Of a stretch of 64,000 nt of DNA, positions 1 to 64,000 are shown in pieces. The stretch lies in NCBI RefSeq assembly GCF_001194135.2, contig NC_068984.1:56707740-56771739 (forward strand), read 5' to 3'. The DNA is from Octopus bimaculoides (lineage: Eukaryota). A model generated the notes under the pieces. The model saw only the letters and a list, made by a program, of their open reading frames with translations. It was not told the origin of the DNA and did no database searches. The stretch's first letter is position 1; each line of letters opens with the position of its first letter. Position numbers and translations under genes: made by a program.

Positions 1-1103
1 AAACATGAAATTTATATAATCAAAATGACATTAGATCAAGTTATACAAAATGCTGTAGTATTGTTGATGTATCCAACCCACACCAGCATGAATTGATTAA
101 AAAGAACTCATAATGATAATTATTATATGAAAGGAGAAAAGAGAAACTGTCAATTGTGTCTTTATCAAAGGATTTGGTGGATTTTCAGAATAGTATTTTT
201 GGTGGATTTTCAGAATAGTATTTTTCATTATTTTATAATATCAGGGAAGGGATGGCTTAGAAATGTTAAAAACAAGGGTTGTTGAAAATTTTGTCTTTTT
301 AAATGCAAATTACATTTGTTTGGGAATGTGTAATATTATAAAAGGACAAAGAAATACAGAAAAAAAAACAATTTAATTTTAATTATGGCAGCTATTCCAA
401 AAGTCTATCAACTTCCCTATCTTTTATTCAAACAATATGTATCACATGTGCTCTCCTTTTCTTTATAAGTAAATACAGTAGGGTGAAATCTGTAGGATAT
501 TTGGCTGCTGTTTCTAGCAAGTTGAGCTACTGCATAAAAGCTCCTCATTGCCTTATTAGAAATTTGTTGTTTGATTTGATTGCTTCTGCTTAATCACCTT
601 CACAGTGCATTTATGCTAAGCTTTCTCTTCATATAATCATTTCCTCCCGAAAATTATTTATATATATATATATATATATATATCATAACAGTTTCATTAT
701 GAACTTTTTTTTTTTTCCAATTCTTGGCTGGTAATCATTGAAATTGAAATATTGAACTCGTCATTATACATTATCAAGAGGCCTTTGTCTCTTTATCATT
801 CAATAATTTACAATAATTTTTGTTCAAAAATGGTCTAATGCATGATTTCCTAAACTAAACTACATTTATATCTGAGTTGATACTTTTGTAGGATATCATC
901 TAATTACCAACCACAATGGATACTTAAAAAAAGCAAAGAGAAAACGAAAAAACCCACTATGCCTTAAATTTAACAACAACAATACTTCATTTCAGGAAGA
1001 GCATTTCCAACATATACATGTGATTTTGACTTCTGGTGAGAAACAGCAGATGGTAGGAAAAGCTAGAAAGTACTTCACAGGCAATCAATGCCAGTCATCA
1101 ATA

Positions 1104-1488
1104 TCATCATCATCATCGTTTAACGTCCGCTTTCCATGCTAGCATGGGTTGGACGATTTGACTGAGGACTGGTGAACCAGATGGCTACACCAGGCTCCAA
1201 TCTGATTTGGGAGAGTTTCTACAGCTGGATGCCCTTGCTAACGCTAACTACTCCGAGAGTGTAGTGGGTTCTTTTATGTGCCACCAGCACGAAGGCCAGT
1301 CAGGCGGTACTGGCAACGGCCACGCTCAAAATGGTGTATTTTATATGCCACCTGCACAGGAGCCCATCTAGTGGCACTGGCAACGATCTCGCTCGAATGT
1401 CTTACACGTGCCACCGGCACAAGTGCCAAGAAGGCGACGCTGGACACAGATGCCATCACGATTTCGCTGGCACCTGTGCCCAGCGTGA
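1104..1488 (-). mobile_element. 5'-truncated RTE-type LINE 3' UTR copy
   Basis: Tail GGAAAGCGGACGTTAAACGATGATGATG on -, internal GTGCCACC sub-repeats; homologous to copies at 5349, 11144 and 13302. Confidence 0.8.
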
Positions 1489-1668
1489 AAATTTAACTCA
1501 GTATCATGTTTAATGTCAAGGCCACCTAGCTCTTGTCAGTGAACACATTGTGGTTTAAAGATAAACATTATTTGTACAAATTTGCAGCACGAGACAACAA
1601 CGAGGCTCTCGTCAGCAACCAGTATTTAGCAAGAGAAAGACATTCTCTTTCTCATTCCTTCTCACACT

Positions 1669-2137
1669 CAAATTTGTTGAGTTGAACTTGTGAAAAATTT
1701 TGATTGCTGTGTGCTGCTTTGCAGTGGTTTTTCTGGTTGAGCTTTCTCTCTATTGAAAGATAGCGATGGTGATGAGTAGAATGTTTAATTCGGATCTCAG
1801 TGGTTCCAAATTGTCCTCTTCAGAGGAGGAATTGGTAAGAGCCATGAACAAGATGGATAATTGTTTGGAAAAAAGAAGCTTTGCGAAGATGACGGAGATA
1901 AAAAGAAAAGGAATCAATATGGCAAACATTAAAGAACACCAAAAGATGGCAAGTAGAGTGGGTGGTGATGTGAAGCTGTCACCACCACAGAACATAGAAG
2001 ACATGATGAAGAAAACCATTGTTTACAAAGTATATGCAGTAGAAGAAAAAAAGATAGAAAAAGTTGAGGTAGAAATAATTGAGAAAGCATTGAGCATGGT
2101 ACACAAGGATATTGTGTTCATGTTGAGAGGAAACAAA
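1669..2137 (+). mobile_element. Insertion flanked by a 16-bp direct repeat, carrying a UTR-like leader and an E/K-rich ORF start (LINE ORF1-like)
   Basis: cattccttctcacact at 1653-1668 and 2138-2153; ORF 1766-2161 begins inside the insert and runs through the second repeat. ORF1 assignment is tentative. Confidence 0.5.
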
Positions 2138-2156
2138 CATTCCTTCTCACACTTAC

Positions 2157-2384
2157 GCTGAAAAGCACTGCGAAGCCAGCAGTCACAGCGGACCCTTGTC
2201 CTGCTCTAACTCCACATGCTTATCTCCAGAGGTAATGAACCTCACATGTACGGAGCTATAACAAACCATGTGCTGCCATAAAGATGGTCTCTGAGAGCGA
2301 ACCACATGAACGAGAACTCTGTAAATAAACAGCTATTGAACTGTACTCCACTTGTGAACTTCTTTGTGTTCCAGATCCTTGAAG
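2157..2384 (-). other. Candidate exon of a minus-strand transcript (228 bp)
   Basis: Acceptor tttttgtag| at 2385 and donor |GTAAGT at 2156-2151 on -. All three frames contain a stop, so it would be non-coding or a last coding exon. Confidence 0.3.
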
Positions 2385-3387
2385 CTACAAAAATAATTAT
2401 AATGGGAAAAGGAGATACTCCACAGGTATCATAAACTTTCCATTCCGTTGTAAATTCTTGGAAAATTTTGATGAAGGTTGGTTTAAATACTGAATGAGAA
2501 TTATTTTGACCAAAATTTTTGTTGATGTACAAATGAGAATGGAGGATGGAAAAATCTGCAAAGTAATGAACATAACTAATTTGCTTACTAGGATTTTCAG
2601 CCACCAAAAAATATTCTATTTATGAAAAGAAATCTGAAGGAGTCGTTGTTAGAAGTCTCGGATTTCGGACTTTACTAATTAAAAATACTTTGATAAAATG
2701 TTATTTGTGGAAGCTAAATTTAGAAGGGCACTATTTAAAATAGTATCAAGAGGATCTTTAGATACTATTTTGTCTTTATATTTATAATTATCTGAAGCAT
2801 GGATTTCAATGTAATTCACTTTGTAGGTCATTGACTACTTGGAAAAAAACTTAAATATAATATAAATGTCAAACACAAAAATTTTAGTCCCCATGTACTT
2901 CATGTCTTCGATGAAGCGGTTTCACTTTCGATTATACATTTTATTGTACTTTAGAAGAGGCTATCTCATTTCCTTATACACCGTTTTTTTTCTTTTTTTA
3001 TTAATAATAACAATAATGATGATGATGATGAAAAATATCAAACATCTCATTTATAACTTTTGTGTATATTTTGACCTAGGAGAGTCAATCAAGTAAAAAC
3101 AAATTGATTTTAAAAGTGGAATACTGATGGTTTGTATGTCTTTAACCATCATCACACTATATAACAATAGAGAAATTTTATACTCGTTGAACTAATTCGC
3201 AAATATGGGACTGTGTTGTTTAGCTCCAAGTTGGCCCTGATCGAAGAAATCCGATGGTCAATGGCATTCAAGACAGTCTTTTTTCTTTCTTTTTCAGGAA
3301 CAGCGTATCTCAAAGAACATTACCCAATGTTTTAAGGTTGGGGGAGACCTGGCTGCTATGTTAGCTCATCCAATGACCATGGGGGTA

Positions 3388-4006
3388 GAGCGTGTTGCTC
3401 GGAGCATCATGGCCCTTTTCAACATATGGTACCTGCTACAATCTCTGATCAGTGGTTCCCATTCCGATGAAGATTGGCCTTGAGGTTAACTCGTCCAAGC
3501 CAGAAGTCGTGAACATCGGTTACAATGCTGAGGGTTTTGTGGCCTTCATCTCAGATATATGATCATTACTTCACCAGGTGCATATGGCCTCGAAAGACGA
3601 CACCCTCCTCTCCTCTTTGTGGACATCCAGTCACCCCCAAAACAAATTGGATGCTACCTAGGGCAGCATGATCTCGGACGAACTGGTGCACTGACTTGAC
3701 CTGCACCATCTGGCATGTTTCCGCTCGGCCTCCCAACCCCACAGTGGTGCATGGCTCAGCACAATGCCCTCTCTCTCGACTGGCACTCAGCTTGATAGTG
3801 ACTGTCTGTGCATTGATATTTCCTCGAGGCTTGGTTTCCAGATCTGTGAGCCCCATAAATGCTGCTGCAGAACCACTGTGGATTCTTTCTGCCTTCACCC
3901 ATTGTTATGCCAATATACGCTGGCCGGCTTCCACGCCATGCTGGTCTCAATGAGATCATAGAGCATGGCCTGGACCCCGTAGGCTTCCCTTCCCAGCTCG
4001 AGCCAT
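3388..4006 (+). mobile_element. Decayed CRE-like (RLE-type) non-LTR retrotransposon, RT C-terminus to CCHC region
   Basis: Frame-shifted peptides FNIWYL (truncated YLDD motif), IGLEVNSSKPEV, PSLSTGTQLD..SRLGFQICEPHKCCC..VD..LHPLLC and AGRLPRHAGLNEII..GFPSQLEP match the motif order of CRE-clade elements. Confidence 0.7.
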
Positions 4007-4954
4007 TTAAAAATATCCATTTTTTTGAAAGGTATGAAGAAACAAAGCCAACTCTTGTGTCTTGTGAACTTTCCACACCTCACTCTCGGAAAAATAATTT
4101 CACATTGAATTCCAATGATGTCGTAATCTGCACCATCTGAAGCGTATTTGTGGAAAATCTTATTTAAAATATCCATTTGTTTGAAAGTTGTGAGGAAACA
4201 AATTTGGGTGGGGGTACACTTGTTTAGCTATCTTCTTTTTCCTTATCTCTGCCTCAAAATCAACTGTGCATCGTGTTGAGGCTGACTTGTTTATTCTGTT
4301 TTTACTATTTCAACCTTCTTCACTTTCCCATAGTAAGCAAAACTAATGTCTTGTGTTGTTCTGATTGTTGCAAATAGTAAGATTGATATTTAAGAAAACA
4401 TATTTTCTTATAGAAATAATGTTGTGTAAGGACATGCGTTTTTACAAATACGACATAGATATTGTAATGCAAATTGATACAAGAAGCGACGTTGTTTTGA
4501 TAACAAAGACTTTTGTAAAAAAATGGCAGGACCTAACTTATTAAATAAACTCTTCCTTCTTTGGCGGTTTCTGCCAATATGTTAGCATAATTGAGATCCA
4601 TTGTGGTGCTCACTAACTTGTTCGTCAGCTATGTTGAAACCTAATTTTCTGTTTAACTGGTTTACTGGGCCAGATCCTGAATTATACAGATTTTATATTG
4701 ATGATTACACTGGAGCCACCTCTCTCATCAGAGAGCAGCTCACACTTTTCATATTCTACATTAAAAAAGTCTAATCTGCACTTGAATTCACTTCAACCAT
4801 TTCCAGTGATATTCTCATCACAATTTCCTATTTCTATTTTTAGATGTTTACGTAAGGTTGTTATTTTAAAGCAATTTTAAGAATAATAACATAAGACTCA
4901 CTATTAAAATTAGAATCAAATTTATTATAAAATTCGTTTTAATTAGCACTTTTA

Positions 4955-5085
4955 ACCAACGCCGCAAACTAGCAGACTCATTAGCATACTGGGCAAACTG
5001 CCTAGTGGCATTTCCTCTGTCTGCACATTCCGAGTTCAAGTTCCACCGAGGTCGACTTCGCCTTTCATCCTTTCGGAAGAAACCA
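4955..5085 (+). mobile_element. tRNA-derived SINE family B (5' part)
   Basis: B-box-like CGAGTTCAAGTTCC followed by GAGGTCGACTTCGCCTTTCATCC, shared with the 37935 and 41230 copies. Confidence 0.65.
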
Positions 5086-5129
5086 GTTATGACTTTGGTT
5101 TTTACCTGTCTTATTCAACCAATTTGGCC

Positions 5130-5193
<64 letters not shown>

Positions 5194-5348
5194 NNNNNNN
5201 NNNNNNNNNNNNNNNNNNNNNNNNNNNNNNNNNNNNNNNNNNNNNNNNNNNNNNNNNNNNNNNNNNNNNNNNNNNNNNNNNNNNNNNNNNNNNNNNNNNN
5301 NNNNNNNNNNNNNNNNNNNNNNNNNNNNNNNNNNNNNNNNNNNNATAT

Positions 5349-5490
5349 AAGGGCATCCAGCTGTAGAAACTCTGCCAAATCAGATTGGAGCCTGGTGTAG
5401 CCATCTCGTTTCACCAGTCCTCAGTCAAATCATCCAACCCATGCTAGCATGGAAAGCGGACGTTAAATGATGATGATGATGATGATGATG
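5349..5490 (+). mobile_element. RTE-type LINE 3' end (5' part in gap)
   Basis: AAGGGCATCCAGCTGTAGAAACTC...GGACGTTAAATGATGATG tail. Confidence 0.8.
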
Positions 5491-5910
5491 ATATATATAT
5501 CCATGTCTGTATATAGATCCAAATATGTATATATACCATTCTCCTCTCTTAGTCTCAGAATCAGAAGGGACCATTCTCTGTATCACTTTCCTCGAAGACA
5601 ACTATTACCTTTTTATCCCAGAGAAAGTGTGCTCCTCGTGGTTCTGGTAAAAGATGGGGCATGATAATGATGACAGTTTGTTCAAACACTGCACATACTA
5701 AGCTGTCACACGTGTAGATTTTGCAACTAGTGAACTTATTTACTGTTCTATTTATATTATTTCAACCATCTCTTCTGTATTCCCCTCCTTTCCGGGACTA
5801 TTACATTTGTCTCCTCCACTCCTCTAGAAATGTTTTCCTCCTGATTTGCTAGAAATAGCAACCAAATGTCATCCAAATTACACCATCATTTTAGAAAAGA
5901 GACGTATACA

Positions 5911-6498
5911 GGTGTAGCTGTGTGGTATGAAGTTTGCTTCCCAACTACGTGTTCTGGGTTCAGTCCTAATGCATGGCACCTTGGGCAAGTGTCTTCTGCT
6001 ATAGCTTCGGGTCGATCAAAGCCTTGTGCGTGGATTTGGTAAACTGACAGAAGCCCGTCATACACACACACACACGAGGGGGTGCTGAAAAGTTCCTGGC
6101 TTTAAGGGTGTCATGAAAGACCTGGTTGGAGGCTCAACCTTCCAAGTTCTTTTACAGGGCTTAGAAAAACTGAAGTACTGCTGCAATAAGTGTGAATCTG
6201 CAAGGGGAGTATATTGATTAAAATCATAATTAACTGATTCACCTGTATTTTCTTTTATCCAAAGCCAGGAACTTTTCAGCACCCCTTCGTGTGTGTGTGT
6301 GTTTGTCACCCTCTACCATTTGATGACCGGTTCTGATGTGTTTACGTCCCCCGTAACTTAGCGGTTCGGCAAAAGAGACAGCTTGATAGTACCAGGCTTG
6401 AAAAAAAAAAAAAAAAAAAAGTACTAGGGTTGATTAGTTCCGACTAGAATTTCCAAGGCGGTGCCCCAGCATGGCTGCAGTCTGATGACTGAAACAAT
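5911..6498 (+). mobile_element. tRNA-derived SINE family A, interrupted by a MITE
   Basis: Head GCTGTGTGGTA..GGTTCAGTCC, core CCTTGGGCAAGTGTCTTC, internal microsatellite, tail GGCGGTGCCCCAGCATGGCTGCAGTC..GACTGAAACAA. Confidence 0.85.
6075..6289. mobile_element. Mariner-type MITE (215 bp)
   Basis: About 29-bp TIRs CGAGGGGGTGCTGAAAAGTTCCTGGCTTT / AAAGCCAGGAACTTTTCAGCACCCCTTCG (1 mismatch). Confidence 0.85.
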
Positions 6499-7342
6499 TT
6501 TTAAAAAATTCTATAATGTAGTTCTAACAACCCCTAAAAGATGAGATGGATACGATTGGAATGCTTTTAATGTGGATCAGAGTCGCCCAGGGTTAAACAA
6601 CAGCTGAATATTAAACAAAGAATAGGAATGAAACATTTTCTTTTCTTCGATGTTTCAGTATAGTCTTAGCTGTGAAAGCTAAAACAGACCAATGAATCTC
6701 ATCACAGTCCTCGTCAGAACTTCAAAGTGTCTTTAATGACATCAGTCCTTTCTTTCATTATCGACTGCTGCTAGTTGTGATCTATTATATAGGAAGGAAT
6801 TCATTCAAGACTAAAGTCAATCATGATTAACAATTATATAGCTCAGACAAACATGTGCGTGTGTGTGTGTGAAGAGAGGAAGGGAGAAAGAGATGGGTCT
6901 CCGTCGGTGTCGACTAAGAGGATTTTGTTACTCGATCAACCGATTAACCTGCTCAATTAAATTAGCGTGTAAGTGGTTGAGTATTCATGTACCCTTGACG
7001 TCATTCTCCAACAGTCAGAGTGACACTGTTTCAAGGCTATCTATGCATTTGAGATACAAGTGCAATCCATTCTATGGATTTCTATACAGTTTCGGTTAAT
7101 CCAATTCCACTAACACGGTATTTGGTGGACTCGAAGCTACAGAAAATGACATTTGCGGTGGGGTGAAAGTCGAGGTTGCGGAATGAAGTATTGGGCCACA
7201 TCACACACACACACACACGTGTCTGTGTGTGAAATTTATACTTCTTTGGCAAGCAATAATTAAAAGATTCATCATCCAAGGAAATTACATAAAAGTATCG
7301 ATACAATGATTCAAAAGTTGCATTCTAAGCAAAAATACGATC

Positions 7343-7535
7343 TTAGCTTTTGGTCTTCATTGAATTATAACAGCACATAATGCCAAAGATCAGAAGAATA
7401 ATGGCAAATACAAAATGACTGGCTCCATTCAACTTTATGCGTAAAAAATGACTTTGACTGAATTTATTTGATGAATTATCTGAATTTATCTGACGAATTC
7501 CACAGAAGAATCCGTTGGAAAGCAAATAGTTTTTT
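7343..7535 (-). other. Candidate terminal coding exon ending in a hydrophobic segment
   Basis: Acceptor ttttcttcatatcacag| then open frame KNYLLSNGFF...HFVFAIILLIFGIMCCYNSMKTKS*; no homology recognised. Confidence 0.2.
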
Positions 7536-8036
7536 CTGTGATATGAAGAAAAATTGTTTTATTAAAAACAGAAACCCAGAATTGTTTGCATAAAACTGAA
7601 TATAGAATTAGTTATTTATGATATCTTATTCTTTGTTATATTACTTTCTATTTGCATCTTTGTTTATTATTTGAAAGCACCCTCTTAAAATTCCACATGT
7701 TCACAATCATACATGCTAATTATTCTGTGGTAATTGCTCATTGTTTTGCTATCTTTATAAGACATAACAGCAAGCTTGTCAACCTCACATCACCCAGGAA
7801 TTTCCAGCATTCGCTATCCACCCATGTTACAAATTCTTCTACATTTACGATATTTATCATGTTCCACTATTCTCTTTGTGAAGTGCCACCAGCAGTTCCT
7901 AGATTCGAGCTGTCTTTCGGTTCTTTCTGAGTTTGTAAAATAAGCTCAGGACCAAGGCTACCATTCTGTCATAAAAAGCAAGGCCAGTTACGAAAAATTA
8001 AAATTGTGTCGCCATAAAAGGCATTAACATCTAGGC

Positions 8037-8539
8037 TATGGGTCACCAGACTATGGCCTGCCGTCGCATTGAACCTTTTGTGTTAGTACCTGCAATGTGA
8101 GTTCATTTGTCTCTGGTTTGGCATCAGTGTTTGGGACAACTTATGTCTGTGAGCAAACATTTTCAGAAATGAAGTATGTGAAGTCAGCACATTGAACGAG
8201 GTTGACTGACAAACATTTGAAAGTAATTCTCTTGGTTGGATGCAGCAATTCCAAAGCAAACATTGATGATATCCTCAAAGCTAAACACCTATTTCAAAAA
8301 TCTTAATAACCTTTTTTACTGCTTAGTTTGTGAGATTTCAATATGTGCACACTGGGTGTGATATAACTATGTTATTGCTAACGTCGCCTTCTTTGATAAC
8401 TTTTTAGTAAATAAATGTGTTGGTTGTCTTTATTTTTTGTGTATTCACTGTATTATATTGAACAAAATGGTTATGTGGCCTGCACTCGGCATTCTCTCAA
8501 TTCTCTGGCCTGCCGTGAAAAAAGTTTGGTGACCCGCTG
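8037..8539 (+). mobile_element. Internally deleted hAT (SPIN/GTF2IRD2-like) element retaining the transposase C-terminus
   Basis: TIR cores GGGTCACCAGACT / AGTTTGGTGACCC; degenerate 8-bp TSD atctaggc (8029-8036) / atcaaagc (8540-8547); peptide SVFGTTYVCEQTFSEMKYVKSAH*TRLTDKHL is the hAT dimerisation motif. Confidence 0.85.
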
Positions 8540-9429
8540 ATCAAAGCGAACATGATTCGGCCAATTAAATCAGTGGTGTTTAGCAAAGTGAGCTGGAATC
8601 TTTCCGCCAAACAACCTGGACGAACATTCTCGAAACTCTATTCGGCGTTATAAAAACTCCCCGACCGAACAGGTGCTATCCAGAAGCTATATAATTCAAC
8701 AGTGTTATTCTTTCTACTTAATTTGTTCTCAATAACTATGAAACATCTTCGTATTACTACTCAGTAATATATGCAGTGAAACTTGTACTTATTCCATTTG
8801 ATATATTTTTTTGAATGCCGTTCTATTTATTCAACTGTTGTATACATTTAAAAGCAACTGTTCCAGCTTATTAAAAATGTATGAGAATTAAAACCAGTGT
8901 GCGTATAGTCATTATGAATGTAACAAATGTTATTAATACAACCCTAGTAATACACTAAACTGTTTTTGGCCTAAACATGGCTTGCTTTTCAATGTATAAC
9001 CAATGTGTGTGTACTGCTAAATTCAAAACGTTGTAGATATGAGACAGAATATTGGATGATACCCTGCCAGACTGGAACCATGCTTAGCATTCAAAATGCC
9101 TGCACCAAGCAAAGTTGATGTGAAATACAATCCAGAGTGGACAAAGAAATAGAATTTTAATTCACAACTGTACTGGGGTAGCGTGAAAATAGTTTCCTGG
9201 GCGTATTCGCAAAACAGATTTTATGCATCAGGACAGAAAAGGCATTCAACTCGATGCTGTAACTATAGAGAGCATGGAAAAGATCACGCGTGTGTTTTGT
9301 AATGATACTAGTTTGGCTGTGGCTTAAATGTAAGTATGAAACATTTAAAGGAAGCTTCAATTTACATGTAGGTCCCTAAGTTATTCTTTTAAAATTATAA
9401 ATGTAAAGATTAAAGTCTCAGAAACAATT

Positions 9430-9705
9430 TGGGTGCCAGTCATCAAATTTAGTTCGATTTCGATTTCACTTGCCCCAACAGGTCTTCGCAAGCAGAGTTT
9501 AGTGTCCAATGAAGGAATGGTACATCCCTGGCAGAGGCCTTGGATTTTGGTCTCACTTGGCTTGCCGGGTCTTCTCACGCACAGCATATTTCCAAAGGTC
9601 TCGGTCACAAGTCATTGCCTTGGTGAGGCCTAATGTAAGGTCATGCTTCACCACCTCATTCCAGGTCTTCCTGGACCTGCCTCTTCCACAGGTTCCCTCA
9701 ACCGT
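9430..9705 (-). mobile_element. RTE LINE ORF C-terminus and start of 3' UTR
   Basis: VEGTCGRGRSRKTWNEVVKHDL..LGLTKAMTCDRDLWKYAVREKTRQAK* matches the RTE GRPRKTW C-terminal motif. Confidence 0.85.
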
Positions 9706-9910
9706 GGGAAGAGCCATTCTAACAATGCGTCCTGCCCTAACTCTTCGAAACGCTTTGTCTTAGATTGATGGCAGCTGATGAAGGAAATGTTCTCTATGTG
9801 GTCTGTGTGTTTTCTGTACTTTGTTTATAATTTTGTCCACGTTACTTTGCAACGTCCTGTACCCACATATGCATCTATATATACATGTAGATGTAGGTAT
9901 GTACATACAT
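9706..9910 (+). mobile_element. Penelope-like pLTR relic, family P1
   Basis: Aligns with 53340-53625 (-): GCGTCCTGCC..TCTTCGAAA..TTAGA..GGCAGCTGATGAAG..GTCCTGTA.CC.A.ATATGCATCTATA; ends in a TA/TG microsatellite. PLE class inferred from hammerhead-like motifs and architecture. Confidence 0.55.
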
Positions 9911-9970
9911 GTATGTATATATGCATATACTCATATATTATTTGCATTATATATATATATATATATATAT

Positions 9971-10187
9971 AAATGAATACAAAAAATGGGACAAGGACGC
10001 AAAACATCCAGAGAGCTAGATGATGCAAAAAAGGGACAACAAAACGTCCAGACAGATGATACAAAAAAGGGACAAGGAAAAACACAGACGGGTCATTTGA
10101 AGTTTTCATTCCTAAGTCGAGTTCCAGATTATCTTTGCAATTTTGGCTGGTTATACACGAGTGTGCGATATATATGGAACTCGGCTG
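9971..10187 (-). mobile_element. Possible second Penelope-like pLTR relic (family P2)
   Basis: T-rich end with imperfect ~40-bp internal repeats abutting (TA)n; degenerate CTTAGGA..CAAATG core-like motif on -. Confidence 0.35.
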
Positions 10188-11143
10188 NNNNNNNNNNNNN
10201 NNNNNNNNNNNNNNNNNNNNNNNNNNNNNNNNNNNNNNNNNNNNNNNNNNNNNNNNNNNNNNNNNNNNNNNNNNNNNNNNNNNNNNNNNNNNNNNNNNNN
10301 NNNNNNNNNNNNNNNNNNNNNNNNNNNNNNNNNNNNNNNNNNNNNNNNNNNNNNNNNNNNNNNNNNNNNNNNNNNNNNNNNNNNNNNNNNNNNNNNNNNN
10401 NNNNNNNNNNNNNNNNNNNNNNNNNNNNNNNNNNNNNNNNNNNNNNNNNNNNNNNNNNNNNNNNNNNNNNNNNNNNNNNNNNNNNNNNNNNNNNNNNNNN
10501 NNNNNNNNNNNNNNNNNNNNNNNNNNNNNNNNNNNNNNNNNNNNNNNNNNNNNNNNNNNNNNNNNNNNNNNNNNNNNNNNNNNNNNNNNNNNNNNNNNNN
10601 NNNNNNNNNNNNNNNNNNNNNNNNNNNNNNNNNNNNNNNNNNNNNNNNNNNNNNNNNNNNNNNNNNNNNNNNNNNNNNNNNNNNNNNNNNNNNNNNNNNN
10701 NNNNNNNNNNNNNNNNNNNNNNNNNNNNNNNNNNNNNNNNNNNNNNNNNNNNNNNNNNNNNNNNNNNNNNNNNNNNNNNNNNNNNNNNNNNNNNNNNNNN
10801 NNNNNNNNNNNNNNNNNNNNNNNNNNNNNNNNNNNNNNNNNNNNNNNNNNNNNNNNNNNNNNNNNNNNNNNNNNNNNNNNNNNNNNNNNNNNNNNNNNNN
10901 NNNNNNNNNNNNNNNNNNNNNNNNNNNNNNNNNNNNNNNNNNNNNNNNNNNNNNNNNNNNNNNNNNNNNNNNNNNNNNNNNNNNNNNNNNNNNNNNNNNN
11001 NNNNNNNNNNNNNNNNNNNNNNNNNNNNNNNNNNNNNNNNNNNNNNNNNNNNNNNNNNNNNNNNNNNNNNNNNNNNNNNNNNNNNNNNNNNNNNNNNNNN
11101 NNNNNNNNNTGTATATATATATGAATGTATATATATATATATA

Positions 11144-11428
11144 TCATCATCATCATCGTTTAACGTCCGCTTTCCATGCTAGCATGGGTTGGACGATTTG
11201 ACTGAGGACTGGTGAAACCGGATGGCAACACCAGGCTTCAATCTAATTTGGCAGAGTTTCTACAGCTGGATGCCCTTCCTAACGCCAACCACTCAGAGAG
11301 TGTAGTGGGTGCTTTTACGTGTCACCCGCACAAAAACGGCCATGCTCGAAATGGTGTCTTTTATGTGCCACCCGCACAAGCCAGTCCAGGGGCACTGGCA
11401 ACGATCTCGCTCGAAAATCCTACGGGAT
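11144..11428 (-). mobile_element. RTE-type LINE 3' UTR copy
   Basis: Near-identical to 13302-13623 in reverse; (CAT)n tail. Confidence 0.85.
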
Positions 11429-11464
11429 CGTTGTCAGTGCCCCTATGCATGTCAGGTCACTGTT

Positions 11465-11610
11465 GAGTGCTACTGGTAGCATTTAATCCAGTACAACCTG
11501 TCACAAGGTCAGGTTGTTGGCAACTAAACTGGCTTGTTTGGTGAGGAGTTTGTTGCTGGATACCCTGCAGGATGAAAAATATGACCTGTCAAAAAGAGTG
11601 AAGTCCTGAA
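11465..11610 (+). repeat. Dispersed repeat family D, copy 1
   Basis: Shares CTACT..CCAGTACAA.CTGT, GTTG.CAACTAAAC and GGATACCCT with 58060-58270. Confidence 0.5.
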
Positions 11611-12049
11611 CAATCAACGGCCATCCACCAAAATATCTGTAAACATGGATATATATATATATTTTTTCTTATATGTATATTTTTACTTTTATATATATTT
11701 ATTTATTTGTGTTTCAGTCAAGTGGCTGCGGTCATGCTGGTGCACCACCGTGATTATTTTATATCTTTTCTCTTATATGTATATTTTTACTTTTATTTAT
11801 ATTTATATATATATTATTTTATATCTTTTAACTGCATATCTTTTACTTTTCTTCATACAATATTATTTATACGTAATTCTTATTCACACATTGTACCTTC
11901 TTAAGTTTTGTATATATATATAGATATGTATATTTTTACTTTTATATACATACTTATATCTACTGCGTATCTTATTTATATTTCTATAGAATTCTTATTT
12001 ATATTTCCAAATCACATATTGTATGATTTTGCTTTTTTAAAGAGCTACT

Positions 12050-13232
12050 CCCCGTAGGTCACTGGAGTGTTATTTGATCACTTTATAGTGTTTGAATGTT
12101 GGTTTGGTGTCTGGAATGGGATAGCTTACCTCATATGCAAGTAGAAGCTCTTTAACCTTTGTTGGTAATCTACCTAGGAGAAGGAAATCTCTGAAATAAA
12201 ACCTGAGGCCTTGTAAGTTCCTGGTTTTGTTGATTTCCATGTGACACTGGCAAAAGTCTTCTTGGGCCAATAGGTGGGGTTAGTACAATGCAGGCTACAC
12301 CCACTGAAAATTATTCATCTGCACAGGTACTTCCTGTACTCCAAATCTTGGTAAAATCATTGAATTGATTGGTTGACAGAAACCTAAAAATGCATTTGTA
12401 ACTTACTCTAAAATGTCTCAGATTCAGTAAATAGCAAAAAGGCTTGGGAACAGGTCTGGCTCAACAGGTGTCCCAATGTATCACAGGCTGGACCTGGTCA
12501 TTATCCTGCCACTGTGGTCAAACAATCTTCAAGAAAAAGTAAAAATAAACTTCCTTTGAATTTTGGTTGTTGGAATGTGCACACTTCTTGATGATAATTT
12601 CAACAAGAGGCCAGAAAGGTGTACTGCACTTATTGCATGTGAGCCTAAGAAATATTCCCTTGATATGGTTGTACTGTCTGAAACTCATCTCTCTGGGGAG
12701 AGTCAAATAAATGAACCTACTTATGGATATATTATCTTTTGGAGAGGCTTACCTAAGGGTCAGCATAGAAAATCTGGTGTTGGGTTTGTCCTCAAGAATA
12801 CATTAGTGTCCTCCATTGCAGAGCTTTCAAGTGGTATATCTGAGTGAATTATATCATGCCATATGAAACTGACAAAAGGTAGGTTTCTTACCGTTGTCAG
12901 TATCTCTGCACCAACAATATCCCATTCTGATAAAACTGTAGGACAGTTTTATGATAATCTAGCTCAATTATTGAGGAAAGTACCAATTTCTGACAAGCTG
13001 ATCATATTGGGAGATTTTAATGCAAGAGTTGGAAAGGACTATGTTTCATGGCCTGTTTTAGATTGATATGGGATTGGAAAATGCAATAAAAATGGAGTAG
13101 TTCTTTTGACGTTTTGTACTGAGAATAATCTGGTTGTCACCAACACTCTGTTTAAGCAGAAAAATAAATATAAAACCACCTGGATACACCCAAGATCTAA
13201 GCACTGGCATCTCATAGATTATATTCTGATCA
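12050..13232 (+). mobile_element. RTE LINE 5' region: 5' UTR plus decayed AP-endonuclease domain
   Basis: One reading frame with a few stops: LSETHL, SGVGF, SAPT, ILGDFNARVG, NGVVLLTFCTENNLVVTNTLFKQK, TWIHPRSKHWHLIDYILI are RTE/BovB APE motifs (coding about 12560-13232). 5' boundary approximate. Confidence 0.9.
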
Positions 13233-13301
13233 GAAGAAATTTTGAACCTGCATTCTCATTCCTAAGGTATTTTTTGATGTTGCTATTATTATTATTATTA
13301 A

Positions 13302-13623
13302 GGTCACCGCCTGACTGGCTTCCGTAGGATTTTCGAGCGAGATCGTTGCCAGTGCCCCTGGACTGGCTTGTGCGGGTGGCACATAAAAGACACCATTTCG
13401 AGTGTGGCCGTTGCCAGTATCGCCTGACTGGCCTTCGTGCAGGTGACACGTAAAAGCACCTACTACACTCTCTGAGTGGTTGGCGTTAGGAAGGGAATCC
13501 AGCTGTAGAAACTCTGCCAAATTTAGATTGGAGCCTGGTGTTGCCATCCGGTTTCACCAGTCCTCAGTCAAGTCATCCAACCCATGCTAGCATGGAAAGC
13601 AGACGTTAAATGATGATGATGAT
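13302..13623 (+). mobile_element. RTE-type LINE 3' UTR copy
   Basis: GGTTGGCGTTAGGAAGGG..CCAGCTGTAGAAAC..GACGTTAAATGATGATG. Confidence 0.85.
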
Positions 13624-13696
13624 GACTGCTTGGAATCAAACTCGGAATCTTGGGATTAGTAGCCTGCGCTCTTAACCACTATGGCATATGCCCGGG
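13624..13696 (-). mobile_element. tRNA-like SINE head (family C)
   Basis: On -: TAGTGGTTAAGAGCG (A box) ... GAGTTTGATTCC (B box); similar to the head at about 61720-61775. Confidence 0.6.
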
Positions 13697-13729
13697 CATA
13701 TGTATGTATATATGTATATATATGTGTGT

Positions 13730-13928
13730 GTGTGTCTGTGTTTGTACTCCCACCATCGCTTGACAACTGATGTTGCTGTAGGTACGTCCCTGTAACCTAG
13801 CTGTTTGGCAAAACACACTGATAGAACAAGTACTAGGTTTAGAAAGAATAAATCTTGCAGTTGATTTCTTTGTCTAAAGGCTGTGCTCCAGCATGGTTGC
13901 AGTTACTTGACCGAAACAAAATAAAAAA
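13730..13928 (+). mobile_element. SINE family A, 3' half
   Basis: CACCATCGCTTGACAAC...GTGCTCCAGCATGG..GAAACAA. Confidence 0.75.
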
Positions 13929-14589
13929 ACTATGCCATTTTTATCCCCAGCAACGCTGGGTATCTTGCCAGTATAATTTAAAACAAAGGACAAAGATACT
14001 ACATCTACTGCGTACATTTAGAAATGTTGGTTGTGTTCTTGTACAGAATATTGGAGTTGGTGAGCGCTAGGTGGAAGATACAGCAGTTGGGACACGTGAA
14101 TTTTGAAGTAATGAGTGAGTGGAGACTTGTTCGAGCTTCCAATTCAGTCAGTTGAGGCATTGGTACTTCATGTTCCTAGTATTATAGTAGCTGGTTTCAA
14201 ATTTATCTGAAATGCTGATAATGTTCCCAAATTGCTTGAGGTTTATTGCTGATTCTCCGCTGTGCCATACTGTTGCCTCTCTCAGGACACCTGAAGCACT
14301 AAGCTGGTCCTGGATGAAGTTTGTAGGTCAAGTCACAGATGTTAACATCCCCCAGTTTTAACTATTATGTTTGGGGAAAACACTAATTAATGGTTTGAGG
14401 TGTTGCGCCGAGAACATGGAAGCAAGGATAAACAATTCCAGTGTTACTTGCTCGACTGTCTATGCACCTCTCCAGCAAAGGAAAGGAAAAAAAGTGTTTA
14501 AATCTGACAGTGGCAGATCTCTTGAAGCGTGAATGAGGACAAAGTTGCGTTGAAACTCCAGTATGCAACCCCATTCAAACCTACTGAAG

Positions 14590-15199
14590 AATATAGCATA
14601 TTTCTTAGTCTGAACAGTAATTCTTTAGGGGTATTAAATGATTTATCAATACTATGTATGAAAATTGCCAGTGGATCTGTCGATGGCTAGTGAAAAAGAA
14701 TCAAATCTCACCTCCTGATATTGGCTGCAATGTCTTCAGCCTGTCTTGTTGTCCTGTGAGATAAGCTGATCTTATCAAACATATTTAACTTTTCCGGGCA
14801 TAAAAGTTCAGCCACTGCCAAAAAAATTCTTTTACAATTTCTCTATTGGCATAATTTTTCCTTTTTTAACGTTTAGCAATTTTTTTTTTTTTGCTAAAGT
14901 GCCTTCATGTACAGTTTCTTCAAGTTCTGTTTGCCTTTGAGAAATTGCATATTTAGGCTGTTGATTTACTTTCCTTTTTTGCATTCTGATGTTCCCTTTA
15001 AATTTATCATACTCCGAAATTTTTTAAGCATAATGCTGCTTAACATTAAATTCTTTAAAACCGGAGATGTATTCATATATTAAACACATCGATTTGGCTT
15101 TTTTCACTTCAGCAAAAAAATAATCTTTGCCCAATATTCTTGGAATTTTCTAATTTCTTCAGAAATCTATTTTTTTTTCTCTCTCTTGGATGAAACCAT
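14590..15199 (-). mobile_element. Decayed hAT (SPIN/GTF2IRD2-like) transposase N-terminal half
   Basis: From ATG 15199: MVSSKREKKID..EIRKFQEYWAKDYFFAEV..FKEFNVKQHY..EYDKFKG ... AVAELLCPEKLNMFDKISLSHRT..FSLAID; frameshifted. Confidence 0.8.
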
Positions 15200-15279
15200 G
15201 AGCTGTGATATAAAAAAATTAAAATATCTTTGAAAATACTTATTGATATAATGTTCAGTTTCTGTCTCCACTCCTTATG

Positions 15280-18200
15280 ACTTGTTGCAATAATTCAGCC
15301 GCTGCAACAACACGTGTGCTGTGTAGCATAACTTTGCATACATACACTTTGAAAGTAAAATTTTGTCACTCCTACCCGAGAATGTTACATGATACGCACG
15401 TGTAGTTACAGTTCTGAAGTATAGCAACAAGTCGCTATAAGAGGTGGAAACAGATATTGAACATTGAATCAATAATCATTCATTGAGTAGAGATGCCAAT
15501 TTAAGGATCTTGAATGTTTGATTACACGGGTGACTTCCGATGACGAATATTTTCATTTTTCTAACTGCTGTATCCACAACGCAACCGGAATTGATAAGAG
15601 AAGGGATTAGTCGGGCAGTTAGTAGTTATTCCCCTTTGGCACTAGTTTCTACAAACCTCTTTAATCGAGTGTGAGGACACGTGAAAACCAAACGAAACCA
15701 GCAAAATTTTAATAGACGTTATTTTCCTCGTTAAGTCAGGCGTGCCTTTCAGAAAGCCAAACTGGTTGCAGTTTGTCTACGACTAGTGTAGTGGCTACTG
15801 CGGGGCCTCGAATGAAACCAAAGTAGAAGAAATAGATGTAATGAACGCCATGTCTTTCTGTTGTAAATGGGTCATATGTTTTTAAAGTCTAATTTAAGCC
15901 AAATAAAATCATGCAAGTTTTGTTTGTTAATGTGACTGGTGCATAATATGGATCTTTCTGATTTGGCGAACACCATTTGTTTCGAATACAAAAAAAATTT
16001 CTGTGTTCTATAAGACAAAATATACAAGTATACGAAGTTTTAAAGTGTTTCGGTAAATAAAAAATGGTGTCCGCCAAATCAGAAAGATCCTAAAATATAT
16101 TTCGTTATCCGTAGTAATTAATTTTTACTTGTGACTTAGTTTTTCACAAAAAGTAGTATGTCCCTTTAAAAACGCACTTCTGTAAAATACCCTAGTATCA
16201 AAGATAAAGCTGTGCATTTGAAATTCTATTTCAGTAACCACGAAACCCCATGTATAATGTAAGATTAAACTTCACGGTGTGAGTAGTACAGAATATATAA
16301 ATTTTTCCCCGCTCTCATTTAGAAAACACCAAGTTTACTATTTTGCTTTTCAGTTTCTTTATCTTATAGAAAATGAAATATCAACAACTAATGTATTACA
16401 TTATAGATGGTCTACTCCTGTAGCAATTGAGCAACTCTGTATTTTACGTTACATGTTTTTAAGACAATTTGGCCCACAAAAAATGAGATGGAGGGACTTT
16501 GAGGATAAAAACAATTACAAATGAACCATTTATACATTTCAAAAGTAAATGAAATATATTTATGTAATTGGCCATCATTTAAATTGGTATTAAGGCAACT
16601 TGTTAACGCTGAGAAGTGGTGTGCCACCAGTTGTGATAAAAAGAATATTCCCCACAAATGGTTTCAATACAATTTTAACAGAAAAATTTGGAAGAATTAG
16701 ATGAAAGTTCTCTGGTATTTTTTTTTTTTGTGTAAATGTTTGTGTTAATTTAAAGATTTGCCAGCAAAATCTTATAAAATGACAATGTTCTAAAAGATGT
16801 ACTTGTTTATATGTTATATATGAAAGTAAAAGCTTTTATATTAACCCATAAACTGCTGGGATTTTTGCTGTATGTAACATGAACTGCTGAGCCTATTTTG
16901 GGTAAAGTACTGCTTCGAGAGCATCATGTTTTCAAAAAATCATGAAAAATACTCAGTGTTTCTTAACACCTTCTGTGATTGGCTACACTGTTTCTGGGGT
17001 GAAAGGGTATCGTGTGCACACATTATACGTCATCAAAATTAGGTCAGATCATGCCCTACTTCCCTGGCCACGCACGTGGCCTATCAAAGTTTATGGGTTA
17101 ACCTTTTCCTGTCAAACATAGAACATACTTCATTGGCGTCCATGTATCATATATGATACATTCTTATTTTTTTTTAACCACTAGAGTAAGTTCGTACTAA
17201 GGAAAGCCTTCTATTACTCAGAACGTATGAAACAAGGACTACCTAAAAGTCTGAAAATATAAACATGGACGTTTAGGACAAACCTATGAAAATGCTTTGG
17301 ACAGGCAAAGGACGAAACTCTAATCCAAACTAATCCTGAGGTTGGGATTAGAATTGAGTTCAGAGCTATGAGTGGTCATAATTGGAATGCTTTTGTTGAT
17401 ATTAATTTGAAAACAGAAATAATAAGTCTTAAAAAAAAAAAAATTGGATGTTCACTGTTCGAAAGTTATAGTTGAATGGAAAATTGTGTGCATGAACCAT
17501 GGTTTTCGTGTATGTGCAGAAACCAAAATGAATTGGACAGTCGAGTAATTCATTTAAAATTTGTTTCGAACTGTAAAGTTCTGGACACTCAAGTTTCCCG
17601 TTACATTTTACTTTCGTTATAGAAAATAAAAGAGTACTTTACAATGTATTCTCAGATATTTNNNNNNNNNNNNNNNNNNNNNNNNNNNNNNNNNNNNNNN
17701 NNNNNNNNNNNNNNNNNNNNNNNNNNNNNNNNNNNNNNNNNNNNNNNNNNNNNNNNNNNNNNNNNNNNNNNNNNNNNNNNNNNNNNNNNNNNNNNNNNNN
17801 NNNNNNNNNNNNNNNNNNNNNNNNNNNNNNNNNNNNNNNNNNNNNNNNNNNNNNNNNNNNNNNNNNNNNNNNNNNNNNNNNNNNNNNNNNNNNNNNNNNN
17901 NNNNNNNNNNNNNNNNNNNNNNNNNNNNNNNNNNNNNNNNNNNNNNNNNNNNNNNNNNNNNNNNNNNNNNNNNNNNNNNNNNNNNNNNNNNNNNNNNNNN
18001 NNNNNNNNNNNNNNNNNNNNNNNNNNNNNNNNNNNNNNNNNNNNNNNNNNNNNNTGACGCCTTGGGCAAGTGTCGACCAAGGCCTTGCAAGTAAATTTGG
18101 TAGACGGAAACCGAAAGAAATTTTTACTTGTTTCAGTCATTAGATTGCAGCCATGCTGGGGGTACCATCTTGAAGAATTGTAGTAGAATGAATCGACCTC

Positions 18201-20162
18201 ATACTTATTTTTTAAAGCTTGGTACTTATTCTATCGGTCTTTAGCCGACTCGCTAAGTTACAGGGACGTAAACACATCAACACCGGCTGTCAAGCGTTGG
18301 TGGAACACACACATATACACGACGTGCTTCTTTCAGTTTCTGTCTACCAAAATCCACTCACAAGGCTTTGGCGGGCCCGAGGCTGTAGTAGAAGACACTT
18401 GCCCAAGGTGTCACGCAATAGGACTGAACTCGAAATCATGTGGTTGAGGAGCAAACTTCGCGTGTGTGTCTTTGAATTTGGCAACCAGTTTTGGTTTGTT
18501 TACGTCCTTGCAGCGCAGCAAAAAGATATCGTTAGAACAAGGCTTAAAAAATAAGCACTGGCGTTTAGTCGACTAAATCCTTCATGGCGGTGCTCCAGCA
18601 TGCCGCAATCCAAAGCCTGAAACAAGTAAAAGAATCTAGGGCACAACGCCACAAATTAAATTAGCACCATCTCTACATTTGAAGTGAAGCCTCAGTGCTT
18701 GAATAGTAGTTATTTTATCGAAAGATTAAAAAAAAAAAGGTTAAGTTTGACCACCAGGAAATTTGAACTCAAATAACTTGGAGGTAATCTAGACTTTAGA
18801 TTGGGAACAACTTTCAAAGAACAAGTCGTAGACGATCTGATTCGTTCTTGCGCACACGCTACAACACTGCAGTTTGCCAACCGTCCGACAAAGGCTAACA
18901 GGCCAAAACTTCGAAGCCATCACTCTCCTCGTAAAAGTATAATAATGTCTATTTTACTTTGTTTCAATAGCCGTTTAGACAACCAAAAAAACTCATTTAT
19001 GACAAATAGAAAGAGAGATGCAAAAAGAGTTAGGGTACGAAAAATAAAATTCGTCCCTCACAAATATAACATTCGTTGCCACTGCTATTTTAAATGTATT
19101 TCCTAAAATTAAATTCTGAATCGGTATGGTAGTTGTTAGGACCCACAGAATAGACAGGATCAAAAGCATTCCAACCTTGTTAATACCACTTTCACTTTTT
19201 CTTTTTTTCTGTATTGTAATATCTTGTGCTGAAATGTTCAATATGACTTATCATCTTAAGACTGTAGGGTGGATGGAATTCTCGCAGGTCGTGCGACCAA
19301 GCTGAAGTGTACCCTCGTAACCAACGCCGGACTTTAGGCATAATCTAAACAAGCTACAACGTAGGGTTTAGCAATTTGCAGGAGCTTCAAAAAATGTCAT
19401 AAGAGACCCTCTAGTGTAATTTTTGTTAATAAGAGACCTCCAGTCTTTATGTAGCTTCACCAAATTTAAATCCAGCTCTTTTCGGCCTTACGAGAGAGGT
19501 TTCTAACAATAAAGTGCTAAATATCGGACATATACAGCGAGAGGTTAACTTCAGAACGAAGTTGAAAATATACTAATTAAGAGTCGGGAATCGTCGTGAT
19601 TAAATTGCATTATCGTTTCAATCTTACAAGTTTCGGTCATTTTGGTTCATTATAAACTGAATTCTTGATGGTTTTTTAAAATCACAATTATCAGAAAATA
19701 CATTTTAATGTCTTACTAAATTTGTTGACTTTTGGAAGTGACATGTGACATTTTTCTCGAGAATTGAAACAGGGTTGTATTCTTGTGATTTTGTTTTACT
19801 TCTGCAAGTTAAGTTTCTTAATATAAATTTCATCTCTCTCTTTCACCTCCCATTTCCTCGTCAAAGCCTTCACCACCAACTCTCTGTGTTCATTACCTCC
19901 ACTCACTTCGTTGACTGTCACGGCTCGGAGATTTCAAGTTAGCTTGTTTGACACTGTTGTTCATACTGCCAGTCACATACTGGGACAATTGAACAAGATT
20001 ACCACTATATTGTACCATTCTTAGAACTATGAATAGTCTAATCTTTTGACAATAACAATTCTCTTATACAACCATGGACAAACTGCGATCCGTCTGATGA
20101 AGAACCATGTCTCATGCGGCCCACTTCTCGAAAAAGTTTCTCTCTCTTTCTCTCTATCTATC

Positions 20163-20200
<38 letters not shown>
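15280..20200. promoter_or_regulatory. CpG-retaining, promoter-like region
   Basis: CG dinucleotides visibly frequent at 15.3-16.1, 17.0-17.3 and 18.8-19.95 kb compared with 32-64 kb. CACGTG boxes near 15312, 15398, 15678 and 17073; YY1-like AGACATGGCG on - near 15850. TSS not locatable. Confidence 0.4.
18055..18635. mobile_element. SINE A (-, about 18123-18460) nested inside SINE A (+)
   Basis: Plus copy 5' core at 18055-18120 and 3' tail at 18500-18635 flank a reverse-oriented copy. Confidence 0.75.
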
Positions 20201-20667
20201 TACACAATATATGTCGCGCTGCCTCTAATTCACATTTGAGTAAATATATATATGTGTATGTGAAAAGATATCCGATAGTAATAAAAAATTGTAAAAATAA
20301 TAGATAAAAAAATGTATATATTACTTATATGCTAAAGGGACTTCTGCATACGCTCTGGCCACATCAAAAGTCGAATCTTATGAGCTTTTAAATTGAATTT
20401 TCTTAAAAGTCAATTTCTTATTTCGTCTGGTTTTGAGACAACAATATAAATACAATTCCTCTTTCTGTTTCAAATTGGTGCTTATAATATCTAATTACAT
20501 TGCTAAATTCAGTTGTTAATTCATTCATAATAAATATATGTACTTATTGTTAAGTGAATGGTCGACTTGACATATCATCTAAGAAAGTATGTCACTGTTT
20601 CAGAAAAATATAACCATGTTTTTATACAGTTAATTTTTAAATTTTATTTACAGGATTACTTTTCTTA

Positions 20668-23600
20668 TGAACCCATGGTTTGACAAAGAAAACTATTTGT
20701 AAAGGAAATTGCTCAAAGACGTTACAGTCAGTAGTAAAGAGCGTTTTGCAGTCCTTCCGTTTTCAAGTTAAACATCAATCAGACTCAAACAAATCGGCCC
20801 CTAACCAGGAAAATAATATTGCTCAAACAGAAGGATTAAAGTTTATAAATCAAAAACCGATTAACCGAACGAAACCATCAGATAAAACTTCGTCACTTTC
20901 ATTTATAGATCTAAACACGTGCCCTGAAAATGACTTGAAACAAGGACGGTTACAATGTTAAACAATTTAAAGGGTACCATGGAAATGGTGATAACTATCA
21001 CCCAAATTTCAGTAAAGTACCGAGAAAACAATGTTGTGGAATTCGAAGTTTCTACAATTCTAAAGAGAAAGTCATCAATATCGATAGCCTTTTGAATTTT
21101 GAAAAAACAAAATTACATTTAATCTTTGAAGGGTTCACAGAACGCTCATCTAAATTTGCTTTAATTCCCAATACAAGATGTAGTGCATCTTTCACTTTAA
21201 AGTTTTACAATTCTGATAAATTGAAGGTGAAAGAAACTGAATTACCTATCATTGCACCCATCCATTCTTCAGCAAAATGTGCAAGAACTAAAATTAATAA
21301 ATCAAAACTTAAAAAAAGTTTAAGCTTGAGGAAGTTTCCAAGTAAAATTAAAAGGGTGACATTCTCTAAAAACAAAAGAGTACACCTTAAATCTAAAAAA
21401 ATAGTTAATGTTTTTACTTTAGAGTTCTGGAAATGTTCCGAAATAGTGTCATCTCCAATACATCAAGTTGCTTTACCGGCCAGTGGAGGTAATAGTATCA
21501 TACACAACACTATTCATTCAGAACGTCCAAACCGAATCCCACCACTATGCTTATACAAAGAAAAATTATCGACCAGCGGGTTAAATGTTGTATCAGAATT
21601 TATTTCACCGATAGCAGCAGCTGATTCTTACATGGCAATAGCGACAGTCTCCACAGAAAGGTTACTACTGTCGTAGTTTCCCAGCAGGGAAGTGGTCACT
21701 GTAAGAACAGACTAACCCAAAGCCATGACAACAGGCATAATGATATTACTAACTATATCACAGCTGTTGGAACTGTCGAAGAGACCCCTGGCTGCACATA
21801 TTCAGTATCGGTAATATACTCAAAATTAATACATGGTATGTCCAGTACTGCTGTAACAATTTCATCAGATTTCTCCTCTCGGCTGACCACAGTTAGTGAA
21901 ATAAATTACTTTCCGTCTGTTTTCACAGAAAATTTTCCCAACAGTAAAACTGTATGACAGACCAAGTGAAACTTTGGATACTTATGTCATAGCTGCTAAT
22001 CCGTGTCAACCGAAAACAAATAATGTCGCAGACGGTGGTAACACAAAAGGAACATATCAAAGTAAAGATTATTTGTATAACCGGTTAGAAGATCAAAGTT
22101 ATGAACTTTCATGCCAAACCACATGTTTTTCTAACCAAATACTAGATAAAAGCTTACGTGATGTTACATTCCAGGAAGAATTATCTAATAAAACACAATG
22201 CCAATCACCGCAGCATACATTATTAACCTCCCTATCTAGATTTAAGGAAAGTGTAAAACCAGAATACTTAACAAAAACAAGAGCTGTTTCCAGTCAAGTA
22301 AATAAATATGATCACGAGGTGTCGACCAATACTATTGATCTCAGACTAAATGATTGTTGTATAAACTGCAGACCGTCAGAGGAAGAGGTGTCACTGACTC
22401 CGGACCACACCCAAAATAATGAGCGACGTTTAGTGGCAAGCACGAGAAATGTAGATAGTAAAAATATTTTTTCTAAGGAAATCTTCATCGATAATTTTAA
22501 TAATAATTGCATCACTTCTCTACATTATCTCTGTAGCAACTGCTGCTGTCATCAGTTAAAAACAACTCGTTTGAAGGATACTGTCTGCCAATCATCACAA
22601 TACACTGACAACTTGCCAGACAGCTGCGACGATGATAATGCCACAGAAACAGCATTGCATAGGGATCAGCACGTTACGAAAGGCATTCCAGGAACTTGCC
22701 ACGCGACAAGCGCACTTACCGGCGGAGAAGGCGAGCGAATCACGGCAAAGAAAGAGGGAGAAGTGAAAGCGAACTACATTCTTGGTACTCAGGTACAAGG
22801 AAACGGAATTGTCTACATTTCTACAACACGGATTAATTGTTTGTTACTATCATTTAATAATAATAATCAATCTGATAACACAAATCTTTCTGGTTCTGTT
22901 TTTGACAAGTCTTTTAAAGCTGTCGGTGAGGAAAATTCTCCTTTATATTCGCAATCACATGTTATTACTCCTGATAGTAACACTAACTTCGATTTTCAAT
23001 TTAATAATTCGCAGTATTTGAGAGATACATTAAGCAGTAGTTCGATTTGGAATAAATATCAATCATCCGATAACAAAAGCAAAAGTGATAGCTATGACAT
23101 CATCACCAGTGGCAATGATAGTCCACTCACTCGACACTACATAAACACCAAGTCATTTGTAGACATTACAAATACGTATAATGAGTTCAGTTTTTCATCT
23201 TTGACAAGTATTCGCACCCAAGCAGAATAACATGATGTTCTGCCGACAAAATAACAAAAGTGTCATAGATATCCGTGGCCGATTTCTGACCACACAATTT
23301 TTCCCTCTAGTATCGATAACGATATAGGTGGTCGGTTGTCAGCTGCTCGTGTTAGTGAACAACTGGGAAAGCAGTTAAACCCGAAATGGCTCGATCCCCT
23401 TCCTGGATTTTCTCACAGAATATTTTGACGACGATAACACCACCACCACCAACAACAACAACAAAAATAATGTCATCAGTAATAAGTGCAGCGTAGTTGT
23501 TACTGCCAGAAGCTTAATACCGACGAAGTCGACTCCCTTATCATATTTATCATATTTATCAGCAGCAGGGGGAGAATCTACCCCGACATCACTTTTATCT

Positions 23601-23947
23601 TCTTTTCCATCTATAGTTTTTACTCCTGAGATTCCTTTTCACCCTACCCCAACCATTGAAACATGCGTTAGAAAAGATAGCGGGATAATATCTAGCAACA
23701 GCTTTTCTTACAGCCCAACGTCAGTTATAGCAACTTCATTAGGAAGCGCTACCCAAACAACCTTGGCTCCCTCATGTTTTCCTCTTACTTCTGATAATGT
23801 TGCTCTCACCTCTATACTTGTTTCCGACACTTGCTTACTTGCTGAACACGCGAAAGAAGTGAAGAAAAGAAAAAGTAGACGGAGCGACGGTGGAAGGATA
23901 AAATCAATAAAGTGAGAACTAATAAAAAGAAAAACATATTTGATTGA
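20668..23947 (+). pseudogene. Chain of overlapping stop-free frames upstream of the giant exon (disrupted coding-like extension)
   Basis: Open stretches 20668-20958, 20939-21673, 21625-21954, 21905-23227, 23255-23425, 23379-23912, 23846-23944, all on +, with composition like the giant ORF N-terminus. Confidence 0.55.
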
Positions 23948-24031
23948 GAAACTGTCACTAGTGTTCAACGAGAAGGCCATGTACGGTCCGATGGATTATT
24001 TGGAAATAAACAACTATCTCTGTTTACCCAG

Positions 24032-27000
24032 GAAGAGAAAATTTCGTTCACAGAAAAGTTGAACAATTCACATTTTCTTCTCGTTCAAAATCCTCGTAAT
24101 CCTTATCACCATCATAGTAATTTATGCTTTAATGAAGCGAAGACTGGTTGCAACCAGCAAGTTAGCAGTCGTAATTACTGTGGCACCGAGAACACAGTAA
24201 ATCATTTTGGGCTGCTTTCTCCCTACTCTGCAACAAAGGGGCCGCCGTGTATCGAAGCTACTTACTGCTGTGACTGCTGTACAACTAATCATCATTACTA
24301 CACCAACTCCGGTACTAACAAAAGTAACGTTATTACTACAACTACTGACAGTACCTGCGTTACAAGGACCACTTGCATTAAGGTAAGCAAGAGTGAAAGA
24401 TCGTGGAAAAGTAGTGATACTTTTGACTCTGATAAGGAAACCTGTCGAGTAAGCACTAACCAAACGACCGACTGCGTTGTTTGTACTTTAGGCTATCGCG
24501 GAAATGAACTGTCTAATGCGGCGGCAACAACGACAGCAACATCAACAACAACATCATCATCAACAACAACAACTTCAACAACTCACACAGATCATATACC
24601 AGTGGCTTGTAACGAAACCGTTCTGAAAGAGGGTTCGCTACCGTTGTTTATCCATGCTGATAGTCTGTTACATAGGAAGTATAGCGGCAACCGTAGTAGT
24701 AGTAGCTCTGTCTTATTGACAGAGCAAGCAGCAGTACACGACCACCCCACATGCACGGCAATACGGTCACTTTTACCAACCTATTCCAACTACGTTGGTA
24801 TAGCCAGCAGCAACAGTGGTTGTAGCGGTGACGGAGACGGCGGGGAAAAGCCTATCGCAGACACTGGAACAGCGGAACTTGCGCTGCTGGAACTGAAAAC
24901 GAAACCGGTCAGTACACCTCTGTATTTACCTCCTCAAACTAAACATTCTCCGTACGGAAACAGTGATCGTTTGTGTTGTCAATACAAATACTATTCTGAC
25001 AAACGTGAAACACGACAGAACTTTTCAAACAAATCGACCAATTACAGGTGTATAACTGCAAAATTCCCAAGTGCACAGTCAGTAGCGAGAGAAGCAGAGT
25101 CGTTACAACAACTGCTGTGCGGTAGTGATAATTCTGATAATGTTGTTCTTTCTTCAAATGATGTTTGTGGAGATATCGAGTCGGGTTCGGAAACGCGGAT
25201 AAATTTCAATGAAGGCCCTAACATGGATTCTACAAAAATTATTAACAACCAACCTGCTGACGGATTTCATAACTCAATAGTCTACCGAAAGTGTGACAGA
25301 ATCTCTGGTGAGGGTTCTGGTGAAATTATTTTATCTTCGGACTACGGTGGTGTATCCTCCGGTAATCGCGTTGAAATGAAAAAAAGTTCATCTCCTTGTA
25401 AAATACCTGTTCAACAGAAACAAAAGACAAACATGAGTACAGGGACTAAACATTCTGTGAAATCCAGCCAGCTTCCTCGTGGAAAATCTACTTTGATTGA
25501 TCAGACCACCAGGATCTCCTTTAACAAACAAACCAGCCAACAGACAAGTGCTGACAGTAGTAGACTTCCGTCTAAATGCACAGGTAAAAAATCTTCTCTT
25601 GTTAATGGGGATACGAATGTTAAGAAACAAGGTGATAAAAATACAACAAATTTAAAAAATATCAACGTGGGTAAATCTGTTAGTAGTTCTAAAATACATC
25701 GTAACACAGCATTAAGTAAAACTAAACATCAAACAACCAGTGATATAAGTTCTAAAAATTGTAATGAATTAATTTCAATTGATAAACATATTTCTACAGT
25801 TCTGTCTGAAGAGTCACCAGAAGATAGTGAATCAGCTATTGATGAAGTGAAAGTAGTTAATGAATTAAATGATAAATTCCGTCTTCGGTCAGATTCAGAG
25901 TCCAGCCATGCTAGCCATTCTTCTTTTTGTTCCCAGCTATCCACTTCATCGGTTAAATCATCTATTTGTCTTCCAAGTTCCACTAAAGGTGGGCTTGGGA
26001 AAACTAGTAAAATTCTTACAAGCTCCTGTTCTCGTTTAGCTGTGTCTAAAGCAGAAACAAAACTACAGAAAAAACCGTCCATGCTAAGCCGTACCACCTC
26101 ATCCACAACTGTCTCTCGAACTAGTAATTCTGCTTTGTCTCACCCATCCAAGTCATCTCCTGCACATTCACGCCTAACGTCACGAGTTAACACTGAAAAC
26201 TTACAAAGAGCTGTGAGCACAGGTTCTTTAAGAAATAATTCCAATAAATCTAGTATTCCTCCTACTGGCAGACCTAATACAACAGTTACAAAAAGTAGTG
26301 GTTTGTCACTGAGGCAAAAGAAAATTGCTGATTCAGCATCTGATCTTTCAGTTAACTGCACAACTAGATTAGGTAGCAAAATTCAAAACAAAGAAAGTTT
26401 AAAGACAGTCAGTTCCGAGAATTTGTCAAACAAAATTCAAAACTCATTTGGAAGAAGTTGTGAAAATTTAACAAAAAAGAAAAAAAATGTGTTACAAGCA
26501 AGTTGTGAAAATTTGTCAGTTAAATCTCGCAATAATTGTGTCACCACTCCTGACTGTACACTTCAACAAAAAGGTATTTCGCACAATAAAAAATTAACTT
26601 CCACTCAAAACATTAACAATGGAGGTTTGGTTCATCAAAAGGAAAAATACAGTGGTGGTATGTCTTTATTGAAGGCGAGCAGAATTAGTGGCAGCAGCAG
26701 CAGTTCAATTCCTACTGCCGCAACTGCAGCTGATAAACTGGACAATAAAAAATTAAGTAATCTCCGCTCTAGCACCTCCGCAGTTACTGAGCGGAGAACA
26801 GGTGTGGGGCTAGGTAGCAACCAGGAGGGCAAACCAACCACTAATATTGATAGATCTCAGATTAAAAAGAGTGTACCAGCTACAGGTAAAAAAACTACAT
26901 CATTAAAATCAAATGAAGCTATTGAACCATTATCTAAAAAGAAACTTGTAGCAAAAACAAGTCGAGGTTTTAGTGACCATAAAGTGACTTCTAATTTGCC

Positions 27001-30000
27001 TACTGCTTCTTCTAAAGCTTCATCTGGCATTAAAAAGTCTAAGTTGTTAGAGGCTCAGTCTAATAATGTGATTAGTCAGACAGCTGGCAAAAACTTTCAG
27101 GGAAGAGCAACCTATGACAGTAACCGGTTACAGCTGGATAAAACCAAGAATACACTTTCTGTTAATGAGGTAGAAAATTTGGAATTACATTATAAAGAAC
27201 TAGATGATGCACCTGAAAATGAAGATAAAGTTGACAAAGATAGCTCATCAACAAAACCAAATATTTCTGAAAATTTTGCTTATGATGATTACATGATTAT
27301 AACTGAGGCCCTTTCTGATGAAAGCATATCTGGGCCCAGTGTACATGTCGGAGATTTAGACAATGTTTCAAACCCCAACCACCTCTCTGATGTTGATGCT
27401 TCGGAAAGTTATCAAACTAGTTCTTCAGCTTCTGCCCTGGACATCAGTTTACATGAGGACTATGTGTATAATGGATCTCTTGTGACCTCTTCTAGTGACA
27501 ACTGCACCGACAAGCACACTGGCTTCCAGCGCACACAGTCAGCTGTCCATGCTTGCAGAGAAGTTACCAACAGCTACCAGGCTAACACCAGTGAGGATGA
27601 GTGTAGTGAAAAAGAAGAAAAAGAGGAAACAGAGAGAAAAGAAGACATAGAGGAAAACAGAGTAAAACTAAAATTATCAGACCATGGTGTAATTAAATCT
27701 GATGCCTATTCTGATAAAACTTTTGACTATGAAGCTAGTTATGACTGTAATCTTTCCAGCTGTGGCTATCAGCAGCCACAGAAACATTATGGACAGCCCT
27801 ACCCCCATCAACAATATCCCCACCATCCCCCTCAACACCATTATCATCCCCCACACCAATCTACTGGAACTGAGAATAGTTTTAAAAATTTATCAACAGA
27901 TGAAGGGAGGGGTGCTCAGTCTAGTCCACAGCTTCATAGTATTAATGATAGTAAATGTGTGTATAGCTTTGAATTTGAAGAGGGACAAAATCAAAAGCAG
28001 GCGGAAGAAGATGGGGAGGAAAAAGCAGTGGGTGAGAGTGAAAACTTAGAAGAGAAAGCATCAGTGGTTGTATTTAAGTCAGCTGACATTTACAGAGTGG
28101 CAGGGCATGGGATGCCAGTAGTAGAGTTCACCCCGCCCCAAATAGCCCACCACAATATTTTGAGGAATGAAAACAGTGGTAGTGGTGGTTGTAACCCAGT
28201 TTCTGCTACAGACAGAACAAGTAAAGATGTGACAGCTACCAAAACTACTACAGTTCTGAGGGGAGACGCTGATACTGAAGGAGAACTCGCAGGAGCTGAG
28301 AGAAGCGATGAGGAAGCTGTCGACTGCCCTGTCAACAGACTGTTGCAAAGAGAAAGAGACAGACCAACATCATTCACACAAGTAAATGTTGGTGAAGAAG
28401 CTCTGTTTAAGCAGCAGATAAGTTTTGGTGAAGTTGCTGTGACAACAACAACAACAACAATACTTGCAGCAACAATAAAAGCTGATGTTACCAATTCCAG
28501 CCTTCAGGAAATGGCAGACCAACCAGGGATCCAGTCCTCTAAACTACAACTAGGAGATCTTCATACATCTCAGTCAAGAACCCAGTCCTACAACAGAGAT
28601 GTCATGTGTGAAAAAGGTGACTTATCAAGGAGTACTGCTACGCTGTTTATGGAAGAACAACAACAACAGCTGAATTCTAATGCAACCAGGCAGATGACAG
28701 GCCCATTCTTACCATCTGAAATGGGATTCCTTGCTGGTCAGATGCTCAGCCCCTGCAGTAATGACAGCAGTAGCTTCAAAGATATCAGTGATGGTGCTGT
28801 CACACCTCTCAGTGATGTACAGGAAATATTTGACCAGGAAACCTCTCAACTGAATGACATGGGCAATGTGGATGAGCTAAGCAGTACCTGTAAACTTGTT
28901 AGTGATATTACAGAAGGTGAAGTTGAAGGTGTCCTTATAGAAATTGAAGACAGTACTTTACAAGTGTCTGGGAGTCCAGATGGTGAAGACGAGATTATAG
29001 TAGAAGAGCAGGATTATGTTGTGACTGATGAGAGGAATTATAATGAAGAATCAACTCATTTTACAAATGATGATATAATCGGTGAACGTCCAATTGTGGA
29101 TGCTGGAGAAGATCTTGCTGAAGTGACGCTGGATAGTAATGAAACACAAAATTTATGGTTCTCAATTGAAGCAGAAACAGACAGTCAATATGAAAATCTT
29201 AGTACATCAATCACACTAGAAAATATAGCGGAATCTAGTATTGGAGAGGATGTTGAAGAACTCCTTGACCAGACTCCCAGTATTGAATCTAGCAACACCT
29301 CCTCACGAATTCATGGAAATTTACGTGAAAGTATTCTGAGGCAGTTACAAACACAAATAAGTGAAGATGATGCTCCAGATATTTTAACAGAGGAAATATC
29401 TCCAAGCCTTGAGCATTTGCAGTTAAGAACAAAATCTGAGGAAACTGATTTTGGTGAATCTGATCAACAACTAATATCAGGATGTAATGAAAAAATGATT
29501 AACAAAGATTTTTATTTGCATTCCCATCAATTGGAACCCTGTTTTCATACTGATTCCCTAGCTGAGAATATCCAACAAAGATCTGCTGATGTGAAACTGG
29601 ATAACTTTAAAAGTCAAACTAAAAACAGTTTGTCTGGAAATACTGTTTTAGATGATAAAAACTTACTTGAAACAAATGTCAACTTTAATGAAGATGTGCA
29701 GAGAGCATATACTAATAGCCTTAAATATGGATATAAAAATGAATTTGATTCTTTGGATGTCAATATTTGTAATAATGATATTTCTCAAGAAATGGAAATA
29801 GAAGACGGAGGTTTTGTTATTCTCAAGAATGAAGGAGTGAAGAAAACCAATGATAATTCCAATCAGGATTTCACACTTCGGCAACTTCAGGGAACTCTCA
29901 ATCTAAGGAAACAGAAAATTCTTGAACTTTGTGGGCAAACAGAATCAGTTTCAAGCAAGGATATTAAATCGCCCTCTCCTACAAAGATTTCAATTGATAG

Positions 30001-32104
30001 AAAAGAAAGGTCACCAAGTTTTAAAAGATTGGATGCTTTTTGTACAAGCCCTGGGAGTGTTAATGAAAATATTAGCCCTACAAAAGCTAATTCTTCTTCA
30101 GCATTAAACATACCAAAAGCAGACACATTGCAAAACCTAAGTCCAAAGACAGATGAAATAGTTTCACCAATAAAAGAATCTTGGATCAAACATGAAGGAA
30201 AATGGAAAAGAGGATATATACTTGATGATGGTTCAAGTGTTCCGTCTGAAAAATATCAGGATTACATTTTGAAATCTATACCAGTTACTCCAAGCAGTGA
30301 TGGAGAACACAGTTTTGAGAAATATTCCTCAGCACAGATTGTGAAGAGTGATAGTTTTGAAGAAAATTCCTTGACTTTAAAGCAAGAACAAAGTAGTAAT
30401 TTTGAAGAAATTTCTAAATGCAGAATGGAATTGTTTAATCAGAACCCTGTACTCGAAGAAGAAGTCTTTGGAAATAATGAAGCAGAATTCACTCATGAAA
30501 ATTTTAAAATGCACAAAACTGTGTTGGGAGATATTATAAGCAGTAAAGAATCTTATGATTCTGTAGATGGCCAGCCATCTGAAATAAATATGCTTTCTCT
30601 TGACACCAACTCAAAAATAAAGGATTATGGAGAAACTGAGATAACTGAGGCTGAGATGACACATAAATCACAAGCTGAGCTAACTTTGCAGACTGAAAGT
30701 GTTCAACCAGTCATTACAGAACAGAAGACTTATTCACCAGAAATTGTGGATGACATACCATTTGTTGATATGGATGAAACTGTATGTGACTCCAACATTG
30801 TTAGCATTGCTTCAGTTAAGCTAAAAAATAGTGCATCTCAAGATATTCCTGAAGTCACTCCTACGCAGGATACACTTAGTTCAGTGAACACGGAGTTTAA
30901 AAGCAAAGAGATGGTATCCATATTGGATTTACAAGAAAATACCATGGAGCAAGTTCCTCATCCTTCAGTGATTGAATCAACTTCTTATAATGAGCATGAA
31001 ACAGCTGTTGATTTGGATACTATTACAGATGACCCAAGCACACATTCTTCTGTTGATGAGTTGAAGTGTGAGCCACTTATTGATTCGGGTTTTGAACACC
31101 CACTTCATGAGTTTGATAATGTATCAATGGCTGTTTCAGATATTGTAACCACGAATGATACTGATATTGAACGATTAATAGATTCAGGCATTGCACAACC
31201 TTCAGATATGGATTGGGTTCCTATTACAGATGAATATAATATTTTACCTGCTAATGCTGAAGAGTGTATACCATATTTGAACTGTGAACCAGTGAATGGA
31301 AATAAAAGGATGCAACATGATTCAGATGATGCACTACCAATCCACAGGAAAGAAGTAGTAAATGAAATTAAAATTGACTCTCCTAGAAAACTCATTGATT
31401 CTCAGTCCCTGCCAATGGATATACCTCAAGGAAAAATCCCAGGATTAAGTACAGATACTGAAAGAAATAAAATAAAAAATAAACATACAGAGAAACAAGA
31501 AATGAATTTTGCAAACAGTTCAGATACCTACCATACATCTGAGGAAACAGAATCATCATTAGGAAATCAAAGAGATATGTCCATGTTAGAGCAAGATATT
31601 TATGCTTCTTCACCTAGAGAAGTTGGTTCTTTATGTGATGAAATTTTCAGCATTATTGGTTCACCAACTTTATTGAATGAATCTTGGAAGAAATTGTCAC
31701 AGAATAAATCTGAAAGTGACTTAAGCAAAAGTGAGAATGAACTCTATTTTGATGGAAAAAGAACATACAGAAATTTACCCACGTCTCGATCAGTTTATGC
31801 AAACATTATTCGATCTTCTATTTATGAAAACTCTGAATCAGAAAGTTCAGAATCACTGGATTCTATCACCAAAACAAGTTATGATGATTTAAAACAGACC
31901 AAAGATAAAAACAACATCAAACTGAAAGGACAGGGATACTCTTCAAACGAGGATTCTCCTGAAGGTTTAATGTCATCCATGGATTTCTATTTAGATGCCA
32001 GCGAATTTGCTCGAGCTTGTTGGTCTGATAGGAGTACCTTGTCTGAATTCTACCCAGTTGGATCACATCAGAAATTGAGAGCTAGTGATTCATCTACCTA
32101 CGGG
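24032..32104 (+). CDS. Giant coding exon (about 8.07 kb, 2,691 codons) of an unidentified large, mostly disordered protein
   Basis: Stop-free frame 23948-32176 in AT-rich DNA. Consensus donor GGG|GTAAGT at 32104/32105 in phase 0. Candidate in-frame acceptor ctatctctgtttacccag|GAA at 24031/24032; alternative start is the first in-frame ATG at 25223 (aacATGG). The 5' boundary is uncertain; no globular domain recognised. Confidence 0.85.
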
Positions 32105-32110
32105 GTAAGT
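32105..32110 (+). promoter_or_regulatory. 5' splice donor ending the giant exon
   Basis: GTAAGT; composition switches at once to T-rich intron-like sequence and the frame stops 25 codons later (TGA 32177-32179). Confidence 0.85.
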
Positions 32111-33014
32111 AATTTATTTTTCCCACATTTTCATTTATTAATATTATATTATAACCAGTGTCACACTACTAATATCTGATGGTTTCTGTCTTTGTTGTGC
32201 ACAACCTCCTTTTACACACATACACATGCACCTGTCCTTCTATAGTAAATCTGATACCTTTTAGTTTATCCTTTGTTATTATAAAAAAAATTTCACATTT
32301 ACATACATGTAAGATATTGTACTAAATGAATCTGGTGATAAAGTGAAATTGGCAATCTTTATTCTGTTTTTGTATTTTAGAAGTTGACTCTTGAATGAAG
32401 ATTTTCAGTTGTCTGTTTCTACAATTGTGATTATTGAGATACACTAAAATATATATTAAGACAGATTGCTAGCTAGTGTGACTGAGTAAAATAGTGTATT
32501 TGATAGATAAAAAGTGATTGGGTAATAGAGTTCACCTTATTAAGCGTACACCCATACATTGAAAGCTATGTTTTGCCTCACAGTCTCTTTCACCTGATTG
32601 CTTTTTGACCAACTGCTTAGCTTTCTCTGTATAATTTTATGAATAAACTAATGTCATAGACTCTAGCTTACTCTTTTTACATGTATTGAATTTTCACAAT
32701 TTTTTTTCTGTATTCAAATAAGCTTATCATTTTTGGTGGGTATCGGGCTAGTGTGTGTATGCGTTTTTACACACACAAAGAGTTTTTGACTAAAACTCAA
32801 GAAGCAAAACCTCATCAATAAGTATAAGTAATTTGTCACAACTCTAACAGCACATATATATATATGTATGTATATGTGTGTGTGTGTGTATATACACACT
32901 ACTTATAAATATGCATACAGAGACATGTGTACATACATGTCTGTGTGTATGTGTGTGTCTGTATATACACCACTCATATATACATAAAAATGTATATATA
33001 TGTGTACATATGAA

Positions 33015-33590
33015 GTGCAGGCTTGGCTGTGTGGTAAGAAGCTTGCTTCTCAACCACATGGTTCTGGGTTCAGTCCCATTGTGTGGCACCTTGGGCAAGT
33101 GTCTTCTACTATAGCCTTGGGCCAACCAAAACCTAGTGAGTGGGATTTGGTAGACGGAAACTGAAAGAAGCCCGTCGTATGTATANNNNNNNNNNNNNNN
33201 NNNNNNNNNNNNNNNNNNNNNNNNNNNNNNNNNNNNNNNNNNNNNNNNNNNNNNNNNNNNNNNNNNNNNNNNNNNNNNNNNNNNNNNNNNNNNNNNNNNN
33301 NNNNNNNNNNNNNNNNNNNNNNNNNNNNNNNNNNNNNNNNNNNNNNNNNNNNNNNNNNNNNNNNNTATATATATATATATATATATATTTATGTGTGTGT
33401 GTGTCTGTAGTTGTTCCCCCCACCCATCACTTGACAACCAGTGCTGGTGTGTTTATGACCCTGAAACTTAGCAGTTTGGCAAAAGAGATAGATAGAACAA
33501 GTACCATGCTTACAAAGAATAAGTCCTGGGGTTGATTTGTTCGAATAAAGGCGGTGCTCCAGCATGGCTGCAGTCAAATGACTGAAAGGT
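33015..33590 (+). mobile_element. SINE family A (gap in central microsatellite)
   Basis: Head and core 33015-33180, tail 33390-33590. Confidence 0.85.
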
Positions 33591-33766
33591 ATAGAAGAGT
33601 ATTTGTATAAATAGATATGTGTGTATGTATGTACAGACATACATCATATGTACATATATGTTTGTGTGTGTGTGTGTTCATATGCACATGCAGGCAACAC
33701 AAGTATACTTCCCTCTTATTTCATGTGTTGTAACTGTTAAAGTAACAACAAACAATATACATTTTA

Positions 33767-33806
<40 letters not shown>

Positions 33807-34702
33807 TTTTGTCTTTTCAGTTTGAATAGCATGTATGTAATTTTCTCTCTTTATTATTTACACAGCAATATATTTCTTGGCTATTTTTCTCCCAGGGTTC
33901 TATATATCCGCTACCATTCTGCTATTCTGATAAGGAGAAGGCATTTCAATTATATATGCTTTACATTAAAGAAGAAATCTTTCTATAACTTTACTGATAT
34001 ACCTCATGCTTACACATACAATTTCCAATTTTAATGTAAGAACAAGACTTTATTTAGTTTTGTGATTATAATTAAAGGTTTTGATATTTAAATATTTATT
34101 AAAGAATCTACTTTATTTATCTAAATTATTTTTTTATAAAAGACTCTATTTAAATTATTTTTATAAAAGAATCTATTTCTATTCATTTATATTATCTTAA
34201 TTCAAAATATTGTCTTATTGAAGTGGGAGAATGTATATTTCATCTAAATTTTTCTCAAATTCGGCCTGATCTTGAAACATGCACAATTTCTGAAATATAG
34301 CTTTCTAACACTCACACACATACACACATTTATATGTATGATGTATGTGTGTAGAGGAGGGAAGAAGAATTATTTTATTAAGCCAGAAGTGGCTATAGTC
34401 ATTTTTATAGTTTTGGCTTTCAGCAGTCTCTGACTACATATTATATCACTAAAAATGCTTTTGACATTTAAAATAAGGGGGCACATATGTCAAATTCTCA
34501 CCACCAATTTCAGTTGCTGTGAAATATTGGTTCACATGGATAAACCATACAGATATCTTGGAAGTATTATTGGTGCAGTCAGTATCTGTTCTGCTGCTAT
34601 GTATACTACAACTGAACACCCTATTATTAACTGCCCCCACTCTTCCACCTTTATAAACACTCTGCTTACTATGTTACTGCTTATATACATACACACACAC
34701 TG

Positions 34703-34760
<58 letters not shown>

Positions 34761-37644
34761 TAGACACACGTGTGTGTTTGTGTGTGTGTGTTTGAATAGT
34801 TTTAACAATTCACAATTTATGCTTAGGAACTGTTGTTAATATTTAACAATATTGCTTTCTCAGTGTTGAAAGTATATTGTGAACACACTTAGATGTATGT
34901 TCAAGCTATGTTTTTATTTTATTATTTCTCTTCTGTTCTGTAGTATAGTATTATAGTATTGTTTAGTAATTATTTTAAATATATCATAGAGAATATATCC
35001 TTACCCCACCTCCCCCAAAAAGACAAAAAACAATGAACTTAATTTCTAGGCCTTAAAAACAAATTTTAACAAAGAATGCTATTGTACAGTATAATGTACA
35101 GTAAAAAAGACTAGCAAAAATATGTAAGAGACTAGCCAAATATTTAAAAAAAACAAAATGAATAAAAATAGCCCCATTTCTCTTCTTTAATGTTAAATGC
35201 TTTCTGTGTCTCATAAGAGATAGTATTGTATCTTGCTCCATTTTTAGGTATAAAACTTGGTTTCTCTTCAGCAAATGGTGTAATTGTTTAGGGATATTTT
35301 TTGTTAATGTTTTTTAGTTGGAGGTTTTTGTTAGTGGTATTTTTAGGTTCCTTATAAGTCTAGTGATAACCACAGATAAGTTTGGAATGTTACTTTACTG
35401 ATGATAGTTGTTCTCTTTTACTGAATCTGGAATCAGAGATTCTATTTCTTTTTTCCCTTTCCTTAAACCTCATGGTATTCAGCTTTAATTTTTTTCTTTT
35501 TATTATTCTTAACCTCAGGTCATTTCTGACTGACATGACTTTATGATTAAAGGCATTCCAGCTGTGACCATCCTGTCTTTTTATTGGATGTCTATGACTA
35601 CCATTTCCTATTATGTCATTTCTTTGTTTAAGGCACTTGGATGTCATAGGAAAGATTTGACTGCTATTTCTAACAGGTTGAGTAACCATGTAAAAGGCTT
35701 CCTTCTCAGTGCATTTGTATTTTGTTATAACAGAAGGGAGTAATAAGTTGGGATTAAAGAACTGTTTGCTTTAATTACTTCTCACTTCATACACACTCAT
35801 ATGCCTTTAAAATTTCTGCTACTGCTCTTATGCTGTAATAATACTTATCTTTTGAAAACCACCTTGTTGGGGTGTCTGTGTGGCATATAAGCAGAATCAG
35901 CTTCAGTGTGTATCAGATTTGTTTTCATGAACTTGTCAGAAATTGTTAGTTTAGTAATGGGATTCCAAAAGCCTGAAAAATAACCCCACTGAATTAACTA
36001 TCTTTGCATATTGCTTCAGAAAATTCTTTGCATCCACTATGAATGAAAATGAGGTTTTCCCAAATTGTCATATATCTCTTCTATTTTATAAAAAAATTAT
36101 TCAGATTCTATATTTATAGATGGTTATATCTGCTATACATTAGGAATTTCTATTGAAATCAGTTTGTAATTTCTTTTTTATACTTTCTGGACAGGATTTT
36201 CAGAATTTTGTTCAAATTGGCAGTGAAAATAAATTGCAAATAAAATAACATCAAGATTGATAATATCTTGTGTTTGAACAAATTTCTTTTGATCTTAATA
36301 GATTCCTTTTCCTTGTTTCCTTTTATACTGTAATTTACTGTTTAACTACAAGATTTTGCTAAACTGGAAATTTACTGAAAATTTGGAAATTGAACTAGAT
36401 GATTGTAAATTGAAAATTGCTAGACATCTGATATTTGCATATAAATATTTAAACATTTGACAATTGTGTCTTAAAAGTGCTAATTTACTCTTAGTTGTCG
36501 TTTTATGGCAATTAAATTGAAAATGGAATTTGTGTATTTACTTTAAAAAAAAGTAACTAATTTCCATTATCAACATATATTTTTATTACTAGATTTTGTT
36601 AACATATCCACTTTCTTGTGTCAAACTGATTGGTGTAACTGTTTAGTTAATTTTCTATGAAGGGAATGGATACCAACTGCATGTCATAGTTGAATAAATT
36701 GGTTTAAGTACTGGCAGGCTTTTGTAAAATTCTTTGAAATGACTAAATTTCAAGGACCACCCAGCTTTTGCTGCTAAGGAAAATAAAAGTGAAAACATTG
36801 AAAGGTTTCCTTCTACATCTGTTTATTCTTAGTATTGTTGAAATTTTCAAAATTAAGAAACAAGATTTAATTTAACCCTTTCAAGCCAACAAAATAGCTG
36901 CTAATAGTCATAAACAAATTATTGTTTTAAACATAATTAGTTTTATTAAGGATTTTTAATAAGGCTTTCCCCGACCCATTGAATAATTTTAATTAAGACA
37001 TTTTTAAATCTATTAAATTAATCAAAAATATATACATTTAAAAGAATGCAGTCTTTATAGATTTTGAAATCATATTTTCATCTTGTCCTGCTACTCTATA
37101 CTATATTACTAAGTAGACTAATTAAATCTACTTTAAGTGAAAATCTTTCCTGATACAAATCTATGACAGATACTTGAAATTGCACTAGTTTCTTTGTTTA
37201 ACTGAAATCCAGTGGGAAAGAACTGCAGCAATTGAAATTACAAAAAGAAAAAAAGACATTTTGATTGGTCTAGTGTAACTCTAAATTTGCACTAGTAATA
37301 TTAAGAATCATATATACTACCTTTTAACTGAATTTTTTCTATTGGTCTATCTTAACAACTAAAATAAATTCTAGGTAATATTCCCAGACAGTTGCCGATG
37401 TTTTTCCTCTGCAGAAGAATAACTACCAATTTAGTTGATTGTTGTAGCATTATTGCTGTTTTATGCTAAAAGGCTTGATATTTTATAGACTGTTTTTTTT
37501 ACCATTCACAATGTTTCCTTTAGCAATTGTTCTTTTATTTAGCAGAGCTATTATTGTTTCCTTTCACTGCAAAGCATTATTGCAAACTAGCAAGACCCTA
37601 ACAAATCCATCTATACATTATTTTAGCTTCAACAATGTAGTTAA

Positions 37645-38410
37645 TTTTCATCATCATCATCACTATCATGATAATTGCCATCAGTTGAATCCTCTTTGAT
37701 AATCATTATTAGTCTCATAATCATCATTGTTAGTCACATCACATCATATTATCATTCACATAACTATCACTCGCATATCCCTGTACTCACACATCCCCAT
37801 CATTCACATCATTATCAATTACATCATCATCATTATCATTCGTATCTTATCCATATGATTTTCAATCACTATTATTAGTTATACCATTTACTCATATACA
37901 ATTAAGATTTTCACTCTTAATATCCATTCTACTATAGGCACAAGGCCTGAAATTTTGAGGGAGTTGAGGAGGTTAGTCAATTCCATCAACCCCTCTGCTC
38001 AACTGGTACTTATTTCATTGACCTCAAAATGACGAAAGACAAAATCGACCTTGGCAGAATTTGAACTCAGAGTGTAAAGCTGTATGTCACTAAGCACAGT
38101 TGCACACCAATATCACCCACTCACCAGTATCAGTCACTTGTCAATAGTAATCCTACATCATTCAGTCACACACGTTATTATCAGTCACACATCATCCATT
38201 GCACTTTAGGTACATACCTTCATCAGTCATATCAACTTCATATCAATATCAATCACATAATTATCAGTCATACATCACTATTAGTCACATGTATTAGTAT
38301 CATTAAGTGCATCAATAGCAGTCTCATGCATCATTGTCATCAGTTATACATCAGTAGTTAAACACCATCAGTCACACATCAACCTTTAGTCATTGCCTAA
38401 TCCTCATCAG
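37645..38410. repeat. Degenerate (CAT)n / ATCAGTCACAC low-complexity tract interrupted by SINE B
   Basis: Recurrent CATCAT and TCAGTCACA units on both sides of 37935-38100. Confidence 0.6.
37935..38100 (-). mobile_element. tRNA-derived SINE family B
   Basis: On -: GAGTTCAAATTCTGCCAAGGTCGATTTTGTC...AAATAAGTACCAGTTGAGCA. Confidence 0.75.
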
Positions 38411-39169
38411 TGCTACTATTATTTTCCTTTTACTTCAGCAGCAATAGGTAGCATCATTAAATAACCTCAGCTATATTAACACAATAGCCATACATTGCTG
38501 TTCACAGCTCGTTATCTGCAAACAGTGTTAATACTACCCCTTTAGACATAAATGTATATCCGCTCCCTCTACAGACTATTTTATCTTAAATGTTAACCTT
38601 TACCCTTACTTTACTGCACTATCATTTAATTTGATTTTATTCAAATTGTTTCAAGTTGAATAATTTTCCTGATGGTTCTCTACTAAACTTCCCACTCTAG
38701 TTAAACAACATTCTCATTGAAACCCTTCAATTTATTCAAAGCAATTGAATTATTCATATATTCAATGTAAAAATCACTCAGAGTTTGTCATTTGAAACAT
38801 ACATGCACACACATCTATGTATATGTATGTAAATACATCAGAGACTAGGATCACCTTCTCTACCTTAGTAAATGCATATACAAACCCATTCATGTATACA
38901 CATACATATAACTTGGAATAGAAATTTTGAGTGTAAGATGTTGAATATCTGACTGGAAACCAATTTATGAACATGAGTTCAAATTTTGCCACAACAGCAG
39001 TATATTGTGATGCCCATGCCAAGACAAAGCTAAAGTGTCTATTTTTGTCTCTGTTCATTCCCCAACCTTTTTCAGAGTGAATTAGATGCATTTTATTGTG
39101 GTATCAGCGCTGTGGTTGTCTTGTACTCTGCAAGGAAAGTCTTCACTACTCTATATTTTCTATATAGGT

Positions 39170-39560
39170 GCAGGTGTGGCTGTGTGGTAAGAAGCTTGCT
39201 TCCTGACTGCATGGTTCCAGATTCAATCCCACTGCATAGCACCATGAACAAGTGTCTTCTACTATAGCCTTGGGCTGATCAAAGCTTTGTGAGTGGATTT
39301 GGTAGATGGATGCTGAAAGAAGCCTGCTGTATATGTGTGTGCGTGTGTGTGTTTGTGTTTGTCCCCTAGTACTGCTTGACAGCCAGTGTTGGTGTGTTTA
39401 CATCCCTGTAACTCAGCAGTTCAGCAAAAGAAATGGATAGAACAAGTACCAGTATTAGCAAAATGAAAGTATTGGGGTTGATTCGTTCAACTAAAAATTC
39501 TTCAAGACAGTGCCCCAGCATGGCTGCAGTCTAATGATCAAAACAAGTAAAAGTTAAAAG
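39170..39560 (+). mobile_element. SINE family A, full length
   Basis: Head, core, (TG)n and tail all present. Confidence 0.85.
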
Positions 39561-39610
39561 CTGTGAATAGAAGAGAGTAATTGTAGAGAAGAGATGATTG
39601 CAGACAATGT

Positions 39611-39785
<175 letters not shown>

Positions 39786-39999
39786 TCTCCAAGGTTTTAG
39801 AATAGATACATTGTATTCCTGTGTATTTGAGAGCCAACTAAAAGGATTTGCATCAGGCAGAGTATCTGGTGATATAACACTCTCAAAAGGTCCTGTCCAA
39901 TTCATGCAGCATGGAAAAGTGGATTTTAAAATGATAACGCTGCTTATGATATATTTTATGATTTTATATGTGTGTGTGTGTGTGTGAGTGTGTATAAGA

Positions 40000-40340
40000 T
40001 GCAGGCATATTTGTTGTGATTGAGAAACTTGCTTTCCAACCACATGGTTCCAAGTTCAGTTCCTCTGCGTGGCATCTTGGGCAAGTGACTTCTACTGTAG
40101 CCTCAAGCTGACCAATGCCTATGTGTAGATTTGGTAGATGGATGTTGAAAGAAGCCCATTATATGTGTGCGTGTGTGTGTGAGTTGGTGTCTTCTTATCT
40201 TGATATTGCGTGAGAGTTGTAAACAAGTGGCACTGTCACACAGGAGTGTCTGTTGTTTCCAATCTTCCTTGAAAACTTGCCTTACTATGGGGAAATATCT
40301 TACTTGGAAACAGATAAAGGTTGACAGCAAGAAGGGATAA
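40000..40340 (+). mobile_element. SINE with family A head and core but a different 3' module
   Basis: Standard head to 40160, then unrelated sequence ending GGTTGACAGCAAGAAGGGAT, resembling the RTE 3' UTR motif. Confidence 0.6.
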
Positions 40341-41229
40341 CAAATTCTGTTCAACTCAAATGAGCATAGAAATGTGCATGTTAAAATAATAACTATATAT
40401 ATACGTATATAAAACAATATTTTTTAATATTACATTTGTTCAAGAATTAATATTTACAAATATATACTAGATATTTTATAGATTATTTCTTATAAAATGT
40501 ACACTACACTTAAAAAGAAAAAAAACAGCATTATGACCAATAAATCTATTTTTATGTACGCAAGGAACGAAACACAAATAAATGTATATGATGCAGATAT
40601 GGCTAAACATAAGTTTCAGAAAGAAATTGAAAGAGAAAGATAATGTACAAACAGTATTCTCTCTGTCTCTGTTTCTCTGTCTGTCTCTCTCTCTAAATAT
40701 CTTTAGAAAACATTTTTTTTAATGTTAGCATATATAAAAATGGTTTTATTGGTTCAAATTTGAAAACAAGAAGAAAATTCTGTAAATTTAAGAAGATAGC
40801 TTTTGAAATATACTTTTCAGAAATAGGAACTTATAACCGAAAGAAATAAAGAAATTCACGCAAATTACTTATTAAAGGTGTGTAGCTATGTTCAGTCCAA
40901 CCTTGCACTATTTAGTACCAATGTAGGATGAACGAATGCTTTTTCCTTAATATAAAAATTGTTCTTTCTATTGTGTTCTCTTTTTGGAAATGAATATATA
41001 TATATATATATATATAACATGATATAATAAATATATAATGTAATATGATATAATATAATATGATATACTATATATATATACATATGTGTGTGCACTTATA
41101 AGATATGAACATGTATATATATAGAGAGAGAAAGAGATGGATGAAAAGAATATCTAACATTGTTATGAATTATTAATTATTGGAAATCATTATATATGGC
41201 ACCATAAAGGCTTGGTCTGGTAGACTAGT

Positions 41230-41370
41230 TAGAGAACTGGAAAAAATGCTTTAAAGTAGTTTTTCTGACTCTTAATGTTCTGAGTACAAATCTTTCTGAG
41301 GTCAACTTTGTCTTTTAAACCCTCCAGGGTTGGTGAAATGAAGCACCAGTCAAGTACTGGGTTCATGGTA
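41230..41370 (-). mobile_element. SINE family B, diverged
   Basis: GAGGTCAACTTTGTCTTT and AAGCACCAGTCAAGTACTGGG match family B read on +; head orientation not fully resolved. Confidence 0.4.
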
Positions 41371-41459
41371 TTGAAAACTGCTGCCATTGTGCTCAAGTTA
41401 GAAGCCATTATGTGTGGCACCATATAATAGTAGGAGAATTAATTAGTTATAAATTTCTT

Positions 41460-41692
41460 TTTAATTCACTCATTAGACTGCAGTCATGCTGGGGCACTGC
41501 CTTGAAGAATTTTAGTTGAATGAATTGATCCCCAGTACTTTTATTTTTTAAAAGCCTGATACTTATTCTGTTGGTATCTTTTGTCAAACTGCTTAGTTAG
41601 GGGACATAAACACACCAAAATCAGTTGTCAAGCAGTGGCAGGGGACAAGCACAGATGCAGACACATGCACATGTATATATACATATATATAG

Positions 41693-41724
<32 letters not shown>

Positions 41725-41880
41725 GTCTATACATGACAGGCTTCTCTCAGTTTCCATATACCAAATTCACTCACAAGGCTTTTGCTGGCCCAGGGTTATA
41801 ATAGAAGGCCAAGATACCATGCAGTAGAACTGAACCTGGAACCATGTGGGAAACAAACTTCTTACCACACAGTCACTCTT
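41460..41880 (-). mobile_element. SINE family A
   Basis: Reverse complement of the family A tail (CATTAGACTGCAGTCATGCTGGGGCAC) and head. Confidence 0.8.
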
Positions 41881-44800
41881 ACACCTAAACACTTACCTTA
41901 AAACATTTAGTTTTACTCAGGAGTAGTTTTAGGGTGGTAACTTCAAATTATTAGGTAAGACATATAAGCAATAAAACAACTCGTTTCTTAGTATTTTTGT
42001 ATTGCCTGCCTCCAGCATTGCATATGACTAATTGTATGAAACTTGATGAGAACCAATAGTATTACACTTAATTTAATTTGTAATTTCTTTGCCAGTAATT
42101 TGCCATTTATAACTCTCCCAAATCACTTTACAACAGATCTAAATATGTTATAAATATATATACTTTTGTTTACATTTATTTTATTTACAACATCAGTATA
42201 TAGATGCAGCATAGCCAGATAAGTTTGCTTCACAGTAATAAGGACCTGGGATTGATCCTACTGCTTATCATCTTGGGTCAACTTTGTATGTGAAACAAGT
42301 TAGATGGAAATTGTGTGGAAGCCTTGTGGGTGGATTGTGCTTGTCTTTTAACAGTTCAGCTTTGTCACACTGCATCATACTGATTCCTTGTGATAATTAT
42401 ATGTGTCTAAGGACTGCCCACTCCTTTACACATTAATGTAAATCACTTACACATCATTGGGCAGATAGTTCAGTTGATCAAACAACTGAATATTCATCAA
42501 CAAAACTGATGCAACAGAAGACTATTGCTATATATATATGTGGCACATTTTTAGTTGCTTGCTCTGTTTATTAACAAATACTAAAATAATTTTAAGTTAC
42601 ATTTGGAAATTCTTTGATGCTACATATCTCCAAGTCATGTTACATTCCATCAGAACATATATTTCACATACCTTCAAGATGTAAATGTCTGATCTGATGC
42701 ATTCATAAACAAGATATAAAGCTGCTTCTTATTCTTTATTTTGTTTTTTTTTTCTTTCATTTTGTTTTTCATTTATTATTTTGTTTACTTTATATTTAAA
42801 AGAGATTTAGTTAGTCAGAGAAATGATTAAGCAGTGGTTGAGGATGTTTTAGATGTTTTGGAAATTTAGGAGTGGAAGTTTGAATTATAACTGTGTTAAG
42901 AATTTTGATTTCTTCATAAAGATAGAGAGAAGCAGGGTAAAACTATGGCCTATAGTCTATATATACATTACTGTAACATTGGAAACAATACCAGGGAATT
43001 AGCACAAGTGCTAGAGCATTGGATGACTTTACAGCATTTATTATGGCTCTTTGCATTCTGAATTCAAATTCTGCTGAAATTAATTTCACCTTTTTTCCTT
43101 TTAGAATTGATCAAAGTATCAGTCTAAGGCAACGAACTTCAGGAATTGTTGGATATTGGATGAGATACCTTGTGATATTTGTTCTGGCCTTTTGTATTCT
43201 GAGTTCAAATCCCAGCAAGGCCTATCAGCCATTATGGAGAGGGTTGTAACTCCGCCATGTACACATGAATGGTGTGTGAAATACAAGTATTTCGACCACT
43301 GCTCTGACACTTGTGTCAATTCACTGCCTTTGTTCCCAATGTCATGATAATGTAAATATAGACTACAAGCTGTAGCTTTACCTACTTCTCTTGTATCTTT
43401 ACTGAGATATTGAAATTCTTAACATTGTGATCATCCAAACTTTCACTAGCTAACCATTGATAGCATTTGAGTGATCCATGGTCTTGAAACTGCTGAATAG
43501 TGATAATGAACATTTGGAAATGAAACATAAGAAGTAGTGTATAGTTTAATTCCTTTGAAGGCATTCAAAGCATAATTAATTTTTATTTATTTATTTTAAT
43601 TTCAAATAAAATATATTTTGGACTGTTTTATTGAATATATCCTAACCTTTTTAAGTTGGCAAAGGCATGGTTTGAGGTAAGAGTTGGCTTGTATTTCTTG
43701 CAGGTTGAGCAACTATGTAAGGGTTCCCTTGTTGCTTTGTAGAAGCACCAGTTATAATCCAAGGTTGACTGAGTATATCCATCTCCTAAAAATTTTGTGA
43801 GAAATCAATATTTCCCTATATCATACCAACATAAGACTTCGATGTTGAGTTATAAAATGGCAGTCATTGAAAAAGATCAAAGCTCTAAAGTAATAATTTT
43901 GTTTTTGTAGTAATGCTCTGGAATCTTTAACAATTGTTCATGAATAATTCTTTGGAATTTCTCTTATAAACCTATGTCCTTTCTTTATAAAGTTATCTAA
44001 AGGAGATTGGAAGTATAAAAGAATTGTCAGATTTGTCGAGAGATTAAGGTTTGTTACTATTAATGAGTTCAAAAAGACACAGCTCTAAAAAATATGTTTA
44101 TACATTAATAGTTTTGTTATGCATTGGTCAAAATCTAAGCAATATTGAGAGAATCAGTGTAGTCTACTTTTGTTTCCTGTTCACATATATTTTGATATGT
44201 ATTGGAATAAATCTGTCATGTTTTCATTATCAACATGAAAGGCTGAAATGTGTGTGGGGGCAGGTGATCAGCTTTTTATCTTTGCAGTAACTCTTAGTTT
44301 CTATATTCAGTTTTGACTTTGAAGACTATTTTGTGCTAAGATGTTTGGGTAAGCTTTCTGTAACAAAAACATTTGATGGTACTGCAGATCAGTAAGTAAC
44401 ATGGAATTTCAATAAAAATATTTATTTTTACTACCTAGCACATCAAATTAAATAATTTTCATTACTTGCTTATATTAATCTAAAATGTTGACACTTGTTG
44501 TTGGGTCAGAACCTCCAATAATTGCAAGGATACTGATGTACAATTTAGCATTTGGACCATATATTTTTCCATTTTAAAGACATGTAAAGAATTTGTTCAG
44601 GGAGGCAAGCTTGTTGCTAGTTCTCTAAATGTTATCCATACAATTTAGCAGTGTGAATGTCATGAACTTGCGTTTCTGTCATGCTAATCCAGCTTGGGAA
44701 TTATGTAAAAGTTATTGTTGTCTGTGGAATACTCAGTCACTTCCATATTAATTTAACAAGTTTGATGTTTAGTTGGTCCAACAAAGGAATGCTCATTAAT

Positions 44801-45639
44801 AAAACCAACAAAGGATTCCTCATGAACACCATGAACAATGTTGATATTACATTTCAGTTCTTACCTCACCTGATTTGGCCTTCACCTGCTACAATATTTG
44901 ACTACACCTTTTTTTCATACTTCCTCTATCATTGTTTGGTTCCCTCATTACTTGTATCAACCCTTACACCACGTCTCACTGGATTTCATTTTCTCTCTAA
45001 CCACACCAACTCCTTCATTCATTTTTCTGATCTGCTAATTTTGTGACCTAGGTGATGAAATTTTTATATTCTTTCCCTGATGAACAAGCACTCAAAACAT
45101 TGCATTCTTTTACTCCTAATGGCAAATCATTCACAGAGTGAGCTCTTGTAAAATTCTTATGATAGTATCTTTCATTAGAAAGTTTCATTAATCTGTCTTT
45201 TTTGAATATTTGAATTTAAAAATCTGAATATGTTGAGTGGATCATTTTTATTATAATGGTATCTAGCTGAGAAACAACAAAGATCAGTAAGTGTAAAAAG
45301 GATGTTATATACTTTATTGATGAATTTTATACAGTATTTTGAAAACTGAAATGTAACAAATCTGACAGCCTCTGACTGAAGGATACCCTGTGATAAAACA
45401 TTTAGAGATAATGTGTAGATGTACCAAAAGGGAAGTACAATTAAGTCTTAACGATTATATGTGTCTTGTTATTTAGTTTGCAAACCAACCTTGATTAAGA
45501 AGACTTGTGATGAGAAGCATTCCAGCTATGATAAGACAGTGTCTCTAACATTACATTATTTTTGTCCTATTTTTATGATTTGAGAGAGGTTTGGCTAAAA
45601 CTGCTAGCTGGTTAAGCAATTATGTAAAGACTCTTTTTA

Positions 45640-45990
45640 TTAGTTCGTCATTTTTCTTTTTCCCTTTTTCAGTGACTGGAATGTGGCCATGCTGGGGCAT
45701 TACTTTGAAAGATTTTTAATTGATCATATTAATCAGAATGCTTGTGTTAGTCTGGTACTTATTGATCTGTAACTGCTAAGTTTTTGGACATAAGCAAAGA
45801 GCCATATTTTTCAAGAGTGTAAAGACAGGTAAGGAGACAGACAGACATGAACTCACACATATGACAGGAATTTGTATGGTTTCTGTTTATCAATTTCTTT
45901 CATATGAAATTGGTCCCTAGGTTATGGTTGAAGACTCTTACCCAAAATGCCACTCATTGACACTAATCCCTAAACCACATGGCTGAGCTG
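45640..45990 (-). mobile_element. SINE family A, old diverged copy
   Basis: TTTCAGTGACTGGAATGTGGCCATGCTGGGGCA and core remnants. Confidence 0.55.
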
Positions 45991-48634
45991 TGAGCTTCTT
46001 AAGTCTTTATATTTTCATCTATTGTTGTTTAGTCTGTACACCAATTTGACTAAGAAAACTTGTGATGTAAGGCCTTCCAGTCATGACAAGGCAGTGTGTC
46101 TAGTGCTACATTATCTTGTATGTCCTTTCATTTTTAAGATGTTAGCCATGCCTGCTTTTTGCTTCATTTACTTTTTTTTCTTTTTGTAGACTTTACTTAC
46201 TATAGCAGGTCATCAATTTGTAAGGCAGGAAATCTTTTAAATCTTAATCTGAACATTGAAATCTCTTTTTAGTCTCTTATATACAAATTTACTCTCAGGT
46301 TAATTTCTCTTTCGCTCTTTACTTTTTATCATTTTCCCAATGTTCTACTTGTTCACATCTGTTCTGTCTAAACCTTGTTTTCTAATTAATTTCTGGCTTA
46401 CCCTTTGTTTTCTCATTAATTTCTTCCTTCAGTTTCATCTTCACATAATCTCTCACTATTCTTATTCTTGTCCATTTTTTTATTTTCTCACTGAGGCTTT
46501 CTCTTCTTTTTTTTTCATGTTAACTCAACTGTACTGAAGTTGAAAGTTAATTATACATTATTGTCAATAGTCTCTTCACAACAATATCATTATTTGCCAG
46601 TCCTTGATTTCTTTTGATTATTGTATCAATGTAAAAAATACTGAAAAATGCAATGAGAGAATACATACCAAAGGAAAACATCTATTTACTTATTTATTGG
46701 CTAGAACAGCTTTCTAAAAAAAACATAAAGAACAAAGGAAGAAAAATAATCAGGAAAAAATGCCAGTAATTAATTTGGTTAGCTTGCAGTTGTTTTCTAA
46801 CAGTTACTTGTTAAGGAACTCATGTTACAAAAGAAGAAGAATGTTCATCAGTATTTCTAACATCAAAAGTGATCAAAATCTTTACTAAGCTCTACACTAC
46901 ATTAAAAAAAGAACTCACAAAAAAAAAACTCAGTTTCACAACCATTTTTCAATTCCTTGAATAGAAATATTTGTTAATTTAAAAAATGTTTTTGCTTCCA
47001 AATTTTCAAATATGAATTATTGGATTAAGTGATTTTGACTCTTTGGCTATGTTTAGCTAAACAAACTATGTAATGAGCTTTGCTTAGTAATATAACTTGG
47101 TGATTATAAAAAAAATTGTCAACAGTTATCTCACCATCACATCCTTTTTCCTTGTCTTCTATTTCAATTTCAAGCTTTCTCTGCATATGGAGTGTTGTGG
47201 TCAGCTTGAATGTGTAGATATTGGTGTTGGGTATTTTGAAGTACCTACGTTGCATAATGCTATTTTGTAATTATATAGACATGAGCATTAAATTGGAATA
47301 TTTAATAGTTGTTATTTACATATTACATCTAGAATTTTTTCTTGACACAGGCTAATCAGGGCCATATTATTTAATGCATTCTGTTTTTAAGACATCAGGA
47401 TGTAAATGGAGTGAGATTTGGTTGCTATTTCTCGCTAATTGAATGACTTCATTGGGGCTCTCTCATTGGTTTGTATAAACAGTTTTATATAATGTAATTT
47501 ACTACTGAACATTAGTTTCTTTTTGTAACATATGTATTGAATAATATTTTCTGTTAAAAAAGATTAAGCTTATTGTATTGCTATTGCTATTGTTTAATCA
47601 CTAAAATTGATGTTAGCTGAAAGGAACTGTTATTAAAAATTAGCTCTGATATTCTTAGGTCAAATTTATTTTATATTTTCATTTGCTTCCAATAAAAGGA
47701 TACCTTTGATCTACCATTGGGAATTGATGAATAGATATATACTAGCAGAGCTGTTGAGGATTTTATAGTTATGCAAAACACAAAGTCTTCAAATGTTGCC
47801 CATGAGATATGATTTGCATTCACTAGGCTTTGAATGATACAGCTTTTGAAGTACATTACATTTTTATTCTTAATCCTTGTGGAGGCACATGCATCTGGCA
47901 AGTTATGATTCACTAGACATTGGCACGAGACTACTGGATTGCATTAGAATATTGTATAAATCTTATAAACTGGCAAACAGCAGGTAGTTGGCTCCATCAT
48001 CATCTACACTTACGTTTTTCCTCTTGTTGAGGATAGGTACATGATATATAATTTCACCTCATACATTATTTTAATGCTGTTGGTAAACAATTTCTGGATT
48101 CAAGAATCGTTTTCCCTATCCAGTATGTTTATTTTCAATCAGATATCCAGATATATTCATTTCAGTTTACATTAATTTTTTTTCTTATTCATATCACTTT
48201 AACACTACATTTTTTTTTGTCAAGAAAAAGGTCAATGTTAACTGTTTTCTCTAGAAAGAATTGCTTATAATTACTTATTTTTTTGTTGTAGTTGTTGTTT
48301 ATATCAGCCTACATTGATTCTTAGTGTTTTAAATTAACAGTATCATATTATTTTTATCAATCACCAAGAGATAGAAAATATCTATAGAGTTTTAAGTTTG
48401 TTTTCCCAACTACTGGTCTCCAGCTCTATAATTAGAGCTCAGTACATCTATTTAAGAACAAAAATGCTGTCACTTTGCTACATAAAAATAACAACAAAGA
48501 AAGGCAAAACTATACAAATAAACATTATTGGAATAAACCTAATTTTTATTTTGGTATTTTATTAATCACTACTCTTGAAATAAACAAGCCTTACATTACC
48601 ATTAAGAATAGCCATGTTGTCTAATACTTACTGG

Positions 48635-48746
48635 ACAGTTACTTTGAAAGATATCCTGGGTTTTATAATAAGAATGCCTCCAACCACTTTTACTTTACTC
48701 TTGTGTGTGAGTGCTTGATTGTTGATATTCCATGCTTGACACTGCC
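48635..48746 (+). repeat. Donor arm of a 112-bp inverted duplication
   Basis: Reverse complement matches 55691-55802 at 111/112 positions. Confidence 0.95.
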
Positions 48747-51700
48747 TGAGTGAAATGGTGATGATGATTGACATTCCTTGTTGTCACTGACACCAATCAC
48801 TAGATTTTTAAAGACCTCTGAAATAAATCTCTCACTTGAAAAGAGGAAAGAGATGGCACGTATGTGTTTATATATATATGCGTGTGTGTGTGTGTGTATT
48901 TAATAATTATTGTCATACTATTTCCACGTAAGCATTGGTTGAATAGACCTGAAATGTGGGGCTTTACAAGTGACTAAATCCTGCTCTTTGTTTAGTATTA
49001 GAAGAGTTTGTGGCTGGTGCTTTTTGAGAAAATTTAAAAATATCTTTGCTGTTAGTGGTTTTTCTTTTTTATCTTGTGAGAATTCCTTGTTTATTTACCA
49101 TCTGCTATAATCATTATGCTAACACTAGAATTGTTTTTCCAGACATAAAAGCTTTATGTAATATATAAACTGTGAGCACAATAGCTAAGGTGGTAAGTTC
49201 CCTGCAAATTATGGTATGACCTATATTCAATGCATTGTAGTAACTATTTCATCCATTCTTCTGTTACCCTTAGGAAAGGCATGAATACCGTGACTTTTCT
49301 GAATTCAATAATATTATCTATTGATGAAAGCCTCTGATCATGAAGAATCAAGCAATTAATTAACGCTAATGTATGATATAAATGATTTCTCTTATGTGCT
49401 AATAGAAGGCTGATATTTAAAAGATATTTATAATTTTTGGAGGATTATGATACTATAGTTATTTCATAATTTTTCCACTGTTCTAGCTTTTCTAAATACC
49501 TATTTAGCTTTACATAGTTACCTTTGATATGGAAACCCACAGTATTTTTAGTAAATGGTTTATCATACAAAAAAAAAAAGAAAATAGAAACCAGCTATGC
49601 AGTAGATTACCTAGATGTATGTAAGTTTTAATAGTTGATTTAGAATCTTTCTGTGTGCTTGAGGCACTTATCATCTATAAACAATGAAACTGCATGAACT
49701 TAATCATCTAATTATTAGCACAATAAATTTGTATGTATTTCTATTTTCTTCATACTTTAACCTTTTGGAGATGTGGCAAACTAATGTTACTACACTGAAG
49801 AAGATAGAACCATTTTTTTTTTTTTTTGTGAGATACATAAAAAAAGTGTCTTCATAGACAAAGAAGTCCATATAAAACTTTATAGAAATTTGTCTCATTT
49901 TTTTTCTTTCTAGCAGTAAATTGGCTGGCAGATAGATTGGCCTAATAGTTTTATTATAGGTTTAATATATTTTACATATATTTAACTTTGTGACAAACTA
50001 GATTACAGAAATAGTAAAATCAACTGGCTTTTTGAAAGATTGAGATAGCAACTGTGAAACAGCAAGCATATATTGGTCCAAGTGAAGTGTAAAGTATACT
50101 GAAAAAAAAATATTATCCAACCATATTAGAAACATAGACAACAGACCATATTAAAGAAAAACAAGAACTGCATGAGTCACTCAAGAGTGCCTAAATGATT
50201 ATGGCTCAAGACCAGTCAGCTCTAAGGAGCAAAGACTGAAGTAATTAGTGGGAAAAAGAAGGGTGGAATTTGTGGAGGTACATTTGCTAGAAGAGACACT
50301 TGGTGATAGTGAAGCTAAGCGTATGAGGGTTCTAGTTGTGTAACGTTCATTCTGAAGTGGCGGGGTCAGGTATGATAATGTTTTCTTGACATGTAGTGAT
50401 TGTCTCTGCACTGTTGAAGAAGACAAGATTGGCATGGCAACATTGGAAAATGTTTTGAGGTCTCTCTTATAGAATCAATGCGAATTTGGCATGCTCTGTC
50501 AAGATTGCAAGTGGATATCATTTAGTTTTGTTAGGGAGGAATGCAAGATGATATCCTCTCGGATGGTTTTGCAGAGTTTTAATGCTTAGGGAAAGGTGTC
50601 CAACTTGTAGGGGTGGGTGATGACTTTCTCTGAGTGTTGTAGGCTGTTTGTTTTTGCTTGCACAGGCTTGTAAATACCCCCCCCCCCCAATATATATATA
50701 TATATANNNNNNNNNNNNNNNNNNNNNNNNNNNNNNNNNNNNNNNNNNNNNNNNNNNNNNNNNNNNNNNNNNNNNNNNNNNNNNNNNNNNNNNNNNNNNN
50801 NNNNNNNNNNNNNNNNNNNNNNNNNNNNNNNNNNNNNNNNNNNNNNNNNNNNNNNNNNNNNNNNNNNNNNNNNNNNNNNNNNNNTATATATATATATATA
50901 TATTGAGTGACCATACCAACACAAATGAGAGAAGAATGCTTGAAATAAGAATAGTGAGAGAAGGAGAAAAAGTGAGTAGAAGTGGGATGAAGTTGGATGT
51001 GTTATTGTGTTAATTGTAAAGTAATGGCTTAGTTGTTGCACCGCTTAATCTAGCTTTGTGTGTGTGTGTGTGTGTGTGTGCATGCACATAGGTTCCTCAT
51101 CACACAAGCATATATTCCTCTTCCCTCTATCACTCACCTCTCTATGGCATTATTCTGCTGCTGTAATGAAATCAGAACTTGTTACAAACCATATATCACC
51201 TTTTCTGTACTGTCAGTCACCACTCTCTCTCTTCTGAGCTATTTCCAAGAGACTTTGGAGTACGATGTGATCCTCTAATCCTTTGGATCCTGTCAAATCA
51301 CCCAACCCATGTCAGCATGGAAAGTAAGCATAAAAATGATGATGTTATATATGTATGTATATATGTTTTATCCTAACACTGAGTGATTGTCCATGTGAAT
51401 GTGTTCATGCAGCTATTTCACTGTGAAATAGAGTTCCAATTGTGACTGTTCCTTTTTTTTTTCAAACATAGTATATCTGGGACTACATTATGTTGTCTTT
51501 CAACTCTATGATGGTAGTTTGTGATTTGAGGAAGATTTGGTTGCCATTTCTGTTTAAGACTGTAACACTCGCAATAAATTGTAATTTATAACACTTACCT
51601 ATGTATCGTAATGACTAATCAAGAATATATCTAACCTTACATCTTCTCGGTTTAAATATAGATTTTGAATGAACTCATACCTGGAGTGATGTAGCTAGCT

Positions 51701-53069
51701 TCATGTTTTGATTTATTATATTGTTGTTCATGTATTGGCATAAAGAAAAAATGTTACACTTATAGTTTATGTATTTTTATAATGGCAGTATGTTTGATGA
51801 GTGTGTGTGTGTATATATATGTATATAATATATATAACAAACAAAGAAGGAAGGATAATAGATAGGTTTTATATAACTTTCTTTTGGTTTTCACTATTCA
51901 TTAAAAATACAAATTATCTTTTTTTCTGTTTGAAAATGTTTACTGCTGAAAATCAATCCAGTTCAATGTGAATTAAGCAGTGATGTATGCAATTACAAAC
52001 TTGCTGCAAGTCTGAAGAAGGATTGGCAGTAATTTATTATCTGCAAGATTATTAAAGACACACACTTCAGTCTTAGATTGAAACAACTCAATTCTTCTAT
52101 TATGAATTATTTCTTTTTGCTGAATCATAAACTAGGATTGTTTGGAGTGTAACTGAATGAGGAACAAGTAGTTTCCAATGAACCTCATTGATGTTATAAT
52201 ACTTTTAATCATCACCATAATAATCTTCATCTTTTTCAACATTTTAACATTCTTCAATCATTATCCTGTTCTTCACATCTACAATCCTGATTGCTGCTAA
52301 TTCCCAGTTCCTACCTTGTTCTGTACCATTGACTCTTATTCACCATTCAATGAGATATGCTACCTTTGATTATGTCAAGAGAGAAGGTCCTTGGTTGTAG
52401 AGGTTCAGTGTGCAAATTAGAGTAAATGAGAGTGTTTGTTACAAGTTGTGTATGTGAGAGCATGTGAGGTTACTTGCAGTTTTTTTTGCTCTCAGTCACG
52501 AAGTTCTCTCTTTCTTTTTCTCTCTGTTTGTCTCTCTCTCTTCTCCTCTCCCCTTCCTCTTTCTCACATTTATTGGCAGGCATAGCTGATAGCAAAGAAG
52601 AAGTCAGATGCCCATTATAAACTGTGGAGAGCTGTCATCATTTTCCACTGTGTGATAATATTTCCCCTACCAACAAACCAAAAATTTATAGCATTGAAGA
52701 TATTTCATCCTACCTAGTTATTGTCATCATAATCATCTCTCTATAGACATCATCTGTAATTGATATGATCCTGTTTGCTCCCTCCTAAGAAAAAAAAAAA
52801 ATGAATAACTCTGCCCCACCCTGAAAGAATTGCAAGTATTAACATGGTTCTATCATAAATATGTCAAAATTCTTATTACATGGTAATGATGATGAAATGA
52901 GCTGAGTTATGTGTGATAGGGAAATTATGCTGATTAAATAAATGTCAGCCATTCAGAGAAAGACAAAGTAATGTTTAATGAGTAGCAGGATCATCAACAT
53001 GTGGAAGAATGATCCTAAAGCATAATTACAGGTGTTATTAAAAGGACGGAAGGTGTATTGCAGGATACT

Positions 53070-53290
53070 CATTATCTTTTACTTGTTTCAGTCATTAAAC
53101 TGTGACCATGCTGGAGCAGCAGCTTGAAGAATTTTTAATCAAATGAATTAACCCCAGAATTGTTTTGTCTTTTAAGCCTTGTACTTATTCTATTGATCCC
53201 TTTTGCTGAACTGATAAGTTATGGGATGTAAACACACCAACACCAGTTGTCAAGCAATGGTGGAGGACAAACAAAGACACACACACACAT
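53070..53290 (-). mobile_element. SINE family A, 3' half
   Basis: TTTACTTGTTTCAGTCATT..CCATGCTGGAGCA..CTTGACAAC complement. Confidence 0.8.
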
Positions 53291-53339
53291 ATTTATGTGT
53301 GTGTGTGTGTGTGTACAACGGATATATAAGCATGTATAC

Positions 53340-53625
53340 ACACATATATGTACATACTTACATCTACATGTGTATATAGATGCATATTTGGGTTACAGGA
53401 CATTAGAAAAATGAACTACAGACAACGGAACGAACACATAGAAAAACAAGTAGCCACTTGGATTAATTCTTCATCAGCTGCCTTTATTCTAAACTAGGCA
53501 TTTCGAAGATAAGGCAGGACGCACTCTTAGAATTGTTTCTTCCTGAGTAGTGGATCAACCCACTAAACAGAGAATACCAAAGTAGCAAACACAAAACAAG
53601 ACAGGAAAAAATGGACAGTGAAAAC
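53340..53625 (-). mobile_element. Penelope-like pLTR relic, family P1
   Basis: Homologous to 9706-9910; replaces the outer part of the mariner left TIR. Confidence 0.55.
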
Positions 53626-53626
53626 A

Positions 53627-54867
53627 ACCCCATAAATAATGTGGTTTTTTCAATTGCATGAACTCAAAGTCGGAAGGGGGATGGGATAAACTACCTGCAT
53701 CAACTTGCTTTAAAAGCAGGTAGTAATTTTACCTTGTACTTATTCATAGTGCAAGTTTTGAAGTTCAGTTTTAACATTTATTTTTTCTAAGCAATAATGG
53801 AAGTGACAAAGGAGCATATTTGGCATATTTTGCATTATGAGTTCAATAAAGGTAGCAACGCAACTGAAAGTTCGAGGAATATTAATGCTGTATATGGGGG
53901 TCGGAAAATAAGCATAGGCTAGTGTCAATAATGGTTCCAGAAATTCCGGGCCTAAGACAAGCTTTGTTCTGGAAGATCTGTAGAGCTCGACGAAGATGTT
54001 CTGCAAACCCTGATGAAACAAAATCCCATTGTAACTGTTGAGGAACTAGCAGAGAAGCTTGGATTTGGTCATTCAACCATTCAACGATACTTGCATTCCA
54101 TCAGAAAAGTCATCAAATTGGGTCAATGGGTTCCTCAGACTTTCCGAGTCTAATCGTCCGCAGAGAGTGAATGTGCACTCTTCTTTACTGTTATGTCTCA
54201 TGAATGAACCTTTTTTGAACTGAATAGTGACTGGTGCCAAGAAATAGGTTCTCTATAAAGATGTCAAGTACCAAAGACAGTGGGTAGGGAAAGGAGAAAC
54301 ACCAGCACCCCAGGCTAAAGAAGGTCTTCACCTACTTAAAGTGTTGTTATCTGTTTGGTGGGATATGAAAGGTTTAGTCAACTTTGAACTTTTAAACCCA
54401 AGCCAAATGATAACAGATCTATTACGAGCAGCTTGAGTGGCTTAAATCAGCAGTAGAAGTAAAATGGCCATCTTTGGTTTCAAGATGAAAGGTGTTCTTC
54501 CATCAAGATAATGCTTGGTCACATACAGCTAGGATGACATTCGAAAGGCTGGAGCAGTTTAAATGGGAAACGATGCCCCACTCACCATATTTGCTGGGCA
54601 TTGATTATCATTTATTCTGCAGTCTTCGAAATCATTTGGACAGAAGAAATATGAATTCTGTAGACGAGGTGAGAATAGTACTGGAGGAGTATTTTTCATC
54701 ATGGTCAAGTGAATTTTGGAAGAAGCAGTCTTGCAGGTCTACTAGATAGATAGAAGAGCATTGTAGAAAATGAAAGGGAGTGTATTTTAGATTACAAAAG
54801 AACTTTGTTTATCTTAATTTTGAAGAATAAAAGCATAAAAAACTGCATTATTTATGGGATGGCCCAA
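53627..54867 (+). mobile_element. Near full-length decayed mariner transposon
   Basis: Right TIR AAAACTGCATTATTTATGGGATGGCCCAA followed by TA; left TIR core CCCATAAATAATGTGGTTTTT. ATG 53797 MEVTKEHIWHILHYEFNKGSNATES; WVPQ, HQDNAWSH and HSPYLLGIDYHLF are D,D34D-type motifs with a small deletion; many stops and frameshifts. Confidence 0.92.
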
Positions 54868-55344
54868 TATATATGTGTGTGTGACAGGCTTATGTGTATA
54901 TATTTTATTCTTAAACAAGATTAATATTGTTGACAGTGACTTTGAAGTTTTGGCTAGTCAAGCCATCTTCAAACTGTGATGCATTAGGAATGATTCATGA
55001 TAAACCAGAATATGCAATCATAAAAATGAAAATCATATAACTGAAGTAGACTGGATATAGCATGTATGCACCATGTTTACTTTTTATTAATTTACCTTAA
55101 ATAAAAGATGTATATTAGAGTATGATTTGTTATTTGCATTCATTTGCATGTCTTAGGCATGCACAGCATTCAGGAAACACAACTGATGCGCACATATACA
55201 GTTATTTAAAAAAATTCATTCTGCTAATATATCTTAATTGGAATTGTTACATATCTTGTGGAGTTGTTATGGGCATTGCAATCCAGTCTCTAGCTTAATT
55301 AAATCTTGTGATTTTCTTTATATTTTGTGTGCAAGTGTGGTGCA

Positions 55345-55845
55345 GATGCAGCTGTGTTGTCAGAAGTTGGCTTTCTAACCACATGGTTCCAGGTTCAGTC
55401 CCACTGCATGGCACCTTTGCATGGCACCTTGAGCAAATGTCTTCTACTATAGCCTTGGGCTGACCAAAACCTTGTGAGTGGATTTGGTAGATGGAAATTG
55501 AAAGAAGCCTGTTGTATATATGTGTGTGTTTGTCTTTGTGTCTGAGTTTGTACCCCACTGCTGCTTGACAACTGGTGATGGTTTGTTTATGGCCCCATAA
55601 CTTAGAGGTTTGGTAAAGAGACCAATAGAATAAGTACCAGGCTTAAAAGTAAGTACTGGGGTTTGATTTGTTCGACTAAAAATTCTTTAAGGCAGTGTCA
55701 AGCATGGAATATCAACAATCAAGCACTCGCACACAAGAGTAAAGTAAAAGTGGTTGGAGGCATTCTTATTATAAAACCCAGGATATCTTTCAAAGTAACT
55801 GTTCTAGTATAGCTGCTGTCTAATGACTGAAATAAGTAAAAGAAA
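55345..55845 (+). mobile_element. SINE family A carrying a 112-bp foreign insert in its tail
   Basis: Head, core and tail present; tail interrupted at 55691-55802. Confidence 0.85.
55691..55802 (-). repeat. Inverted copy of 48635-48746
   Basis: 111/112 identity by direct comparison. Confidence 0.95.
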
Positions 55846-58059
55846 TGATAAAAGAAGTGTATGTGCAAATGTGTGATCATTATAAATATGATATATTGCT
55901 CATAAAAGTAGTGTTTGGTTCTGTCCTTTATAGTATCGAAATAAATTTTTACTTGGGATAAGATAACACTCTTTTAATGATATTATTTCCCAGATTTTAG
56001 TGATTTTTTTCGATCTAAGATGAAATAAAGTATAGATAATTTAGTTATAATAAGAAGATATAAATTTAGTTGAAGGTTCCTTAATTCTTTTTCAAATTAC
56101 CATGATCTCATAGTAAAAGTATATTTTATAGATGTTTAAATTATGAAATTGACTGTTAATATTTCACAGGGCTGTGGGTTGACAAAATTGGAAAATTTTC
56201 AAAGTTACTTGCAGCCTTTAGTTATACTTCTTTTAATTCTAAGTTCAAATCCTGTTGTAGCCAACTTAGGCTTTCATCCAACAAGTATTTTACAAATGAA
56301 TGTATTGATAAAATCTATGACATTTAGATGATGTTTGTTTCTCAAGGGCTACCAATGTAAATTTGAAAATTTTACTCAACTGTGTTAAAAACAAGGAAGG
56401 CACACTGGACAAAATAGTTATAGGTATACAAAATGATGTATGGTTTTGGCTGGAATGACCTTGATTACATATATCTGCTTGATTGACCTAAAGCTAATCA
56501 ACTGCAGGGACCAGTTTAGCATTTTCTCACTCTTTTCAGTTAGTTTTAGAATTCGTGCTTTTGCTTCTTGATAATAATGTATCTGATTCCTCATTATTGG
56601 TATCAAGTTATTTAAAGATCCTACAAATGAGTTTGAGAACTAAACTTTCAGTTTGAAGATCAGAAAATTATTTTTCACAGCAATATATTTTTATTGCAAT
56701 ATATTCTTGTATTAGCAGAATTGTGTCATATAAAATACCTCGTGGCATTTACTTACATCTCTTTGCAGAACATTGGCCCCACCCAAACTTCTCTCTGCTC
56801 ATGTCTTTCTCACAGGTGTTTACTTACAGAGCTCAATAAACATTAAGGGCATCAGTCTCACTGGTTTAGGAGGGCCTATTTAGTGTTCAAATCCTGCCAA
56901 AATCAACCTTACATTTTATTATTCATGTACTTGGACCAGTTTACTCTATCTTCTCCTAAATGTGTGGCATTGTACTAATGTTAGAAATGAAAATATTTTA
57001 AAATTGAAACATGAAAAGTTTAATAGTAATTAATGTATTTTGAAAATTAATTGCATCATTAATTATCAGAAATCTAAAGAAAATCTTTATAATTCACTAT
57101 GTAAATGCATATAAGTTGTGAAATTCTTATTTTAGTTTTGTATATTTTCCATATATTTTTGATTTTATTCCACTTTGAATTATGAATTTATGTGTTAGAC
57201 ATATATAGAAACAGGCATGCACTAAAAACAGAAAATAGAAAAATAATTTTTTTTTTAGAATTTGCTGTTGTCTTGAATTATCAGGTTTATGCTTAAATAG
57301 TTTTGAGAAAATGTTATAATCTAAAGGTTTGAAAATGGGAGGAGAAAAATCAATATATGTATTTCTTCTTTAGAGATATTTGCATCTTATTTCCAAATAC
57401 ACTTTCATATCATGGGCCTTTAAAATTAGTGAATTAGTAGTATTTTCAAAGCTGCTAATAACTTTGGGGATATCAAAAAAGGAATCTCTTTACAATGTGT
57501 CTAGCAGCATATTCACACAGATACAAATAACCTTTATAAAATGCGAAATACTTATTTCTTAAAATCCCTACTTAATGTTTGTTTAAAAGCAGGATTATTG
57601 TTTGGTGTAGCTTACTATGACTATGTAATGATGCAGAATTTTTTCAAGTTCTTTCTTTCTTGTCTTCCAAAAAAGCTAGGAAGCATAGGATTTAATAAGA
57701 AGAAATGAGAACAGTAATATTTCATGTCTTTCCCAGGATCATTAGTTATAGAAGTTTAGTAAATTATTTACAGCTGTCAAATAATACTCAGCAACAGTAC
57801 CCCTCTTATAAATTTTACCCTAATATAATTTGATTAAAACTATTGCCCCCCCCTACTTCCTCAGTAGCCTTAGAGGATGAAGATGAAATATATTTTAGTT
57901 GGTAGCAGAAAGAAACACTATGAACAGATGTAAGACATAAAATTTAAAGGCACAAAGTGATTGACTGGCTTTCTCTCTTGTCTACAGAATATGTGTCTGC
58001 TTGCCTGCCTGCCTGCCTGCCTGCCTGTTTGTCTGTCAGTCAGTCAGTCAGGTCACTCT

Positions 58060-58270
58060 CAGTGCTACTAGTAATTTAAAACCCAGTACAATCTGTTGCA
58101 TGATTGGGCTGTTGACAACTAAACCAGCAACCTTATCCTTATCAAGCCTGCTTAGAAAGGAGGGTGGTTGTCATTGGATACCCTACAAGACAAAACCAAA
58201 ACCCATCAAGAGTTGACAGTGAGAGACCTTAGTCTGGGTTTAGATATCTCACTAGGAAGAAGAAAACTCT
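58060..58270 (+). repeat. Dispersed repeat family D, copy 2
   Basis: Homologous to 11465-11610; ends CTAGGAAGAAGAAAACTCTGA, like CTAGGAGAAGGAAATCTCTGA in the RTE 5' region near 12175. Confidence 0.5.
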
Positions 58271-60138
58271 GATGTGGCACCTGTGACTTCATTTGCATCA
58301 ATGATGAAAGCTAGCTCTTCTTTTTGGGCAAATGCATCCATTGTTTAGAGAATGAGATTGGTCCTGTGCAAGGTCTTTCTTCACTTTAAAAAGCTTCAGG
58401 CACTGGTATTTCTATTATGTGTTGCATACTGTAGCACTTTGTAGCTGAAAAAGGTAAAACAGTCAATGAAAAATTCCATGAGGGAATAAAGATATGTATC
58501 AACCAGTATGGATAATAATTTTCTGAACACCTGCTGCAAGAGGCACCCATTATTGCACCATCATTGTTCAATAGAATGTAGATTCCTACCAGTGCTGAAA
58601 AGCCATATCTGCTGCTTTAAAAGAACAATCAGGCAGTGGATGTCATGAAAACCAGAGGCAGCTATCATGTCAGTGTGTGTGTGTGTGTGTGTAAATTAAT
58701 TAATTAGTAGTGAAAACAAGCATAAATATATTTAGGTAAATAGTAATAATAAAAAGGCTTTTGTGGTAAATTTTCAAATGGATTGGTTTTTTTTTTCATT
58801 ATAGTTTTAATAAAATGTTTTATCTGGCAAGGTACCATTTTGTTGTTTATTTTATTAGAGAGGTTTATGTAAGACATTGAAATAAAGATTTCAACATTAT
58901 ATTTTATTTACCTTCAATTATCATTGAGTTTTTTTTTTAAATTGAGTAGAGAAATAAAAGCAAACAAAATACTTGAAGTGGAAGGTTTATTTGTTACAAA
59001 AAAAAAAAAAAGATAGAAATTGAAATCCTAAGACACTAACAACTGTGATGATATAAATTATTTTCAACTAATTTGTTTTGTATAAACCACTTTTACAAGT
59101 ATTAAATTTTTAAATACAAAAATAAGTATCTTTTTAAAAATAAAATAAAGCCTCATGCTTGTCTTAAGAGTAGTATATTTTTTTATGTATCTTTACCAGT
59201 TTACATATAAATGTTGATAATATTTTCATATAGTTTACACATTAACACAATGTGCTCCAGTTGACTTTACTGTTAAGGTAGCTAATTAAAAAACTTGGGA
59301 GAACCCCAACTGTATATCCCATGATTGACATTAAAGTTATGAAGCTTTATCTAGTTCAAATGTAGTGTATCTACGAATACACTATCCAGTGTTTCATGCC
59401 TTTTTTTTTAATTCTTAGATGGTAGCTTGTAGCATGAAGGGAAACTTGGCTGCTATTTCAAGTAGGCAGAGTGACCCCTATAGAAATCAAATGCTCAGTT
59501 TGTTTTGATTTTGTAGCATTCTGGAGATAAAGTGAAAAATTATTGCTGCACTTTAAATGGGAAGTTAAAACAAAAAAAAAAAAAAATCAAAAGTTTTTTT
59601 TTTTGTGTGGTAGGTGGTGGGTATTGCTGATCTTATTTTATGTATAAATGAATTATGAATAAAATGTTTTTCAAGATGCTCAAGCATTAGTGTAGATTTT
59701 CTTAAACCTTAAATTATATTTAAAAAATTCATGTACATCTAGATATTCCTTATGTCTTGCAGTGTACAGTTTGCGAAGTACTGCTATAGAGGCTGTCACA
59801 ACAATTACAGTTTATGTTGTATATATAATTAACCTTTTTTAAGATGAAAGAGTAACTGAGTTATTTGATATGAAGACATCCTGTGATATAAAATAGTGAT
59901 TTGTTCATATCATTGCTGGTCCAGTGTTGGGGGCTCCAGCAGTGAAATTTAACTCATTCAGTTTGTTATTAGATAATATGGGGAGTTCTGGTTCAGTATA
60001 AGTAGGAGCAGTATATAATAATTTGTATTTTACTACCTTATAACAGTGGGATCAAAATCATCTCATGACTCCTCGAAAATATCACCAATGGAGACAGTTA
60101 TCTATAATGATTACAAGAGTCTTATGTTACTGAATATT

Positions 60139-60177
<39 letters not shown>

Positions 60178-61429
60178 GAAGTGACTCATTCATCTTTTGA
60201 AATTTCTTTCTGAATAGTCTTCTAAATAATTCTGGTGCTCAAGCACTGTTGCCAGATTTTGTGCAGATTTCTTAAACTGGCACCATTTCTGCATTTTGGA
60301 ACCTGCCAATAAAGTATTGATTTTTTAACAACTAGAATACAATATAGATATACATTTAAAAAGATCAATTCATGGCCAGTGATATTTCTCCAAAAGTCTT
60401 CTGCTTTTGATGTTATTTTCTGAAGTTTATGTAAAATGGTTTAAACTAAGTTTGATGCCAATTAAGTCGATTGAACTTTTTCTAATTGAGTTATTCTATC
60501 CCATTTACAATGTTCTCTGATAAATGATAATCTTTGGCAAACTTCTAATCCTAATTTACTTTATTTCACTTAACAAGAAAATCTCTGTTTTAAACTGTCA
60601 TAGTACAACTGTCATTTAAATAAACTCTTTCACTCCAAATTTTATATATTTTTCTTATTTTAAAATGTTTTTATGTCAATTTTTTTAATATTCATATTCA
60701 GTAAAATATAACATATACTTTTTGTATTCCTCAAATTTAAATCTTGGATTGTGGAATTGTAATCTTTTTAAAGAATATTTAATATCTAGCTCCATAAACC
60801 AAACTATAATATAATGATTTTTAGGTAGCAGAGCACTCTTGGGTGGGGGCATTGCGAAAGTGTGACAAATATCAAGAAGGTGCTGGGTGTTTAGAGGGGA
60901 CATAATTTTTCTGAGAAGTAAGATATTTAAACCAGATGCAATACTTAAATTTTAGACACATTTTCAAAAGCAAAAGCAATATGTCTTTGTCAAGATTAGA
61001 ATATTAATTACATATTGTGATATCAGTGAGCAGAAAATGATGATATAACAAGGTTCAACATAATTTCATGTTGAGGTCCCTGTTGACAGGCCCCTAATAT
61101 TAAAAATAATGTGTTAACACTCATGGTATGCAAATTAGTAGCTCATTCTCTCTAGCTACTGGAATTGTGTATATAAACAGATTGGCTGCTTGTTTCTCTG
61201 GGATTGGTCAAATTGATAGAGACACTTTTAATGAGAACCCAATAAGTTTTGAAAATCAATTAAGGTTGTTCATCATTTTTTTCAATCTATGGAGAAATTA
61301 GCCCTGTTTATATATTTACTATACAGGTTACATATATTATATCATACCTTGATACTATGTGGACTGAAATTCCTATTGACATGTGCCTGATATTAAAAAT
61401 AAAGTATTGACACTTATGTTAATTAGTAG

Positions 61430-61778
61430 TTCCAGTTCTACCATGTAAGACTCCTCTTTGGTCATGAATGACTATGGGATTGCACCTAGAAAGTTCTCCT
61501 TCAAGGCACAAGTCTAGGCTAGGTTGTTTATGGAAGACCTGCAGCTGCCCATGCTTACCAGCCTCCTCTCTTCATGTCACTGATGTTATCCAAAGGAAAG
61601 CAAAGACTGATACAGCTTGGTACCAGTGATGTAACTCATTTCTACAGCTGAGTGAACTGGAGCAACGTGAAAGGAAGTATCTTGCTCAAAAACACAACAC
61701 ACAGCCCAGTCAAGGAATCAAACTCACTATCTCATAATTGTGAGCCTTACGCTCTAACCACTGAACCATGCAGCTTCA
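61430..61778 (-). mobile_element. tRNA-derived SINE family C, full length
   Basis: On -: CAGTGGTTAGAGCG..GAGTTTGATTCC head, then TTGAGCAAGATACT..CTCCAGTTCACTCAGCTGTAGAAATGAG central domain. Confidence 0.75.
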
Positions 61779-63335
61779 TAAGTTGATTGTATAAGTCCTT
61801 GCCTTCTTTAGTAATTTTCTTAAGATGTTAATACATGGGGCTTTAGTCCATGCAAATACATAAAAAAGAGGTACAGCTGTTTGATTAAAATAATTTTTAT
61901 GCTTGTACCAGTGTAGTAGCTCTTGAACACTATCTAATTCCTTTTATCTCCTGTTTCCTCTCAGCTCAGTTGTGCTGAGTCATTCGTGCAACCTCAATTT
62001 ACACATCCAGTAGATCATGCTCCCCTCATTTCTTCTCTGATTCCAGGGACCACATCTCACTACCATGCTCTTTGTAACCAATCATCATACAATCTGTAGA
62101 ATATATTTTTTATGTATTATTGTTATCTCATTGCTGTTATTTCACTATTTAAATTGAAAAACGTGTTTTTTTATGGTGAGCCAAGTGCCTTTAAGTCATT
62201 GACCAATGATATATAAAGGCAGGTAATCCTTCAGATGTATTTGCCAGTCATTGCTGCATTCAGACCAGAAGTGGTTATCAGGTTGATACTTTGATTTGCA
62301 TTTTGGATGATTCACTGTCCAACTTGAAAAACAAAAGGATGCCCTAATTACTCATAAATCTTTTTAATAACTGAAGGAACATAATGTCTTAAATAGCAAA
62401 AGAGAACAATATTTTGTCAGTTCATTGTATTATTTCAAAAGCTTGGTGATTGATAACAATTTAGTTGAAAATGTAAATGTGTAACCAGTAACTCAAACTC
62501 CTCTGATTCATGTCAATTTTTTTTTTAAAAAAGAAGCAATTCTTCAACATATTGGTTTTTAATAATTTCTTTCATTCAGTAAATATTTTATATTTTGATT
62601 TCCTCACTGTTTTTCTTTTGCTTGCCTTATTTTAAAATCTACTTTAAAAACCTAATTCTAATTTTTCTTTACTTTATTAGTATTTTTTATTTTATCAGTT
62701 CTTTAACTAAATATGGTAATGAAATGTAACAAACTTTTCTTTTAATATTTTACACCAAATTCCAAATTACATAGAACAGTTTACAATTTATTAAATTCTT
62801 GTTCCAGTGAAGCAGAAAAGAAAACCAACAAAAACAAAACAAAACATGCACAATATTAAATAAATCATAAGAAAAAGTCTTTGTTGTTTATCAAATATAT
62901 TTTTAGTTTTAACTTTTCATTTAAAATTATTTAATCTTTATCAATNNNNNNNNNNNNNNNNNNNNNNNNNNNNNNNNNNNNNNNNNNNNNNNNNNNNNNN
63001 NNNNNNNNNNNNNNNNNNNNNNNNNNNNNNNNNNNNNNNNNNNNNNNNNNNNNNNNNNNNNNNNNNNNNNNNNNNNNNNNNNNNNNNNNNNNNNNNNNNN
63101 NNNNNNNNNNNNNNNNNNNNNNNNNNNNNNNNNNNNNNNNNNNNNNNNNNNNNNNNNNNNNNNNNNNNNNNNNNNNNNNNNNNNNNNNNNNNNNNNNNNN
63201 NNNNNNNNNNNNNGGCACTTGTTTAAGTTATCCTTGATAAAAGCATTCAAGCCATGGCTATCCTGAATTTTTCAGCATAATGTTTTCTGGTTTGAGAGAA
63301 ATTTGACTGTAATTTCATTGTCAAAGCTGTTGAAG

Positions 63336-63361
63336 GAGTGTGTGTGTGTGTGTGTGTGTGA

Positions 63362-63408
<47 letters not shown>
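63336..63408. repeat. (GT)n(GA)n compound microsatellite
   Basis: Directly visible. Confidence 0.95.
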
Positions 63409-63410
<2 letters not shown>

Positions 63411-64000
63411 GCAAAGTCTAAATTTCATAAGTTTTTGAGAATAAATGAATTATGAATGATGTTAATATTATTATTAGTTGTCAGCTAATGAATTGGTCAA
63501 ATTTGTTAAAACATCAGACAAAATGCTTTGCAGTATTTGTTCAAGTTATTTACATTCTGAATTCAAATCTTGCCTAAGTCAACTTCAGGGTTCAATAAAC
63601 TCAAGCACCAATCAAATTCTGAGCTTGATATAATTGAGTTCCTCTTCCCCAAAATTCGAGGCTTTGTGCTGAATAAGAAATCAATATTATTTATTGTATT
63701 AAGGTTATACTGAGGGTAAGTGATATAATCAAAACAGTGGAACATCACACTAACTTATAACAAATAATCTATTTCAGTGTACAAAGACTGATAAAATATA
63801 TACTACTTATATGCTCAGATTTAGAAATATAAATGTAGGACCAATGGTGAATGTGTAAATAAATCACTTAATGGTGTACCTTGAAGCAAATGTGACTATA
63901 ATTACTAGCTTGTAAAACACTATGGATGAAAAAATGCAAAAACAAAATAAAGGCTACCTACAAAATATGAACCATGCATTTTTTAATGCTGGCACTCCAT

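What the first reader, a model, noticed from the sequence alone, without database searches (positions are those of the whole stretch)
20668..23947. 3.3-kb chain of broken reading frames leading into the giant ORF
Seen: successive overlapping stop-free stretches on + of about 97, 245, 110, 441, 57, 178 and 33 codons. They are joined by five apparent frameshifts (about 20940, 21625-21676, 21905-21957, 23379-23428, 23846-23915) and three in-frame stops (TAA 23228, TAA 23252, TGA 23945). The 245- and 441-codon pieces share the giant ORF's frame and its Ser/Thr/Asn/Cys-rich composition (CCINC, CSNCCCH versus YCCDCC). Such lengths are unexpected in AT-rich DNA, and the next 8.2 kb has no disruption. 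Inference: a former ~11.4-kb exon (acceptor ttttatttacag| at 20653) whose 5' part is decaying. Alternatives are internal alternative acceptors (in-frame tctgttttcacag| at 21928), coding sequence being gained, or assembly errors.
Basis: partly seen in the sequence, partly recalled or inferred. Interest (0 to 1): 0.7.

Follow-up and report, generated by a model that had tools for sequence, protein, structure and literature searches.

The report
Decayed coding leader of octopus RhoGEF exon
The broken reading frames are real: they are the remains of about 1,400 codons that once extended a giant exon of an Octopus bimaculoides Rho-GEF gene, and they have decayed independently in two octopus lineages, which is an ordinary kind of event though an unusually large and clear example.

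Summary
The window is Octopus bimaculoides DNA. The giant ORF is the first coding exon of LOC106874706, an SH3-RhoGEF-PH protein.

The chain of stop-free stretches is real, apart from the last '33-codon' stretch, which contains a TAG. It is far beyond chance: observed 441, 425, 245 and 178 codons, against a maximum of 235 in 900 simulations. A codon-usage score that ignores stops follows the same frame switches.

Two contigs from a more distant octopus cover 20693-32144. In that species:
- one open frame runs through each of four O. bimaculoides frameshift sites (bim -4 at 21652, -14 at 21953, +1 at 23402, +5 at 23861);
- the three O. bimaculoides stops are sense codons;
- there are about 38 different lesions of its own.

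So the common ancestor had one continuous ORF from at least 20959.

- The coding sequence under selection starts only at ATG 25223. The first 425 codons of the 'giant ORF' are also unconstrained.
- The 96-codon piece and the acceptor at 20653 are unverified.
- The interval 22450-25222 is conserved at the nucleotide level but not as coding sequence, so it is probably a 5' leader.

Assembly error, chance, de novo gain and the old spliced gene model are rejected or disfavoured. Interest is modest.

The parts
20641..20653 (+). Candidate 3' splice site ATTTTATTTACAG|GAT. This is the possible 5' edge of the ancestral exon; it is unverified.
   Evidence: The sequence is shown. TTACAG|GAT is conserved in the other octopus, and recognisable homology stops just upstream. 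The codon-usage signal is absent upstream of about 20650.
20671..20958 (+). Stop-free stretch of 96 codons in frame 0. Its membership of the chain is not supported.
   Evidence: Coordinates are. The length is within chance. The codon-usage score is only 0.06. Divergence is 20% with many indels. No clean indel marks the 20940 junction.
20939..21673 (+). Relic coding piece of 245 codons in frame 1.
   Evidence: Coordinates are. It is longer than any of 900 simulated runs. The codon-usage score is positive in frame 1. Its 3' end is 83% identical, as protein, to an ORF of the other species.
21648..21655 (+). Frameshift 1 (frame 1 to frame 0). O. bimaculoides lacks 4 nt here that the other octopus has.
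   Evidence: Indel at 21652. The other species keeps a constant frame across it. Its ORF at L002 795-1259 reads from the 245-codon piece into the 110-codon piece.
21625..21954 (+). Relic coding piece of 110 codons in frame 0.
   Evidence: Coordinates are. Frame 0 scores best at 21550-22000. It is 75% identical, as protein, to the same ORF of the other species that covers the 245-codon piece.
21916..21928 (+). Candidate 3' splice site TCTGTTTTCACAG|AAA. This is the possible present-day start of the exon (5' leader).
   Evidence: The AG and the pyrimidine tract are conserved in the other species. The old gene model P0005 starts exactly at 21929. Divergence falls from 16% to 6% downstream of this point.
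21950..21956 (+). Frameshift 2 (frame 0 to frame 1). O. bimaculoides lacks 14 nt here that the other octopus has.
   Evidence: Indel at 21953. The other species keeps frame 0 on both sides.
21905..23227 (+). Relic coding piece of 441 codons in frame 1, with no in-frame ATG.
   Evidence: Coordinates are. The codon-usage score reaches 0.35. The other species has 11 frameshifting indels and 2 nonsense changes inside it. The ratio of synonymous to non-synonymous changes is 19:57, the same as in the off-frames.
23228..23230 (+). In-frame TAA, derived in the O. bimaculoides lineage.
   Evidence: The other species has CAA here.
23252..23254 (+). In-frame TAA, derived in the O. bimaculoides lineage.
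   Evidence: The other species has GAA here.
23255..23425 (+). Relic coding piece of 57 codons in frame 1.
   Evidence: Coordinates are. The other species' ORF at L002 2617-2841 covers this piece and continues into the frame-2 piece.
23400..23404 (+). Frameshift 3 (frame 1 to frame 2). O. bimaculoides has 1 extra nt here.
   Evidence: Indel at 23402. The other species keeps a constant frame across it, and its ORF is continuous there.
23379..23912 (+). Relic coding piece of 178 codons in frame 2.
   Evidence: Coordinates are. Frame 2 scores best at 23350-23950. It is 88% identical, as protein, to an ORF of the other species.
23861..23947 (+). Complex last junction (frame 2 to frame 1). It contains a 5-nt indel at 23861, a TAG at 23876 that lies in frame 1 in both species, a 2-nt indel at 23896, and the in-frame TGA at 23945.
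   Evidence: TGA 23945 is AAA in the other species. The exact ancestral reading path through this junction is not resolved.
23948..25222 (+). The first 425 codons of the 'giant ORF'. They are open in O. bimaculoides but lie upstream of the annotated start and are not under coding constraint.
   Evidence: All RefSeq isoforms that were read start at 25223. The other species has 6 frameshifts and 5 nonsense changes here. Synonymous to non-synonymous changes are 11:31, 3:16 and 2:9 in its three sub-intervals.
24525..24582 (+). A (CAA)n microsatellite inside the relic. Both foreign contigs end here.
25223..25225 (+). The present start codon (MDSTKIINNQ), with A at -3 and G at +4.
   Evidence: It is the start of all O. 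bimaculoides and O. sinensis RefSeq isoforms that were read. The context is conserved in the other species. The coding-type substitution pattern begins here.
25223..32104 (+). The constrained coding part of the giant exon (2,294 codons), ending at the donor GGG|GTAAGT.
   Evidence: Divergence by codon position is 4.2%, 4.0% and 8.3%, and all 8 indels are multiples of 3. Synonymous to non-synonymous changes are 159:158.

Best explanation
The interval from about 20.9 kb to 25.2 kb is the relic of an N-terminal coding extension of at least about 1,400 codons. It belonged to the giant first coding exon of the octopus SH3-RhoGEF-PH gene LOC106874706.

In the common ancestor of O. bimaculoides and a more distant octopus, one uninterrupted frame ran from at least 20959 into today's coding sequence. 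Translation of that stretch was then given up. The most likely cause, which is inferred, is loss of the upstream start codon or start exon. Initiation then fell to the next in-frame AUG, at 25223. This would also explain why the relic contains no in-frame ATG.

Without selection on the frame, each lineage collected its own frameshifts and stop codons. O. bimaculoides has 4 mapped frameshifts and 3 derived stops. The other octopus has about 27 frameshifts and 11 nonsense changes.

The part upstream of about 21.9 kb now evolves like intron. The part from about 22.4 kb to 25.2 kb is still conserved at the nucleotide level, with no codon periodicity. It is therefore probably kept in the mRNA as a long 5' leader of the same exon (inferred; no RNA data were available).
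For: - Stop-free runs of 441, 425, 245 and 178 codons compare with a simulated maximum of 235 in 900 simulations.
- A codon-usage log-ratio that ignores stops switches frame 0, 1, 0, 1, 2, 1 at the same places as the open frames, and vanishes upstream of 20650.
- Stop frequency per frame mirrors that of the true coding sequence.
- Every RefSeq isoform that was read, in both O. bimaculoides and O. sinensis, starts at MDSTK, which is position 25223.
- Downstream of 25223, the window and L001 differ by 4.2%, 4.0% and 8.3% at the three codon positions. All 8 indels are multiples of 3, and synonymous to non-synonymous changes are 159:158.
- Upstream, pooled differences by codon position are 74, 79 and 64. 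This fits a uniform pattern (p = 0.45) and differs from the coding pattern (p = 3e-9). Synonymous to non-synonymous changes are 72:214, against the coding ratio with p = 3e-10.
- L002 is orthologous to 20693-24554 and differs by 41 indels, 35 of which are not multiples of 3.
- At 21652, 21953, 23402 and 23861 the frameshift in O. bimaculoides coincides with an indel, and the other species' frame is continuous.
- Single ORFs of the other species bridge the 245- and 110-codon pieces and the 57- and 178-codon pieces.
- The stops in O. bimaculoides are CAA, GAA and AAA in the other species.
- Divergence is 19-22% in the intron tail and in 20693-21450, but 6-7% in 22450-25222.
- No dispersed repeat lies in 20.6-32.1 kb, although such repeats are frequent in the flanks.
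Against: - No species with an intact extension was found, and there is no homologue outside octopods. The ancestral ORF is therefore inferred, not observed.
- No amino-acid-level constraint is detectable in any piece, so the extension must have been weakly constrained even while it was translated.
- The two foreign contigs come from different runs and do not overlap. That they are one species and one locus is inferred from their abutting ends and similar divergence.
- The lesion asymmetry (7 against 38) is unexplained without rooting the tree.
- O. bimaculoides has no lesion in 23948-25222, so translation of that part in this species is not excluded.
- No transcript data were available, so the '5' leader' status and both candidate acceptors are untested.
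Confidence: 0.8

Rival explanations
1. The exon is still intact in the animal, and the frameshifts and stops are errors of a gap-rich draft assembly.
For: The window has many N gaps flanked by (TA)n repeats, so it is a draft scaffold. All lesions lie within 3.3 kb.
Against: - Three lesions are base substitutions. The indels are 4, 14, 1 and 5 nt and do not lie in long homopolymers.
- The adjoining 6.9 kb of coding sequence shows only in-frame differences from an independent assembly.
- The other species is even more broken in the same interval.
- Substitutions show no coding constraint.
Confidence: 0.03
2. The pieces are still coding in O. bimaculoides. In this view they are joined by splicing, as in the old gene model that uses 21929-22083, 22372-23175 and 24118 onward. 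Alternatively, at least the 425 codons before ATG 25223 are translated from a non-AUG codon or from an upstream exon.
For: - P0005 is exactly this three-exon model. It has GT-AG introns of 288 and 942 nt, and the second intron removes every lesion between 23228 and 23945.
- O. bimaculoides has 0 lesions in 23948-25222, against 11 in the other species (p = 5e-4 under equal rates).
- Non-AUG N-terminal extensions are a known class (PMC3105428, listed).
Against: - The RefSeq isoforms that were read, in two species and including older and current O. bimaculoides accessions, all start at 25223 and do not use these introns.
- Both model introns are multiples of 3, which is typical of a gene predictor stepping over stops.
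- Three of the four splice sites are destroyed in the other species.
- The model 'intron' 23176-24117 is as conserved as its flanks.
- Synonymous to non-synonymous changes are about 1:3 everywhere.
- There is no in-frame ATG.
Confidence: 0.12
3. The long open frames are a by-product of base composition (an A-rich, T-poor strand) or of chance, and the region was never coding.
For: The + strand has a positive AT skew across 20-32 kb. The 96- and 110-codon pieces are within the chance range.
Against: - Simulations that keep up to tetranucleotide statistics never reach 245 codons, and the second-longest run never exceeds 151.
- The codon-usage signal is frame-specific and switches with the open frames.
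- ORFs of the other species bridge the breaks in O. bimaculoides.
- Amino-acid composition resembles that of the coding sequence and not its off-frames.
Confidence: 0.02
4. Coding sequence is being gained: the open frames are a growing de novo extension in the O. bimaculoides lineage.
For: O. bimaculoides has far longer open frames than the other species (441 against 157 codons).
Against: - Eleven frameshifting differences inside the 441-codon frame would all have had to be 'repaired' in O. bimaculoides.
- At every stop in O. bimaculoides the other species has a sense codon, and the reverse also holds. The lesions are therefore the derived state.
- The codon-usage signal is present throughout.
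Confidence: 0.02
5. The breaks are read through in the cell by recoding. In this view A-to-I editing of UAA or UGA to UGG removes the stops, and programmed ribosomal frameshifting handles the frame changes.
For: Coleoid cephalopods edit mRNA heavily (general knowledge; papers listed). In principle all three stops could be edited to Trp codons.
Against: - Editing cannot repair indels of 4, 14, 1 and 5 nt.
- The frameshift sites are lineage-specific indels, not conserved slippery sites.
- There is no coding constraint and no Rfam element.
Confidence: 0.01

Closest known systems
Partial (intragenic) pseudogenisation, or N-terminal truncation by a downstream shift of the start codon, in which former coding sequence becomes 5' UTR or intron
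   Same: - Disabling frameshifts and stops.
- A neutral ratio of synonymous to non-synonymous changes.
- Independent lesions in different lineages.
- The rest of the gene stays under purifying selection, and a conserved AUG takes over.
   Different: - The size is unusual: at least 1,400 codons inside one exon.
- The relic remains readable as 441- and 425-codon frames.
- The downstream 2.8 kb stays conserved at the nucleotide level instead of drifting.
Non-AUG-initiated N-terminal extensions (Ivanov et al. 2011, PMC3105428)
   Same: There is a long, ATG-free, in-frame open stretch directly upstream of the annotated AUG (425 codons in O. bimaculoides).
   Different: That class is defined by conservation of the open frame with a coding-type substitution pattern. 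Here the other species has stops and frameshifts, and the pattern is flat.
Long-isoform N-terminal exons of the ARHGEF4, ARHGEF9 and SPATA13 group of Rho-GEFs (the host gene family)
   Same: Precomputed Pfam hits give SH3, RhoGEF (DH) and PH domains. Source databases name the relatives 'Rho guanine nucleotide exchange factor 4' or '9-like'. A long, disordered, alternative N-terminal exon precedes the catalytic module. Shorter isoforms start from a downstream first exon, as in the O. vulgaris and Argonauta models.
   Different: The giant exon and its relic have no detectable homologue outside octopods. Orthology to a particular vertebrate GEF was not tested.

Membership tests
Pseudogenised (relic) coding sequence | Disabling lesions (frameshifts or premature stops) relative to an ancestral open frame | tested here: met
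   There are four mapped frameshifts and three derived stops in O. bimaculoides. The other species keeps frame continuity or sense codons at each of these sites.
Pseudogenised (relic) coding sequence | Loss of coding-type selection: a neutral ratio of synonymous to non-synonymous changes, no excess at third codon positions, and indels of any length | tested here: met
   Synonymous to non-synonymous changes are 72:214 here against 159:158 in the coding sequence (p = 3e-10). Codon-position counts are 74, 79 and 64. Of 41 indels, 35 are not multiples of 3.
Pseudogenised (relic) coding sequence | Homology to a sequence known to be coding and intact somewhere | tested here: not met
   Besides the old O. 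bimaculoides gene model, the searches found only one broken ORF of another octopus. The O. sinensis locus could not be fetched. The ancestral ORF is reconstructed by inference only.
Non-AUG-initiated or upstream-exon-initiated N-terminal extension | The open frame upstream of the annotated AUG is conserved across species with coding-type substitutions | tested here: not met
   In 24553-25222 the other species has two in-frame stops and a +1/-1 frameshift pair. Divergence by codon position is 7.5%, 5.3% and 4.9%. Synonymous to non-synonymous changes are 5:25.
Programmed ribosomal frameshifting | A conserved shift site with both frames conserved on either side in related species | tested here: not met
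   Each shift site is a lineage-specific indel, and the other species reads straight through. No Rfam frameshift element is present.
5' untranslated leader of the giant exon | Presence in the mature mRNA upstream of the start codon | not testable with these tools
   Only indirect evidence exists. Nucleotide divergence is 6-7% against a neutral 19-22%. A conserved AG lies at 21928. The interval contains no repeat insertions.
SH3-DH-PH Rho-GEF (host gene) | SH3, RhoGEF (DH) and PH domains in the product | tested here: met
   Precomputed Pfam hits on P0001-P0003 and on the O. sinensis gene are PF00018/PF07653/PF14604, PF00621 and PF00169/PF22697. These domains lie outside the window.

The most novel reading that the evidence does not exclude
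The relic may not be merely decaying. One possibility is that the 2.8 kb from about 22.4 to 25.2 kb was converted from coding sequence into a functionally constrained RNA leader. Its nucleotide divergence is about 3-fold below neutral, and below that of synonymous sites in the adjoining coding sequence. A second possibility is that O. bimaculoides kept translating part of the extension until very recently, or still does: the 425 codons before the AUG carry no lesion, against 11 in the other octopus. Either case would make this locus a dated natural experiment. It would show a giant disordered N-terminus being shed and its sequence re-used as a regulatory element.
Probability: 0.3. Interest if true: 0.5.

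Novelty: new member of a known kind. Interest (0 to 1): 0.3.

Why it matters
- **Annotation.** The result fixes the start of this gene. The coding sequence begins at 25223. The 425 open codons before it, and the old spliced model, should not be annotated as protein.
- **A clean example.** It shows that a very large N-terminal region (at least 1,400 codons) of a giant exon can be dropped while the rest of a 3,500-residue signalling protein stays under selection. The lesions accumulated independently in two octopus lineages and can be dated.
- **An open question.** The non-coding conservation of the downstream relic, and the slow synonymous rate of the exon, add one locus to the question of what constrains cephalopod transcripts beyond the protein code.
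- **Overall.** Otherwise the finding is an ordinary outcome of gene evolution.

Tried and rejected
- **Pfam.** A scan of all pieces and of the giant ORF gave nothing above noise.
- **Rfam.** A scan of 19500-25500 found nothing.
- **Duplication.** blastn and tblastx of the relic against the rest of the window, and against itself, found nothing. It is therefore not a copy of the downstream exon and not a repeat. Tandem repeats are limited to a (TA)n, the (CAA)n and one 27-mer.
- **Homologue search.** A search with the concatenated pieces found only the old O. bimaculoides model. A three-frame query with X at every stop returned nothing at all, not even that model.
- **Exhaustive search.** It was rerun with the 441-codon piece alone, which found P0023.
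- **O. sinensis and O. bimaculoides DNA.** P0003 is not on record. The O. sinensis gene spans 755 kb, so no DNA was returned. Guessed ORF products of the window, and P0005, are not on record. The O. sinensis state is therefore unknown.
- **Sequencing runs.** The two runs could not be traced to a paper or a species name.
- **Cluster look-ups.** These added no further species for the relic.
- **Other ideas considered and dropped.**
  - RNA editing as a rescue, because it cannot mend indels.
  - Selection against upstream ATGs as the cause of the ATG-free frame. ATGs are plentiful in the other two frames, with 27 in frame 2 and 8 in frame 0.
  - A substitution spectrum biased towards A/G. It is not unusual.
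Full report
**What the window is.** Protein searches identify the giant ORF as the first coding exon of Octopus bimaculoides LOC106874706. RefSeq calls it 'uncharacterized protein'. UniRef and O. vulgaris entries call its relatives 'Rho guanine nucleotide exchange factor 4' or '9-like'. Precomputed Pfam hits are SH3, RhoGEF and PH. The O. sinensis orthologue LOC115210255 spans 755 kb. The window has N gaps bordered by (TA)n repeats and carries dispersed SINE-like repeats, so it is a draft scaffold.

**Check of the observation.** The listed stop-free stretches exist:
- 96 codons, frame 0, 20671-20958
- 245 codons, frame 1, 20939-21673
- 110 codons, frame 0, 21625-21954
- 441 codons, frame 1, 21905-23227
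- 57 codons, frame 1, 23255-23425
- 178 codons, frame 2, 23379-23912
- 2743 codons, frame 1, 23948-32176

The stops TAA 23228, TAA 23252 and TGA 23945 are there. So are the Cys-rich motifs and the two AG sites. One detail is wrong: the last '33-codon' frame-1 stretch contains a TAG at 23876.

**More than chance.** Markov simulations of 20668-25222 (orders 1-3, 300 each) gave a median longest run of 95-106 codons. The maximum was 235, and the second-longest run was never above 151. The observed runs are 441, 425, 245 and 178. The minus strand reaches 121, and seven other non-coding blocks of the window reach at most 134. Stop frequency per frame in the region is 0.021 in frame 1, 0.044 in frame 2 and 0.10 in frame 0. 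This ranking matches that of the true coding sequence: 0, 0.05 and 0.148.

A codon-usage log-ratio was trained on the coding sequence, with stop codons ignored. Its best-scoring frame changes as follows:
- frame 0 at 20650-20950 (weak)
- frame 1 at 20950-21700
- frame 0 at 21550-22000
- frame 1 at 21850-23500
- frame 2 at 23350-23950
- frame 1 from 23800 onward

It is negative in all frames upstream of 20650. The pieces are rich in Ser, Thr and Asn like the coding sequence, and unlike its off-frames. They are not copies of anything else in the window.

**Where the real coding sequence starts.** All eight RefSeq isoforms that were read (five from O. bimaculoides, three from O. sinensis) begin with MDSTKIINNQ. 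This maps to ATG 25223, which is codon 426 of the giant ORF. The exon ends at 32104 (GGG|GTAAGT).

A 7.7-kb Logan contig from another octopus (L001, run SRR11869391) aligns to 24553-32144 at 93.7% identity. The two sides of 25223 behave differently:

| Measure | Downstream of 25223 | 24553-25222 |
|---|---|---|
| Differences at codon positions 1, 2, 3 | 4.2%, 4.0%, 8.3% | 7.5%, 5.3%, 4.9% |
| Indels | all 8 are multiples of 3 | includes a +1/-1 frameshift pair |
| Synonymous : non-synonymous single changes | 159:158 | 5:25 |
| In-frame stops in the other species | none | two |

The ATG and its context (A at -3, G at +4) are conserved. So the first 425 codons of the 'undisrupted' ORF already belong to the unconstrained zone.

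**The second contig.** An exhaustive search with the 441-codon piece found only the old O. bimaculoides gene model and one 155-residue ORF, P0023. P0023 lies on a 3.9-kb Logan contig (L002, run SRR11869385). L002 aligns to window 20693-24554 at 85% identity. It ends where L001 begins, inside a (CAA)n microsatellite. I treat both contigs as one species ('the other octopus'). This rests on the abutting ends, on similar divergence at the join and on each having been seen in four samples. It is an inference.

On the giant-exon protein this species is an outgroup to O. bimaculoides plus O. sinensis. Lineage-unique differences are 38, 46 and 130.

**Polarity of the lesions.** L002 differs from the window by 41 indels, and 35 of them are not multiples of 3. 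Its longest open frame is only 157 codons. Tracking the frame offset block by block gives these results:
- The frameshifts in O. bimaculoides at 21652 (4 nt fewer), 21953 (14 nt fewer), 23402 (1 nt more) and 23861 (5 nt more) each coincide with an indel. The other species' frame stays constant across each one.
- One ORF of the other species (L002 795-1259) matches the end of the 245-codon piece at 83% and then runs on into the 110-codon piece at 75%.
- Another ORF (L002 2617-2841) runs from the 57-codon piece into the 178-codon piece.
- The three stops in O. bimaculoides are CAA, GAA and AAA in the other species.
- Conversely, the other species has about 25 further frameshifting indels and 9 nonsense changes at codons that are sense in O. 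bimaculoides. It has 2 more of each in 24553-25222.

No lesion is clearly shared. Two points stay unresolved. The first is the TAG at 23876, which lies in frame 1 in both species, inside a messy junction that also holds a 5-nt and a 2-nt indel. The second is the 20940 junction, where the alignment is poor and no clean indel is seen.

The common ancestor therefore had one continuous frame from at least 20959 to the present coding sequence. This is shown for four junctions and three stops, and inferred for the rest.

**Selection.** In every piece, synonymous to non-synonymous changes are about 1:3 in the putative coding frame, the same as in the off-frames. Pooled, the ratio is 72:214, against 159:158 in the coding sequence (p = 3e-10). 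Codon-position counts are 74, 79 and 64, which fits a uniform pattern (p = 0.45) and not the coding pattern (p = 3e-9).

Divergence is not uniform along the relic:
- 18-20% at 20700-21450 and 16% at 21700-21950. This resembles the 22% of the intron tail after 32104.
- 7.6% at 21450-21700.
- A fall from 11% to 5.6% between 21950 and 22450.
- 5-8% from there to 25222, apart from 11.5% at 23200-23449 and 10.8% at 24450-24554. This is lower than the 9.5% at four-fold sites of the adjoining coding sequence.

The downstream 2.8 kb is thus constrained, but not as coding sequence. No mixture of 'coding then neutral' phases reproduces third positions that are more conserved than those of the real coding sequence. 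I read this as retention in the transcript as a 5' leader. That reading is an inference.

A conserved AG at 21928 lies where conservation begins. The old model P0005 starts exactly there. No dispersed repeat has inserted anywhere in 20.6-32.1 kb.

**The old gene model.** P0005 equals window 21929-22083 plus 22372-23175 plus 24118-29482. Its two 'introns' are 288 and 942 nt, both multiples of 3. The second removes all lesions between 23228 and 23945. Three of its four splice sites are destroyed in the other species, and its second 'intron' is as conserved as its flanks. None of the RefSeq isoforms read uses these introns. It looks like a gene predictor stepping over stops.

**Mechanism.** The most likely history is as follows.
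1. A long, weakly constrained, Met-poor disordered N-terminal extension was translated from an upstream start. That start is unidentified. The ATGs at 21632 and 21838 are not conserved, so an upstream exon is likely.
2. That start was lost, and initiation fell to the next in-frame AUG at 25223.
3. The stretch in between then lost frame selection.

This also accounts for the absence of any in-frame ATG in about 1,100 relic codons in both species. The relic is by definition what lies before the first in-frame ATG. The first 1,100 codons of the coding sequence are themselves Met-poor, with only 7 Met.

The lesion counts, 7 against 38, are far from equal (p = 1.6e-6). They become compatible with neutrality in both lineages only if the other species' long branch is all due to rate (p = 0.17). 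Without O. sinensis DNA I cannot say whether O. bimaculoides lost the extension later.

**Rivals.**
- Assembly error is contradicted by the kinds of lesion, by the clean adjoining coding sequence and by the second species.
- Chance or base composition is contradicted by the simulations, the frame-specific codon signal and the bridging ORFs.
- De novo gain is contradicted by the polarity of the lesions.
- Editing or programmed frameshifting is contradicted by the indels being lineage-specific.
- The one rival that survives in part is continued translation of the 425 lesion-free codons in O. bimaculoides, either from a non-AUG codon or by splicing.

**Comparison and novelty.** This is a partial, intragenic pseudogenisation with a downstream shift of the start codon, which is a known kind of event. 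It is unusual in three respects:
- its size;
- the legibility of the relic;
- the non-coding conservation of its downstream part.

It fails the conservation test that defines non-AUG N-terminal extensions (PMC3105428). No paper in the library mentions this locus.

**Limits.**
- Only two species were compared, and the second is unnamed.
- There are no transcript, read or ribosome data.
- The neutral rate rests on about 190 nt of intron plus the 5' relic.

Noticed in passing
window 25223-32104 compared with 32105-32310 and 20693-21450: Four-fold degenerate sites of the giant exon differ by only 9.5% between the two octopuses. The intron tail and the 5' relic differ by 19-22%. Synonymous sites therefore evolve at about half the apparent neutral rate. 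This could be constraint on the transcript or a lower local mutation rate.
   Followed up: partly
window 21905-25222: There is no in-frame ATG in about 1,100 relic codons, in either species. ATGs are plentiful in the other two frames: 27 in frame 2 and 8 in frame 0. With so many out-of-frame upstream ATGs, a 3.3-kb leader would be hard to scan to the AUG at 25223. This raises the question of where the transcript really starts.
   Followed up: partly
window 24525-24582: A (CAA)n microsatellite encodes a Thr/Ser-rich run inside the open frame. Both foreign Logan contigs break exactly here.
   Followed up: no
window about 6289, 13700, 18120, 33370, 39170, 41470, 53080, 55340: A dispersed repeat family of 200-430 bp, 65-79% identical and SINE-like, occurs every few kb in the flanks. 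It is absent from 20.6-32.1 kb. A second family lies at 1101-1405, 11141-11425 and 13322-13625, at 84-89% identity.
   Followed up: no
window 12563-12847 (+): A short ORF whose translation (...VVLSETHLSGES...GVGFVLKN...) looks like the endonuclease end of a LINE-type retrotransposon. This is my reading of the translation and was not tested.
   Followed up: no
window about 5.1-5.4, 10.1-11.1, 17.6-18.1, 33.2-33.4, 50.6-50.9 and 62.9-63.2 kb: Runs of N are bordered by (TA)n microsatellites. Assembly gaps therefore sit in TA repeats, and none lies inside the finding.
   Followed up: no
window 21450-21700: An island of low divergence (7.6%, 4 gap columns) lies inside otherwise neutral-looking sequence. 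It coincides with the one place where the other species keeps a 155-codon open frame, at window 21446-21896.
   Followed up: no
window about 27.7-28.0 kb (within the coding sequence): A run rich in His, Pro, Gln and Tyr (YQQPQKHYGQPYPHQQYPHHPPQHHYHPPHQ) is conserved in all three octopuses. The longest off-frame open stretch of the exon (118 codons, 27693-28046) overlaps it.
   Followed up: no
window 1766-2161 (+): An ATG-initiated ORF of 131 codons of unknown nature lies 19 kb upstream. It was not examined.
   Followed up: no
search tool behaviour: A 3,831-residue query with X at every stop returned no hit at all, not even the 99%-identical P0005 that a cleaner query had found. A negative result from such a query should not be trusted.
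   Followed up: no
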